A stretch of 63,447 nucleotides of DNA, counting the filler, from Lenisia limosa (Eukaryota; Protista; Breviatea): assembly GCA_001655205.1 (NCBI GenBank). It is 17 parts of 17 records of this genome, joined end to end, with 100 filler letters (N's around TTAATTAATTAA, not from the genome) between each part and the next. Parts side by side here need not be neighbours in the genome. Positions count along the whole stretch, not along the records: positions 39,604 to 46,817 come from LPNZ01010480.1; 16 more parts are not named here. One strand, 5' to 3'. Shown in pieces: positions 1 through 63,447 of this stretch (positions are counted from its first letter, which is position 1; the number at the start of each line of letters is the position of its first letter). The translations under genes were made by a program, and so were the position numbers. Below the pieces are notes generated by a model that ran no database searches, had not been told where the DNA came from, and saw nothing but the letters and a program-made list of their open reading frames with translations.

Positions 1-23
1 AAAAAAAAAAAAAAAAAAAAAAC

Positions 24-200
24 CTACTCTGGCAAAATCTACTCTGTTGGCAAAATCTATTCTGTTGGCAAAATCTGTTGGCAAAATCTACTCTGTTGGC
101 AAAATCTACTCTGTTGGCAAAATCTACTCTGTTGGCAAAATCTACTCGCCAAAATCTACTCTGTAAGCAAAATCTATTCTCTGTTGGCAAAATCTACTCT
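24..200 (+). repeat. 18-bp minisatellite (CAAAATCTACTCTGTTGG)n after a poly-A run
   Basis: About 9 degenerate copies are directly visible; they explain the spurious LAKSTL-repeat ORF 78..272. Confidence 0.9.
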
Positions 201-234
201 GTTTGGCGCAGTTTGTACCCCTCCTCTACCCTCC

Positions 235-1890
235 AAGAGATTACACCCCCCTCCAACTTGATGAGTTTATAGAGGCGCATGGGCTTGGTCTTGGACTCAG
301 GAGACTGAATACTCTCACAAAGGCCAATGTTCAGGTCAGTGGCTCCGACCTGGCGCGAAGTTAATTGTAGGGCTCCGTGCAAATAATTGTTTGAAGAAAT
401 TAATTAACAAAATTAGAAAGTAAAATGTCAGAAATATGTCGCACTTCAAATTGCAAGTAATTTTTTCAATTAACAATACGATGACAAATTATGAAGGAAG
501 ATAACAAGGGTTCATCCCGAGTGTATCAGAGAACCATTGACACTTATCGGTCAATTATCATACGAGTGGATATAAGGTATCTATCACTGCGTGGAAAATG
601 ATAGTTAAATGTGTGAAACTGACCCAAAAAGTGCTATTATGTTGGTAAGACTTAGCATATAATACTACAAGACAAATATAGACACATCTTTTTAGCAGCA
701 ATATATCCCATAACACATTTATGGAGAAATAAGTAATTGTCAAAAAGTTACAACAGCCAACCTTTGCTTCTGCCCCGAGGGAAATAGCCCGCGTGATTTC
801 GTCAAAAGAGGTCTTCGGAGGGCCACTGCTAATTATACCGTTGTTAACCATGTTGGCGACTTGTCCCCACAAGCGGCTTCCTAATATAGTAAGTAAAGCT
901 TCCTAATATGGTAAATAAGGCTTCCTAGTATGGTAAGTAGGATCCTTATTGAGCGATTCATTATTGAGACTCCCAAATGATGAAGGAAATATTGGATATT
1001 TCGGGAACTGCTTAGCCTATTGGAGCATTCTTACATTCAGTTTGCATTCTCGAATATCCCACAAAAAGAGTTGACAAATATACGTTTGAACCATAATCTC
1101 TTCATCCTACCGAGACTACTGGACATCATTGTGATGTGGGTGGGGGTGACGGTGCCGCTTGAGGGCATACTAAGCATTCCTGCTTTCGCCTAGGCAATGA
1201 GAAGAGCTCTATATCCACTTGTCCCTGAAGTAATCTCTTCCCGCCCAACAAGGCTCTAATATTTCCTGATTCCTGTTTCATTGTTTCCTTTTTAATAAAG
1301 GTCCCAATGAAACTTTGACGCTAAAGAAATGCTTAAATTCTCATATCACCATCACCACCCAAACCTTAGCCACATCACTCGACAAAATAGAGGGTGATTG
1401 GTGGAGCGGAGACCCCTCAATGTGGAAGCCTGACTGGGTGCCTGCCTGTGTGCGTTACGGAAAGGAATTCACTTCGTCCAATAAAGGAATCCAGCAATTA
1501 GTCTTGGTATTTATCCGATCCTTTTGAGACTGATGTGAAGCTTTAGTTACTGAGAACACAAATGGTACTAAAGGGGAGGGAATGTGTGTAAGATGGATAT
1601 GATGAAATGAATCAAACAGTTCATCAGCAATATATTACTCCACTATTATAACCTTTAGAAACTGCAATCAATACGTAGGAAGACACCGTCCATCCAAATT
1701 TCCTATTACCTGTGGGGTAGTTGGCCTGGCTAGAAAGGAGCTGACATTGCCAAAGGATGGCGACGGCCGAGTAAGTGATGATCCAAGCAGGCTCTGGGGA
1801 TGGAGTGAAAAGCGTGAATTGCCTTATTTGGGAATACCTGGATCAAAGGATCCAAAAGACGATACTCTTTTTACTTCATTCTCCATCCGA
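235..1890 (-). CDS. Putative multi-exon gene fragment, Ser/Pro-rich, unknown function
   Basis: AG/GT-bounded minus-strand segments: SLLGSSLTRPSPSFGNVSSFLARPTTPQ (~1715-1800), GSRLWGQVANMVNNGIISSGPPKTSFDEITRAISLGAEAK (~765-882), VGATDLNIGLCESIQSPESKTKPMRLYKLIKLEG (~245-347). No family recognised, and some plus-strand frames are also open. Confidence 0.35.
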
Positions 1891-2461
1891 ATACCCCCCC
1901 CCCTAATTACCGTGACACTATCGGATCTTTTGACGTCAGATCTGTATTGTTAAAGTAGGTCAAAACCATTCAGTCATCTTAAATGAAACACAAATATGTT
2001 TTTTGTTCACAGCTAGAATAAGATTACAACCATGTGATCAATTTTAAATCGGTCAAGACTTATCATGTTCACTGTATATCGATATTGTATTTATTAGGGG
2101 GGTCTTCATATGTACGCTTATTTGGGGTAGGTAAGGTTAGGTAGAGGCAAATTCCAATGTATATATAATATAATGTATATCAGGAGGGTAGGTTCCAGGA
2201 ACAATGTGTGCGCTACATCCTCTTTCAGAAGAATTGGTTGGAGCAAATTCTGTTGGAGACCTTGATTGTGGATAAAGCAATTCTCGAAGTTAACCAAACT
2301 GACTGACGTGGCTTTTTTAATTTGGCACTTTGTTAAGGTGAATTGAAATTTATTGAAAATTGGATTTTTCAAAAAAAAACGTAGTAGTATATCATATGAT
2401 ATACTATATGAATACATAAAACGTACATATTAGGGGATGGGGGGTCAGAGCTCTTTGTATA

Positions 2462-2561
2462 NNNNNNNNNNNNNNNNNNNNNNNNNNNNNNNNNNNNNNN
2501 NNNNNTTAATTAATTAANNNNNNNNNNNNNNNNNNNNNNNNNNNNNNNNNNNNNNNNNNNN
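2462..2561. other. Artificial contig-joining spacer (first of 16)
   Basis: N44-TTAATTAATTAA-N44, with stops in all six frames. The 12-mer recurs at about 2506, 4479, 6784, 10264, 15295, 18470, 20516, 23026, 34576, 39548, 46862, 53361, 56481, 57769, 59291 and 62095. Confidence 0.97.
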
Positions 2562-2899
2562 GGGGGGGGGGGGAGAGAGAAGAGAGGGAGAGGAAGGATT
2601 ATTATACAGTGGCCAGTATAAGTTTTGACCGATTTGCAATAAATATACAGTGGCCAGGATAAGTTGTGATCGATTTGCAATATGATTTCCCAAGGTGAAT
2701 AGGCCATTACTTATCCCAGTCAACAACATATGACACCAACAAAGGCTTCACTCAGGTCCGAAAAAGACCGGTAAAATACAAATATATTATATCAATGAAA
2801 TACATTTTTAAGGACAAGAATGAAAGTGTATCAATTAATGATAATTATATCATATACATTGATAAATTCAATCATTTTCTAAGACAGAGTGAAATAACG

Positions 2900-3690
2900 G
2901 TTAAAGCCTCAACCAACCTAGGGGGTGCGTTGGTGTAGTTGGTGTTACGTGAGTTTTCGACGCTAATATCAAGCTGGTACGGTCTGGTCGAATCTCTCTG
3001 GTCCTTGTTGTCTTTCTTCTTTTCCGTTGCCTTTTGCTTTTCCGTCTCTTTCTCTTTTTCGTTTTTCTTCTCCTTTTCTTTCTCTTTTTCGTTCTTCTTT
3101 TCCCTTTCTTTCTCCTTTTCCTTTTCAAGCTTTGCTTCTGAAATTGTTAATTCATTCAATAACCTCCAAACATCATATGATATGTATGTTCAGTATATGT
3201 ACATATCCATGTATGTGTCTAACAATTTTATACGGTATGCAGAGATGGGTAATATCTGTATCTGCCCGAAGCCGTTCAAATCATCACGCGTTTCGCATTT
3301 AGGAGATGTTGGATTGTATAATATTTTGGTATGACTGTATCTTGGTTCTATCAATACAGCGAACAGCAATGATCAACATTTACTTAATGTATTTATCATA
3401 AATTGAAGATTCGATGCTAAATATGTTTAACTCAAATATGCCTCAAGAAATGATGCGGCTTACAATCCCTCAAAATACTTCAGCAAACATCAATAATTCA
3501 AATCATATTTAAGTATTGATTGTATCATAACAAACGTAAGCTTGGTGATATTTTGAAGTCAGGGAGGCTGAAGGGGTCCTTCCCTTGGTTAACAGCATTG
3601 ACGGTCATTTCGGTTTTGGAGGCGGAGTTATGAGTAACTGGATTCGTAACAATACGCTCACCAGAAGTGTAATGAATTTCTAAACATGGC
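2900..3690 (-). CDS. Putative gene fragment with Lys/Glu-rich low-complexity exon
   Basis: ORF 2872..3159 (EKEKEKEREKKNEKEKE...) follows a TTTCAG acceptor; upstream candidate exon EIHYTSGERIVTNPVTHNSASKTEM at ~3540-3685. Confidence 0.45.
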
Positions 3691-5784
3691 AACAATCTTA
3701 CGATTTTGGAGAGAGTATAATGGTAGCGGTAATTATATCGCAAATACCCCCCCCCCNNNNNNNNNNNNNNNNNNNNNNNNNNNNNNNNNNNNNNNNNNNN
3801 NNNNNNNNNNNNNNNNNNNNNNNNNNNNNNAGGGAGAGGGCGTGATCTGAGAAGATGAGAGAAAGTAGAATCTGACACTAGAACGAAGAATTAAATATGC
3901 TGCTGCTTTTTTAAGAGAGTTAAGGGAATGTACATACGTGTATATTATATCATTGCTTTCAAACAATTCATATTTAAAAGTCGCATATCCATGTCAAAAT
4001 GATTGAATTTCTCAATAAATCCTCGAAAACTATCGACATTTTACCAGTCTTTTTCAAAACCGAAGTGAAGCCCAATATTATACAATATGTATAAGATTAT
4101 AGTAATACAGCTATAAACACAACAGCATCCAACTGTGGTAATATTGCCCAAGGCGCTCGAGGAGGGAGATCACAATGACACATTTAGGTAAGGTTGACAA
4201 GCCTCTAAGATTGGTCAATAAGGTAATAAAGAAAAGAAAAATGAGTCAATAAGGTAAAAGAAGAAGAGAAAATGGGTCAAGACAACAAAGAAACAGATGG
4301 GTCAACACATTGTCGTAAGGTTCCAACTAGGACCTCCATATGTGCTTTAAATTATATTTTCACCCCCCCCCCCACATGGTCATTACTTGTAGTCCAAGAC
4401 CCCCTCCACCCCTCAACCTATTTTCGCCCATTATNNNNNNNNNNNNNNNNNNNNNNNNNNNNNNNNNNNNNNNNNNNNTTAATTAATTAANNNNNNNNNN
4501 NNNNNNNNNNNNNNNNNNNNNNNNNNNNNNNNNNGTATGTACACAAGAGAAATAATACACATTATACATCTTGGGAAACAAATACTTACAGAGGGAAGCC
4601 ATTAGCAAATTACCATACTTCCGCGCCCTATCAAATTCATTAGTCGATTTCGGATTTTTGAAATGGAATTCCGAGTTCTAAATCGACCGCTTTTCGGGGC
4701 CTCCCGCCCCGAAACACACCATAAACATACTATATTCTATACCCTCTCCCACACAAACGCNNNNNNNNNNNNNNNNNNNNNNNNNNNNNNNNNNNNNNNN
4801 NNNNNNNNNNNNNNNNNNNNNNNNNNNNNNNNNNNNNNNNNNNNNNNNNNNNNNNNNNNNNNNNNNNNNNNNNNNNNNNNNNNNNNNNNNNNNNNNNNNN
4901 NNNNNNNNNNNNNNNNNNNNNNNNNNNNNNNNNNNNNNNNNNNNNNNNNNNNNNNNNNNNNNNNNNNNNNNNNNNNNNNNNNNNNNNNNNNNNNNNNNNN
5001 NNNNNNNNNNNNNNNNNNNNNNNTCTATTGTCTTTATTATTGATTGTTTTGTTTTTTTGGACAGATGGATTGGTATTCTGAAAAGGGTCCAATCCCACCC
5101 CCTACCCCCAGCAACCAACAGCGTTGATTTGGGGCTTATACTGCTCTGGAATTGAAATTTTCACCTACATGCTCTGAGAAGTATGATTGTGATTTACTTG
5201 AAGACTGTCCTCAAACGCTTGCTAGGACTGGTTCGATCGCACTTCTGCGTTCAAAGTCGAACAATTAGGTATTCTTTCGCCTTGAATTAAGCGATCTAAG
5301 CTGAATTCTAGAGAATTGTTATATTGACTGATATGATCCTGAAGATTTGCAACGGCACAGAAAAGGCTGAAGTGTGCAACAAACAATTCCGACACCATGG
5401 TGTGAACAACATCAGTCGCACACCTGGACCAGTACCTGGTACAACCAAATTCGACAACATAGCAAACAGAGGAACACCGTTGAGCTTATCAAAAAGGCGG
5501 GCTCCTTTGAGACCAAATTCGGCAATGTCTGTGTCAGAGTACTTCATCTACCAAATTCGACAACATAGCAATTCTATTTTGAAGAACTTAATAGACAAAG
5601 AAATTTTGATCAACAGAGACGCGGTCGGGGGGCGGAGGGGTTCGTCATTCTCATCTGAAGCTAAGTCTGGGTATAGTGAAAAGCAATTCTCTAAAAGAGT
5701 GACCAAGTGACAAGGCCCAAAAAAAAAGACAAATGATTTGCAAACTTGATATGGGGCGAAGGGTGTTGTCGTCATCATCTGAAG

Positions 5785-6140
5785 CTAACTCCTGAACGAC
5801 CACTTCTCTGATCCTCCGTACATCACCGTTAGCGACCGAATTACAGCTTCACAGCGTCTCGGCATAGATTCAATGAGAGTCGTGATTTCACCTTTTGTAA
5901 TAGAATTCCAAGCAGATTTCAGATTTTCAAACAAAACATCTTCACAAGATTTCTTATCCAAAAGATACCAAGTGTGTTCTATTGGATTTAGATCAGGGGA
6001 TTGAGCTGACCAGTCCATGTTTTCAAAAAGTTGCTTGTCTAAATATGCTTGGACAATCTGTGATAGGAAACGGATACTTTTTTTTTGTCACTCAAACCTT
6101 GGCAGTGTGTTTTGGGTCATTATCTTGCTGTAAACTATGG
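5785..6140 (-). pseudogene. Tc1/mariner DDE transposase C-terminal remnant
   Basis: LQQDNDPKHTAKV* (~6095-6135), then a stop/frameshift, then MDWSAQSPDLNPIEHTW...LKSAWNSI...LIESMPRRCEAVI. These match the Tc1 motifs QQDNDPKH, WPxQSPDLNPIE and SMPRR. Confidence 0.9.
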
Positions 6141-6444
6141 AAAATATCATCTGCAAATGCAATTGATTCCACGAATCCAGCAACCTCTTCTCTTTATTTT
6201 CTTCCATAGGATTCCCTGAGCAATTCCCTCAGCCACTACTTCTCCATCGCCATTATCAGAGCAAAATCCTTAGATGATATCAAAAAAACAATATCATTTT
6301 GGTATAAGCAAGGTTAACTGGAGAAGGAGATTTAAAAAAGCAAAATCCTTTGATTAATACGGATAATATATTGTCAAGATAATCAAAAGCGAGTTATACT
6401 GCTTCCGATAAAGCGCGGCGAAACAGCTTACTTAAAGGTTTCCA

Positions 6445-6625
6445 CAAGAAGGTGTTCAGTTATCGAATGACCATGAGCCCGGTATCGGATTCGTTGCCAA
6501 AACATATCCTATTATTGTGATATTTTCCCACATGTAGCTCAAACCAGGATCTGAAGTTACAGCTTGCAGCACTGTATTCAATGACACTCCTGTTTCTATC
6601 AATAACCTGGCATATTATTGCAAGT
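6445..6625 (-). CDS. Possible terminal exon of an unknown gene
   Basis: After a TGCCAG acceptor the frame reads LLIETGVSLNTVLQAVTSDPGLSYMWENITIIGYVLATNPIPGSWSFDN*. No family recognised. Confidence 0.25.
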
Positions 6626-7354
6626 GAATGTGGCCGAATAGGGCCGGTGTTGTCTGAATATCCCTCCGACTGTGGCCCCGCTTTACCCCCTCAATTGTCT
6701 GTTTACTTTGTTGTTTGTTTCGAGTTTCAGACTATTCGGNNNNNNNNNNNNNNNNNNNNNNNNNNNNNNNNNNNNNNNNNNNNTTAATTAATTAANNNNN
6801 NNNNNNNNNNNNNNNNNNNNNNNNNNNNNNNNNNNNNNNTACATGTAGTATATACATAAACTATCTAAAGTACAGTAACACATCCCCCCATCCAATTCAA
6901 CCCCCCTTTATATATCATACATATTAATTAAAGCGGGTCTCCAAACCAGATTCATTACGTCATCTTAACCGAGCCCCACATCCATGAATTTTGGTCAAAA
7001 TTCGTCAAAAACTTACCCCAAATCCATGGAAAATCCTTATATTACTCTAATTCTGGTTTACCTATTAGATATAATCGAATCGGGGGGATGAGGNNNNNNN
7101 NNNNNNNNNNNNNNNNNNNNNNNNNNNNNNNNNNNNNNNNNNNNNNNNNNNNNNNNNNNNNNNNNNNNNNNNNNNNNNNNNNNNNNNNNNNNNNNNNNNN
7201 NNNNNNNNNNNNNNNNNNNNNNNNNNNNNNNNNNNNNNNNNNNNNNNNNNNNNNNNNNNNNNNNNNNNNNNNNNNNNNNNNNGCAGTACCGCATCCCACC
7301 GTTTAAGATCTGATAACCTAAAACCCCGTCCAATCTAATGCAATACCCCCAGAC

Positions 7355-10167
7355 CATGCCATAGAATGGGCACACCTCCGTGGTGGCCTCGCGACAAGAA
7401 ATCAAAATTCCGTTGTCGGCATAATATCCCTGAAATGGTGATTAAAATCCTCTAGTTTCAATAGAGACTTCACTGCAAAAAAGATATAGTATCCCTTGAA
7501 ATATGAAAGAAATATCCTTGAAAGATGAGAGAAATATCCCTGGAAATGTGACGATGAGGCGTTTTTGTTTCATAACATTTTCAATTTTACCCCCCCCCCC
7601 CCNNNNNNNNNNNNNNNNNNNNNNNNNNNNNNNNNNNNNNNNNNNNNNNNNNNNNNNNNNNNNNNNNNNNNNNNNNNNNNNNNNNNNNNNNNNNNNNNNN
7701 NNNNNNNNNNNNNNNNNNNNNNNNNNNNNNNNNNNNNNNNNNNNNNNNNNNNNNNNNNNNNNNNNNNNNNNNNNNNNNNNNNNNNNNNNNNNNNNNNNGT
7801 AAAATTCAGAAAAAATGTATTTATAAGATTAATTCTGATAAATATCTTTCTCAGAGTTTTGCGATTCAGATTATACTAGCAGATGAACAATTCAATTAAC
7901 GCCATATTCCCATGGACATATGCAGGAATTCAAAAGAAAAGGGGTGAAAGTAGATCTACGATTCATTTAGTTGAGAAATGGTACATTAGATATAATACAC
8001 ATAATATAATACATAATATGTATATATTAATGTTACATCCCACAACGTGTGCATGGATCCTGGAGACGTATGATAATTGAGGCTTCACTTCGGATCGAAA
8101 AATACCGGTAAAATATCGATAGTTTTCGAGGATTTATCGAAAAATTCAGTATATTTTCGAACCGAAGTGAAGCCGTAGTTACAAACTTATATAAAATGCC
8201 CCACCACCTCTGCACTTCGGCTAACGTTGCCATTAGTGGTTGATGTTCCCGGGCACTAGAAGGTTAAGCACAGAATCCTCCCAATGGAATGCAAATATGC
8301 AAACGTATAGCCATTCCAAATGCACCCCCCAACTGGGAAGCACTCCATCCTGCCCTGGAACGGCTGGAAAGTATCCACGGGACAAGGTTCGCATTTATCG
8401 GACTGCGAATAGCTACCAGGGAGACACTGCGTGGTAAAACGAAGGAAATTTCGATGAAGAATATTGGCGTAAAGGTACAAATCATGAACCGAATAATCTG
8501 AAACTCCAAACAAACAAAAAACAAAAAACAAACAATAACAAACACGTGCAACCAACGCTAAAACTAGAAAAAAGCCAGATGACAAAAACACAAAAACAAA
8601 AACAAGCCCGAGCCAGCCTTGGAAGATAAAACGAAGAAAATGGAGGGGGGGGGGGGNNNNNNNNNNNNNNNNNNNNNNNNNNNNNNNNNNNNNNNNNNNN
8701 NNNNNNNNNNNNNNNNNNNNNNNNNNNNNNNNNNNNNNNNNNNNNNAAAAAACAAACAAAAAACAAAGCCCCGGGGGGTACGAAGGAAATTTTGATGAAA
8801 AATATAAGGTACTAATCATGCACCGAATCTCTTTCCCCGAAATAGCACGCATCATCTGATTTGCACATACGCAATATGGTATACTTAGGCTTCACTTCGG
8901 TTCGAAAAAGATCGGCCGTCTTTTTTCGAAGCGAAGTGAAGCCCTAGGCATAATATAGTATTCTACTTTCGACAATACATCCTTTCAAACATCGTGACGA
9001 TATTTCCTTGGGAAATCACAGAGTAAATCGGTCAGGACTTATCCCGGCCCCTGAATATCACATAGCAAATCGGACTTATCCGGTCACTGTATCTGCATAT
9101 CATGTGTAATACCTGCCCCCAAACCAGAGCACATGCGCCACTGTCTACACCGTAGCCTTCCGGACATCTACTGCAGCACGGTCAGAAAAGATGGACAAGA
9201 GGGGAGAAAAGATGGGCAAGAGGAGAGGTGAAAGATGAGTGACATAGGGCTTCATACGGTTTGAAAAAAAAACTGAATTTCTCAATAAATCCTCGAAAAC
9301 TAACGATAAATTACCGGTTTTTTTCGAACCGAAGTGAAGCTCTAAAGGAGAGAAAAGGGCCACAAGGGGAGAAAAGAAGAGAAAAGAAGGGTGAAAATCT
9401 CTCATCAATTACAGGAGCAGAATGTGGATAATATATTCGAAAATATACCCGACCACTTTTAACCCTGTATTTGAAAAACACTCATCCATTCCCAACCCCC
9501 TCCATACCAGTTACTAATTACTGCGTCATTACCAGGGAAAATGACACGACCGTTCGGGCACTCAACACATGCGCCATCAACAGCAACGCTAATGGGATTA
9601 AGAAGGACGTAAGATGGAGAATGTGATGCTATTTGTACCAACTGCTTCACTTCGGTTCAAAAAAAGACTGAATTTTTCAATAAATTCTCGATTGATATTT
9701 TATCAGTCTTTTTGTAACTGAAGTGAAACCCTAATAGTTCCCTAAGAGTTCAGCAGATATATTGAGTGTTTATCAAGGATTTATTAATTGTATTGTTATT
9801 GGTACCTAGGGCTTCACTTCGGTTCGGGGATTTATCGAGAAATTGAGTCTTTTTTCGAAGCGAAGTGAAGCCCTATTTGTACGCTTAACAAGATGATATA
9901 TCAAGTGTTTATCAAGGTTTTATAAATGCACTCCCGATCCAACCGATCAGATCCAAACGATCAGATCCAACCGATCCAACCAACTGACGTACCTCCGCCC
10001 CCCCCCCCTCCATACAAAGGATAACAGTTGAAGCAAGTCCCGTTCTGCCCCATAGCTATGTTGCGAGCGTAGCCAGGAGGACATTTAACACAGGCGTTCC
10101 CCTGCATTTCGAAACCGTCGTTGCAAACACAGCTGTCTAGCCCACTGAAGAACGCGGGGTTTTGTTG
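7355..10167 (-). CDS. Cys-rich extracellular protein with GCC2/GCC3 (ephrin-receptor-like) repeats, partial
   Basis: Exons SCVCNDGFEMQGNACVKCPPGYARN...CFNCYP (~10020-10167), VDGACVECPNG (~9520-9600), CSRCPEGYGVDSGAC (~9130-9175), CLPGSYSQSDKCEPCPVDTFQPFQGRMEC (~8330-8426), GYYADNGILISC (~7355-7430), with the typical CxxCPxGxY spacing. Confidence 0.8.
8080..8175. mobile_element. MITE family A copy
   Basis: Inverted termini GGCTTCACTTCGG...CCGAAGTGAAGCC with core ATATCGATAGTTTTCGAGGATTTATCGA. Confidence 0.85.
8427..8640 (-). repeat. Dispersed intronic repeat D ending at a 3' splice site
   Basis: On the minus strand ...GGAGTTTCAGATTATTCGGTTCATGATTTGTACCTTTACGCCAATATTCTTCATCGAAATTTCCTTCGTTTTACCACGCAG|TGT (exon CLPGSY). 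Homologues at ~8770-8830, 11560-11680, 38560-38720 and 63205-63270. Confidence 0.8.
9247..9342. mobile_element. MITE family A copy (more at 8888-8944, 9644-9731, 9809-9873)
   Basis: TA-GGGCTTCA...GTGAAGCTC-TA; opposite orientation to the 8080 copy. Confidence 0.85.
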
Positions 10168-10411
10168 CTAGCGGGGGGGGGGAGTAAAATTGGCAAATTT
10201 ATGAAACAACAAAGCCCAANNNNNNNNNNNNNNNNNNNNNNNNNNNNNNNNNNNNNNNNNNNNTTAATTAATTAANNNNNNNNNNNNNNNNNNNNNNNNN
10301 NNNNNNNNNNNNNNNNNNNCGCGGCACCCGAAAATTCCGTTCTTAGGACTCTGTTGGAACGTTTTGTTGCCCTCACACTCAAAACACTCAATTACCTCCA
10401 GGTAGGGACTT

Positions 10412-10505
10412 GGGCTTCGCTTCGGTTTGAAAAAGACCAGGAAAAATCGATAGTTTAAGAGGATTTATCGGGAATTCAGTCTTTATTTGAACCGAAATGA
10501 AGCCC
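10412..10505. mobile_element. MITE family A copy
   Basis: GGGCTTCGCTTCGGTTTGAAAAAG...GAACCGAAATGAAGCCC-TA. Confidence 0.85.
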
Positions 10506-11091
10506 TAGTAAAAACTGTTCCACTCTCCACTTTTTTTTTTTTNNNNNNNNNNNNNNNNNNNNNNNNNNNNNNNNNNNNNNNNNNNNNNNNNNNNNNNNNN
10601 NNNNNNNNNNNNNNNNNNNNNNNNNNNNNNNNNNNNNNNATATTGATATTGTAAATATTCCACATTCCAGTATGTCCTCATCTTTTAGATTGTTGACCCC
10701 TACGCGTTTTCTTCAGCCAACATGACCAACAACTCTGTAGGTTTCATTGGGACTCTGTGCAGTTGATTGAAAAATTTTTTGACAATAAATGGGAGCATAT
10801 CTTCAATTTGGCCATGTTAATTTCAATTTTGTCGCCAGTTACAATGAAGTGGCAAACTAACTAGGTAGAATCCTTGAAAGGATTTATGAATTCATTTTGA
10901 TTAGAATAACTGTCCAAGTCGTACCAGAGTGTTTCTTTTTTTTGCGAATATAAGACATTTTATTGTAAAGTAGCAAACTTTAACTTGGCATCATGTTCAG
11001 ATATTGACTCAGAAGGACCATACAAAATACTGCTCTACATTACCCAATAGACTATCTAAAAAAACAACATAATCCCGCATTTACTCGACAG

Positions 11092-14000
11092 ACGCTCCTT
11101 CAAAACGCCCTTCACCTTGCAATGACCATCCTGTCGATCCACTCGCCTCCATACGCTGTCAAACCCGCCGTCAAGGCCTTTAAGCTGCTCAAAGACGTAC
11201 TCACTACAAAACTCTACTATGAGGATTCCACTGCTACTTGTGGGAACTTGGGGGGTAAAATGGAACTGACGGTTCTTGAAAAGAAGCCCACAAAGGGGGG
11301 ATAAGGAGGCTAAGAAGGGAGCCGAAGAAAAGAAAGATATAACAATGCGTGGTAAAGAAAATGAAAATTTTAAGAAGCAAAAAGCCCAAAACACAGGGAG
11401 GAAGGGGTAAAAAAACGAAAGGTACTAAAAACAGCAAATGCAGTACCAAAAGTAAAGATAAGAGTATCAGAATTTCAATTAGCCGTAACTGTTTGATCGT
11501 TGTGTTTGCACAGGGTAATATTACGATTTGATTTTTTTTTTATGTTACCCTTCCGCCGTTGTTAGCTCGTGTTTGTTAATTTTTGTGTTAGGAGTTTCAG
11601 ATTTTTCGGTATAATTAGTACCTTTACGCCAATATTCTTCATCGAAATTTCCTTGGTTTCACTCCTCCCTCCCTTAGTGAGGGGACAGACANNNNNNNNN
11701 NNNNNNNNNNNNNNNNNNNNNNNNNNNNNNNNNNNNNNNNNNNNNNNNNNNNNNNNNNNNNNNNNNNNNNNNNNNNNNNNNNNNNNNNNNNNNNNNNNNN
11801 NNNNNNNNNNNNNNNNNNNNNNNNNNNNNNNNNNNNTCAACCCACCCACGTTTTTTTGAAAAAATAGTATTTTCCAATTTTATCCCTTCTTCCCAGGGAC
11901 CTACTTAACCTCTCCTTCCCCAGGTACCTCCCCATAACGCCGTCCGAGATTGAACTGCTCATGTCGGACCCCGAGCACTTTTTGGAACTCATAGATCAGG
12001 GAGATCATCGCTACGATATTAGAGTGCGTGCTCTCATTTTAATAGTTTTTTTTTGATTATTAGTTTCTCCCTTTTCCCGCTGTCTTATTTTCACTTCTTG
12101 TTTTTTTCTTTTTCTCTCACCCCCCCCCCTGCAGCTTGCAGCAGAGACCTTTTTGGTTTCCCTCTTTGATGAACGGCCAAGCGTGGGGCTTGGCGTTCTC
12201 ATGTCGCACGTCTCCAACCTCAATCCTTGTATGCTGTGGTGGAGGTATTATTAGGACTTTCCTATGGTCCCAAAAAAGACCGAATCTCCCGATAATTCCC
12301 CAATAAATATCGTTTGTTTCAGACCGCCGCAGGAAAGCCCAAGGTATTACCTATACATATCAAAACCTCTCTATTGGTGGGGGTTGTAGGATGAGAATAG
12401 AGGTTGTGATGAAAGAAAGCCTTGTAGAACTGGGGGGGTATGAATTTGTTTTGTACACTCGGGCAGAGAAGTAAAACGGAACACAAGTGAGACTCTGGAC
12501 AATAAAGCTTCAAACGCCGTCAATGGCTTGGGCTTTGTTGTATTGTTTTTAGCCCCGTGTGTTTCTTGCCAACATTTTTACTTTTGGTTTTTTTTTTTGT
12601 TTCTTATAATTCACCGTAGTTTACTCCCCATCAATAAAACCATCACCAATGACACTTGTTACATTAGTTACATTAGTAACACTGCAGCTCCCTCTAACGA
12701 CATGGCCACCCTTGGCTACCAGTCGGCTATCCTCAGTGCCCTCTCCCATGCCTATTATCAACTCAAACACTGCGAGGTTGCTTCAGTAAGCTTGCTAATC
12801 GTGGTTGTGCTATTTGCATTCTTGCTTGTTTTGTTATTTTAACTACCTTTTACTAGGTAACATTCTAATTATCATTTACGAGTTGACAATCCTTTTGATA
12901 ATCTTTGTCCCAGATCTGTGAAACTCTCATATCTTCAGATCCAGATCAACGTGCTCCAAATCATCAACGGAGTAGAGTCCTACCTTCTTCCCAATATGTA
13001 AGCAAATCATTGAGTCTTTTTGTTTTATCAAAAATTTATCGAGAACTAGTTTATACTCTCTTTGTGTTGTGTTTATCATGTAATTCTAGCCTTCTATCCT
13101 GACCACTTTCAGCCACCCAGTCCTCCAATACTTCGCAATTTCTGTCATCCGCAGGTGGTCCGAAGGGCTTGATAAGTGGGAAAGGAGGGGTATTGGAGAC
13201 GTGTGAGGGATTTATGTTGGGGAGGGATAGCTAATGTGGAATGGGTGTATAGATTGGTCTATTTGGGGGGTGTATAAATATACCTTAGGGTATTTTGAAC
13301 ACGATTTAATTTACCAGCACTAACCATTTATGAGTACTGATAAACAATTATTTTGTTTTAATACTCTCAATACTACTGTACATTGAGTGCAATTTATATA
13401 TTATTTTTTTTTACTATCCCAGAGCCTCGAGGAGTCGCATTACAGCAAGACTTGTGCAATTTGGCCTTGCCCATGATAGACATCTGGCTGTTAGGTAGGC
13501 GGCTAGCTTGCAATCTTTAACTCTTGGTATAATATGGGGAGGCACGCAGAAAGCTGTGTACATTGTTGCAAGGCAAATGATTGGGTGAAGTGTTATTTCA
13601 CTACAATCCAATACCTCTTATAAGTTGACGGTTTCGACCAGATACAACCTTATTTTACATTTCTCATCTCTGTCTCAATATATAATAACCCATTAGGAAT
13701 GCCTCAGCTCAAGCGTTGACTGATATCGCTGACACGTTCGAATTTGAAGATGTCTGGGGGTAGCGTATACCCCAGGTTTTGTTTAATATTTTCTTGCTGT
13801 CAAATGTCATTGTTTTATAACTCTTATTATTTTTTGGGGATTAATTGATATATGTCATTCTCATGGTAATGAAGTAACCATTGTTTATTTGTGTTTAACA
13901 ACGCATACGTATTGTACCTGAAGAATCTCAATTATTAAGACTAATGCTTTGTTAGTCTTCACCTTACACCTTGGACGGACACATATACGTGTCTCAATAT

Positions 14001-15250
14001 GATTGAACCTTGTGTTTTTCTATGCTCTTTGCTAAATGCAAGTCTTCATTTTACACCCCAGACGGATATCAGCGGCGTCTTTGGTGATTTCCTGGCCAAC
14101 ATCTTCAACCTGGTTGCCACGGTATGGGATTCTATATTCATAGCTAAAACCTGATATATACTGTACATCTCATCGATGTACACACTATGAAACTTGTGTA
14201 ATCCATGTCCAAATAGCTGCCTCCCCTCACATCGCACCCGTTAAATCAGTCGCAATTTATTCACAATTTAGTCGGACGCTTTGCCCGTCCAAGACAAGGC
14301 ACTTTCTTGCCTTAGTCTTCTTGTCGACAGGTGTAAGGCCCTGGTATGCAACGGTGGTGTATATTTTCAATTGATTTGTGAAACCTGAAAATAGTAGTTT
14401 TATCATAGGTGGAGGCACATGAGTGTGTGTTTTGTCTTTATTCTAACCTTCATTGCAACTTTGCAGAGTCTCCTAACACTCTACTCACATTCATTCCAAT
14501 TCTTGCAACATCCATACTACTCTATTGCTACTTGTAACATTTCAATTGTGAAGCGATTGGGTGAATTACTTAATTAAATATTATCTTACAAGTGTGATGG
14601 TGTTGATGGCTTCGGCCAGATAATCCCTTGTTTTATTTCTCTACATGTTCTCCAACGCTTCACTATTATTCTTCGAACTGCTCCTGGTTGTGTGACAGTT
14701 GAACACCAAGATTTGAATAAAAATGGCATTCAACAAGGCTTTACAGAACCTACGCATGAGCTGTGCCATCGAAGAGTGCTTACCACCCTTGAAATAGCTT
14801 ATGCGCGGAAAAGCCCTACACAACATAATGTACCTTCATCAAAACATCTCTCATTCTTTCCCAGATTCATTTATCTTCATGCATGCTTATGATACATTTT
14901 TCATGTATGTATGTATCCACCTTCATTGTTGCCTTGCAAATCCGCCTCCCGTCCTTCTACACACATATTAAATCTAAATCATCATTGTGGATCCGCCCCT
15001 TCCAGTTTAGCACCCACCTCCAAAACATACACCTAGGGCTTCACTTCGGTTCAAAAAGGACTGATAAAATATATACGTATATATATCGATATTTATCGAA
15101 GATTTACAGAGAAATTCTGTCCTTTTTTGAACCGTAGTGAAGCCCTACACATACCCATTGTAACACTGCAGATCCGGCCTGCCGCTATCCGAATTACAGA
15201 ACATCTCCCGGCCGCGTGGGTCAAGGCCAAGGACTCGCCGATGCTCCAAG
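11092..15250 (+). CDS. IPO11: Importin-11-like karyopherin beta, internal fragment (>=11 exons)
   Basis: Collinear exons YLPITPSEIELLMSDPEHF...HRYDIR / LAAETFLVSLFDE / DMATLGYQSAILSALSHAYYQL / LQYFAISVIRRW / FGLAHDRHLAVR / NASAQALTDIADTFEF / LSCLSLLVDR / IRPAAIRITEHLPAAWVKAKDSPMLQ follow the order and spacing of importin-11 HEAT repeats as recalled. Confidence 0.75.
15036..15145. mobile_element. MITE family A copy with internal TA expansion
   Basis: TA-GGGCTTCACTTCGGTTC...GAACCGTAGTGAAGCCC-TA. Confidence 0.85.
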
Positions 15251-15424
15251 NNNNNNNNNNNNNNNNNNNNNNNNNNNNNNNNNNNNNNNNNNNNTTAATT
15301 AATTAANNNNNNNNNNNNNNNNNNNNNNNNNNNNNNNNNNNNNNNNNNNNTCAGATAGCAAATTTATCCCGGTCACTGTATAATACTATATTGGCGTAAA
15401 GGTACCACTCAAGACTATGAATCA

Positions 15425-16520
15425 CCACGCACCAAAATAGATAGTCAGGGCAACGGTAATGCCCCCCGTGAACGCGTTCATATGGTCATGGTCATAGTCC
15501 TCGGACGAGTCAACCTGGTACGGGAGGTTGACGATTACGGACACCATCAAGAAGCAGAAGGCTACTAGAACGGACCTAAGAAGCCTGGGGGGGGGGGTAA
15601 AATTGGAAAATTTATGAAACANNNNNNNNNNNNNNNNNNNNNNNNNNNNNNNNNNNNNNNNNNNNNNNNNNNNNNNNNNNNNNNNNNNNNNNNNNNNNNN
15701 NNNNNNNNNNNNNNNNNNNNNNNNNNNNNNNNNNNNNNNNNNNNNNNNNNNNNNNNNNNNNNNNNNNNNNNNNNNNNNNNNNNNNNNNNNNNNNNNNNGC
15801 AGCAACCACCCAGGAATTTATTCGGATGTGGCGACTGACCTCGAAGACCAGCGGCGAGGCGAAAAATGACTCCTCGTCTTCTTTGGGTTGCTGTTTTGAT
15901 GAGTGTAAAATGGGAAACATCCCCTTCATCTGGCAAAGAAGAAGAACAAATCACACTCAAAAACACAACAAAAAAAAAAACAAGAAGGAACATCCTCAGT
16001 CAGAAGAACCACCCTACCTTAGCAAGAAGAAAGACATTTCTAATCGACTGATGCACAGAGAGCCTCCAAACACAAAGCAGGAAGACGATAATCAAGAACT
16101 GCATGGCTGGAGGCGTGAGGAGTTTTGGTAAGAAGGAAATTAAGATAAAAAATTATAGGGATAACTAGGGCTTCACTTCACAAAAACATTTCTCGATAAA
16201 TCCTCGAAAACTGTCGATATTTGACCAGTCTTTTTCGAACCGAAGTGAAGCCATTTTCATCCAATCATTTGCCTTCATCTCGATCTCACCCCCAAAACTC
16301 CAAACAGTGTTTTATTAAAGTCTCAATTGAAACTAGGATCCGGCGTTTGACAAAATACAAAGAAAAAAAACCCAAACATATCCCCCCCCCCCCCCNNNNN
16401 NNNNNNNNNNNNNNNNNNNNNNNNNNNNNNNNNNNNNNNNNNNNNNNAGCGCAAAGAAATGTCGCCACCATCGCCGGGATCATGAGACGTAGTGTGGTCG
16501 GCGACCGGACATCTGCGGAG
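15425..16520 (-). CDS. Multi-pass membrane protein fragment, family unassigned
   Basis: Spliced hydrophobic exons LRLMIPAMVATFLCA (~16447-16512), MQFLIIVFLLCVWRLSVHQSIRNVFLLAK (~16020-16108), MKGMFPILHSSKQQPKEDEESFFASPLVFE, and LLRSVLVAFCFLMVSVIVNLP...GGITVALTIYFG (15430-15584). Confidence 0.55.
16168..16252. mobile_element. MITE family A copy
   Basis: TA-GGGCTTCACTTC...GAACCGAAGTGAAGCC. Confidence 0.8.
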
Positions 16521-16544
16521 TAGATTCGGTTAGTGGTTGAGATT

Positions 16545-17020
16545 AGATTAGATTTGGTTATGATTGAAATAAATGTTGATCGTTTTTTGATTTTGAAATT
16601 GATTTTGATTGTCATTTAATTTGGTTATGGTTGAAACTGATTTTGATTGTTATTGACAATCGTTGAGTTTGGCTAGTCCAGTGTGGGTGGATTACATTTC
16701 GGTTTAGACGGAATTCAATTCAAATAGCCTCTCCGCCATCCCCTCCAATTTCCGAGATTCTGTCGTTTTTTGTTTGTTAATTTAAATGGCTGAAATGGGG
16801 TACTCGTTACAGTATGTTTACTATTCCCGATAATCCCCCCGAACTGGACTAATCAAACTCAACGATTTTCAAACTTTACCATAACCCATCAAAATCAGTT
16901 TCAACCACAACCATAACCAAATCAAAAAACGATCAAAATCAGTTTCAAGCATAACCAAATCAAATAACGATCAAAATCAATTTCAAACATAACTAACCAA
17001 ATCAAATAACGATCAAAATC
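16545..17020. mobile_element. Fold-back element with modular inverted arms
   Basis: The left arm (GATTTGGTTATG..TGAAACTGATTTTGAT..CGTTGAGTTTGGCTAGTCCAGT) is the reverse complement of the right arm (ACTGGACTAATCAAACTCAACG..ATCAAAATCAGTTTCAA..CATAACCAAATC). Arms are built of ~35-bp subrepeats. Confidence 0.7.
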
Positions 17021-18599
17021 TGAGGAAATAACCCTATGCCATCTATTTTATGTTTGGTTCCCCGCCTCCTATCAAAAACCAATGTCTTTCCGAAAATAAC
17101 ATCATTATTTCATCATAATCTGTTCAAATATTGGTTTTCAAGAGATTTGTTTTTTTAAAAAAAACACCCGAAAGCATCAATATCGTACAACACTAAAGGT
17201 GGAAAAATAGGGCAATAAGGCAAAAAGAATCGAGCACAGTTGCTTTAAGAGAATTAGAATTCTTAAATACTCAAAGAAAAGGAAGCTGGAGATTATGGTA
17301 TGTGTGGATCCGCGGCTTTGCATGTCTTGCTCCGAACCGAATAACAAGGGCCTTATCATATTTCACGCCATTCATGTCACTATTCTACTCTTCTTCTCCA
17401 GCCTACCGTTAAAGATGCGCGAAAGTTCCTGGAGAGACACTGGGTTTGGCTTCATCTTCTTTAGCTTGACGAGGAGGACATGAAACAGGTCAAAGTATAG
17501 CTTATTTTATCCAGATTTATCATATATATTCATTAAACAACATCATGTTAAAATTAACACTACCAGCACAGTTCGCAGCAGCTCGATGCACAGTGCAAGC
17601 GTAAAATCCTGGACCAGGGTTAATACCTATAAATTCAATTGGCGCCATCCGCCCATTGCTCTCTATGACATCATTGGTGGGGTTAATTGATTCGAATGAA
17701 ATGTTGTAATAACAAGAAAAACGTTGGCAGATGCTCAGATAGCGTTCTTTCCGTCTTTGAAATGTCCCAAAAGCTATGTGGATGGCTTCTTCCACGTTGT
17801 TAATCCTCGAAAAACCAACGCCGCATCCCAAGCGAATCACGAGACAGGGTCAAGCTCAACATGGTGCCAAGGTTTGGGTCGTCCGTCACCTTCTTTTTGG
17901 AAACTGAATCCCTGTTCTTTATCTCAGTGGCGAATTCAACTCTCTGAATTCAATTTTGTTGGCTTCTATCCATTACCCTATTATAAGTCGTATCTTGTCG
18001 TCAACCGTCAACCGCTTTTGGTAGTGCCGCTGGAAGCTGTTTGCACTGTAAAGATGATTAGGAGGAATCTCATTATATTCTTATTCAATATTTCTTCCAA
18101 GTGTGCACAGCTTCTTCGTGGTACTCTTTTGCGTTTCTTTTTTAAATAAGTTCGCTTGACGTTTATCCCCTCTTTCCTTGGACTATCATTTAGAATTGGG
18201 CTTCTTTTCGGGTTCAAATCCGATAAAACCACAATAAACCATTGATAATCGGAAATTACTTTCTCAATTCATCACACGAAGTCCTAATCAAGTTTCTTCT
18301 GGCAAAACCCTCGTTATTACGGTTATGCATGTCCGAAAAGGACCGGTGAAATATCGATATTTATCGAGGATATAGAGAGTCTTTTGGGACCGTAGGGAAG
18401 CCTTAGTTTGTAACAGCGTTTGTTANNNNNNNNNNNNNNNNNNNNNNNNNNNNNNNNNNNNNNNNNNNNTTAATTAATTAANNNNNNNNNNNNNNNNNNN
18501 NNNNNNNNNNNNNNNNNNNNNNNNNCACTTCAGAGTTCGAGAGGAATATCATCGTTGTTCCCCACACACAGTCATCCTTGGTCATAACCCCCCCTCACA

Positions 18600-19845
18600 G
18601 TCATCCTTGGTTAGTCTGAGTCCTTCAGCATTGCGGCGGTCGATCATTAGAAGTTCCGTTGGCACTACCGCACTGATCCCAGCTGATCTGGGGGTGTTAT
18701 ATGACTAGTTTATGAAACAAAAACGGAGGCGTAGCATGATGATCCAATACCCATCTGCGTATGCGGTAACAGCAATTATATTATTCGTTTGAAATGTGGA
18801 AAATATAACCGTACCCCCCCCCCCCNNNNNNNNNNNNNNNNNNNNNNNNNNNNNNNNNNNNNNNNNNNNNNNNNNNNNNNNNNNNNNNNNNNNNNNNNNN
18901 NNNTCCCAGTTTCAAGAACTCTGATGCCGTACTTGGTCATTCCCGTAAAGTTGTCCGTAATATTAACCTGGATATAGTAAAACTAGAAGCTAGATTGTTA
19001 GAATGTTGACCTGGCAAAAAGAAAATATCAGGGTTAAACTATATCTTGGGGAGAGGGGGGGAAAACTAATCCAATTGAAATGGTGAAAGCGAAATTGTCA
19101 GCATTTATGATCGCATGGTAGAAATGTCAGAGCGACTCATCAATGAAAGTGACCAGCAGTTTTATCAAATATGTATCACAACAAGTGCTTCACTTCGGTC
19201 CAAAAAAGACTGATAAAATAGCAGTTTACATTTCATTTACATCAACGATTTATTGAGAAATTTCGTATTTTTTCAAGGAAGTAAATATCTCACCACAACA
19301 CCGTACCTGGACTGCCCCCTCGTAAATCATGTACCAAGCCGTCCCCTCATCGCCTTGATTGAATACCTGCAAGTTTGGTAAGTATTAAAAACATGGATAC
19401 ACTTATGATAAGTGCTAAATAGTGATACTTATTACTAGTCAAGAATGTTTACGTTTGTGAGAAAAGCTCTGCACCGAACTCGAACTCACGATTTCTCCTG
19501 GTTGAAAAGAGATAATTTCTGTGAGGCGAGCAATTTCTCGTCTTTTGCTTGTTGGCAATTTCCTAGGGTTTTGAGAGGAATAAAAAAAATGCTGAAATGG
19601 GAGTGGAAAATTGTTTCGATAGAAAAAAAGTTGTCTGGCTGAAGCCGTCATCACGCATATTTGTTACTCAAGTTAGTATAGCGTAACCTTGTTAGTGAAA
19701 AATAACGTAAATAATATGTAGAAATGAGAAAATTAAATAAAAATAGGAACCATATGGTTTGGAAAGCCACTCGTACTTGAAGTCGTGCAGGGACACCAAA
19801 TGGTTGACCAAAAAGTCAATTTCTCGGTCAGTTCTTCGCCAGGGC
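18600..19845 (-). CDS. Cyclic-nucleotide-binding (CNB) domain protein, partial
   Basis: In-frame spliced exons PWRRTDREIDFLVNHLVSLHDF / KLPTSKRREIARLTEIISFQPGEI / VFNQGDEGTAWYMIYEGAVQ / VNITDNFTGMTKYGIRVLETG... / SAVVPTELLMIDRR give a canonical cNMP-binding fold. Confidence 0.88.
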
Positions 19846-20754
19846 CTGATGGGGGGGGGGGGGGGGNNNNNNNNNNNNNNNNNNNNNNNNNNNNNNNNNN
19901 NNNNNNNNNNNNNNNNNNNNNNNNNNNNNNNNNNNNNNNNNNNNNNNNNNNNNNNNNNNATTAGTCACCAACTTAACACTGAGAAAAACACATCAACAAA
20001 TCCCGAACCAGCCTTTGAAGAGAAAAAATATATACATAGTATATAAAAAAAACATTAGGGATCAATGGAGCCCATTCTATTTCTGACAAAAGGTAGACTT
20101 AGAGTCAGAGGCAATTATGAAGGATGTAGGAAGGATTTAGTCCGAGGTTAGAGGTAATTATGAAGGATGTAGTCCGAGGTGTGGCAATTATGAAGGATGT
20201 AGTCCAAGGATATTCATTGTTTTTAGGCTCTTCTCTCTCACTTTGGGACTTTAATTGCTCCTTCCAAACACTCTATTGAAAACCAGCAGGACTTCAAGGT
20301 TTGTCTTTGTTTTTACTGTTATATGCCGTGGCTTTTGGACTTTAGTATGCCCCATTGAAGCTGACTGCCTGTATTATGTCCAATAAACGCTTACTCTTTC
20401 AGTGATGTATTCTATAAGTTTATTTTTAAATACCAGTGATAACTTTCTGGATTGGCACTCTGCAAAAGGGGNNNNNNNNNNNNNNNNNNNNNNNNNNNNN
20501 NNNNNNNNNNNNNNNTTAATTAATTAANNNNNNNNNNNNNNNNNNNNNNNNNNNNNNNNNNNNNNNNNNNNGCCCAGGCCAGTCGCTCTGCAGCACCGCA
20601 TCACATCAGGGGGGGCGGTGTGTGGGTATAATGGGGTTCATCTCCAATTATCAATACCTCCCAATTTCTCTCTCCCCATTATTAACCCATTATCCATATT
20701 TTCCATGTAGTATTATATATACCCTTAGTATACCGCCCCCCCTCCCCCACTGAA

Positions 20755-22693
20755 GCCGGGCTACTAGGGGTGAGGTTGCCGGATAGTTCGTCCATAGTTG
20801 GGTCGGACACCAGAGCTGAAATGTGGGGGGAAAAGATGATGAAAGGAAAAAGAGAAAATGAAGAAAAAAGAATAAAAAAAAGCAAGAGAGCAGAAAAGAA
20901 GATGAGAAGGGTCTCAGCCTACATTTATTGGTGACTGAAGACTCAACAGCCAAAAGAAGGGAATAGTCCATGAGACCCTCACGCTCCAGAAACTACATCG
21001 TTAGGGAGAAGGGGGGGGATACAGTGAACGGATAAGTCTTGTCCTATTTTCCTTGGGAAATCTTATAGCAAATCAGTCAAGACTTATCCTGGTCACTGTA
21101 TATATAGATATACGTCCTAATAATACCCCTTAACCATTGCGTCATGCGTTGCAGCAGCAAAAATGGCGTGTTTGACTTGCGGCGGAACCACTATCTTCTG
21201 TCCGTCAGCCCTGGGGGGGTGGGGTAAGAGAAAAATAATGTATTCTATGGGACTTTCATTCTATTTTTGAAAACCCAAACTCCTCCCCTCCCGCACCTAC
21301 GTGACCGGGATAAGTCTTGTCCGATTTTCCATTGGAAATCACACAACAAATCGGTCAAGACTTATCCCGGTCACTGTAAGTAATCCAGTCCACCCCGTAC
21401 CTGAACTCGTAATCCAGTCGGGTGTGAAGGCCTCGAGTCACAGCACTTCGGTCGCATCCCTGGGGGTGAAAATTGAAGGGGTGGGTGGGGGGAGTGAAAA
21501 CGAAGAAAGCGCGCATGAATAGAAATAATCTACACCGAGGGGGACTAGAATTTAGGCAATAAGGCCACCTCATACAGCCCCCCCCCCCCNNNNNNNNNNN
21601 NNNNNNNNNNNNNNNNNNNNNNNNNNNTCTCTCAACTTGGGCTTCACTTTAGGTTCCAAAAGACGGGTAAAATATCAAAATTCATTGAGGAAATATCGAG
21701 AATTCAGTCTGCTTATTTGGAACCAAAATACTCTCTCACCCCACCTTGAGATCATAAACAGTCCATGCCGGGATGGGGTTGGCGGCGTATTGTCGGTCTG
21801 AGAACGAGTCCGCCATGGTCACAAAGTGGATGGCCTTCCCGGTTGACGGTACCACTTCTGATGGGAGTTAAATCATGAAGGGCGTCAGTCATGATGGAAG
21901 TTAAATCATCTTAAATTAAAGTATCATACATGACTATCAAAGAGGGGGTCAAATCATGCCCTGATGAAAAGCAAGACTTTTAGGCTTGTATAAACGCCTG
22001 AACAGACCCAGTCCTTACGGTATAAGCCGAGAATGGGGGTGATCAAAGAGCGTTTTCCGCACGTGAGATGGTCGGCCAGTCTGTTGTATGAAAAGAGTGG
22101 AAAATGTAATGATAAAAAAAATAGTGCAAGTACAATCAAGAAATTCGAATTTGGGAGGATATTTGTGCGATTATTCAGTTAAAGCCAACGCACATATGAG
22201 GTGAGTGTTTTTCCCATCAGACAAATTGATCAAGTCTTATCACACAGTGACGTACCTGGGGGCTAGTTCGGCCAAAAGCTCAGCCTCGGTTTGTGAGACG
22301 GTTTTGACAAGAACTCTGTTATCGTGCACGCATCTGGAGGCATCAGAACAAATCTCTTCGGCAGATGTATCGGAAATGCGATTGAAGAGTAAAACAGAAT
22401 ATGAGAAATAAATGCGATTCAAAAATGGTGTATTGGGCAAAACCGGGTTTCAATCTTCAGTGTTCTTTTTTTTTTATTTCTCTATACTCCAGGTAATATT
22501 GATTTTTATCGAGAATTGATTGAAATTTCCGTTGGAAACGAAGTGACTCCCCAATCTTCCCTCTCACCTGTAGAACTGGGAACTGCTTCTTCCTTGCCTC
22601 CCAAGAGCCTTGATAGGGGGAGGCGGCAGAGACACAAACGTCGGCATTTGGTTTGACGACACGGAGTTTGAAGTTGGCCGGTTTAACAGGCAT
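20755..22693 (-). CDS. Phosphatidylinositol-phosphate kinase (PIP5K family) domain protein, partial
   Basis: Spliced GRQGRSSSQFYR/CVHDNRVLVKTVSQTEAELLAELAPR/LADHLTCGKRSLITPILGLY/QVVPSTGKAIHFVTMADSF, then GCDRS...LDYEF and KIVVPPQVKHAIFAAATHDA. This matches PIPK motifs GxSGSxF, IIKT, GLY and VMxN. Confidence 0.75.
21022..21098. mobile_element. MITE family B (Tc1-type CAGTG termini, TA flanks)
   Basis: TA-CAGTGAACGGATAAGTC...GACTTATCCTGGTCACTG-TA. Confidence 0.85.
21300..21376. mobile_element. MITE family B copy
   Basis: GTGACCGGGATAAGTCTTG...CAAGACTTATCCCGGTCACTG-TA, a near-perfect inverted repeat. Confidence 0.85.
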
Positions 22694-23483
22694 GGCAGTG
22701 GGGGTGTGGATGACGCTATATTGTTAGGGTGTGGGGGGGACGTATAGTATATATAGTATATATAGTATATATAATATATATACTATATACCGGTATATGA
22801 TATACTATACATTAATCTGATCTGAAACTGATCTGAACCCGATGTGCAGAATCCCGGTCTGCAGCCCCTTGTATTTACACAGAATCCGATACCCCACAAG
22901 AAGGCATGAACCCCATTGTGGAGTGAAACGACGATGAGTGGTTCCGAACTGAACTAGTTGGTGTGGGAAAAGATCCGAGGGNNNNNNNNNNNNNNNNNNN
23001 NNNNNNNNNNNNNNNNNNNNNNNNNTTAATTAATTAANNNNNNNNNNNNNNNNNNNNNNNNNNNNNNNNNNNNNNNNNNNNAAAAGACTGAAACCACCAG
23101 AAGGAGTATCAAGAACACCATTTTGCTCTTTTGCGATATGACTATGATCTTCCCTCCACAACCGCCTGCTGTGACTTCTGTTTGTGTTGTCCGTGATCTG
23201 TCCGTGATAGATAGCAGTGCGGAAAATAAAGAAAAAAAATCACATTTTCTGTAACTAATGTAAAGGAAAATTGGGCTTTTGGATAGTGTGTTCATTTCGT
23301 CAAAGACAAAAAGCTCGGTTGCTGCCGAATCTTCTTCCAGTTTGCCTTTTAATAGTTTTATATGTTTGGCCAATTTTATACCATGAACACAACTGTATTA
23401 AAATATTAACACTAATAAATACACCGTAACCATAACGGGGAGATGGACTTAACCTGCTCCCAGTCAAAGTACCATAATCATAA

Positions 23484-25867
23484 CTAGGTCCAAATGGCCA
23501 CTACTGCCATCAGAGAAAAGCCGAAAATGGCCAAAAACAGCTTTGAAGGGAACAGCTTGCTTCCTGGGGCAAACTCTCTCAACAGTTCTGACGCGCTGAT
23601 TTCGATGAATGTTCCTGAGGGATTATTGGATTGGAGTCCAGAAAAGAAAAAACAGCGCTGATGGCCCTTAGTAATATGAGAAATAAGAGAAATGAGCATA
23701 TGAAAAGGTTTTACCGAAACAGTTCCATGCACCCCTTCTTGTGGTGGCTAGCTTCAACAATCTTAAAATATTGGTATTTATTTGAGATACATGCGATATA
23801 ATATTATAGAAAAGCCATTCCCACCAGATGCAAGGGCTGTGGCGAGAGACGAAATGTAATCAGTGAGCTCATCTTCGGTCCACTCCTGGAGACAGGCACC
23901 CTGTGCTGGTGTTAGCGGCTTTCTTTCAATTCAACACAAGAATCAGTAACAGATACACTCTCCCATGTTTAATCCCAATTTTGCACCAAGATGCCCCCCC
24001 ACGAAAACAATGCCGCACGGTGTGATGAAGGAGAAGGCCGTCACAATACCGATCTTCGCCCTCCTTGTCAAGCTCGTATCCAAGTACTTGACCCCAAGAG
24101 CGAAGGCTGCAGTGGCTTTGTGGGCAAGAATGGCAAAAAGTAGGACCACTGTTGAGCTCTGGTCGCTTTGAACTCCCATTGCAAGGCCTGAAGAATGGGG
24201 TGAGGTCGAGGAGCTTGGTAACAGTACCATCAAACTTGATGTAATATCATTTTAAATGGTATCAAATAGGCCCACTTAACCTCATCTTGATATTATAACA
24301 GGAAAGCAAACCCCCTAAAACCAGCAATGAAGCTATGCACAGCAAGAGCCATGAACAGCATGAAGGCAATGAACTGCTTTGATATCGTATCCATAACACC
24401 GTTGTGGTGATCCTGGGGGATTAGTGAACTTTGAACTTGAATGTAGCAATAATCTGGTATTCACCCCAGAAACAAAAACAAGTCTCCGTCTCCGATTTGC
24501 ACTGGGAGTCCACAAAAAAAACCTCTCACACAAACAAACCCTCCTAGGGGTTATATAACTACACTACACTACACAAGAAAAAAACAACAATAGGTAGTCA
24601 ATGGCACTCATTATCTCTCCCATGATCATATCCAAATGACATGCATTTAGGGTGCATCCTTCTCAAAATTGGTTGAATTACTAAAAAAAATAACCCTTAT
24701 CACATCATATTAAACGCTCCAATAAAACAGCATAATGTGTGTGTCAGAAAATATATAAAATATGCAGAAACCCCAGCAACCTCGTGCGAATGGTCATATT
24801 TAGTCACTTCATCCAAGGGGGAGCTGAGAGACGATTCAACAGAAGAGTTATAGGGGATGGTCACAACCGTCTAGGAAGTCAAAGATAAGCATCGGGGGAA
24901 AGGAAGAGGAGGGGGATATGATCGTAGCTTAAAGTTGACAACATTTAGCTCACATGTTCATTGGGGAGAATTGGGGTTTTTTCGTTTCCGCAATTGACAT
25001 CAAGTTCAGGGTAGTTTTTCGGTGGCTGGTTGGAGGGTTCATCAATATCTAAACAAAGATAATTAGTGTGCTATCATAATAAATCAATGATAAGTTCTAT
25101 TCATCACCCACAGAAAAACTTCATATCATGTCCCCCCTTCCACCATGACTATGGCCTGCAATTCGCATGGAGATGAGGACGATGAAGAAGCCCACACCCT
25201 GTACAGCGTAAACCACGGGGAAGTCAATGTCCAGTGGGAAGTCTTCAACAGCATCCGGGAGCATGTGGATGCACGCCACACTAAGGAACACTCCTGGGAT
25301 GGTAAACTATTGCCAGCACACTATGACAACAAAGTTTGGTGATAAAGAAGATTTTGATGGTGAGACGCTATGAATGAGAGATTTAAGTAGTTTGATATTG
25401 AAGGATATGGTGATAATTTTGAAATAATTGAAGAAGAAATCAGATCCGACAAGCGGCCTTAAACAGACAACAGCCCCAAAGAGAAATAAGAGAATGTACA
25501 CGACTTATACCATCAGAAAGCCCCCAAATTATTGAACAAATAACACTGCCAAGAGGCCAACTGAAAAGAGAGAAGAGGAAGGATACGTCATACTTTCTCA
25601 CGACAGACAGAATGTTCTGGAGCTCACCTCCAGCAAAGGCCGAGGAGCGCTGGACAATCCGTCTGATTTTCAATGGATTAGAGTTTTTAAACACAAAAAG
25701 TGGTAGATAGGACTAGAAGGGGTCAGGAAAGAGAAATCAATCTGACGAGAACTCACGCCAAGGATTCCAGCCACCATCACAATAGCTCCGCCAAGAACTT
25801 TGAACCAAAAAAGGTCCATTGAAGGCACCTCATCGGCCTTATCGAAAGTTTCACCCCAATCTACCAT
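23484..25867 (-). CDS. ZIP (ZRT/IRT, SLC39) zinc/iron transporter, apparently complete (about 9 exons)
   Basis: MVDWG...AGILG/SYLPLF...SAFAG/GVFLSVACIHMLPDA...GHSH, a His-containing loop, ALAVHSFIAG/LAMG...AILAHK...FSFITPCG, then GTFIEISASELL...AVVAIWT*. Phases are consistent where checked. Confidence 0.95.
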
Positions 25868-26333
25868 GTTGAGGACTATCTAAAAACTCTTTATGCAATA
25901 CACCACCTCAGTACTCGCAGTACCACCTAATTGATTAACCCAAGATTAACTTTTGAATTTGAACTTTCAACTTTAATGTATCAATAATCTGGGGGTATAT
26001 TCACCCTAGAAACAGAAAGAAGATTAGTCCTACTTTTTTCCACACTCTTTAAAACAGACCCTCTTTCTTCCATTCTTCTTCTTCCTCTCTTCTGTCTTCT
26101 TCTCCAACTGCTATCATCCTAAATTATATCTTTACAGATAAATACAGTGCCAAAAGTCCTGAAACAGTGGATAGTGCTCAGAAACCTCCTGAGGGTGTTT
26201 CAAGGTAAATGCAGGATTATTTCTATTTGTTCTGATTTTGTTTACTAGCCTCAAATTCAGTACTCTTTTGACATGTTGGCACTACACGCAGAGAGCATTC
26301 TTCATTCGCTAATTGCCCCCTTCTCATTCGCAG

Positions 26334-27400
26334 ATGGCCCTCAGTTACATTGCGCCGTTTGCACAGAAGAAGCTTATTGACCTTCTAAGAGAGTCAGAAG
26401 CTGTTTCTATTGCTGAAGTTACTGATTTTTTGGTTTGTTGAAAGCGTTTCTTTTTCCTGAAGTGTTCTTCTTGAACCCTCCTTTTCCAACAATTCAGGTG
26501 AACTCAGCAGGTCTCCCGGAAAATGAAGTTCCACATGTGATAGATAGTGTCAAGAAGAGCCCCCACATTGTGTGAGTGGTGGTGAACGTGGGTTTTGTGT
26601 TAATCCCACTCTTTCAACACCTTTTACTCATTATAAACGTACTGTATTATGAGAGGATAGGTGGGTTGGTCAAAATTCAAAAGAGAATAATATATCATAT
26701 GATATATATAATATGATATACTATATAATATAGGATATTTTGCATGCTTTACAGAACTTTGTTCTTGTAGTCTTAATGTTTTAGGGAGACACCGGATGGT
26801 TTAAAGTTCAACCATCAGATCACAATAGCCAGCTTACCGCACTTCATATACGTGCTACACGAGAGTCGGGTTCTGAGTTTGTCCAAGAATTGCCGCGTGT
26901 ACCCTGGCTTCGACACTGATGTTGAAAAACTGCAACAGCGGAATATTTTGCAGGTTAGAGGGGAACATCTCAAACCATGTCATATGGCTAACCCAAGGTT
27001 TAATGTCATTTCAAGGGGATCATATGGAGGTCCCATGTGAGTGGTAACAAAGACTGGGAAGGAGCATTGCAGGCACATCCCTACACCAAGAAACATTTGA
27101 GCACTTCATCTCCTAGGTTCTGAAGAATGAAAGCACACAAGAGTTGACGTACATGCTTGCAGACTCCAACTTCCTTCTCAATGTCACGCCGCCAACCAAG
27201 AAATGCTGGAACATGGTCCATCCAAACCCCTCAGCCAGGGATGAAGATTTGGTATCAAGGTGGGCGTTAGCCGTATTTCAGATAAGCGTTCAGTCTTTTT
27301 GTGTTACCATTGATATGAATTCATGAATTACAGTTCTTCCCTTATTATCCCCAGGAAATGAAGCACCCAGAAGATTCAAAAACGATACATTGAAACTTAA
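26334..27400 (+). CDS. GTF2E2: Probable transcription initiation factor IIE beta subunit
   Basis: Spliced KKLIDLLRESEAVSIAE/V...VIDSVKKSPHIV/ETPDGLKFNHQITI...YPGFDTDVEKLQQRNILQ/VLKNE...NVTPPTKKCWNMV follows the TFIIE-beta pattern (NPKI, F-x-P, late W-x-x-V). Similarity is weak and judged by eye; last exon uncertain. Confidence 0.55.
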
Positions 27401-27644
27401 TACGACTTGTAATACCAGGACATTGAGGTTATTGAAGTGATTCCTCTTTAGTTGTTGTTAGTTTTACCATTCAAGATCTCTTCATTCGTTTGCTGAAAAT
27501 ATCAATGGTCATTATATAAATGATGAAAAGTATTTGGCTATGTTACTTAGTTTTTGATTCATTTACATGTAACAGTATCAGATACAAGAAATCATTTGAC
27601 AAAAGGCATTCAAAGGAACAATTTGATAAAGCCCATCCAAACTA

Positions 27645-29260
27645 GTAGTTTACCATCCCCTACCGAGATCGTGAGAGAAGCACCGTCGAGTCTTCGCATG
27701 CACAACTCTTGCGGTGAAGTGATGCTCTTTCTGCAACATGTGAGAAACATTGTTGATTTGAAACAGTAGTATTTAAAAAATTTGACGATGCTCTATTCTC
27801 TGAGAGGATGTCAGCTGAAGGGCATCAAATGCATTGAAGCAAGCAGCTTTGTGATATTTATATTTGTTTCACAAGGGATATACATCATTGAAGTACATTT
27901 ACATCATTGAAGAAATATAAAGCAACAAACAAATAACAAGAAAACCAGATTAAAGAAGGGGGAAGAACAACGAAGGGGTATTGCGTAGAATCCATTCCCT
28001 GGATTCCAACAAAAAAAAATATTCAGGAAATCAACACCACTGACCTCTATAGACTCTTGTATTGACAAACTCTCCTCTGGCGGATTTATTGTAACTTTAT
28101 AGTTCTGAAGAGGTGACTCCATCATTAACAAATGCAGCTATTCAACAAGGGGCATTTGAGGGGGCTCCATCAATCATCTCACTCCAATGTTATCATATAT
28201 AATATATGAATCACATGAACAAGTAGAAAGCTTTGTTTTCATGATAATTGTTCATCATTATTGATCAGATAGTAATCGAGGAGTTAGAGACAATACAATC
28301 GTTTGGCAACCTCAAAAACGATACTATGGTGGTACTCAGTATCCATGTTGGAACTAAATGAAAGCCTGCATAATATAAATAAAAAGGAAAATGGAGCCTT
28401 ATCCAGTTCTTACTTTTAGTGATATTGGTACCAATTTATCGAGAGCAGCAGTGAAGGCTGATGTTAGCCCCCTCAGATATGTTTGGGTATTGACCTACAG
28501 GAATTAGGAAGCTTGATTTATCAAAATTAACTAACACAAAAGATATTAGGCATCAAATCTTGGATAATGTAATTTTGTTATCATTGAACTTGACACAACA
28601 TAAAAATTAGAAACTATCCCATCTTTTTACAATATGATTGAAACCAAAATAATAATCCTGAACACGGAAAAAAAAAAAAAAAAACTGCAGCAAAAGGATG
28701 AAATATTAAAGGGTAAGTATTTCTAGTTACTACTATTACTCTTATTACTCAGCCAACTTTCAAANNNNNNNNNNNNNNNNNNNNNNNNNNNNNNNNNNGG
28801 CTTTCATTGCATCATCAATCGGGCCGTCATGCTTCACGCACACTGTTACTAGAATATCAATGCCCAAAGTGTAGGCTAAGATGGAAATAAAAACGAAAGC
28901 TAGGAGTTTGTACCTTGGTGAAGGCCCTTATGGGCGTTTTATCTGTGGTAAACTGCTGTTGAAGAGTAAGTATTTGATTACAGCTTGCAAATGAGGTGAC
29001 ACATTATTGTGGTAAGATTCCAAAATCTCGTATGTACTACTATATGTTTGTAGATAGATGTGTAGGATGGGGTAATAATTACAGTTGCTTTCGGTACCAG
29101 TAGCATTGCTATCGCTTTCAAAAAGGTGCAGTAGTATTGCCCCTTCCTCTCCAATCCTTCAACATTGTTGTTTCAACCCATCATACCAGCCATAGTTGGC
29201 ACAAAACCACACATTCGGACAAGCTCCTCCGCCGACTGTGTCATTGCAACTGGGCGGTGA
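27645..29260 (-). CDS. Putative multi-exon gene, unknown function
   Basis: AG/GT-bounded exons AVIKYLLFNSSLPQINAHKGLHQ, VTVCVKHDGPIDDAMKA, VNTQTYLRGLTSAFTAALDKLVPISLK, LHLLMMESPLQNYKVTINPPEESLSIQESIE. Confidence 0.45.
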
Positions 29261-29738
29261 GAAATGCTATCTGCTCAATACATTCTCCAAACCAAAACAA
29301 CTTGTCACTCACATAGGCGGAGTTAATCCACCGTTTAGAATATCAAATATAGAGCACTGAGCCGTATCAGTATATGGAATATGGAATGAAGGTAAAACAA
29401 GGATGATAGGTATGAGGCAAGAAGATATGGGAGAAAAAAAACAAACCTCAATTTCAATTATATTTAGTTTTTCCGGTTCTCTACGTTTATAAAGCTTTCT
29501 AAAATCATTTAAACGGGCAAGATTAAAAAACCTGGGGAGAAAAGCAATATCGGCGGCCGTAGTTTACTTTTCTGCTTTCTCTCTCCCCCTCTCTCTCTCT
29601 CTTCTTGCTCTGTCTATTATTTTTTTGTGGTGCGTGTTATTTATTTCTTAATTTCTTCAATTCTTCTTATTCATTTGGTAGCACTCCCCCTCTCCATCTC
29701 ATATGTGACGGATAAAAAGGAGTCACTTCACAGGCAGC

Positions 29739-32112
29739 ATGCAATCTATGCTCCCCCCTGATGCCAGGCGTCCTTCAATTCCCAACCGCAAGAGGCCACG
29801 AGAGGGGCAGTGGGAAGAAGAACGCCCCATCATTGACAGTGAACGGCTTGTGGTATGTCTGGTCATCTATATTTTAAACATCTTTTCTCACGACATAGAC
29901 GCAAGAAGAAGTGTGGAAAGACCTTCTTCCCTGGAACATATATCATGAAATAAGAGAGCCTTTGACAACGCCAGAGAAGCTTCTGAATCAGGACCTTCGT
30001 GTCAAGGACGCCAACTACATATGCTTCGGCCTCACCTGTGACCAAGCTGAGTGGATCCAGAAGGTTGGCTGTGGTAATAAAAGAAGTTGTAATTGTAAAT
30101 ATGCTACAGTGGCATTGGAAACTAATGATGTGTAAAAATCAGACTAAGAAGGAGTAGTTTTATCTGTGAAGCCTCCTGGTATGTCTTACATAAATTTCTG
30201 CCTGAGAGTTTGCATCTGATAGTGAGGTCATTGGGCTAATAATGGCAAAAATGATGTGAATCTGAAGTGGGGGGGGGGGGGNNNNNNNNNNNNNNNNNNN
30301 NNNNNNNNNNNNNNNNNNNNNNNNNNNNNNNNNNNNNNNNNNNNNNNNNNNNATTATAGACTCATGACTGTCATCTGATTAAATGGCCAATTTTACCATT
30401 AGGTTGCCGACGAAAACTGGTACAAAGAAGAAGAGACCACTTCAGAGCCAAACACACCATGGCTCTTGAAAAAACCCGATGTATGGGACAAGATAATCAA
30501 ATATAACCAAGGGGAGGGGGGAGGGAGTCTTCAATCTGGTATAAGCATTATATGTATGATATGATATATTACTAACTCTATATGCATGTACTTTATTTTG
30601 ACAAGATGTTCTTCTCTCCAAAATGAATGCTATTGTCCATTATTCTGACATAATCAGTGCCCTCTTCCTCGAGTTGCCCTCAGGCCCCTGAATAGTGATG
30701 GGAAGACCTACGCCAAAACCGTCCTGGAGTCTCCAGATGTGAAGCTGTTGCCCTTGGGCCTAGTACCCTCTGTGGGATTTGTTGGGGAATGTCAATTCCA
30801 GTAAAAGAGGTTTTAATGATTATATCTTCTGATTGAGTTGATTAACATCACTTGTATTATCCAGTCATCAACTGCCTGGACTGACATTTACACCTGTCTC
30901 CATCTATTACAGTCCTGTTATCAACGCTTCCATCTGATATGATGTCTTTTTATTGCTATATTATATGATGACTTTTTGTCAAATAAATCTAAGATAAGGT
31001 AAACGTCTTTACTGTCCCAGATGGACACTTTCATAGCACCAGTGGCATCTGAGCCTCTCGCGAATTACAGTCATTTGGAGCTTGATCCTCTAGCTGACTG
31101 TCTTCCCCATTATGAAGAGGAGGTATGTTTGGAAATTTTAGTTCCACGTTTGTCAAACTCAAGACTAAATCGTGACATTCTAAAATGGGTTAATTCTACA
31201 GTGTACAAAAATCTTCAAAGACTGGACCAATGAGGAGAAAGATGCATTTTTTTCAAATATCAAGAGGCTTACTCGGTATAACCCTGACCTGCTGTCACGT
31301 CGCATCGTCACCAAAACCACTGAAGAGGTTTGTGGGGGCACATTTTCCACCTATAGAATAATATGAAAAGTATCGGTTTGAATTGCAAGGTAATCGATAT
31401 TGCAACTCTCAATCTTTCAGGTTAAAGAGGTTCTTTGTCTTTTGGAAGCTAATTTGCGAGAACTTCGCTCTTTTGGAGGTAAGAGGGAATTGGGCAATAC
31501 TCATCTTCAATACATATAGATAGATCTTTCGTATATGTATACAGTGACCGGGATTTATTTTCATAATCCATAGTAAATCGGTGAAGACCTATCCTGGTCA
31601 GTGTATATATATACATGTATTCTGAAAAAGTATGAGTAAAATTATGATTCGCGCTGTTTTTCTGACTCAATTCTTTCTTTTGGATATCATTTGATGGTCT
31701 TGTTCAGGGGAATGGACAGAAACTGCCATGACCTTTGATGACACGTCATCATGTGGAGAGGCTGAAGAGTCTGAATCAGAGAGCGATAGCGATACTTCGG
31801 ATCACGAGATCGAAATTGCACCTCCTTCTATCGATGAGCCACCTCCTGAACCCGTGGATCCCCCGAGTGACGAGCCTATTATCGACCTTGGTGATGACGA
31901 TGACCCATGTAGTATTATTAATCGCAAAACCCTTGATGTTTTCGCCAAATGGTGAGATGTTCAACTGTATTTCTCTGATACAGCTGACGTTGCCTTTCTA
32001 TCTTAGTTGTTTCAGTTTGTTCTCATGATTGTAGTGCTTTTGGTCCTGAAGGAACAGCAACAGACCTATCTCTAACCGAAATGATGGAGCAAGACCTACG
32101 GGGCTTCTTAAC
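29739..32112 (+). CDS. SANT/Myb-domain protein (Rrn5-like pattern) with acidic/Pro-rich linker
   Basis: ATG 29739 with an NLS-like RKRPR; exon ~31202-31327 WTNEEKDAFFSNIKRLTRYNPDLLSRRIVTKTTEE spliced to VKEVLCLLEANLREL; then EESESESDSD and a PPPEP tract. Confidence 0.7.
31543..31603. mobile_element. MITE family B copy, internally deleted (partials at ~2040-2076, ~2607-2700, ~9000-9090, ~15355-15381, ~53480-53529)
   Basis: TA-CAGTGACCGGGAT...ATCCTGGTCAGTG-TA. Confidence 0.75.
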
Positions 32113-32818
32113 TGTAAGTTTATGCTTGTCCCATAATGAATTAATTTATCGAAAAATGAATATCAACGCAGTATTGTTCTTCATTTTATTGGTTGACGGT
32201 CTTTAGAAGACTATCAAGACGTCATTGTCTCTAATGTACTCCCATCAAGTAGGCTGCAATCTTGTTTCAATCTCACGACCACCATTAATCTGAAACGGAA
32301 TGTTTCAATGATATCAGTTTTCTTTGAAGAGGCTTACTTGTTAGAAAATAATCTCGCGGGACATCCTTGAAAAGGCCTTGCATAAGGAACAGTATCGAGT
32401 CTTTCTCCCTTCTGACCAAAAAATATCCTTGTAAGCCTTTTGAGCTACAATGCTCGATTCATGTACGATCCTATTCAAGTTACCTGGCGCAAATACCTTT
32501 TCAAAACTCTTGATCCCTCGTAGTTAATCTAATCCTCCTCGGTGTACTAATGTATTCAGTTGAAAGGTACCCCCCCCCCCCTATGGTNNNNNNNNNNNNN
32601 NNNNNNNNNNNNNNNNNNNNNNNNNNCAAGTATTTCAATATTTATCTTTTCGTTTTTTGAACTGACTCAGTTGAATCGGAATTAATATTATATATTAAAA
32701 ATCAACAGTTAATGAAAGGATGGTATTATGTCAGCACACTCACATCTCAAATATGACCTCAAATCAAAATAGAAACAACAAAAATAAAAATAAAACATAA
32801 CATCAGATGGAGGGGGTG

Positions 32819-34228
32819 TCAACGACGTCTCATCACAGACTCCACGACAGTTCTCGGCATTGAGGGCTTTATATGACCTGCAGCAAGGGCCATTTCTTCA
32901 GCCTAAAACGTGATTAGTTCCTCAGAACAAAAATTGTCATCTGACTGTAAGAATAGCAAATTAAACCTACCTCGGGGACAGAGAGTTCATGTTGCTCTCT
33001 AAGATAGGCTAAGTCCGGTTTGTCTCTAGCAGCTTGTGGGTCCTAGAGAGAGTAGGTGGCTTTTGATATAATTCGGAGATGATGGGGGAGAATGGTAGAC
33101 CAGTATTATTAAGAAAGGAGGCGCGGGGGATCTTTGAGCTGAATGAGACAAGTCGATGTGGCCGACCTCAACCCCCCTACGAGAACAGAAGGAGCTTTAC
33201 TTGGCTGTTCAGTCGGCAGCTCGCTAACGTCAAATCCAGACTCGCAGAATACCTGGCTGTTATATCGGTTGCAATTTCTCATCCCTTATCATGAATCAGT
33301 AAATATGTATAAGAACATGTGATCCCTTGTATTTATTTGTTTCCCAAGATTTCTAACTTATTATCCCTTTTTTGTTTCAAAAAAGGAAATCGAGATACTG
33401 AACACTTCCCACTTTTGGCTTAGAAAGCTGAGGAATCGACCCTTTCAGAACAAATGCGCTTAACTTTGGAACCATCTGAATAGTGAACAGTGTCAAAGGT
33501 ATAGATACCACCCGCCATGATGGTAGTACCATATCAGATGATTTGGTAGCTCATCAGCTTTTGGATATTAATTCTTGAAAATATGATAGACTCTTGCCAC
33601 CTTCTTGCCAAGGGGTTTTTTGAGGTTCGGGAAGGGGACAGTTGGTCGTGTGGCCTACAGCATGAAATGACTTGGACTGAAATTGAATTATGGATATGTA
33701 ACAATTAGTGCAAAATATGACTGGCTTAAGCGATTGAGGGAAACATCCATATTTGGGCCATACCGGCATGGGCTTTGGGACAATTGGGCTAACTGCAGCC
33801 TTCACAGCCAATAACCCCTTGAAAATAAGCCACTGTTAAAAACTTCAAGATCACAAAGCATAAGAGAACCAACCTGCGAATTGCTCGAGAGTTTACTGAC
33901 TGCACGAGGCTTCTGGGGAGGAGAGGGACAGCGAATTGGTCTGAACGATGCAAATGGGGCTTTTTCGGGGGTCATGGACCGAACCGGGACCGATCGGGCT
34001 TTGGGAGAAACGGATGCTTGCGGCGATCTTAGGGGGCAATTCGAGGGAACAAGGAGGCAGTCAGGTGACTAAATGGATAAATGTGTAAAACCACCGATGA
34101 GGTGCGGAAAATGTGATAATTAAAATTACATAAAACGGGATTATCCCCCCCCTCCCAACAGTAGTCTCCAGTGAGGCCCGCAGAGGGGTGTTCGGAGTGG
34201 GAATGGAACTTGGTTGGGCCTGTCGCAT
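32819..34228 (-). CDS. Pro/Ser/Lys-rich protein, unknown function
   Basis: Chain of short AG/GT exons: MRQAQPSSIPTPNTPLRASLETT, SPQASVSPKARSVP...SSNSQ, GLLAVKAAVSPIVPKPMP, DPQAARDKPDLAYLREQHELSVPE, MALAAGHIKPSMPRTVVESVMRRR*. Confidence 0.5.
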
Positions 34229-34692
34229 TGACCATGGTGACAGCGATGAAGAATGTGAGAACCTAGGGAGGTCAATACTGTTGTCGTATTGTAAGAATGT
34301 ATCAGGGCACACCCCAAAACAACTCGATTATAGCGTCTATCTATTATGATATCTTCAATAAAAATAAATAAAACAGAATATATATTGTAAGAAATTTATT
34401 TGGTAATAACACCCACCCTGGAGAAACAGATGAAGTGGCCAGCCTGTCAAAGGCAGAGGAGAGGGGTGACAACGAAGACGATTGATGCCGAAAGTGGGAC
34501 ACGTTGAAGGGGAGTACTGGGGGGGGGGGGGNNNNNNNNNNNNNNNNNNNNNNNNNNNNNNNNNNNNNNNNNNNNTTAATTAATTAANNNNNNNNNNNNN
34601 NNNNNNNNNNNNNNNNNNNNNNNNNNNNNNNATAAATTGAGTTTGACAATGTCCCTCTTGATTTGCTACTAATTAATTTCAATATTTTTCAG

Positions 34693-37600
34693 ATGTCCGA
34701 AATAAAGAGCTTCTACGAGTCCCAAGCTGCGGAGCTCAAGTCCAATTTGGCTGATGCTCAGAAAGAGATGGAAAAGAGCCAGGCCCAGGTTTGTCAGGAT
34801 TTAATTGTCACTTCGTTTGCCCTCAATTTTTATTTTCAGCACCGAATTTAATGATATAACTCCCCACTTCTTATATTTTAGTCCCCCAGCGCTGACGTCA
34901 CCAGTAAACTGGCTAAACTTAAGGCCGACCTTACGAGTGCTCAGAACGCCCTCAGCCGCACTGAAGGCGAGTTGCAGGTCAGGGGAGTGGGTATGGAAGG
35001 AAGGGCTTGGGAATATGGATTCGTATTTGTACACACATGTGTAAACTATATATCATATGAAGTAGCTATGTATGTGTGTGTGGATATATTATATAGCTAT
35101 ATGTGTGTTGATATATCATATATGTGTGTATATGTATAATACTAGATGTATTATATCATATGATGTTCTTGTGTTTTCTGTTTTTGTAGTAGTTGTCTCA
35201 TTTACTACTGCAAAATAGTCAGCATTTTGACCATTTTAGAAATCCAGGGAGGATCATCTGAATACTCAAGCCGAGATATCAAAAGTACGGGGATGTGCTG
35301 CATCCTTGGTGTTGAAATTGGCTGGTTTCGTTCTCATTGCTTTGATTTATATTATTTCTGCTTCGTAATGTTTTTCATCTTCATTGATGGTTTTCATATT
35401 TGCGTTACAAGTCTTCTGTTTCTGTGTTCATTTTGAATTGGTTCCTTTTTTTTTTTCATGCTATAATTTTGCTCTTATTTGCCTGTTAGCTTCTTTTTTT
35501 TTTGTTTTGCTCCAATGTCCTTCTTTGATTGTTGCAGACTCGAGAGGACTGTACAGAGGCTGTCCACAAGGCCGAGGCTGCTGATACACAAAGCAGGGTT
35601 TTGGAACAGGTACGGGGAATTCGGTTTTTGGCAGTTAGTCGTGTTGTTTTGAAACTACATAGGTTGATACAATCTTTGAATAACCGAGTCTGTGTTTGAC
35701 ATTCCGCCTTTTTTTCATTTCCTAGAAACTACACAAGTCCGAAGAGGCTCTCAGATCGCTCCAAATGCAGTGTTCCGAAGCTGAGGACAAGATCTCAATG
35801 TTTGAAGGGCTTTTGTTGGGGTATTTGGTTGCTTTTTGCTCAACGCTTAGAGGGATCTGGCCTGGTCCTTAGTCCAGTGTAGTAAACTATGCTCATGGAT
35901 TGTATTCCCGTTCTTTGGCATTCAGCCAATATTATACTGCAACCTGCGTTGTATGCAATGAGAAATACAACAAGGTTGTATCTGGCCGAAGCCTTCCACA
36001 CCATCACACCACCATTGAATTATTATAATATTACTTCATGCAATCATTTGCCTCTACACACAGCTTTCAGCATTACCCAATAGGAGTAGCTCCCAAATGG
36101 ACCGACAAATGTCTTCGAAACAGCGGCAAATTGACGATCTAACCGATCAGATAAGCAAGGCTGAAACTGAGGTTGGTTGCCTAAATTTTTGTTCCTCCTG
36201 GTATTCCATATTCGCAGGTTATTTACCATATTAGGCAAGTCAGCTCCGAAAAAAGGCCGCAAACCTGCTGCAAAAGGTTGATTCAGCTGAAGCTCGCGCT
36301 TTGGACTCCGAGGAAACAGTATGTTGACATATGATATGTTCACTGTTCCATTATGTTGGATCAGGACACTTTCACATTACATGGAGATTCTATTTCATCA
36401 TTTTGCCTTACCTCCTCAGGTTACGGAGCTGAAGGGGCAACTCAATAGGGCCAATAAGGACTTAGAACTTTCAAAAGCTGACGTATGTATCAATAATACA
36501 ACCCATTTTAATTTCCCATTTCTTGGGACATAATTTGGGCTTCACTTCGGTTCGAAAAAGACCGGTATAATATCGATAGTTTTCGAGGAGGTATTGAGAA
36601 ATTCAGTCTTTTTTTTTCGAACCGAAGTGAAGTGAAGTCCTAGACATATTATACATTGCGCCTTCACCCTGCAGAACGTTCGCGTCAGTCAGCAACTAGT
36701 TGATGCACAGACCAACAACGCACAGCTCAAATCCCAATTCAAAGAGGTCTGTCATATCGTAATATGGCCAGAAGCGACTGGCCTGGGCCAACAGAGTTGA
36801 TTCAAGTTTTTTTTTTTTTTTTTTTCNNNNNNNNNNNNNNNNNNNNNNNNNNNNNNNNNNNNNNNNNNNNNNNNNNNNNNNNCCCGGTAAAAGCCCAAGT
36901 AACGCAATAGACCTCAGCTAAATTAGCGTCTGCTGAAGCGGAGGCTTTCGACTGGAGAACACAGGTGCGTATCTTTGTATTTTATTAATCATTCCATTAA
37001 GAAAGAAATTACCCTGTTTTTGTAATTCGTTGACCCATTTTGACTCGAATTAACTTTACTTGTCATAGCTTAATATCTTCTCCCTCACCACCAACATTCT
37101 ACATGCGTAAAATGCGTTGTGATGACAAATCAAGCTGACCAAATACTAACCATTCAGCACGAAACGGTTTCAACCGAACTCGATCGTCTCCAACACAAAG
37201 TGGGGGAAGAGGGCCAAGCCTTGCAGCGGGGCTAACGGGGTAATATGGTATAACTAGGACTTCACTTCGGTTATAAATTTCTCGGTAAATCTTCGAAAAT
37301 TATCGATATTTTACCTGTATTTTTTGAACCAAAGGAAGCCCCAGGTATTCGCAAGTTTTCGCTATTGGTAGTTTCTTTATATTTCTCCAATTAATTACTG
37401 ACGACTTACTCCGATCCAGGCAGATAAGGAGCGACGACAATTGGATGACGCAATTGCACAACTCAGTGAGCGCGAGCGCGATGTCAGAAAGCTTGAGTCC
37501 AGCCTTCGAAGTGCTACGGGCCGGGCTGAGACTGACCAGGAGGTGGGGGAGGGGTATTCATACAAAATGAGAAGTATGGAATTCCGGATAAGCTCTGTAA

Positions 37601-39289
37601 TAAACCATCACGTCCATAAGTGAGAGACAGTAGCGGGTCTAGAAGGAGGAAGAGTGATGACTTGGGCAGTTTGGCCGGTCTGATGCAATCGAAGGGGCCA
37701 TTAAAGGAGGAGGGGGGGGGGNNNNNNNNNNNNNNNNNNNNNNNNNNNNNNNNNNNNNNNNNNNNNNNNNNNNNNNNNNNNNNNNNNNNNNNNNNNNNNN
37801 NNNNNNNNNNNNNNNNNNNNNNNNNNNNNNNNNNNNNNNNNNNNNNNNNNNNNNNNNNNNNNNNNNNNNNNNNNNNNNNNNNNNNNNNNNNNNNNNNNNN
37901 NNNNNNNNNNNNNNNNNNNNNNNNNNNNNNNNNNNNNNNNNTATTGTGCTGCTCTGTTGCTTTTCTTTTCCACTCATTTTTCAATCCTATGTTCTTTTTG
38001 GTGGTTTTTGTATCAGTGTGCAAAATCAGTGGTAGCCTTTTTGTATTCTTCTTTTATCTTTCATCATCCTTTCTTCTTTCACCTTCCATCATTCTTTCTT
38101 CATTCATGTTCCATCACCCTGGTCACAATTACCGGCATCAACACCTTCCGCTTTCTTCACAACAACAGACCCTGAATTCCGCCCTTGAAGACCTCCGTGA
38201 GGAGAAACGTCGAACTGTTTGCTGGAGTACTCCGTGTTTTCCAAGGGGATTTCTGTATTTTTGAGCAATCTATGTTTTCCCAGAGAATGATTTTTTTTTT
38301 AAGGAGGCCCTGCGACGAGATAATGACAGTATTAAAGCAGATTACGCCAATATGAAACACAGGTGGGGGGGGGCATTCACCATGCTGTTTTATGATTAAG
38401 TCATGTTTTATTGACTCTGCTTTCAATGATATACTGACTGCATTACTTTTCTCATTTTGTTCTCCTAACAGAAAAGACCAAGAAAATATCGATATTATCG
38501 AGAATTTTCTGAGAATTTTATTTATTTTGTTTTTGGACCTTACAGTAGATGACTCTTGTTTCTGTTTTAGTGTTTTTGTCATCTAGTTTTTGTCTTGCTA
38601 TAGCGTTGGTTGCTCGTGTTTGTTATTGTTATTTTGTTTTTGTTTGTTTGGAGTTTCAGATTATTCAGTTCGTGATTAGTACCTTTACTGCAGTATTCTT
38701 CATCGAACTTTCCTTTTTTGTTTCATAAATTTTCCAATTAACACCACCCCCCCAGGCTGGGCCGAAGAGATGATGAGATCCGAAGGCTTCGAAATGACTT
38801 AAGCGATTCGCGGGCTGAGGTGGGGGGGTGGCTTGCTTATTATTATGATTATTTTCTTTTCTTTTTCACAGCTTTAGATTAGGGAGCTTTCGTCGCACAG
38901 TCGCGGGTTTGTGGTTGAAAGAAAAGGAATTTATCCATGTGGACTCATAAAAAACATACATGGGCTACAAATCTATGGGTTATTTACAAATACAAATACA
39001 AACACTACATGGTTTTCTGAAGACTAGCCTATCACATTGCACATGTCTTCTGTAAACACTTACGTATATATGATATGTTTTGCAGCAAATAGGCAATTGA
39101 ATAAACACTCCAGAAAGCAGATACACTATTGGATAGATGATCAGCTCTAAACCATAGAGCTCACTTTTTAGCTGGGAGGCAGCGCGGACCCCCAGGGAGA
39201 AATCACCCGCTCCTAGCCGACCATCAGTAACGTCGGAAGCGGAAGAGCCGATTGAAGTTCCGACATTCCGAGCCGACACGAAACCGATG
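34693..39289 (+). CDS. Long coiled-coil protein (about 16 short exons), partial
   Basis: Heptad-rich exons such as MSEIKSFYESQAAELKSNLADAQKEMEKSQAQ, VTELKGQLNRANKDLELSKAD, ADKERRQLDDAIAQLSERERDVRKLESSLRS and LGRRDDEIRRLRNDLSDSRAE, all GT-AG bounded. Confidence 0.8.
36537..36640. mobile_element. MITE family A copy (another at 37257-37341)
   Basis: GGGCTTCACTTCGGTTCGAAAAAGACCGG...TTCGAACCGAAGTGAAGTGAAGTCC-TA. Confidence 0.85.
38560..38755 (+). repeat. Composite repeat D+C ending at a 3' splice site
   Basis: Module D followed directly by GTTTCATAAATTTTCCAATTAACACCACCCCCCCAG|GCTGGG (coiled-coil exon). Confidence 0.8.
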
Positions 39290-39605
39290 GTGAGTGCGGT
39301 GCGGTGATAAAGGGATGACTAGAGGGAAGCAAAACCTCAGCCATATTGTAGTTTTTAGATTGGCTGGTTGGGGAAGTAAAAATATATAATTTATGAAAAT
39401 CAAAAAATCTAAAATTTATCAATGCCTAACAGCAATACCTAGCAGTATTATTATAACGATACTCTCTTGTTTTATTTCACAGCATCATTACCCCCCTGAT
39501 TAGNNNNNNNNNNNNNNNNNNNNNNNNNNNNNNNNNNNNNNNNNNNNTTAATTAATTAANNNNNNNNNNNNNNNNNNNNNNNNNNNNNNNNNNNNNNNNN
39601 NNNTT

Positions 39606-41359
39606 GCTCGTCCCGAGCCGACTGATGAAGAAGACCTTGATCTCCTTGAGATCAACCGGATCATGACTGGCGACTCTGACCAAGATAGTCTCTCGTCCGA
39701 ATCCTCTCCCCTCAGTAGGAGGCGCTCCAATTTGTTTAAATTTCTTCGTAGCTAATGTGTCCCTTTCTCCTACATTTTGGCTACCTCTCACCAAACAGTT
39801 CCACCCCGCAACCCTTCGCCCATCCCTCTGCTGCTCTCCCCCTCGGACTTCTGCATACTCGCACACGTACGTTTGATATTTGAAGGGTAACAGACAGGGC
39901 TTCACTTCGGATCAAAAAAGGACTGAATTTCTCGATATTTTTTTTCTTTTTCCTAAGTGAAGCCCAAGTAACATATTTGTTCTCTTTTGGTGTAAATAGC
40001 CATCTCCAGAGTTGTAGTTTATTCCCCACAGGTTATCAACACAGACGGCTCAGAGACCACAGAACCGGTTGAGTTCACGCCATCTGACTTGGCCACCCCT
40101 TGTCACTCAGTTATTGGCACGATTTCACCGTCGGTACCATACAAGTAGGAATGGACGCTGTATCAAATTTCGCCTTCCTTCTCTTGTACTAAGCTTGTTT
40201 CCAGCCTTACCAGTGCTCTGAAGTGATGATATTTCGGGTAAACCAACGAAAATGATCAAATTTAATATTTGCCTTATTTGCTAAGGAATTTTTTTCTTAT
40301 TCAGTTCGCGAGCTGGCTGAAAATTTCTTCGTTTAATAAAAGTCAATTTTAAAGTTANNNNNNNNNNNNNNNNNNNNNNNNNNNNNNNNNNNNNNNNNNN
40401 NNNNNNNNNNNNNNNNNNNNNNNNNNNNNNNNNNNNNNNNNNNNNNNNNNNNNNNNNNNNNNNNNNNNNAGGCATTTTGAAGAGCAAGGGTGTGGCCCCT
40501 GCTGGCTCTGCGTCTTTTGCGGTCCGATATGAGCCCAACAGTAGATCGTCCAGTGACCTCTCTCACATCCCTTGTATGTACCTTTCTTTTTGATCCTGTC
40601 CTTGTTTCAGAGGTTCCCCCCCCCCCCCNNNNNNNNNNNNNNNNNNNNNNNNNNNNNNNNNNNNNNNNNNNNNNNNNNNNNNNNNNNNNNNNNNNNNNNN
40701 NNNNNNNNNNNNNNNNNNNNNNNNNNNNNNNNNNNNNNNNNNNNNNNNNNNNNNNNNNNNNNNNNNNNNNNNNNNNAGGACAGGAAGACATTGTTCCCCC
40801 ACGATTCTCGTGAGCTTTACCTGAGTTTTATTTCCGCTCCCTGGCTTTACTTCAAACCGCGATGACTGACTATCCAGGTCTCCTCTTCCGACCCTGCCTC
40901 CCCGTGAGATGAGCCCCCCTCGTTCCTGCTCACCCGCATTGGTGCCTCCGCGGTCATGCTCTCCTGGTTGCAACTTCATGCCCCTCAAAGTATGATTCTC
41001 TATCTCTTTTCAAAATCCCGCGAACCTTACTGTGTTATCTTGTTACAAACCAGGTTCATTTCCCGTTCATTGACCCACTGCGACCTGATACCCCAACTGG
41101 AAGCACCCCTATTCCTGAGGTTTGTCCTTTTTGGCATCATGAAATATTGGAAAAGCCCTCCAGGCAGCCTTTCACATTTCAGATTGACCCAGCCACTCTC
41201 CCGGTTCTCCCTGTTCCCCGCTTCGGGTGCTCGAAAAAAAAGGTTCGGAATATGTGTGCTTGTCACGATTCATTTGGCTACAGGCCCTATTGGCCCTCTT
41301 TCCCGTTGGTTTCACCACTTCAGCCTAACCAAGAAGACCCCCACCACAACCTTGCCTAG
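39606..41359 (+). CDS. 3' part of a Pro/Ser-rich gene, unknown function
   Basis: Exons PEPTDEEDLDLLEINRIMTGDSDQDSLSSESSPL, VINTDGSETTEPVEFTP..., VHFPFIDPLRPDTPTGSTPIPE, IDPATLPVLPVPRFGCSKKK. Confidence 0.5.
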
Positions 41360-42623
41360 TCCCATCCCCCATCCAAACTGTAGCACACTTGGTATTATAT
41401 ATAAGTCTGATTTCATTGCTATGCTGGAGGCGAGGCCTGGAGACTGTAAATAAGTAAGAACAAGGACTCAGCCAGCTAGTAGTGGAATAGTAGAGGATTT
41501 GAGGGAACTCTCTTCCGGTTCGCGGACCCCTTCCGACATAACCGTCGACCATTCTAATGATAACTTGCCGGTATAGTTAGTTAATTTATTCCATTACTTT
41601 TGTTTAGGCTCACTTTATGAAGGTTGGTTCTTTGAATTAATATCAATGGGAGGGCTAGGAAAGTTCCGCCCAGGAATCTTCCGCCCCCGCCCCCCCAGGA
41701 ATCTTTCCGCCAGGATTCTTCCGCAATGCTGTCTCTACCGTCTTCCTTCTTCTCTTTAGTTCATTTTTTGTGTAATCCTCTTTTGAGATAGATTGAAACC
41801 CCCATATTCCTTCCACCCAGGAATCTTTCGCCTCCTCCACATGAATCTTCCGCCGTCTTCCTTCTTCTCCATTCCTCCTACCCTTTCTTCCTTGAATCTT
41901 CTTCGCCTATGGATATGTCTTACGGTAGCAATGGAGAGGTATCTAATGCGGAGGGAGAAGATGGTGGTAGAAGCAGAGATCACGGGCTATTGGTAAAAAA
42001 AAAACGTCAGAATAGTGGACCCCGGGAGGGTAGGGGGAAGGAAGAACTGGTGTCNNNNNNNNNNNNNNNNNNNNNNNNNNNNNNNNNNNNNNNNNNNNNN
42101 NNNNNNNNNNNNNNNNNNNNNNNNNNNNNNNNNNNNNNNNNNNNNNNNNNNNNNNNNNNNNNNNNNNNNNNNNNNNNNNNNNNNNNNNNNNNNNNNNNNN
42201 NNNNNNNNNNTACATCGACATTTACTTTTGACGTTGAACTAAATAATTACTAAATTACTATTCTGATAATGTCAAATAACTATTGAAGTAATAATTATCT
42301 CTGCAAAAGCTGAGAATGAAGAAGTTTGGAAAAATTTCGATTCGATGAAGCCGGACCAGTATCCCCCATATTTATATACTCTACAACCTCCCTTGGTTCT
42401 CCACGATTCTCAATGATTCTTCGTGTGAAGGAAACAAAACACACACAGATTATTAAAGAGGAAGAAAGATTGAGGAAAGAAGAAAACACACAAGGTTCAC
42501 TTTCACTGTATTTACTGGATGACGATCTTCCTGCTCTTCCCATCGCTGAGATAATTCAATTGAATGGGTCCCTCCGTCATTGAAGGGGAAAAAAAGTTGA
42601 AATAATACCACCTCCTTGGCGCA

Positions 42624-45600
42624 ATGACCTCAATTGCTTCGACATCACTGATTTCTGACTCGAAGAAGAGTAGACCCATATCAGGGTCTGTGTGGCTGCT
42701 GCTGGGGGGGGGGGGTATGAAGATGGATTGGGCAACAAGATAGTTTTTAAAAGCGAGCTGGCATAAGATATCAGCAAATCATTCCCTTCACCTTTTCTAG
42801 TGGCTACGATGCCCAGGATTTCAGCGGTACAATCAATGGCGAAGATGAATTCACTGACTTGTCCTACCGAGCTTCATTTTTCCGGAAATCTCTCATTGAA
42901 GAGTTCAGGTTTGATTTCCTCGTGCCCCTTTAGTTTGGCTTGCATGAGCGAATTGGGATATAACATCAAACTCCTTTCAGAATTTACCCATTCGCCTTCT
43001 TATTCTTATTTGCCCAGATTGGTTGATACCGGAAGTTTTGAAGGAGCAAACATAACGGATGCACCTGTACTGTCAACTCACGACATTGAAATGGGTTTGC
43101 CTTNNNNNNNNNNNNNNNNNNNNNNNNNNNNNNNNNNNNNNNNNNNNNNNNNNNNNNNNNNNNNNNNNNNNNNNNNNNNNNNNNNNNNNNNNNNNNNNNN
43201 NNNNNNNNNNNNNNNNNNNNNNNNNCCTCAACAGCTGATCAAGTTCAAGATCTTTCAGCGAACACTTGATGAAGCAGGGCAACACGGCGATAAACGTCTG
43301 GCTCGAATCAAAAATGTCAACACCCTTCCAATTGGAGTGTGGGCTTCTTGGACTGTTTATCGTATGAGTGGATGGATTCTGGCTCTTTTTGTGAACATAA
43401 TGATTACCATGCCTCACCAATCAGACCCCATATTCCAAAGCCTGATTATGCTGTTTATATTTCTTAACGCTGTTGCTCTGGGCGTTATGGCAGAACTGCC
43501 ACAGTCGGACTACCCCACGGTTAGTCTTTTCTCATTTCACTGAACTATTTTTGATTTTTTTTTACCCCGTCCAAATTACAATACAGCTTTTCGATGCAAT
43601 TGACTTTATGTTCATGTTCTCACTGGCCATCTTTTGCCTTGAAATCGCCCTCAAATGGGCTGACAAGTTGGTGGCGAATGGGTGCAAGTAGTGATTCTGA
43701 TATATTTTTGATTGCGATGTCACTGATACAATTCTCTCTTATTTATTTTTTGAGATTTTTGGAGTTCTGGAGTGATGGATGGAATGTTTTTGATTTTGCC
43801 GTAACAGCAATGGTAGGAGGGGTAGCATACCCAAAGTATCACAAAAAATCCAACATTCTTATTTTTGGGTTGTGGTTTTGGAGTCACTATTATAGTCTGC
43901 GGTACCTGAGCTGATTATTCTCTTCCAACTACTGACAACTGACAACTCACAAACTGGTGGGTCTTGCAGAAAATCTGAACCAATGTACTATTTAATTTCT
44001 CACACTCAGGACAAGAAAGCCAGATGGATGTAGTAGCTCGTCAGCTTCGTATTTTCAGAACATTTCGAACTCTGAAGATGGTTGCGCGATTCAGGTCCTT
44101 GCGCATCATTGTCCTTACGATATTGAAAGCTTTTGAATTTCTTGGTACAATACTTCTCCTCCTGGGAATCGTCTTCTACATCTACGCTGTGGTAGCTGTC
44201 AACATCTTTGCTGAATATTCTGCTGGCAACCACACATATTCAGATAAATGGGAGTTTGAGGGGAGAGTATTTTGTTCTTAGGGTGGTCTTCAAGATTCAC
44301 TTTGCTGGTATTGACTCTTTAGAAATCTCACCAGTTCTTTTGTCACACTCTTCCAACTCCTGACCTTTGACCAGTGGTATTTCATCCACCGCGACACTGT
44401 CGCTTACGTAACTGTATGGGAATATTGATACTAATAATTGATTTTATAATGAAAGCCCCTCAATGAATAATTGCATTTTAACCATTTAGCCTTGGATGAC
44501 CACGTTATACTATGGCTCGTGGATTTTTGTCGGAGGTTTTGTATTCCGAAATGTCTTCGTCGGTGTTATGGGTTAGTGGGAGGAATGAGCTATAAACGAA
44601 AGGAACATCTTGTACCCCCTGTAATACAGAAGGTTATATATATTATATACTATATATATATACATGTAAATGCATATATACGTGTACTTTTGGCTGTTTA
44701 CTCTTTAGCATTTTAACAAAATGCAAAATTGGTCTTATTTTCAAGCGATATGATATGTGTTATAATACCTCGTTTTGTATTACTGTTATAGTTAAAAATT
44801 TTGCTGTCATCAAGGACGAGCTCGTCAAGAAACAAGCAGAGCAAGAAAAGAGGTGAGAGTTTCGTGACTCAGGGTAAATATGTTTTCTTATTCTGGTCTC
44901 CCCGCATTCTCACATAATAGAACCAACCTGGAACGAATGCGAAAGCGACTGGACAAGCAGCTTAATCGGCCCGCCAAGTGAGCACAGTGGATGGTCTCCT
45001 CTAAAGAGATAGCCTTTTTTATTGGGTATGATCTTTTAGGGGTGAGCAACCCGCCAACAGTCAAATGTCTATGATTGGGAGTGTTGCAAGTTTACAGGTG
45101 CGTTGGTTCAAGTGATTTTACACTATACCCGGTTTCAAGCTAATTTTTCAGAGCTTTACAAGCCAATCAAAGCCTAAATCAAAATCAGGCTCTACAAGGA
45201 CAGCAACAACAATGTATGCAAGGGCACTGTCAATTAATCCTGGCATCATTTTCACACACCAGGAAGTCCAAACGAGATCCAGTATTTAGAAGCATCCAAA
45301 AGGTCCAGACTCACCTTAATTCCACTCAGGTATCAAGCTCACTCCTTTTTTTTTTTTTGTTACATGTTTTGTTGACCGCCAAGGTTGGACCACCTTTGGT
45401 TCTGTCACGAGCAGCAGTGGAGCGTGTTGAGACCGCCTGGCCACGTGACACTCTTTTCAGATATTTTCAGGTTTGTGGACAATTTCTGAAACATTTCGGA
45501 CAATGCTCCAGAGAAACAAAAGATTTCATTTGGATCACATCTTTTAGTCGATTGAAGCGCTGCAAGAAAACATGCGTGAGTATAGGGAGCTTCAGGTTCT

Positions 45601-45637
45601 TGCTGCTGCAGCTCTCCACGAGTTCCATGATACTTGA
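42624..45637 (+). CDS. CATSPER2: CatSper2-like single-domain (6TM) voltage-gated Ca2+ channel subunit, near complete
   Basis: N-terminal RASFFRKSLIEEF, QQLIKFKI and LPIGVWASW; S1 FQSLIMLFIFLNAVAL; S3 FWSDGWNVFDFAVT; S4 RQLRIFRTFRTLKMVARFRSLR; pore SFVTLFQLLTFDQWY; S6 WIFVGGFVFRNVFVGVM. The C-terminus WPRDTLFRYFQ/SIEALQENMREYRELQVLAAAALHEFHDT* matches the CatSper2 tail (WPRDSLFRYF...). Confidence 0.88.
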
Positions 45638-46153
45638 AGAGTTATTTTTTTAATAAAAAAATCATTATCATGGCGACACCAGCCATTTGAAATGTACCGA
45701 TTTGGTATTAATGTATTTTCTTTATCAATATGTATTTTTTTTTTCTTGATAAAGCTTGGACATTTGTACTGTTACCAACTGTATACCAATATATGGATGT
45801 ATGGACACCATGGACACACAATCAACGCATACGGCACACGGCCACATTGCCCCCCAAGGCGGTTGCCCCCCCCAGCCAGATTTTTTTTTTCTTTTCTTTT
45901 TTTAGGTAAGAGCTTTATAAGAGCTGAGATAGTTGGATAGTTGTTCTTACACGATCTTAAAAGTTGTGGTTGAACNNNNNNNNNNNNNNNNNNNNNNNNN
46001 NNNNNNNNNNNNNNNNNNNNNNNNNNNNNNNNNNNNNNNNNNNNNNNNNNNNNNNNNNNNNNNNNNNNNNNNNNNNNNNNNNNNNNNNNNNNNNNNNNNN
46101 NNNNNNNNNNNNNNNNNNNNNNNNNNNNNNNNNNNNNNNNNNNNNNNNNNNNN

Positions 46154-46755
46154 ACCCTCACCAGCAATAGATGACAAGGAGGTTGGAATGCTGCTCTCGC
46201 CATCTTTGCTTCATGGATACTGTTTTTAGGCTTGCAACATTTTTTTTACCGCATAAATTGAACCGTTGTGTGAATGCTCAACAGAAATCTTTGTTGGAAG
46301 AGTTGTTTTTACCTTTATCTCTAGTTCACAACCTTTACTGACGATGTTACTGATTTGGCCCAATGGCAAACGCGGGTTGGTTCAGCGCGAGTGGTTGAGA
46401 AATCCCAGCTGGTATGTGGAGCTGACTGGCGTGTGGGTCACACCCTGCATAAATACGAAATCGGAAAGGGTATATGAGTGGTATGGCCTGTTTGTTTTTG
46501 CCCTACCTTTTTTCTTCCTCTTTAACTTCATATCATGATTCNNNNNNNNNNNNNNNNNNNNNNNNNNNNNNNNNNNNNNNNNNNNNNNNNNNNNNNNNNN
46601 NNNNNNNNNNNNNNNNNNNNNNNNNNNNNNAAACTCATTTTTGTGGAGTTATTATACCACCTCAGGCGATAAAGCTCCTCCAGTCTCTAAGATGGGCTCC
46701 TACAGACCCAATGGAAACGGATGATGATGCGTATAGTATTCCAAGACCAAGCAGG
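46154..46755 (+). CDS. Putative gene fragment, unknown
   Basis: Candidate exons FTTFTDDVTDLAQWQTRVGSARVVEKSQL (~46325-46411) and AIKLLQSLRWAPTDPMETDDDAYSIPRPS (~46667-46755) with GT-AG borders. Confidence 0.35.
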
Positions 46756-47149
46756 TGATTAACTTTGATTTTTTGTTGATTCACTGTACTCTTTTGTTTT
46801 GTTGTTTTTTTTTTTTTNNNNNNNNNNNNNNNNNNNNNNNNNNNNNNNNNNNNNNNNNNNNTTAATTAATTAANNNNNNNNNNNNNNNNNNNNNNNNNNN
46901 NNNNNNNNNNNNNNNNNAAGGAAATGAGGGAAGCCCCGCCTTTGCTCTCCTACCCTCTCTCTGTGTCATCCTTGTGGCTCTTCTCTTCTAATACTGTTCT
47001 GGATCTATTTGCTCAGTTTGTCTCTGATAATATATTATTACTACTATTATACTCAATCCAAGTGGACTTGGCCAGAGACATCTCTCTTTATTACATAATA
47101 TTAATACATTGTATACTAGAGAGAACCACCTATGTCAGATAGTTATTTC

Positions 47150-48048
47150 GCAGCAAGCTAGTCCAAGGCTGCAATCACACTCCCACCCGCACTGACGTAG
47201 TCGTACAGGCCGGGAAGACTGTCAACACCGTGGAGCTGAGACGCGGAAGGTGAGTAAGCAGGAACTTAAACGATAAAGGCTCCTGAAAGAGACAATTCAT
47301 TGAAAATATTCAACGAAGGCAGCTTCACCCCCCCCCCCNNNNNNNNNNNNNNNNNNNNNNNNNNNNNNNNNNNNNNNNNNNNNNNNNNNNNNNNNNNNNN
47401 NNNNNNNNNNNNNNNNNNNNNNNNNNNNNNNNNNNNNNNNNNNNNNNNNNNNNNNNNNNNNNNNNNNNNNNNNNNNNNNNNNNNNNNNNNNNNNNNNNNN
47501 NNNNNNNNNNNNCAGTCTATTGAGTCAAGGAGGTACACGATATAATATACATATGTATATATATTATATGATACAGAAGCTCAGTAGAGAGGACGACAAA
47601 CCTCCGTAGAAGAGAAAAGTGTGGTGTGAGAAGGCTCGCTTAGATGTTCGTGTGGTCCCTGCAGCACACCCTTCGTTCACATCGGCGGTTATATNNNNNN
47701 NNNNNNNNNNNNNNNNNNNNNNNNNNNNNNNNNNNNNNNNNNNNNNNNNNNNNNNNNNNNNNNNNNNNNNNNNNNNNNNNNNNNNNNNNNNNNNNNNNNN
47801 NNNNNNNNNNNNNNNNNNNNNNNNNNNNNNNNNNNNNNNNNNNNNNNNNNNNNNNNNNNNNNNNNNNNNNNNNNNNNNNNNNNNNNNNNNNNNNNNNNNN
47901 NNNNNNNNNNNNNNNNNNNNNNNNNNNNNNNNNNNNNNNNNNNNNNNNNNNNNNNNNNNNNNNNNNNNNNNNNNNNNNNNNNNNNNNNNNNNNNNNNNNN
48001 NNNNNGGGTAGTCCCGCCAACTCCAAGGAAAACAGTCCCGTCATCTGA
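47150..48048 (+). CDS. Putative 3' gene fragment, unknown
   Basis: Exon KLVQGCNHTPTRTDVVVQAGKTVNTVELRRG with a GTGAGT donor; terminal GSPANSKENSPVI*. Mostly gapped. Confidence 0.3.
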
Positions 48049-48273
48049 GGTGAATAAAACGGACATAATTCCCTGTAAAAAGCGTACACCAAAAACCCAA
48101 TTAAGAGGCCTGAGAGCCTCTCACTTTTGAAATAAGTTTATCGATATCAAAAGCTGATAAAAGCCCCCCCCCCCCCNNNNNNNNNNNNNNNNNNNNNNNN
48201 NNNNNNNNNNNNNNNNNNNNNNNNNNNNNNNNNNNNNNNNNNNNNNNNNNNNNNNNNNNNNNNNNNNNNNNNN

Positions 48274-51200
48274 AACATTGCCTTGCATTCCACCAGGTTC
48301 GGTTACCTGAGGTTGAAAACAAACTTGACAAAATTATTTGGAAACAGAAGTATCTAGCCACATCCATCTACCTCATCATATAGTATATTATATCTATATG
48401 ATCTAATACACACAAAAAAACAATTAATCAAAAGGAAATTGGTGCGGAGAGAGGTGTGGTGGGGCGGGGGGAGTAAAATTGGAAAATGTCTGAAATAAAA
48501 AAAATAAATGTAATACAAGAGGGTAACGTATCTGGGTGAAGGGTGAAGCTGAGTCCTTATCGCCAACCTTAACCCAAGCAGCCGTTGTTGCTGTGACTGC
48601 AGAAATACCGTACTGAAGAAACGTGTTATCATTTACAAATGACGAGCGGGCAAACACTTCTCCAAGGTCTGGACATCGTAAGAAGTACGTCAACTGATCA
48701 TGTGCAAGAGCGAGAGGTAAAGTTTGGGCTGAGATATATGATATAAACTTGCATTATCTATCCAATATATGGAAAACATTGGGAAGAATGGTGCTGCTAT
48801 TATTTACATTTAGATGTCATATTATTTTGTTCAGAATTAAATCTGAATGTAGCAAAAGAAGAATAGTGAAGTGGGTAGGTCTCGTTTATAAACGTGACAG
48901 CGCGGCAGATTATTTCTCATTTAAACCTACTATATTATATGAATAATAATAATAATAAAAATATATACTATATATGCATATATATATATGATATGCGCTT
49001 ACCAGTTATCAGAATAGCACCAGTATGGAATGCACGGTACTTAACAACTGTTCCAGTCTGAAAAAGTAAGTATCTGTACAAAAAGCAGGTTTGTATCAAT
49101 AGTATGCGGACAAAAGACAGTGCCCCCTCACTGCTGCAAACAAAACTCACATAGCACCCCCCTCCCCACTGCTCCTGACGGAAGGCCAACATCCAGGACA
49201 GTTTTGGCCAAACTTGTTGCTATTGTGTTTTTGAAGGGGTTTTGGGCAGAGTAGCCACCGCCAATAAAGGTGCCGTCAGCTGGATGGAATAAAATAAATC
49301 ACCTCCACATATTTGCCCAGACCTCCACCCCCAACATCTTTTGATTACGGTGGCGTATGCGCCGACAAAGAGCTCCGCCGCCGTCAAACCGCTGCTGATC
49401 ATCGACACCTGTGACATGTTATTCGATGGGAGCTGCAACGGGGGTTTTAAAGAGGAAAATATACTCTATTGGAACATTAATCAGACCGGTTGATACGTTT
49501 GATAGAAGTGTAAGATGAAAATGAGGGCACACCTTGGTGGGGGTGCTGAAATCCGAGGTAGTTGACTGGAGAGTCTGGTACAGTGAACTGGAGCCCCACG
49601 TGTACACTTCACCCTCCACTGTTTGGTCAATGCTGTGTGTTACTCGTATTAACTTTATCAGATTGTGAAGCAATCTGCATCAAAATATTTAGATTAAGAA
49701 CTCACCAAGAAGGCCGTAAAAGAATACACCACTTTGAAACGATGTGATAGTTCGCCCAACGAAAGCACTGTAGGCGAATGGAGACACCTAAAAAACGATC
49801 AAACAAGCAAAGTATGCAAAAGAATTAGATCGTCACGAGACACTACCAAGAGCCATTGAGGTGCATCAAGAAACATCCCGTTGTGGGTCTGATGTGCAGT
49901 CGTTGACATAACTCAGGCAGACCCCACCCACTTGCGTTGATGAAGCACCCGCGATTTCTTGGTGAGCCACAGTACCGGTGCATTTGATGAGGCCAGCTGA
50001 ATGGTGACGCTTCCACACAGTCCAAAAGAACCATAAAAATGTCTATGTTTTGAGACAATTCACTTTTTGGGACCACATGAAAGTTAGTTAGGGTCACCAG
50101 GCGCATATTATCCCGTTTCAATAAAGTAAACAATATATGAAAGACGCATTTTCAAAGAAAAAAATAATCTTCAACAACCCTTCCCAATGTTTTAAATGTA
50201 TTATCTTACTACCAAAAAAACCCCACTGTCATCAACGGCACAAAGGGACTCGCTGGCAGCTTCAGCAAAAACCTGGTTGTCACCCCACATTTCAGACAAG
50301 TCATTGAACTGCCCGTCCATTTTCGGGCTAGTTGTCCCCTGAAATATCAAAGCAGGTAGATGACGAAATGAAATAAAACTTCCTAATAAACGGAAATCAG
50401 AAGAAGTGAAAATGAAGAAGAGACAATAGCAATTGATCCATGCATACATCTCCAAGTGCATAGTTAGTTGAAGTACCACAGGTGAGAAGCTTCGTCCCTA
50501 ACTCGTCACATTTGAAACAAAATATCATGTCATATGCAAATACTACGCTTGAAATTAAACAAACCAATGCAGTTCTGGAAAATAATTAGGGATGACCCTT
50601 TTTGAACGCCTCAAACAAAAACAACCTGTCCCCTTCGGCCCGGGAAATAATAACCCTCCAGTAATTTGCTTTCATTTGTTTTCCAACACCTTTTCTCTAT
50701 AAAGGTGTACTTCCCCCTTTCTCTAAGTATAGTGTTTCTGCGTATTCTACTAAATATCAAAAGAGAAGACCCGAAATGATCATTGTATCAAGACAGCACA
50801 TTATACATTCGCATCAGGTTGTTATTGCTCAAACAAAACGCGTACCACATGAAAAGTCTGTAACCCATCCGGCGTTAGAGCAGGTGGCAATGGGGGTTCC
50901 TTTAGGCACGGCAGAGCCATCGACACAGCTCAGGGCGCACTTTTCGTTGTACGCTGAAGGTCCGCCTTATTGCGAATAAGACCAAGACAAGAGAGTATAA
51001 ATTTCACTGTCACCCCCCCCCCCCCNNNNNNNNNNNNNNNNNNNNNNNNNNNNNNNNNNNNNNNNNNNNNNNNNNNNNNNNNNNNNNNNNNNNNNNNNNN
51101 NNNNNNNNNNNNNNNNNNNNGGGCACAGCTTACTACAAAGAGTAATGGCTGCGAATACAACATATTGCAGAATCATACATAATAATACACTTGTCATCAG

Positions 51201-52736
51201 ATCAATGTACCTATGGTAGTATATCATATGATATAATACTACATGAACGAGACGAGTCCTGACTGACCCCCACAAGAGTCAAGTTTCGATTTTCAATACT
51301 ATTTTCCTGATGTGGATAATTTACTGAACGTGTTCAAAATAGCCTCACCAGCGTCACAATAAGGCCCATCAACCCAGCCCGTGGTGAAAGAGCATTCCAC
51401 TCCAGTCAATTTCGGAACTATGAGGTTGAAGCCCTCAGGACAAGTCCCCTGAAGTATTAGCGACAAAGCAAACAAGCCACTACAATATTATATTTTCACA
51501 TCCATATGAAACTACTTTAAAAAGGGACGAAAAGAAACATGATACAACTACTACATTTTGAACATATTACACATTCATTCTTATTTCTTCTATTTTGCCA
51601 ATAAATAACCATGAAATGACTCTGGTTGCAGAACAGTAACATACAGTCACAGTGATATCCGAAACGGTGCCGGTAGCTGTACGGCTTCGGGACGTAACGT
51701 CCACCACCACGTCTCCTTCCACAAAAGGGGCGTCAATCAAACAAGATACCCCTGTGAAGCAATTAACCAGGTTAATAATATACTACCATTTAAAAAATAC
51801 GATATTATTGCAATTTTTCGGTCAATATTACAAAGAGGAAATGAAAATCATTGTGAAAAATGATGATTATTAGGTGGAATCCTCCGCAACTTCCCCTAGA
51901 AGTGGTAGGTAGTAGCTGTGTTCCTAACTTACTGGTAACATGAGCTTGGAAGTCTTCCTACAGCCATGTTAGAAGAGCTTGTTTGCAGTATTCAGATCAA
52001 TGTATTTGAATAAAGTAGAGATGCAATTTGGTATTACTTAATAAACTGAACATTAAGGTCTATACAAATGGGATACACAGATTATTTTTGGTTTCAAACC
52101 CACTACCCCCCCACCAATGCAACGGCGCTCCTTGGTTCCTGAGACTCAGAGAGGTGCATTTGGACACCTTCAGGGGAGGCTCTGGACATGTCAAAATCCC
52201 ATCGTACAATAGTTGTCACCATATTGTACATCTGTTTTTTTGTGGTGACGTTAAGTTAAAAGTAAATGAACTAGATTTCTTCATCCTTTCCCCGTCATTT
52301 CTTTTCTCATAATTTTAAAAGAATGTTGCATTTTCTGTCAAAAGTTGATTGAGATTGAAAAAGCTCCGGTTCTGAGAATAGATTTTTGTTAATTCAATTT
52401 ATGGGTATTTGTGGGTTAATAAATTCTGAGAAGATTGGGAGAAAAAAAGTAAAAAAAACGGGAATCCCCATTTACCCTGACATATCACCATACACCATAT
52501 CACTGTCTTCAGTGTCTAAGACACTTGACATTGTTTCCATATATAATCGGTTTCAACATGACAATTTGATTCACAAATGAATTTCATGTACGGAAGGATA
52601 GATAATCCTCATGAAGAATGGATAACCAGAATTCAATGTGATATAATGGTATGTCATTAACCACCACTTACACTATGGCGGGGTTGGCCAGGCATCCTAG
52701 AAACAAGGCACATGTCAGAATGAAAGCATTAATCAT
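48274..52736 (-). CDS. Secreted protein with a Sushi/CCP-like module and RCC1-like repeats
   Basis: Signal-peptide-like MINAFILTCALFLGCLA (ATG 52736); GTCPEGF...GPYCD; CALSCVDGSAVPKGTPIATCSNAGW (Sushi-like); RCC1-type segments KLLTCGTSTNYALG, FQSGVFFYGLL/TVEGEVYTWGSSSLYQ, VKYRAFHTGAILIT and GEVFARSSFVNDNTFLQYG. Confidence 0.6.
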
Positions 52737-53630
52737 GATGTCGCAGGTGGTGCAACAACTCAGTGTGTGATTGGTTGGGCAGGGTTGGGCGTTGTGTGAT
52801 ACCAATCTCTTGCCCGATCTCCCTCAATCTTCAAGTTTTGGCTCGGGTTGTATGTATATGTATGTGTGTCGTAGTATATGCTAATGGTTTGTCGGTGTCG
52901 GTTTTGTGTTTTGTTTCTTTTTGGTGGGGAAGTGAGTTTTGAAAGATCTTCGATCTTGTGAGTTGATGTGTGTGAGCTGTGGGTGCTAAAACGGCCTAAT
53001 AGCAGTATTCTGGTTATAAACCTGTGTTTTGCACGTATTGTGGTCACGATTATTTATCTGTAGGCTTCTCTATAGTTTATTCAGCTTGTGTAATTGGCAC
53101 CTCACAGTGCTGCTTTAGTGGGTTTTGAATCCAACAAAGTGTAGTTCTGTGAAATACCTTCAAAAATGGCAGAAGAGGTTTGTCACTGTGCCCTTCCTCC
53201 CTCTCCTCCAGATGATATTCTGTTGACCGCCTTTGTCGCTATCAGAATTCTGGGACTTTAGCTAGAACTTAAGTTTTTCTTGTTTTGTAGATCCTTCTCA
53301 GCTATCTTACTTTTTANNNNNNNNNNNNNNNNNNNNNNNNNNNNNNNNNNNNNNNNNNNNTTAATTAATTAANNNNNNNNNNNNNNNNNNNNNNNNNNNN
53401 NNNNNNNNNNNNNNNNGGTTGTTCATCATACATATCATACAACTTCATCATATATATTTTTTTCTTTGTTTTTTTTTTTTGCTGTGTGATTTCCCAAGGA
53501 AAAGCGGTTAAGACTTATCCCGGTCACTGTATGCATAACCGCGACAAGTCATGACACATCTGATTTTTTGGTCCCTCTGTTTTTTTTACGTTCCTGTATT
53601 TATTAAATCTCTCCAATTTTACATCTGCAG

Positions 53631-54915
53631 GTACCTGGTTATGGCCGGGGCACCCCGAGAGTGCGACAATCCGAGTGAAGTTGCGGCCGCGGCAGCAAGC
53701 ACACTGTTGATGGAGGCGGAATGTTTGAGTTCTATTGAGGCTGTCAAGGTGTGTTCAATATTGACTTTCCATAACAGGCAAGTATTTTGTCACCTTCAAT
53801 TACCGTAATTTGGAAGTATTATATAATTTATAATTACCATAACAGGCAAGTATCCGACATTTATCTCCAGTAACAGGCAATTACCAAATATGTACTTACC
53901 ATAATAGGCAGTTATAAAACATTTACTTGCTATAACAGGCAATTGTCCAGTATTTACATACCATAACAGGCAGTTATACAATATTTTCTTACCATAACAG
54001 GCAGGTATCCACCTTGGTCCGGTCACGGCAGGGGTGGTTGGCAAGCAGCCAAGATATAAGGCAGTTGGAGCCANNNNNNNNNNNNNNNNNNNNNNNNNNN
54101 NNNNNNNNNNNNNNNNNNNNNNNNNNNNNNNNNNNNNNNNNNNNNNNNNNNNNNNNNNNNNNNNNNNNNNNNNNNNNNGTTCTAGTTTTGTTTTTGAATT
54201 GTCTATGAGTCTTCACTTCAGTTCAAAAAAATTGAATTTCTCGAAAATTATCGATATTTTACTGATATTCGAACCGAAGAGAAGCCCTAATTGTCTCTGT
54301 GATCAACCAACAGAGTTGATTTTGGGCTTTTTTCTTTCATTTTACTCACTCCCGTAGATTAGCGTCGAACTCAGAATGGGGGAAGATTCTGATATCCTCG
54401 CCGGTTTTTTACAAGCTTGGGCCTCAGATGCAAGCCCATTGCCAACAGAGGGGTATTTGGGAACAAATGGTCATCTTAAATAAAACAAAGACCCAAAATG
54501 AAAACCAAATTGAAAATATAAGAAGAAAAGATCAAGGTGATCTATCAATACGTAAAACAATACATCATATCAAATGGCATATTATTAGGGCTTCACCTCG
54601 GTTCAAAAAAGATTGGTAAAATATCGATAGTTTTTGAAGATATATCGAGAATCTCAGTCCTTTTTAGAACCGAAGTGAACCCCTAGCTATTATATTTATC
54701 ATATTTATATGGTATATTACATTACATATCAATAAAATACCTCTTGATCAACTGAGGGGATACTTGGGGAACAAAAATCTTCTGGAAACTTTACCTATTT
54801 TCCTTTCTTCCCCTTTTTACCTATTTTCGCCCCTTTAGGAGTTATTTCAGTGAAAGGCGGAGGTGAGATCGAGACCCTCTGGCTTCAGGCACAGAAGCAG
54901 GCACCTATTCCCTGT
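53631..54915 (+). CDS. Class III adenylyl/guanylyl cyclase catalytic domain, partial (C-terminal tail may extend to ~56356)
   Basis: Exons YLVMAGAPRE...STLLME, AGIHLGPVTAGVVGKQPRY, LASNSEWGKILISS and GVISVKGGGEIETLWL match YxVxxG-P, GIHxGPVxAGVVG, RI-x-IS and VKGKG-x-TYWL. Confidence 0.88.
53769..54003 (+). repeat. Intronic minisatellite, ~30-35-bp unit with core CCATAACAGGCA
   Basis: About 7 degenerate units; the last one supplies the acceptor CCATAACAG|GCAGGTATCCAC. Confidence 0.85.
54588..54683. mobile_element. MITE family A copy (others at ~54207-54288, ~55540-55600)
   Basis: TA-GGGCTTCACCTCGGTTC...GAACCGAAGTGAACCCC-TA. Confidence 0.85.
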
Positions 54916-56539
54916 GGGGGGGGGNNNNNNNNNNNNNNNNNNNNNNNNNNNNNNNNNNNNNNNNNNNNNNNNNNNNNNNNNNNNNNNNNNNNNNNNNNNN
55001 NNNNNNNNNNNNNNNNNNNNNNNNNNNNNNNNTTAGAGTACATCTTAATTACATTATAAAATCTCCCAAAAATGACCTGTCAAAATGGCGTTATTTCTTC
55101 CATAACGCCGTAGCTACACGCAACATCCCCGTGGAGCCAGTAAATTCCTTATCTATCACCATTGCCGCTGCAGCCGCCCAGTCAAATAGTGTCAATAGGG
55201 AGGCGGTAGGGGGGTGCTGGACTTTTGTATCATATTTGGATATAAAGAATCTAAACTGTCCCCCCNNNNNNNNNNNNNNNNNNNNNNNNNNNNNNNNNNN
55301 NNNNNNNNNNNNNNNNNNNNNNNNNNNNNNNNNNNNNNNNNNNNNNNNNNNNNNNNNNNNNNNNNNNNNNNNNNNNNNNNNNNNNNNNNNNNNNNNNNNN
55401 NNNNNNNNNNNNNNNNNNNNNNNNNNNNNNNNNNNNNNNNNNNNNNNNNNNNNNNNNNNNNNNNNNNNNNNNNNNNNNNNNNNNNNNNNNNNNNNNNNNN
55501 NACCCCATCTTTTCTTTTCTTTCACTTTACTCAATATTAGGGGTTCACTTCGGCTCAAAAAAACTGAATTTCTCAATAATCCTCGAAAACATCGAAGCCC
55601 TGCTCACTCCCATACCATACCCATCTACGCCTTATTTACGAATTTAGACCTGTCACGTGGAGGGAGAAAAGAGCCCCCTCCTCTCAGATAGACTGGATAA
55701 AGTCTCTTCTAATCACTCCATACGTACGTGGAGCATCATGTTTTTTTTTTTGTTTATTTGAGAATATGAATACAGGAAATACAACCTAGGTGTACAATAT
55801 TNNNNNNNNNNNNNNNNNNNNNNNNNNNNNNNNNNNNNNNNNNNNNNNNNNNNNNNNNNNNNNNNNNNNNNNNNNNNNNNNNNNNNNNNNNNNNNNNNNN
55901 NNNNNNNNNNNNNNNNNNNNNNNNNNNNNNNNNNNNNNNNNNNNNNNNNNNNNNNNNNNNNNNNNNNNNNNNNNNNNNNNNNTCAAAAACTGCACGGAAA
56001 ATGAGCCTTGCTGTGGTGGGCAGGGGACGTTATTATGATTATTCTAGGTATGTGTTATATCATATGATCATATGATTATACTATATGATATTTGTAATTA
56101 TACATCATCAGACCATATCACATGTATATATAAAGATTATGTATATCCAATGAGATAATATAATACTAGATACATTCGTGAAATCAATTTTTTGAAATCA
56201 AGGTGGCTGAAATGGAGTTGAAGTTTAGAGATTCATTTTCACGGAGTTCCATCTCCCAAACCATATCTGACTCAGTAGAACTACGACAAAATCGCCGAAC
56301 TATCCTCGCAAGCCTCCTCCCAGCAGGATTATCCTCAAGAAAAATCGCAATCTCGTAGGAGGGGAGGGGGATCTATTTTCTGTCGAGGGATGTTGGATCC
56401 CTAGGGGGTGGTAGCGAGGGTAATAATGTACCTTTTATATTCATGANNNNNNNNNNNNNNNNNNNNNNNNNNNNNNNNNNNNNNNNNNNNTTAATTAATT
56501 AANNNNNNNNNNNNNNNNNNNNNNNNNNNNNNNNNNNNN

Positions 56540-57290
56540 NNNNNNNCCCCTACATGCAAACCTCCGTTGAAGACTTGGCCGATCTCTACTCTATGAGTAT
56601 GGGGGTTGTTTGGCTTTTAATTTTTTAATTGTTTTTATTTTTATTTAGTTTTTTTTTGTTTGTTTTGTTTTGTTTTTGATTGGTACTTTTTATAATATTT
56701 TGTTTTTGTTTTGTGGGGGAGGGGGTTCCTCACACGTCCTCGAAACAATGCGTGTTGTTATACTTGGTAAACTCACCTTCATTTCCCTCGTAGTTATTTC
56801 GCAAGCCAGTATGGAGCGAAGTGTTGGTGCTGCGGCCCTTCCCAAGACTATCCCCACAACCTACCTTCTTGTGGGCTGTAATAATTAGGGCTTCACTTCG
56901 GTTTGAAAAATATTGTTACAATATCGATAGTTTTCGTGGATTTATCGAGAAATTCAGTCTTTTTTCGAACCGAAGTGAAGCCCTGGTAATATTATTGAAG
57001 ATGAGCAGTATCGTACAATTGCTTTGTGAAAATGAGTATTATTTAATATTCAATGTTATAGTATAATATATAATTATATGTAACATATATCGATATAGCC
57101 ATCATATAATTATCTATAATATATCGATATATAATATTCAATGTATAGCTTTGTGTTTTTTGTCATCCTTTAAATTCTAAACAATCCATGTGATTACTAT
57201 CTCACAATGAAGGCCGCCTCTAGCTTAGCTAGACTGTTGGCACCTCCCCCCGCAATCTCCATCATCAACACCCCAGTTCCCCCTCTTAAG
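56540..57290 (-). CDS. Putative gene fragment, unknown
   Basis: Candidate exons GGTGVLMMEIAGGGANSLAKLEAAFI and VVGIVLGRAAAPTLRSILACEITTREMK (GTGAGT donor). Strand is not certain. Confidence 0.3.
56888..56983. mobile_element. MITE family A copy
   Basis: TA-GGGCTTCACTTCGGTTTG...CGAACCGAAGTGAAGCCC. Confidence 0.88.
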
Positions 57291-57916
57291 GTGAGGAGGA
57301 AAATAAAAGGCTTTTTTTTTAATAAGAGAAAAAATATACAATAAAAAGCTGTGAAACAAATAAATACATAGGGATCCATAAACAAATTACCATGCCTCCG
57401 CGCTAAAAGCATATCAAATAGTATATTAGAGATTATAGCATTGATAGTTTTTTTTTTTGATAAATTTGTTTTGATATGTGTTTTCTTAGAGGGGGTGGGT
57501 GGGTGTGGAGCTCTCTTTAAGTGATTAACATTGTTTATATTTATGAGAGTATTTTGTGTTTTGGAGCGCAAGTCTTGATTATAAAATCTAGGGGTTATTC
57601 AACTATTTTGTTTAAAACTATTTTTCTGGGTTTTGTTTTATTTGATACCTTTTCCAATTGTACCAGAGTTGATTTTGGGCTTTTTTGTTTCATAAATTTT
57701 CCACATTTATGGGATGCGGTGCTGNNNNNNNNNNNNNNNNNNNNNNNNNNNNNNNNNNNNNNNNNNNNTTAATTAATTAANNNNNNNNNNNNNNNNNNNN
57801 NNNNNNNNNNNNNNNNNNNNNNNNAGGGTAGTCTTAATGATCGAATTTTTCGAGTATTCTTTGTCACCTTGGGCTTTTTTGTTTTGTTTTTTAGTTTTCC
57901 AATTTTACATCTCCAG

Positions 57917-58929
57917 CCCCTTTCAGCTTCGAGGAGGCACTTCCGACCAGAGGACGTTCCTGGCACCCTCATTAATCTTGGTATGGGTTTTTTTGGTTGT
58001 TGTTGTTTTTATTTCTATTTTTTTTTTTTTTTTTTTTNNNNNNNNNNNNNNNNNNNNNNNNNNNNNNNNNNNNNNNNNNNNNNNNNNNNNNNNNNNNNNN
58101 NNNNNNNNNNNNNNNNNNNNNNNNNNNNNNNNNNNNNNNNNNNNNNNNNNNNNNNNNNNNNNNNNNNNNNNNNNNNNNNNNNNNNNNNNNNNNNNNNNNN
58201 NNNNNNCCCAGGCCTGGCCAATATGACAGCTTCCCATGCGCCTCTTCGTCTGGAGTCCTATAATCTCCTGGCTGCTGCCTGTGAAGCCTTCCAGTTTAAG
58301 GTGGGGGAGCGTCTTTTGAATTTCCTGTATAATATATGGGGAACCTTTGAAGTGGGGGTCTGCGAAACCTTCTAGTTTTTAACCAGTCTTTCCCAAATGT
58401 TAGCCTAAAGAGTTGATTTTTGGGCTTTTTTTTTTTTTTTGNNNNNNNNNNNNNNNNNNNNNNNNNNNNNNNNNNNNNNNNNNNNNNNNNNNNNNNNNNN
58501 NNNNNNNNNNNNNNNNNNNNNNNNNNNNNNNNNNNNNNNNNNNNNNNNNNNNNNNNNNNNNNNNNNNNNNNNNNNNNNNNNNNNGACCACTTCCCGCATC
58601 CAGCCCTGTGATGGACTTGTATTGCCCATGAGCATCTCGGATTCTGTCGTTCATATCAGGTGAGAGGTATTATTGAGAGGTATTATTGAGAGGTATTATT
58701 GAGAGGTATTATTGAGAGGTATATAAAATGGTAGTGATTAGCTGGAGGGATAGGCGTGTGGGTGTGGGTGTGGGAGCACTTTTATGCGTGCGTGTGCATG
58801 TGTGTATATATTATTTTTATTTTTTTCATAAATTCCCTCCTTACCGCCCAGCACGGATCTCGCTTCAGCAGCCCCAGAACTAACACTAGAACTGGTCAAC
58901 GAAGCTCTTCATGGCTTCAAGAAAGCGGC
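57917..58929 (+). CDS. NF1: Neurofibromin-like RasGAP, fragment C-terminal to the Sec14-PH module
   Basis: RPEDVPGTLINL/GLANMTASHAPLRLESYNLLAAACEAFQFK ... DGLVLPMSISDSVVHIS/TDLASAAPELTLELVNEAL is collinear with NF1 RPKDVPGTLLNIALLNL...AYNLL...GLCIP...LAANEPHLTLEFLEE. Confidence 0.88.
58662..58722 (+). repeat. 13-bp tandem (GAGAGGTATTATT)x4+ at an NF1 intron 5' end
   Basis: Directly visible. Confidence 0.9.
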
Positions 58930-59063
58930 GTAGGGGGTGTAGTGTGGTATCTATTAATGGNNNNNNNNNNNNNNNNNNNNNNNNNNNNNNNNNNNNNNNN
59001 NNNNNNNNNNNNNNNNNNNNNNNNNNNNNNNNNNNNNNNNNNNNNNNNNNNNNNNNNNNNNNN

Positions 59064-59174
59064 TCAGGGATTTATTGATGAATTTTAAATTTGGGTTCTT
59101 GTCGAAGTTTATCAATTCCAAAATAATGCTAACTTCGACAAGAACCCAAATTTAAAATTACATCAGATCCCTGA
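59064..59174. repeat. Perfect 29-bp hairpin (small MITE-like palindrome)
   Basis: 59081-59109 AATTTTAAATTTGGGTTCTTGTCGAAGTT pairs exactly with 59131-59159; outer TCAGGGA/TCCCTGA also pair. Confidence 0.85.
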
Positions 59175-59346
59175 GTCCCACTAACAGTGTAAATTACTAT
59201 AATTTTCTGTCTTCTCTCTATAATCAATATCGCTTATTAGCGTGATNNNNNNNNNNNNNNNNNNNNNNNNNNNNNNNNNNNNNNNNNNNNTTAATTAATT
59301 AANNNNNNNNNNNNNNNNNNNNNNNNNNNNNNNNNNNNNNNNNNNN

Positions 59347-62050
59347 TCCCACCGCTCCCAGTCCTCAATTCCCGACCTGTCGATGTCAGTCATATCAGCA
59401 GCTAGCGATTTCGAGTCCGACTGGTACCTCCCCCCCTTCTTCTACATCCCCAGCTATGGCATTTTTGCTAAAGTCGCCATCTCTCCCACTACTCTGAAGT
59501 ATGTTGGCGTGATCTTAGATCTGGAGGGGGGGGGGTTCAGCCCACTTCTCTTTGTCACCCCTCGNNNNNNNNNNNNNNNNNNNNNNNNNNNNNNNNNNNN
59601 NNNNNNNNNNNNNNNNNNNNNCACGGGGCTTTGTTTTGTTGTTCTCAACTCGCGTCTTGCAAGTCGACAGAGTTGATTTTGGGCTTTTTTTTTTATTTCT
59701 AAATATTCCCATAAATTTCCTATTTTATTTCCCAGATTTCTCTCCATGATGCCGCAGTCCACTCAGCCCGAGCGACCGTACGGTCACCAAAGCAGTGTAT
59801 CACTTGAAGATGTTGGGGGGGGGGGNNNNNNNNNNNNNNNNNNNNNNNNNNNNNNNNNNNNNNNNNNNNNNNNNNNNNNNNNNNNNNNNNNNNNNNNNNN
59901 NNNNNNNNNNNNNNNNNNNNNNNNNNNNNNNNNNNNNNNNNNNNNNNNNNNNNNNNNNNNNNNNNNNNNNNNAGATAAAAATTTATGGGGACAGCGTTTG
60001 GCAAACACACTAATAAAACAACAAAACAAAAAAAAGCCCTAAATCAGTTCTGTTGGCTGACAACAAAAGAGGGGGATATTTTTGTTGAATTGGGAAACGG
60101 AAGGGAAAAACAAAATCCTGAAATAACACAAAGTATGAAACAGTTATGAAGCTACCAGGAGTGACCCCGAGATACAATATCCTTCTCCTCTTTCCAGCAA
60201 TGAAAATAAAAAACAAAGATTAATATGGCCCCATATATGCCAAACACCTCCCCCCCCCCCCCNNNNNNNNNNNNNNNNNNNNNNNNNNNNNNNNNNNNNN
60301 NNNNNNNNNNNNNNNNNNNNNNNNNNNNNNNNNNNNNNNNNNNNNNNNNNNNNNNNNNNNNNNNGGATTTATCGAAAAATTCCGTCTTTTTTTGAACCGA
60401 AGTGAATCCCCAGTATATCTCCCCATTAATTGCCTCAAAATCATAATACTTATCCGGGCTTTTTTTGTTTGTTTGTTTTATTCGTGTGTTTAAACGCTAG
60501 GGGCTCTTCGTAACTGTTTCATACTTATTTCAGGATTTTGTTTCTCTCTTTCGTTTCCCAATTCAACAGCATTATCCCCCTCTTTTGTTGTCAGCCAACA
60601 GAATTGATTTTGTGCTTTTTTTTGTTTGTTTTGTTTCATATATATTCCCATTTTACTCCTCTCCAGGAAACCATCAATGTTGAGATGTTAGAGACTCAAT
60701 TCCAAGCCATTAGCTCTATGCAGAGTGTAAGGTACGAAAAAGAACAAGAAAAAAGGGGGAAAGAATTAGCGCTTCACTTCGGTTCGAAAAAAGAGAATTT
60801 CCGATAAATCCTCGAAAACTATCGATATTTTACCGTTCTTTTTCGAACCGAAGTGAAGCCCTAGAAAGAACACATACTTTATCCTTCTGAAAGAAATACC
60901 ATATAACGTACGTTGGAGTGATTGGATGCGGTGCAGCAGAAGCGACTGGCCTAAGTTTGTTGTTATCAACCCTCGTGTGTTATCAGCCAACAGAGTTGTT
61001 TTTGAGATTTTTTTGTTTCATTAATTTTCCTACTTTACTCCCCCCCCCCCCCNNNNNNNNNNNNNNNNNNNNNNNNNNNNNNNNNNNNNNNNNNNNNNNN
61101 NNNNNNNNNNNNNNCTGAGTGGGGGGGGGGGGTGCCTGTAATTTTCTTTTTTATTATTATAATTTTTATTATTTTCTATTTTTATTCATATTATTATAAG
61201 TATTATTATTATGATTATGATAATTATTATAATTATTGCAGCTTTTGTTTTTTTACCCTAAAGTTACCGTCTATGCATCGCTCTCATGGCGCTCGTTCTG
61301 ATTCTGGTGTTTATCAGCGTATCATCGGCATCACCCAATTCTCGCCTCAATGCTAATTTCAGCTGTGGTAAGGGGGGGGGGGGNNNNNNNNNNTCGAAAA
61401 CTATAGATATTTTTCCGAAACGAAGTGAAGCCCAAGTGGTGGGTTAGTGAAATAAAACATATCGTATCATGTGACTGGGCAAATGATTAGGTGAATTAAT
61501 ATTGCTGGAGAGGTGCGTGTACATAGAGTTGTAAGGCAAATGATTGCGTGAATTAATCTTATACTATCATATTTTTTGCTATTAGTAGATGTATATTTTT
61601 GGCTTCCCTACTGTCAAAAAAAGACCTCAAAATATCGATATTTATGAGAATTTATTGGGAAATTCAGTCTTTTTTTGGGACCGTAGGGAAGCCCTATGTA
61701 TAGTATCCAATATCTCTTATAAGCGTNNNNNNNNNNNNNNNNNNNNNNNNNNNNNNNNNNNNNNNNNNNNNNNNNNNNNNNNNNNNNNNNNNNNNNNNNN
61801 NNNNNNNNNNNNNNNNNNNNNNNNNNNNNNNNNNNNNNNNNNNNNNNNNNNNNNNNNNNNNNNNNNNNNNNNNNNNNNNNNNNNNNNNNNNNNNNNNNNN
61901 NNNNNNNNNTGAATGACTAGGCAGATGACAGGATGAAATGATATTATTTTGACCCTACTGCTTCTGTGAACTATATTATTTTGACCTTTTAGTACTTCGG
62001 TTGCTTCTGGTCCTCCTGATGCTCACAGAACAGATCATTTACATCAATGG
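59347..62050 (+). CDS. Putative membrane protein fragment, family unassigned
   Basis: Exons FLSMMPQSTQPERPYGHQSSVSLED, ETINVEMLETQFQAISSMQS, and hydrophobic YRLCIALMALVLILVFISVSSA and LRLLLVLLMLTEQIIYIN. Confidence 0.45.
60020..60666. mobile_element. Fold-back element with ~125-bp inverted arms containing repeat C
   Basis: 60025-60152 (AAAAGCCCTAAATCAGTTCTGTTGGCTGACAACAAAAGAGGGGGATA...CAAAATCCTGAAATAA..GTATGAAACAGTTA) is closely reverse-complementary to 60506-60630. Confidence 0.8.
60769..60861. mobile_element. MITE family A copy (variants at ~61601-61695, ~62859-62953)
   Basis: TA-GCGCTTCACTTCGGTTCGAAAA...TTTTCGAACCGAAGTGAAGCCC-TA. Confidence 0.88.
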
Positions 62051-62168
62051 NNNNNNNNNNNNNNNNNNNNNNNNNNNNNNNNNNNNNNNNNNNNTTAATT
62101 AATTAANNNNNNNNNNNNNNNNNNNNNNNNNNNNNNNNNNNNNNNNNNNNATCTGGGTGATAAATTTT

Positions 62169-62211
<43 letters not shown>
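62169..62211 (+). repeat. (GA)n microsatellite
   Basis: About 21 AG/GA units, directly visible. Confidence 0.95.
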
Positions 62212-62215
<4 letters not shown>

Positions 62216-62221
62216 ACAAAC

Positions 62222-63093
62222 CTGTTTAGACGGTTGGGGGTCAGCGGAGAACCCGTCGAGACTGTTCCACATAGAGGTAGATCTGACTTCCTCTAACTGG
62301 AGGGGGACGAAGTAAACCGGGGAATTTGGGGTAAAGGTAAAATTGGAAATTTATGAAACATATACGAGAAACGCCTTGAAACACTTGCATACCCCCCTCC
62401 CACCACCCGGCAAACACAAACGCTTCAAAATAACAGCAAGTGCCACCCTACCCTCTCAGTCAGACTGTCAGCAAGCATGCGTTCGGCCTCTTCGATCGCC
62501 TCGCGGCGGTTGTCAACGGTCTTCGAGTAAGTCGCCTCGAACTTCCAGATTTCCTTGGAGCCCTTTATGAGACTCAACAGTTCCCATTCTATTGTGAAAC
62601 TTGCCTACAACGATTAATTCCGTGGTGAATTTAGGTTTTTTTTTGCGGAACTGTGTGATCATTGAGACTTTACCGCAATAAAAAAGCTCCGAAACGAATT
62701 TAAAATGCAGTTTCCATTGCTTATGTTTGCCTTTTGCAACTGCCCCTTTTATTACTACAATGGGACGATATGATTATATTCACTGATAACTATTAGAATA
62801 ATAAAAAATAGGACGAGGAGCTAAGAGAAGCTAGCTGACACCGAATATATCATATCTAGGGCTTCTCTACGGTTCGAAAAAGAACGGTAAAACATCGATA
62901 TATATCGAAGATTTATCGAGAAATGCAATCTTTTTGGGACCGTAGGGAAGACCATCATAGCATTTATATATTCATCAAACCCCCTCTCTCACCTTAATCG
63001 TGACTTGCATTTGGTTGGAATCACCGTAAATGGGGATAACAAAATCCAAGCTAGCTGAGAAAGAAATTGACAGGGAAGCGACAGGACCAAAAT
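62222..63093 (-). CDS. Putative gene fragment, unknown
   Basis: Three clean exons: FGPVASLSISFSASLDFVIPIYGDSNQMQVTIK / GSKEIWKFEATYSKTVDNRREAIEEAERMLADSLTER / LEEVRSTSMWNSLDGFSADPQPSKQ. Confidence 0.55.
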
Positions 63094-63300
63094 CTGGGGG
63101 GGGGGGGTAAAATTGGAAAATTTATAAAGCAAAAAAAGCCCAAATCGACTCTGTTGGCTGACATCACACAAGCAAATAACAGGCCAGTCACTTCTCAGGG
63201 ATTAAAAGGAAGGAAATTTTGATGAAGAAAATTGGCGTAAAGGTACTAATCACGAACCAAATAACCTGCAAAATTGGAAAATATATGAAACAAAAAAAAA
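63094..63300 (-). repeat. Composite repeat C+D+C ending at a 3' splice site
   Basis: Minus strand ...GTCAGCCAACAGAGTCGATTTGGGCTTTTTTTGCTTTATAAATTTTCCAATTTTACCCCCCCCCCCCAG|ATTTTGG. Confidence 0.8.
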
Positions 63301-63447
63301 GCGGGTAAAACGGAAGAAATTTAGATGATTCTTTCACCCAATCATTAGCCTTAAAACTCGGTGAACACCGCTTTCTGAGTGCCTCCTAAGCATATTGATT
63401 CCCAACTGGTTTGTCGTATAACCCCGCTTCCCTACCAAGCTCATAGT

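What the first reader, a model, noticed from the sequence alone, without database searches (positions are those of the whole stretch)
42624..45637. CatSper2-type 'sperm' calcium channel in an apparently protist genome
Seen: a near-complete 6TM channel with a charged S4, TFDQW pore and the WPRDTLFRYF tail. Established: CatSper subunits drive animal sperm hyperactivation and have been reported patchily in some non-animal flagellated eukaryotes. Inference: this organism has a flagellated stage with a CatSper complex. The paralogue-specific N- and C-terminal motifs suggest the split into CatSper1-4 predates its divergence from animals. The organism itself cannot be identified from this window.
Basis: partly seen in the sequence, partly recalled or inferred. 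Interest (0 to 1): 0.7.

Follow-up and report, generated by a model that had tools for sequence, protein, structure and literature searches.

The report
CatSper2 channel gene in a breviate protist
This is a real, spliced and expressed gene for the CatSper2 subunit of the "sperm" calcium channel, and it lies in the genome of the anaerobic amoeboflagellate Lenisia limosa. It adds one more protist lineage to a channel family already known to be older than animals.

Summary
A gene of about 18 exons on the + strand runs from the ATG at 42624 to the TGA at 45635-45637. It encodes one 6TM voltage-gated-type repeat with a five-charge S4, a T-F-D-Q-W pore and the WPRDTLFRYF tail.

- **Splicing:** polyA-RNA contigs show 13 GT..AG introns.
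- **Organism:** a 276-aa Trinity ORF of Lenisia limosa (Breviatea) in EukProt is identical to exons 9-18. The host is therefore a flagellated protist, not an animal.
- **Assembly gap:** both sides belong to the same gene and are collinear with homologues. About 12 residues are missing, and the gap probably holds an intron.
- **Orthology:** against solved structures, CatSper2 scores 100 bits for the Lenisia protein and CatSper3 41.8 bits. For the closest full-length relative, CatSper2 scores 230 bits and the other CatSper subunits at most 75. The N-terminal and tail motifs are shared with proteins named CatSper2 from sponges to mammals, fungi and many protists.

Not tested: a joint tree with CatSper1/3/4, and whether Lenisia has the other subunits. 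An ancient origin of CatSper is already published, so this is a new member of a known kind and of modest interest.

The parts
42523..42685 (+). Exon 1: 5' UTR plus the start codon at 42624. It encodes 20 residues and two bases of a split Gly codon. The donor is GT at 42686.
   Evidence: An RNA contig covers 42523-42685 and ends exactly at the donor. The ATG is the first one after an in-frame stop. The phase fits exon 2 (sequence reading).
42801..42908 (+). Exon 2: the N-terminal cytoplasmic motif D-L-S-Y-R-A-S-F-F-R-K-S-L-I-E-E-F-R, which is conserved in CatSper2.
   Evidence: tblastn with five homologues aligns 42853-42909 to their N-termini. MAFFT alignment A1. The same region of Rhodelphis aligns to residues 13 onward of mouse CatSper2. 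No RNA contig lies here, so the splice sites are predicted.
43018..43103 (+). Exon 3: the A-P-x-x-S-T-x-D-I motif. It either ends at a probable GT donor at 43095 or runs on into the gap.
   Evidence: Alignment A1 places it between the LIEEF and LIKFK motifs of the homologues. The donor at 43095 is an inference from the spacing in homologues.
43104..43225 (.). Assembly gap inside the gene. It hides about 12 residues and probably an intron.
   Evidence: DNA contigs of run X1 stop at both edges with loose ends. One runs 48 nt into a C homopolymer. The other has 78 nt ending in letters that read M-Q-F-T-K-L-L-R-E-T in frame with 43226. Homologues have x-L-F-K-N-I-L-R-E-T at that position.
43226..43361 (+). 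Exon with the P-Q-Q-L-I-K-F-K motif and the pre-S1 segment. It is open at its 5' side into the gap.
   Evidence: tblastn hit of 80 bits to Rhodelphis. The RNA joint 43361>43425 is GT..AG.
43425..43519 (+). Exon: S1.
   Evidence: RNA joints 43361>43425 and 43519>43587. Phases check.
43587..43666 (+). Exon: S2, with the conserved Glu in L-E-I-A-L-K-W.
   Evidence: RNA joints. tblastn.
43755..43812 (+). Exon: S2-S3 linker and the start of S3 (W-N-V-F-D-F).
   Evidence: RNA joint 43666>43755. The 3' junction 43812>43896 is not covered by an RNA contig; it is predicted from GT..AG, phase and homology.
43896..43956 (+). Exon: end of S3 and the S3-S4 loop.
   Evidence: RNA joint 43956>44010. tblastn.
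44010..44253 (+). Exon: S4 (five R/K at every third position, 44039-44077), the S4-S5 linker and S5.
   Evidence: Pfam Ion_trans, E 1e-11. The best single-stretch PDB match is CatSper2 at 39.4 bits. Identical to P0001.
44323..44413 (+). Exon: pore helix and selectivity filter T-F-D-Q-W (44363-44377).
   Evidence: RNA joints. Identical to P0001 residues 60-89. Homologues carry L-T-[LF]-D-Q-W.
44490..44571 (+). Exon: S6.
   Evidence: Pfam Ion_trans profile positions 204-229. RNA joints. P0001 residues 90-116.
44792..45329 (+). Five short exons (44792-44852, 44921-44977, 45040-45097, 45152-45213, 45263-45329) encoding the poorly conserved, charged and Ser/Thr-rich C-terminal linker.
   Evidence: All junctions are seen as GT..AG joints in RNA contigs. 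The peptides lie in order in P0001.
45384..45470 (+). Exon with the CatSper2 tail motif W-P-R-D-T-L-F-R-Y-F.
   Evidence: Its only PDB hit is mouse CatSper2 residues 547-559. The motif is present in nearly all homologues.
45548..45637 (+). Last exon: the L-Q-E-N-M-R-E-Y helix, then the stop TGA at 45635-45637.
   Evidence: RNA joint 45470>45548, with an RNA contig running on to 45684. It aligns to the C-termini of homologues and of mouse CatSper2 via Rhodelphis.

Best explanation
The locus is the CatSper2 orthologue of the breviate amoeboflagellate Lenisia limosa. It encodes one pore-forming subunit of about 530 residues.

The protein has, in order:
- a cytoplasmic N-terminus with CatSper2-specific motifs;
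- an intact voltage-sensor domain, with acidic residues in S2 and S3 and five positive charges in S4;
- a pore with the Ca2+-channel filter T-x-D-x-W;
- S6;
- a long variable linker;
- the conserved WPRD..LF.YF / LQEN helix tail.

Shown here: the gene structure, splicing, presence in polyA RNA, the identity of the host, and orthology to CatSper2.

Inferred from what is known of animal CatSper: four such subunits (CatSper1-4, one of each) form a weakly voltage-dependent, Ca2+-selective channel in the flagellar membrane, and its Ca2+ entry changes the flagellar waveform. In Lenisia this would steer the flagella of the trophic cell, because the RNA came from a growing enrichment culture.
For: - Splicing: 13 GT..AG joints in RNA contigs of a polyA library from the same study as the DNA. 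All exon phases are consistent down to the stop.
- Host: the independent Trinity ORF P0001 (EukProt Lenisia limosa) is identical to the last ten exons.
- Channel family: Pfam Ion_trans.
- PDB phmmer with P0001: mouse CatSper2 scores 100.3 bits, the best single-repeat hit. CatSper3 scores 41.8. CatSper1 and CatSper4 fall below the 60 rows listed.
- PDB phmmer with Rhodelphis P0009, the closest full-length relative: CatSper2 scores 230.4 bits and CatSper4 75. The match includes the N-terminal and tail stretches.
- Tail exon: its only PDB hit is CatSper2 residues 547-559.
- Naming: relatives found with coral P0083 are named CatSper2 from sponges to primates. They also include Allomyces, Blastocladiella, Rozella and Paratrimastix.
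- Shared motifs: every single-repeat hit of at least 300 aa has the L-T-[LF]-D-Q-W pore type except Chromosphaera P0087, and most have the WPRD tail.
- Tree: Lenisia lies inside the CatSper2 set (100/100 against BacNav-like outgroups) and outside animals (100/99).
- Language-model features: the nearest named cluster is CatSper2 (a lead only).
- Biology: breviates are biflagellate amoeboflagellates (PMC12453579).
Against: - No tree with CatSper1, 3 and 4 could be built, so paralogue assignment rests on score differences, motifs and the naming of relatives.
- The other three pore subunits and the auxiliary subunits were not looked for in Lenisia, so a complex is not shown.
- The N-terminal exons 2 and 3 and one junction (43812>43896) have no RNA support.
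- About 12 residues lie in an assembly gap.
- The RNA data are contigs from a metatranscriptomic library. They show spliced molecules, but not their level or strand.
- No close orthologue from another breviate was found, although that search was limited by length and shared words.
Confidence: 0.88

Rival explanations
1. The protein is a CatSper2-derived subunit that works alone as a homotetramer, like bacterial NaV/CaV channels, because Lenisia has lost or never had CatSper1, 3 and 4.
For: Only this one subunit was seen. Nothing in the window or revealed other Lenisia single-repeat channels. CatSper genes are known for lineage-specific loss (PMC6660944, PMC5553355).
Against: The searches used could not have found the paralogues: one search listed only its top 150 hits, and searches were limited by length and shared words. 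In animals, the protein levels of the subunits are strictly interdependent (PMC5362262). The conserved CatSper2-specific tail suggests a conserved partner interface.
Confidence: 0.1
2. The scaffold is not from Lenisia but from another eukaryote, either a contaminant or co-cultured organism of the enrichment or an animal.
For: Both the DNA and the RNA come from a mixed (metagenomic and metatranscriptomic) culture. The species label rests on one EukProt record built from the same kind of data.
Against: - The tree places the protein outside animals (100/99) and outside opisthokonts (90/99).
- The gene has very short introns of 49-115 nt.
- The DNA contig has the same depth (about 26.6) over the whole gene, and it is part of a 3.6-kb contig in a run whose longest contig is 178 kb.
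Confidence: 0.03
3. It is a generic single-repeat voltage-gated cation channel, either a relative of Cav/Nav repeats or a BacNav-like gene acquired from bacteria, and not a CatSper.
For: In whole-sequence scores, four-repeat T-type and L-type Ca2+ channels outrank CatSper2. The pore exon alone does not discriminate.
Against: - Those scores are sums over four repeats. Per stretch, CatSper2 is best: 39.4 against at most 30.7 bits.
- The N-terminal and tail motifs occur only in CatSper2.
- BacNav-like proteins are separated by a branch of length 2.2 with 100/100 support.
- The gene has about 17 spliceosomal introns.
Confidence: 0.02

Closest known systems
Mouse CatSper2 (chain B of the CatSpermasome structure 7EEB; also 9ubw chain B)
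   Same: - One 6TM repeat.
- S4 with charges at every third position.
- T-x-D-x-W filter.
- N-terminal R-x-x-L-I-x-x-F and Q-L-x-x-F motifs.
- Tail W-P-R-D-S/T-L-F-R-Y-F followed by an L-Q-x-N-L-x-E helix near the C-terminus.
   Different: - Sequence similarity is modest: 100 bits against the mouse protein over the 276 known residues. The linker between S6 and the tail is unrelated in sequence.
- Lenisia has five S4 charges in register, while the aligned mouse segment shows four (alignment).
- The host is a free-living anaerobic protist with no known sperm.
Protist and algal CatSper2-type proteins: Rhodelphis limneticus P0009, Cyanophora P0025/P0119, Cantina P0041, Diphylleia P0126/P0299, Ploeotia P0093, Chara P0055, Paratrimastix P0216
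   Same: The same architecture and the same three motifs. Identity in the S4-S5 exon is 63-66% to Rhodelphis and Cyanophora and 44% overall to Cantina. All are unannotated, or named only 'ion transport domain' proteins, except Paratrimastix.
   Different: Lenisia has T-F-D-Q-W where most have T-L-D-Q-W. It has a long terminal branch (1.16) and no resolved sister.
Fungal zoospore CatSper2 (Allomyces, Blastocladiella, Catenaria, Rozella)
   Same: Non-animal, flagellated-cell lineages within Obazoa that carry the same orthologue.
   Different: They group with animals in an opisthokont clade (90/99) that excludes Lenisia.
Bacterial single-repeat NaV/CaV-type channels (BacNav-like P0233, P0234; PDB NavAb, NaChBac)
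   Same: Single 6TM repeat that must tetramerise, with the same Pfam family.
   Different: They lack the CatSper2 N-terminal and tail motifs. Their filters differ (T-L-E-S-W, T-M-D-G-W). They are separated by a long, fully supported branch. They have no introns.

Membership tests
CatSper2 (pore-forming subunit 2 of the CatSper channel) | One voltage-gated-type 6TM repeat (Pfam Ion_trans), not four | tested here: met
   Pfam Ion_trans matches the S4-S5 and S6 exons. S1-S6 can be read in exons 43425-44571. The ORF ends after one repeat, and the Trinity ORF P0001 agrees.
CatSper2 (pore-forming subunit 2 of the CatSper channel) | Selectivity filter [T/S]-x-[D/E]-x-W with an acidic residue | tested here: met
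   T-F-D-Q-W at 44363-44377. Homologues have T-L-D-Q/H-W.
CatSper2 (pore-forming subunit 2 of the CatSper channel) | S4 with several R/K at every third position | tested here: met
   R-x-x-R-x-x-R-x-x-R-x-x-K at 44039-44077. It aligns to the S4 of mouse CatSper2.
CatSper2 (pore-forming subunit 2 of the CatSper channel) | Closer to CatSper2 than to CatSper1, 3 or 4 | tested here: met
   P0001 scores 100.3 bits to CatSper2 and 41.8 to CatSper3, with the others below the list. P0009 scores 230.4 to CatSper2 and 75 to CatSper4. Word searches with a relative return only proteins named CatSper2.
CatSper2 (pore-forming subunit 2 of the CatSper channel) | CatSper2-specific cytoplasmic motifs: N-terminal F-R-x-x-L-I-x-x-F and x-L-I/V-K/R-F, and C-terminal W-P-R-D-x-L-F-x-Y plus an L-Q-E-N helix | tested here: met
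   The tail exon's only PDB hit is CatSper2.
CatSper2 (pore-forming subunit 2 of the CatSper channel) | Falls inside the CatSper2 clade in a tree that also holds CatSper1, 3 and 4 | not tested
   No CatSper1/3/4 sequence could be obtained by reference: the lists were filled by CatSper2 and four-repeat channels. The tree holds CatSper2-type proteins and BacNav-like outgroups only.
CatSper2 (pore-forming subunit 2 of the CatSper channel) | Assembles with CatSper1, 3, 4 and auxiliary subunits in the flagellar membrane | not testable with these tools
   Only this 7.2-kb piece of the genome is at hand. The rest of the Lenisia genome or proteome could not be searched.
Four-repeat Cav/Nav channels | Four homologous 6TM repeats in one polypeptide | tested here: not met
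   There is a single repeat followed by the tail and a stop. The high whole-sequence scores to Cav3 are sums over four repeats.

The most novel reading that the evidence does not exclude
CatSper2 is transcribed in growing, asexual, anaerobic amoeboflagellate cells. Its orthologues also occur in glaucophytes, Rhodelphis, euglenids, CRuMs, metamonads, stramenopiles and Chara. CatSper would then be an ancestral (LECA-age) Ca2+ channel of the ordinary eukaryotic flagellum, and its restriction to sperm would be a derived animal state. Breviates such as culturable relatives of Lenisia could become a system for studying CatSper outside gametes.
Probability: 0.35. Interest if true: 0.55.

Novelty: new member of a known kind. 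Interest (0 to 1): 0.33.

Why it matters
CatSper is the key Ca2+ channel of animal sperm. It is a contraceptive and infertility target, and it cannot be expressed heterologously. Nothing is known about how it is regulated outside animals (PMC6660944).

A correctly annotated CatSper2 in Breviatea, the sister lineage of apusomonads plus opisthokonts, fills a gap in the known distribution. I found no paper in the held library that links CatSper with breviates.

The finding also shows expression in a trophic flagellate. It supports the already published view that the four-subunit channel predates animals, but it does not change that view.

Tried and rejected
- **ORF 42800-43543.** I first took it for an intron, because no RNA contig lies on 42716-43093. 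I rejected this once homologues showed that exon 2 and exon 3 are coding. RNA coverage is simply low.
- **One exon from 43226 to 43519.** Rejected: RNA shows a 63-nt in-frame intron at 43362-43424.
- **An acceptor giving frame 0 after 45097.** Rejected: RNA shows two further small exons, 45152-45213 and 45263-45329.
- **Pore, N-terminal and S1 exons against PDB**. They were too short or too little conserved to discriminate.
- **ESM Atlas with the S4-S5 exon**. It returned only generic Ion_trans fragments.
- **Obtaining CatSper1/3/4 as referenceable sequences.** I tried the representative search and word searches, including a core-only search at E up to 10. All listed rows were CatSper2.
- **Finding other breviate orthologues with P0001**. 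None appeared within the length window.
- **Cai et al. 2014 and Hamann et al. 2016** are not held in the library.
- **Rfam.** Nothing in the piece.
- **Joined model.** Searches were done exon by exon by reference, or with the pre-existing natural ORF P0001.
Full report
**1. What is in the sequence.**
The piece 39604-46817 is eukaryotic DNA of 43% G+C, broken by several N gaps that are flanked by homopolymer runs. Three-frame translation of 42600-45700 shows a chain of short open stretches on the + strand. Together they spell a voltage-gated-type cation channel.
- S1 lies at 43425-43519 and S2 at 43587-43666.
- S3 spans 43755-43812 and 43896-43956.
- S4 to S5 lies at 44010-44253, the pore at 44323-44413 and S6 at 44490-44571.
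- Seven small C-terminal exons follow, ending at the TGA at 45635-45637.

- S4 reads R-x-x-R-x-x-R-x-x-R-x-x-K at 44039-44077.
- The filter is T-F-D-Q-W at 44363-44377.
- W-P-R-D-T-L-F-R-Y-F lies in exon 45384-45470.
- The ATG at 42624 is the first one after an in-frame stop.

**2. Is it a real, spliced gene?**
One public study holds the stretch. DNA run X1 holds all sampled words. Run X2, a polyA RNA run labelled metatranscriptomic, holds 30% of them. Laying their contigs on 42212-45963 gave 13 RNA joints, all GT..AG, with the same boundaries I had derived from phase and homology. It also revealed two things I had missed:
- a 63-nt in-frame intron at 43362-43424;
- two extra small exons at 45152-45213 and 45263-45329.

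A phase check over all 15 exons downstream of the gap runs without a stop to the TGA and gives 442 residues. One RNA contig covers 42523-42685 and ends exactly at a GT, so exon 1 with the ATG is transcribed. The junction 43812>43896 and exons 2 and 3 have no RNA contig. RNA depth is low, so this is not evidence against them.

**3. The organism.**
I searched exon by exon by reference and did not join the exons into a typed model. The exons are too short for the word search, which only sees proteins of 0.55-1.75 times the query length. I therefore used the representative search with the 80-aa S4-S5 exon.
- Its best hit, P0001 (276 aa), is 100% identical.
- P0001 is the EukProt record EP01086_Lenisia_limosa_P005241, a Trinity ORF.
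- All ten exon peptides from 44012 onward occur in order in P0001 and cover it completely, with single residues at the predicted split codons.

This independently confirms the splicing. It also names the host as Lenisia limosa, a breviate. Breviates are free-living anaerobic amoeboflagellates with two flagella, sister to apusomonads plus opisthokonts (PMC12453579; bioRxiv 10.64898/2026.01.29.702055). The 2016 date and the mixed-culture polyA library fit the original Lenisia enrichment culture, but the run names are coded, so I cannot state that directly.

**4. The assembly gap at 43104-43225.**
No DNA or RNA contig bridges it. The public DNA contigs stop at both edges. One continues for 48 letters into a C homopolymer. 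The other has 78 letters before 43226, and the last 30 read M-Q-F-T-K-L-L-R-E-T in frame with P-Q-Q-L-I-K-F.

tblastn with five homologues and alignment A1 show three collinear pieces:
- exon 2 (42801-42908) matches D-L-x-x-R-x-x-F-R-x-x-L-I-E-E-F;
- exon 3 (43018-43103) matches A-P-x-x-S-T-x-D-I;
- the post-gap piece matches P-x-x-L-I-K-F-K.

The homologues have only about 12-13 residues between the second and third pieces, and ten of these are seen in the loose end. So both sides belong to one gene in the right order. The agreement of frame across the Ns is meaningless, because the gap length is only an estimate. The spacing is best explained by an intron inside the gap with its donor at the GT at 43095. 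That last point is an inference.

**5. Which channel?**
Pfam recognises Ion_trans. In PDB searches the whole-sequence ranking is led by four-repeat Cav3/Cav1 channels, but only because their four repeats add up.
- Per stretch, the best match of the S4-S5 exon is CatSper2 at 39.4 bits. The best Cav stretch shown in the printed alignments scores 30.7 bits.
- With P0001, mouse CatSper2 (7EEB chain B) scores 100.3 bits in two stretches. CatSper3 scores 41.8. CatSper1 and CatSper4 fall below the 60 listed rows.
- The tail exon alone has a single PDB hit, CatSper2 residues 547-559, W-P-R-D-S-L-F-R-Y-F.
- The closest full-length relative, Rhodelphis limneticus P0009 (63% identical in the S4-S5 exon), scores 230.4 bits to CatSper2 and 75 to CatSper4. 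The match runs from residue 13 of the mouse protein through S6, with a second stretch over the tail.
- Word searches with the coral relative P0083 returned 90 and then 120 listed proteins. Wherever a source names them, they are 'cation channel sperm-associated protein 2'. They range from sponges and ctenophores to primates, and also include Allomyces, Blastocladiella, Catenaria, Rozella, Quaeritorhiza, Paratrimastix, Hondaea and others.
- Every single-repeat hit of at least 300 aa except Chromosphaera P0087 carries the L-T-[LF]-D-Q-W pore type, and most carry the WPRD tail. Their sources include Cyanophora, Rhodelphis, Chara, Cantina, Ploeotia, Diphylleia and Chromosphaera.
- The ESM-Atlas nearest named cluster for P0001 is CatSper2, at score 0.88. 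This is a lead only.

**6. Tree.**
I built a careful IQ-TREE of 43 rows. These were 41 CatSper2-type proteins, including P0001, and two BacNav-like outgroups (P0233 and P0234). Many near-duplicate animal rows and fragments were left out.
- The CatSper2 set is separated from the outgroup at 100/100.
- Animals are recovered at 100/99, fungi at 89/93 and opisthokonts at 90/99.
- Lenisia sits outside the opisthokonts in an unresolved group of protist sequences, on a long branch of 1.16.

The gene tree broadly follows the species tree, which argues for vertical descent and against an animal contaminant. The tree holds no CatSper1, 3 or 4, because I could not obtain any of them by reference.

**7. 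How it most likely works.**
Shown:
- an intact voltage sensor, with Glu in S2 (L-E-I-A-L-K), Asp in S3 (F-D-F) and five S4 charges;
- a Ca2+-channel-type filter with Asp;
- the conserved CatSper2 cytoplasmic motifs;
- transcription and correct splicing in a growing culture.

Inferred from animal CatSper (PMC6660944, PMC5362262):
- the subunit occupies one of four positions in a CatSper1-4 heterotetramer in the flagellar membrane;
- the channel opens on depolarisation, and perhaps on alkalinisation or cAMP;
- the Ca2+ it admits changes flagellar beat.

sNHE is animal-specific, so regulation in Lenisia would differ (PMC6660944).

**8. Comparison with what is known, and novelty.**
It is already published that CatSper genes are widely but patchily distributed in eukaryotes. 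It is also published that the complex predates the unikont/bikont split (Cai et al. 2014, as cited in PMC6660944 and PMC5362262). I could not read the primary paper. No paper in the held library mentions CatSper together with Lenisia, Pygsuia or breviates, and the Lenisia ORF carries no functional name. This is therefore a new, correctly identified member of a known family in a lineage not yet reported. It is not a new kind of system.

**9. Verdict.**
- Observation: confirmed.
- Interpretation: supported, and the host is now identified.
- Not tested: the claim of a whole CatSper complex.
- Not done: the joint paralogue tree.
- Interest: modest.

Noticed in passing
window 41664-41869: Four copies of a motif of about 16-28 nt (core C-C-A-G-G-A-A-T-C-T-T-Y-C-G-C-C) in two pairs 122 nt apart. 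An exact 17-nt repeat (CCGTCTTCCTTCTTCTC) lies at 41738 and 41853. Both lie about 0.8 kb upstream of the CatSper2 start. They could be a duplicated segment or a promoter-region element.
   Followed up: partly
window 44634-44678 (intron 8, the only long intron at 220 nt): An AT/TA microsatellite-like stretch. The read tool skipped it as a repeat, and RNA depth is zero across the intron.
   Followed up: no
window 40617-40628, 43103 onward, 42704-42716, 45853-45861: Assembly gaps and contig breaks sit next to C or G homopolymer runs. The public DNA contig also runs into a C run right after 43103. This points to a sequencing-chemistry cause for the gaps rather than to missing large segments.
   Followed up: partly
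window 39606-39755: The 3' end of another + strand gene. It is an acidic and Ser-rich C-terminus of 49 residues ending in TAA, cut by the edge of the piece.
   Followed up: no
window 42255-42385: Several short, high-depth DNA contigs of run X1 (depth 31-105, against 26.6 for the gene) pile up here with loose ends on both sides. Two 'skips' of 67-70 nt are also seen. This looks like a dispersed repeat just upstream of the CatSper2 5' UTR.
   Followed up: no
proteins P0025 and P0119 (Cyanophora); P0087 and P0210 (Chromosphaera): Two CatSper2-type copies in each species. In the tree, both pairs look like lineage-specific duplications.
   Followed up: partly
window 46154-46817: Further open stretches with GT donors on the + strand (for example 46330-46413 and 46631-46755) suggest another intron-rich gene downstream. 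It is interrupted by two gaps.
   Followed up: no
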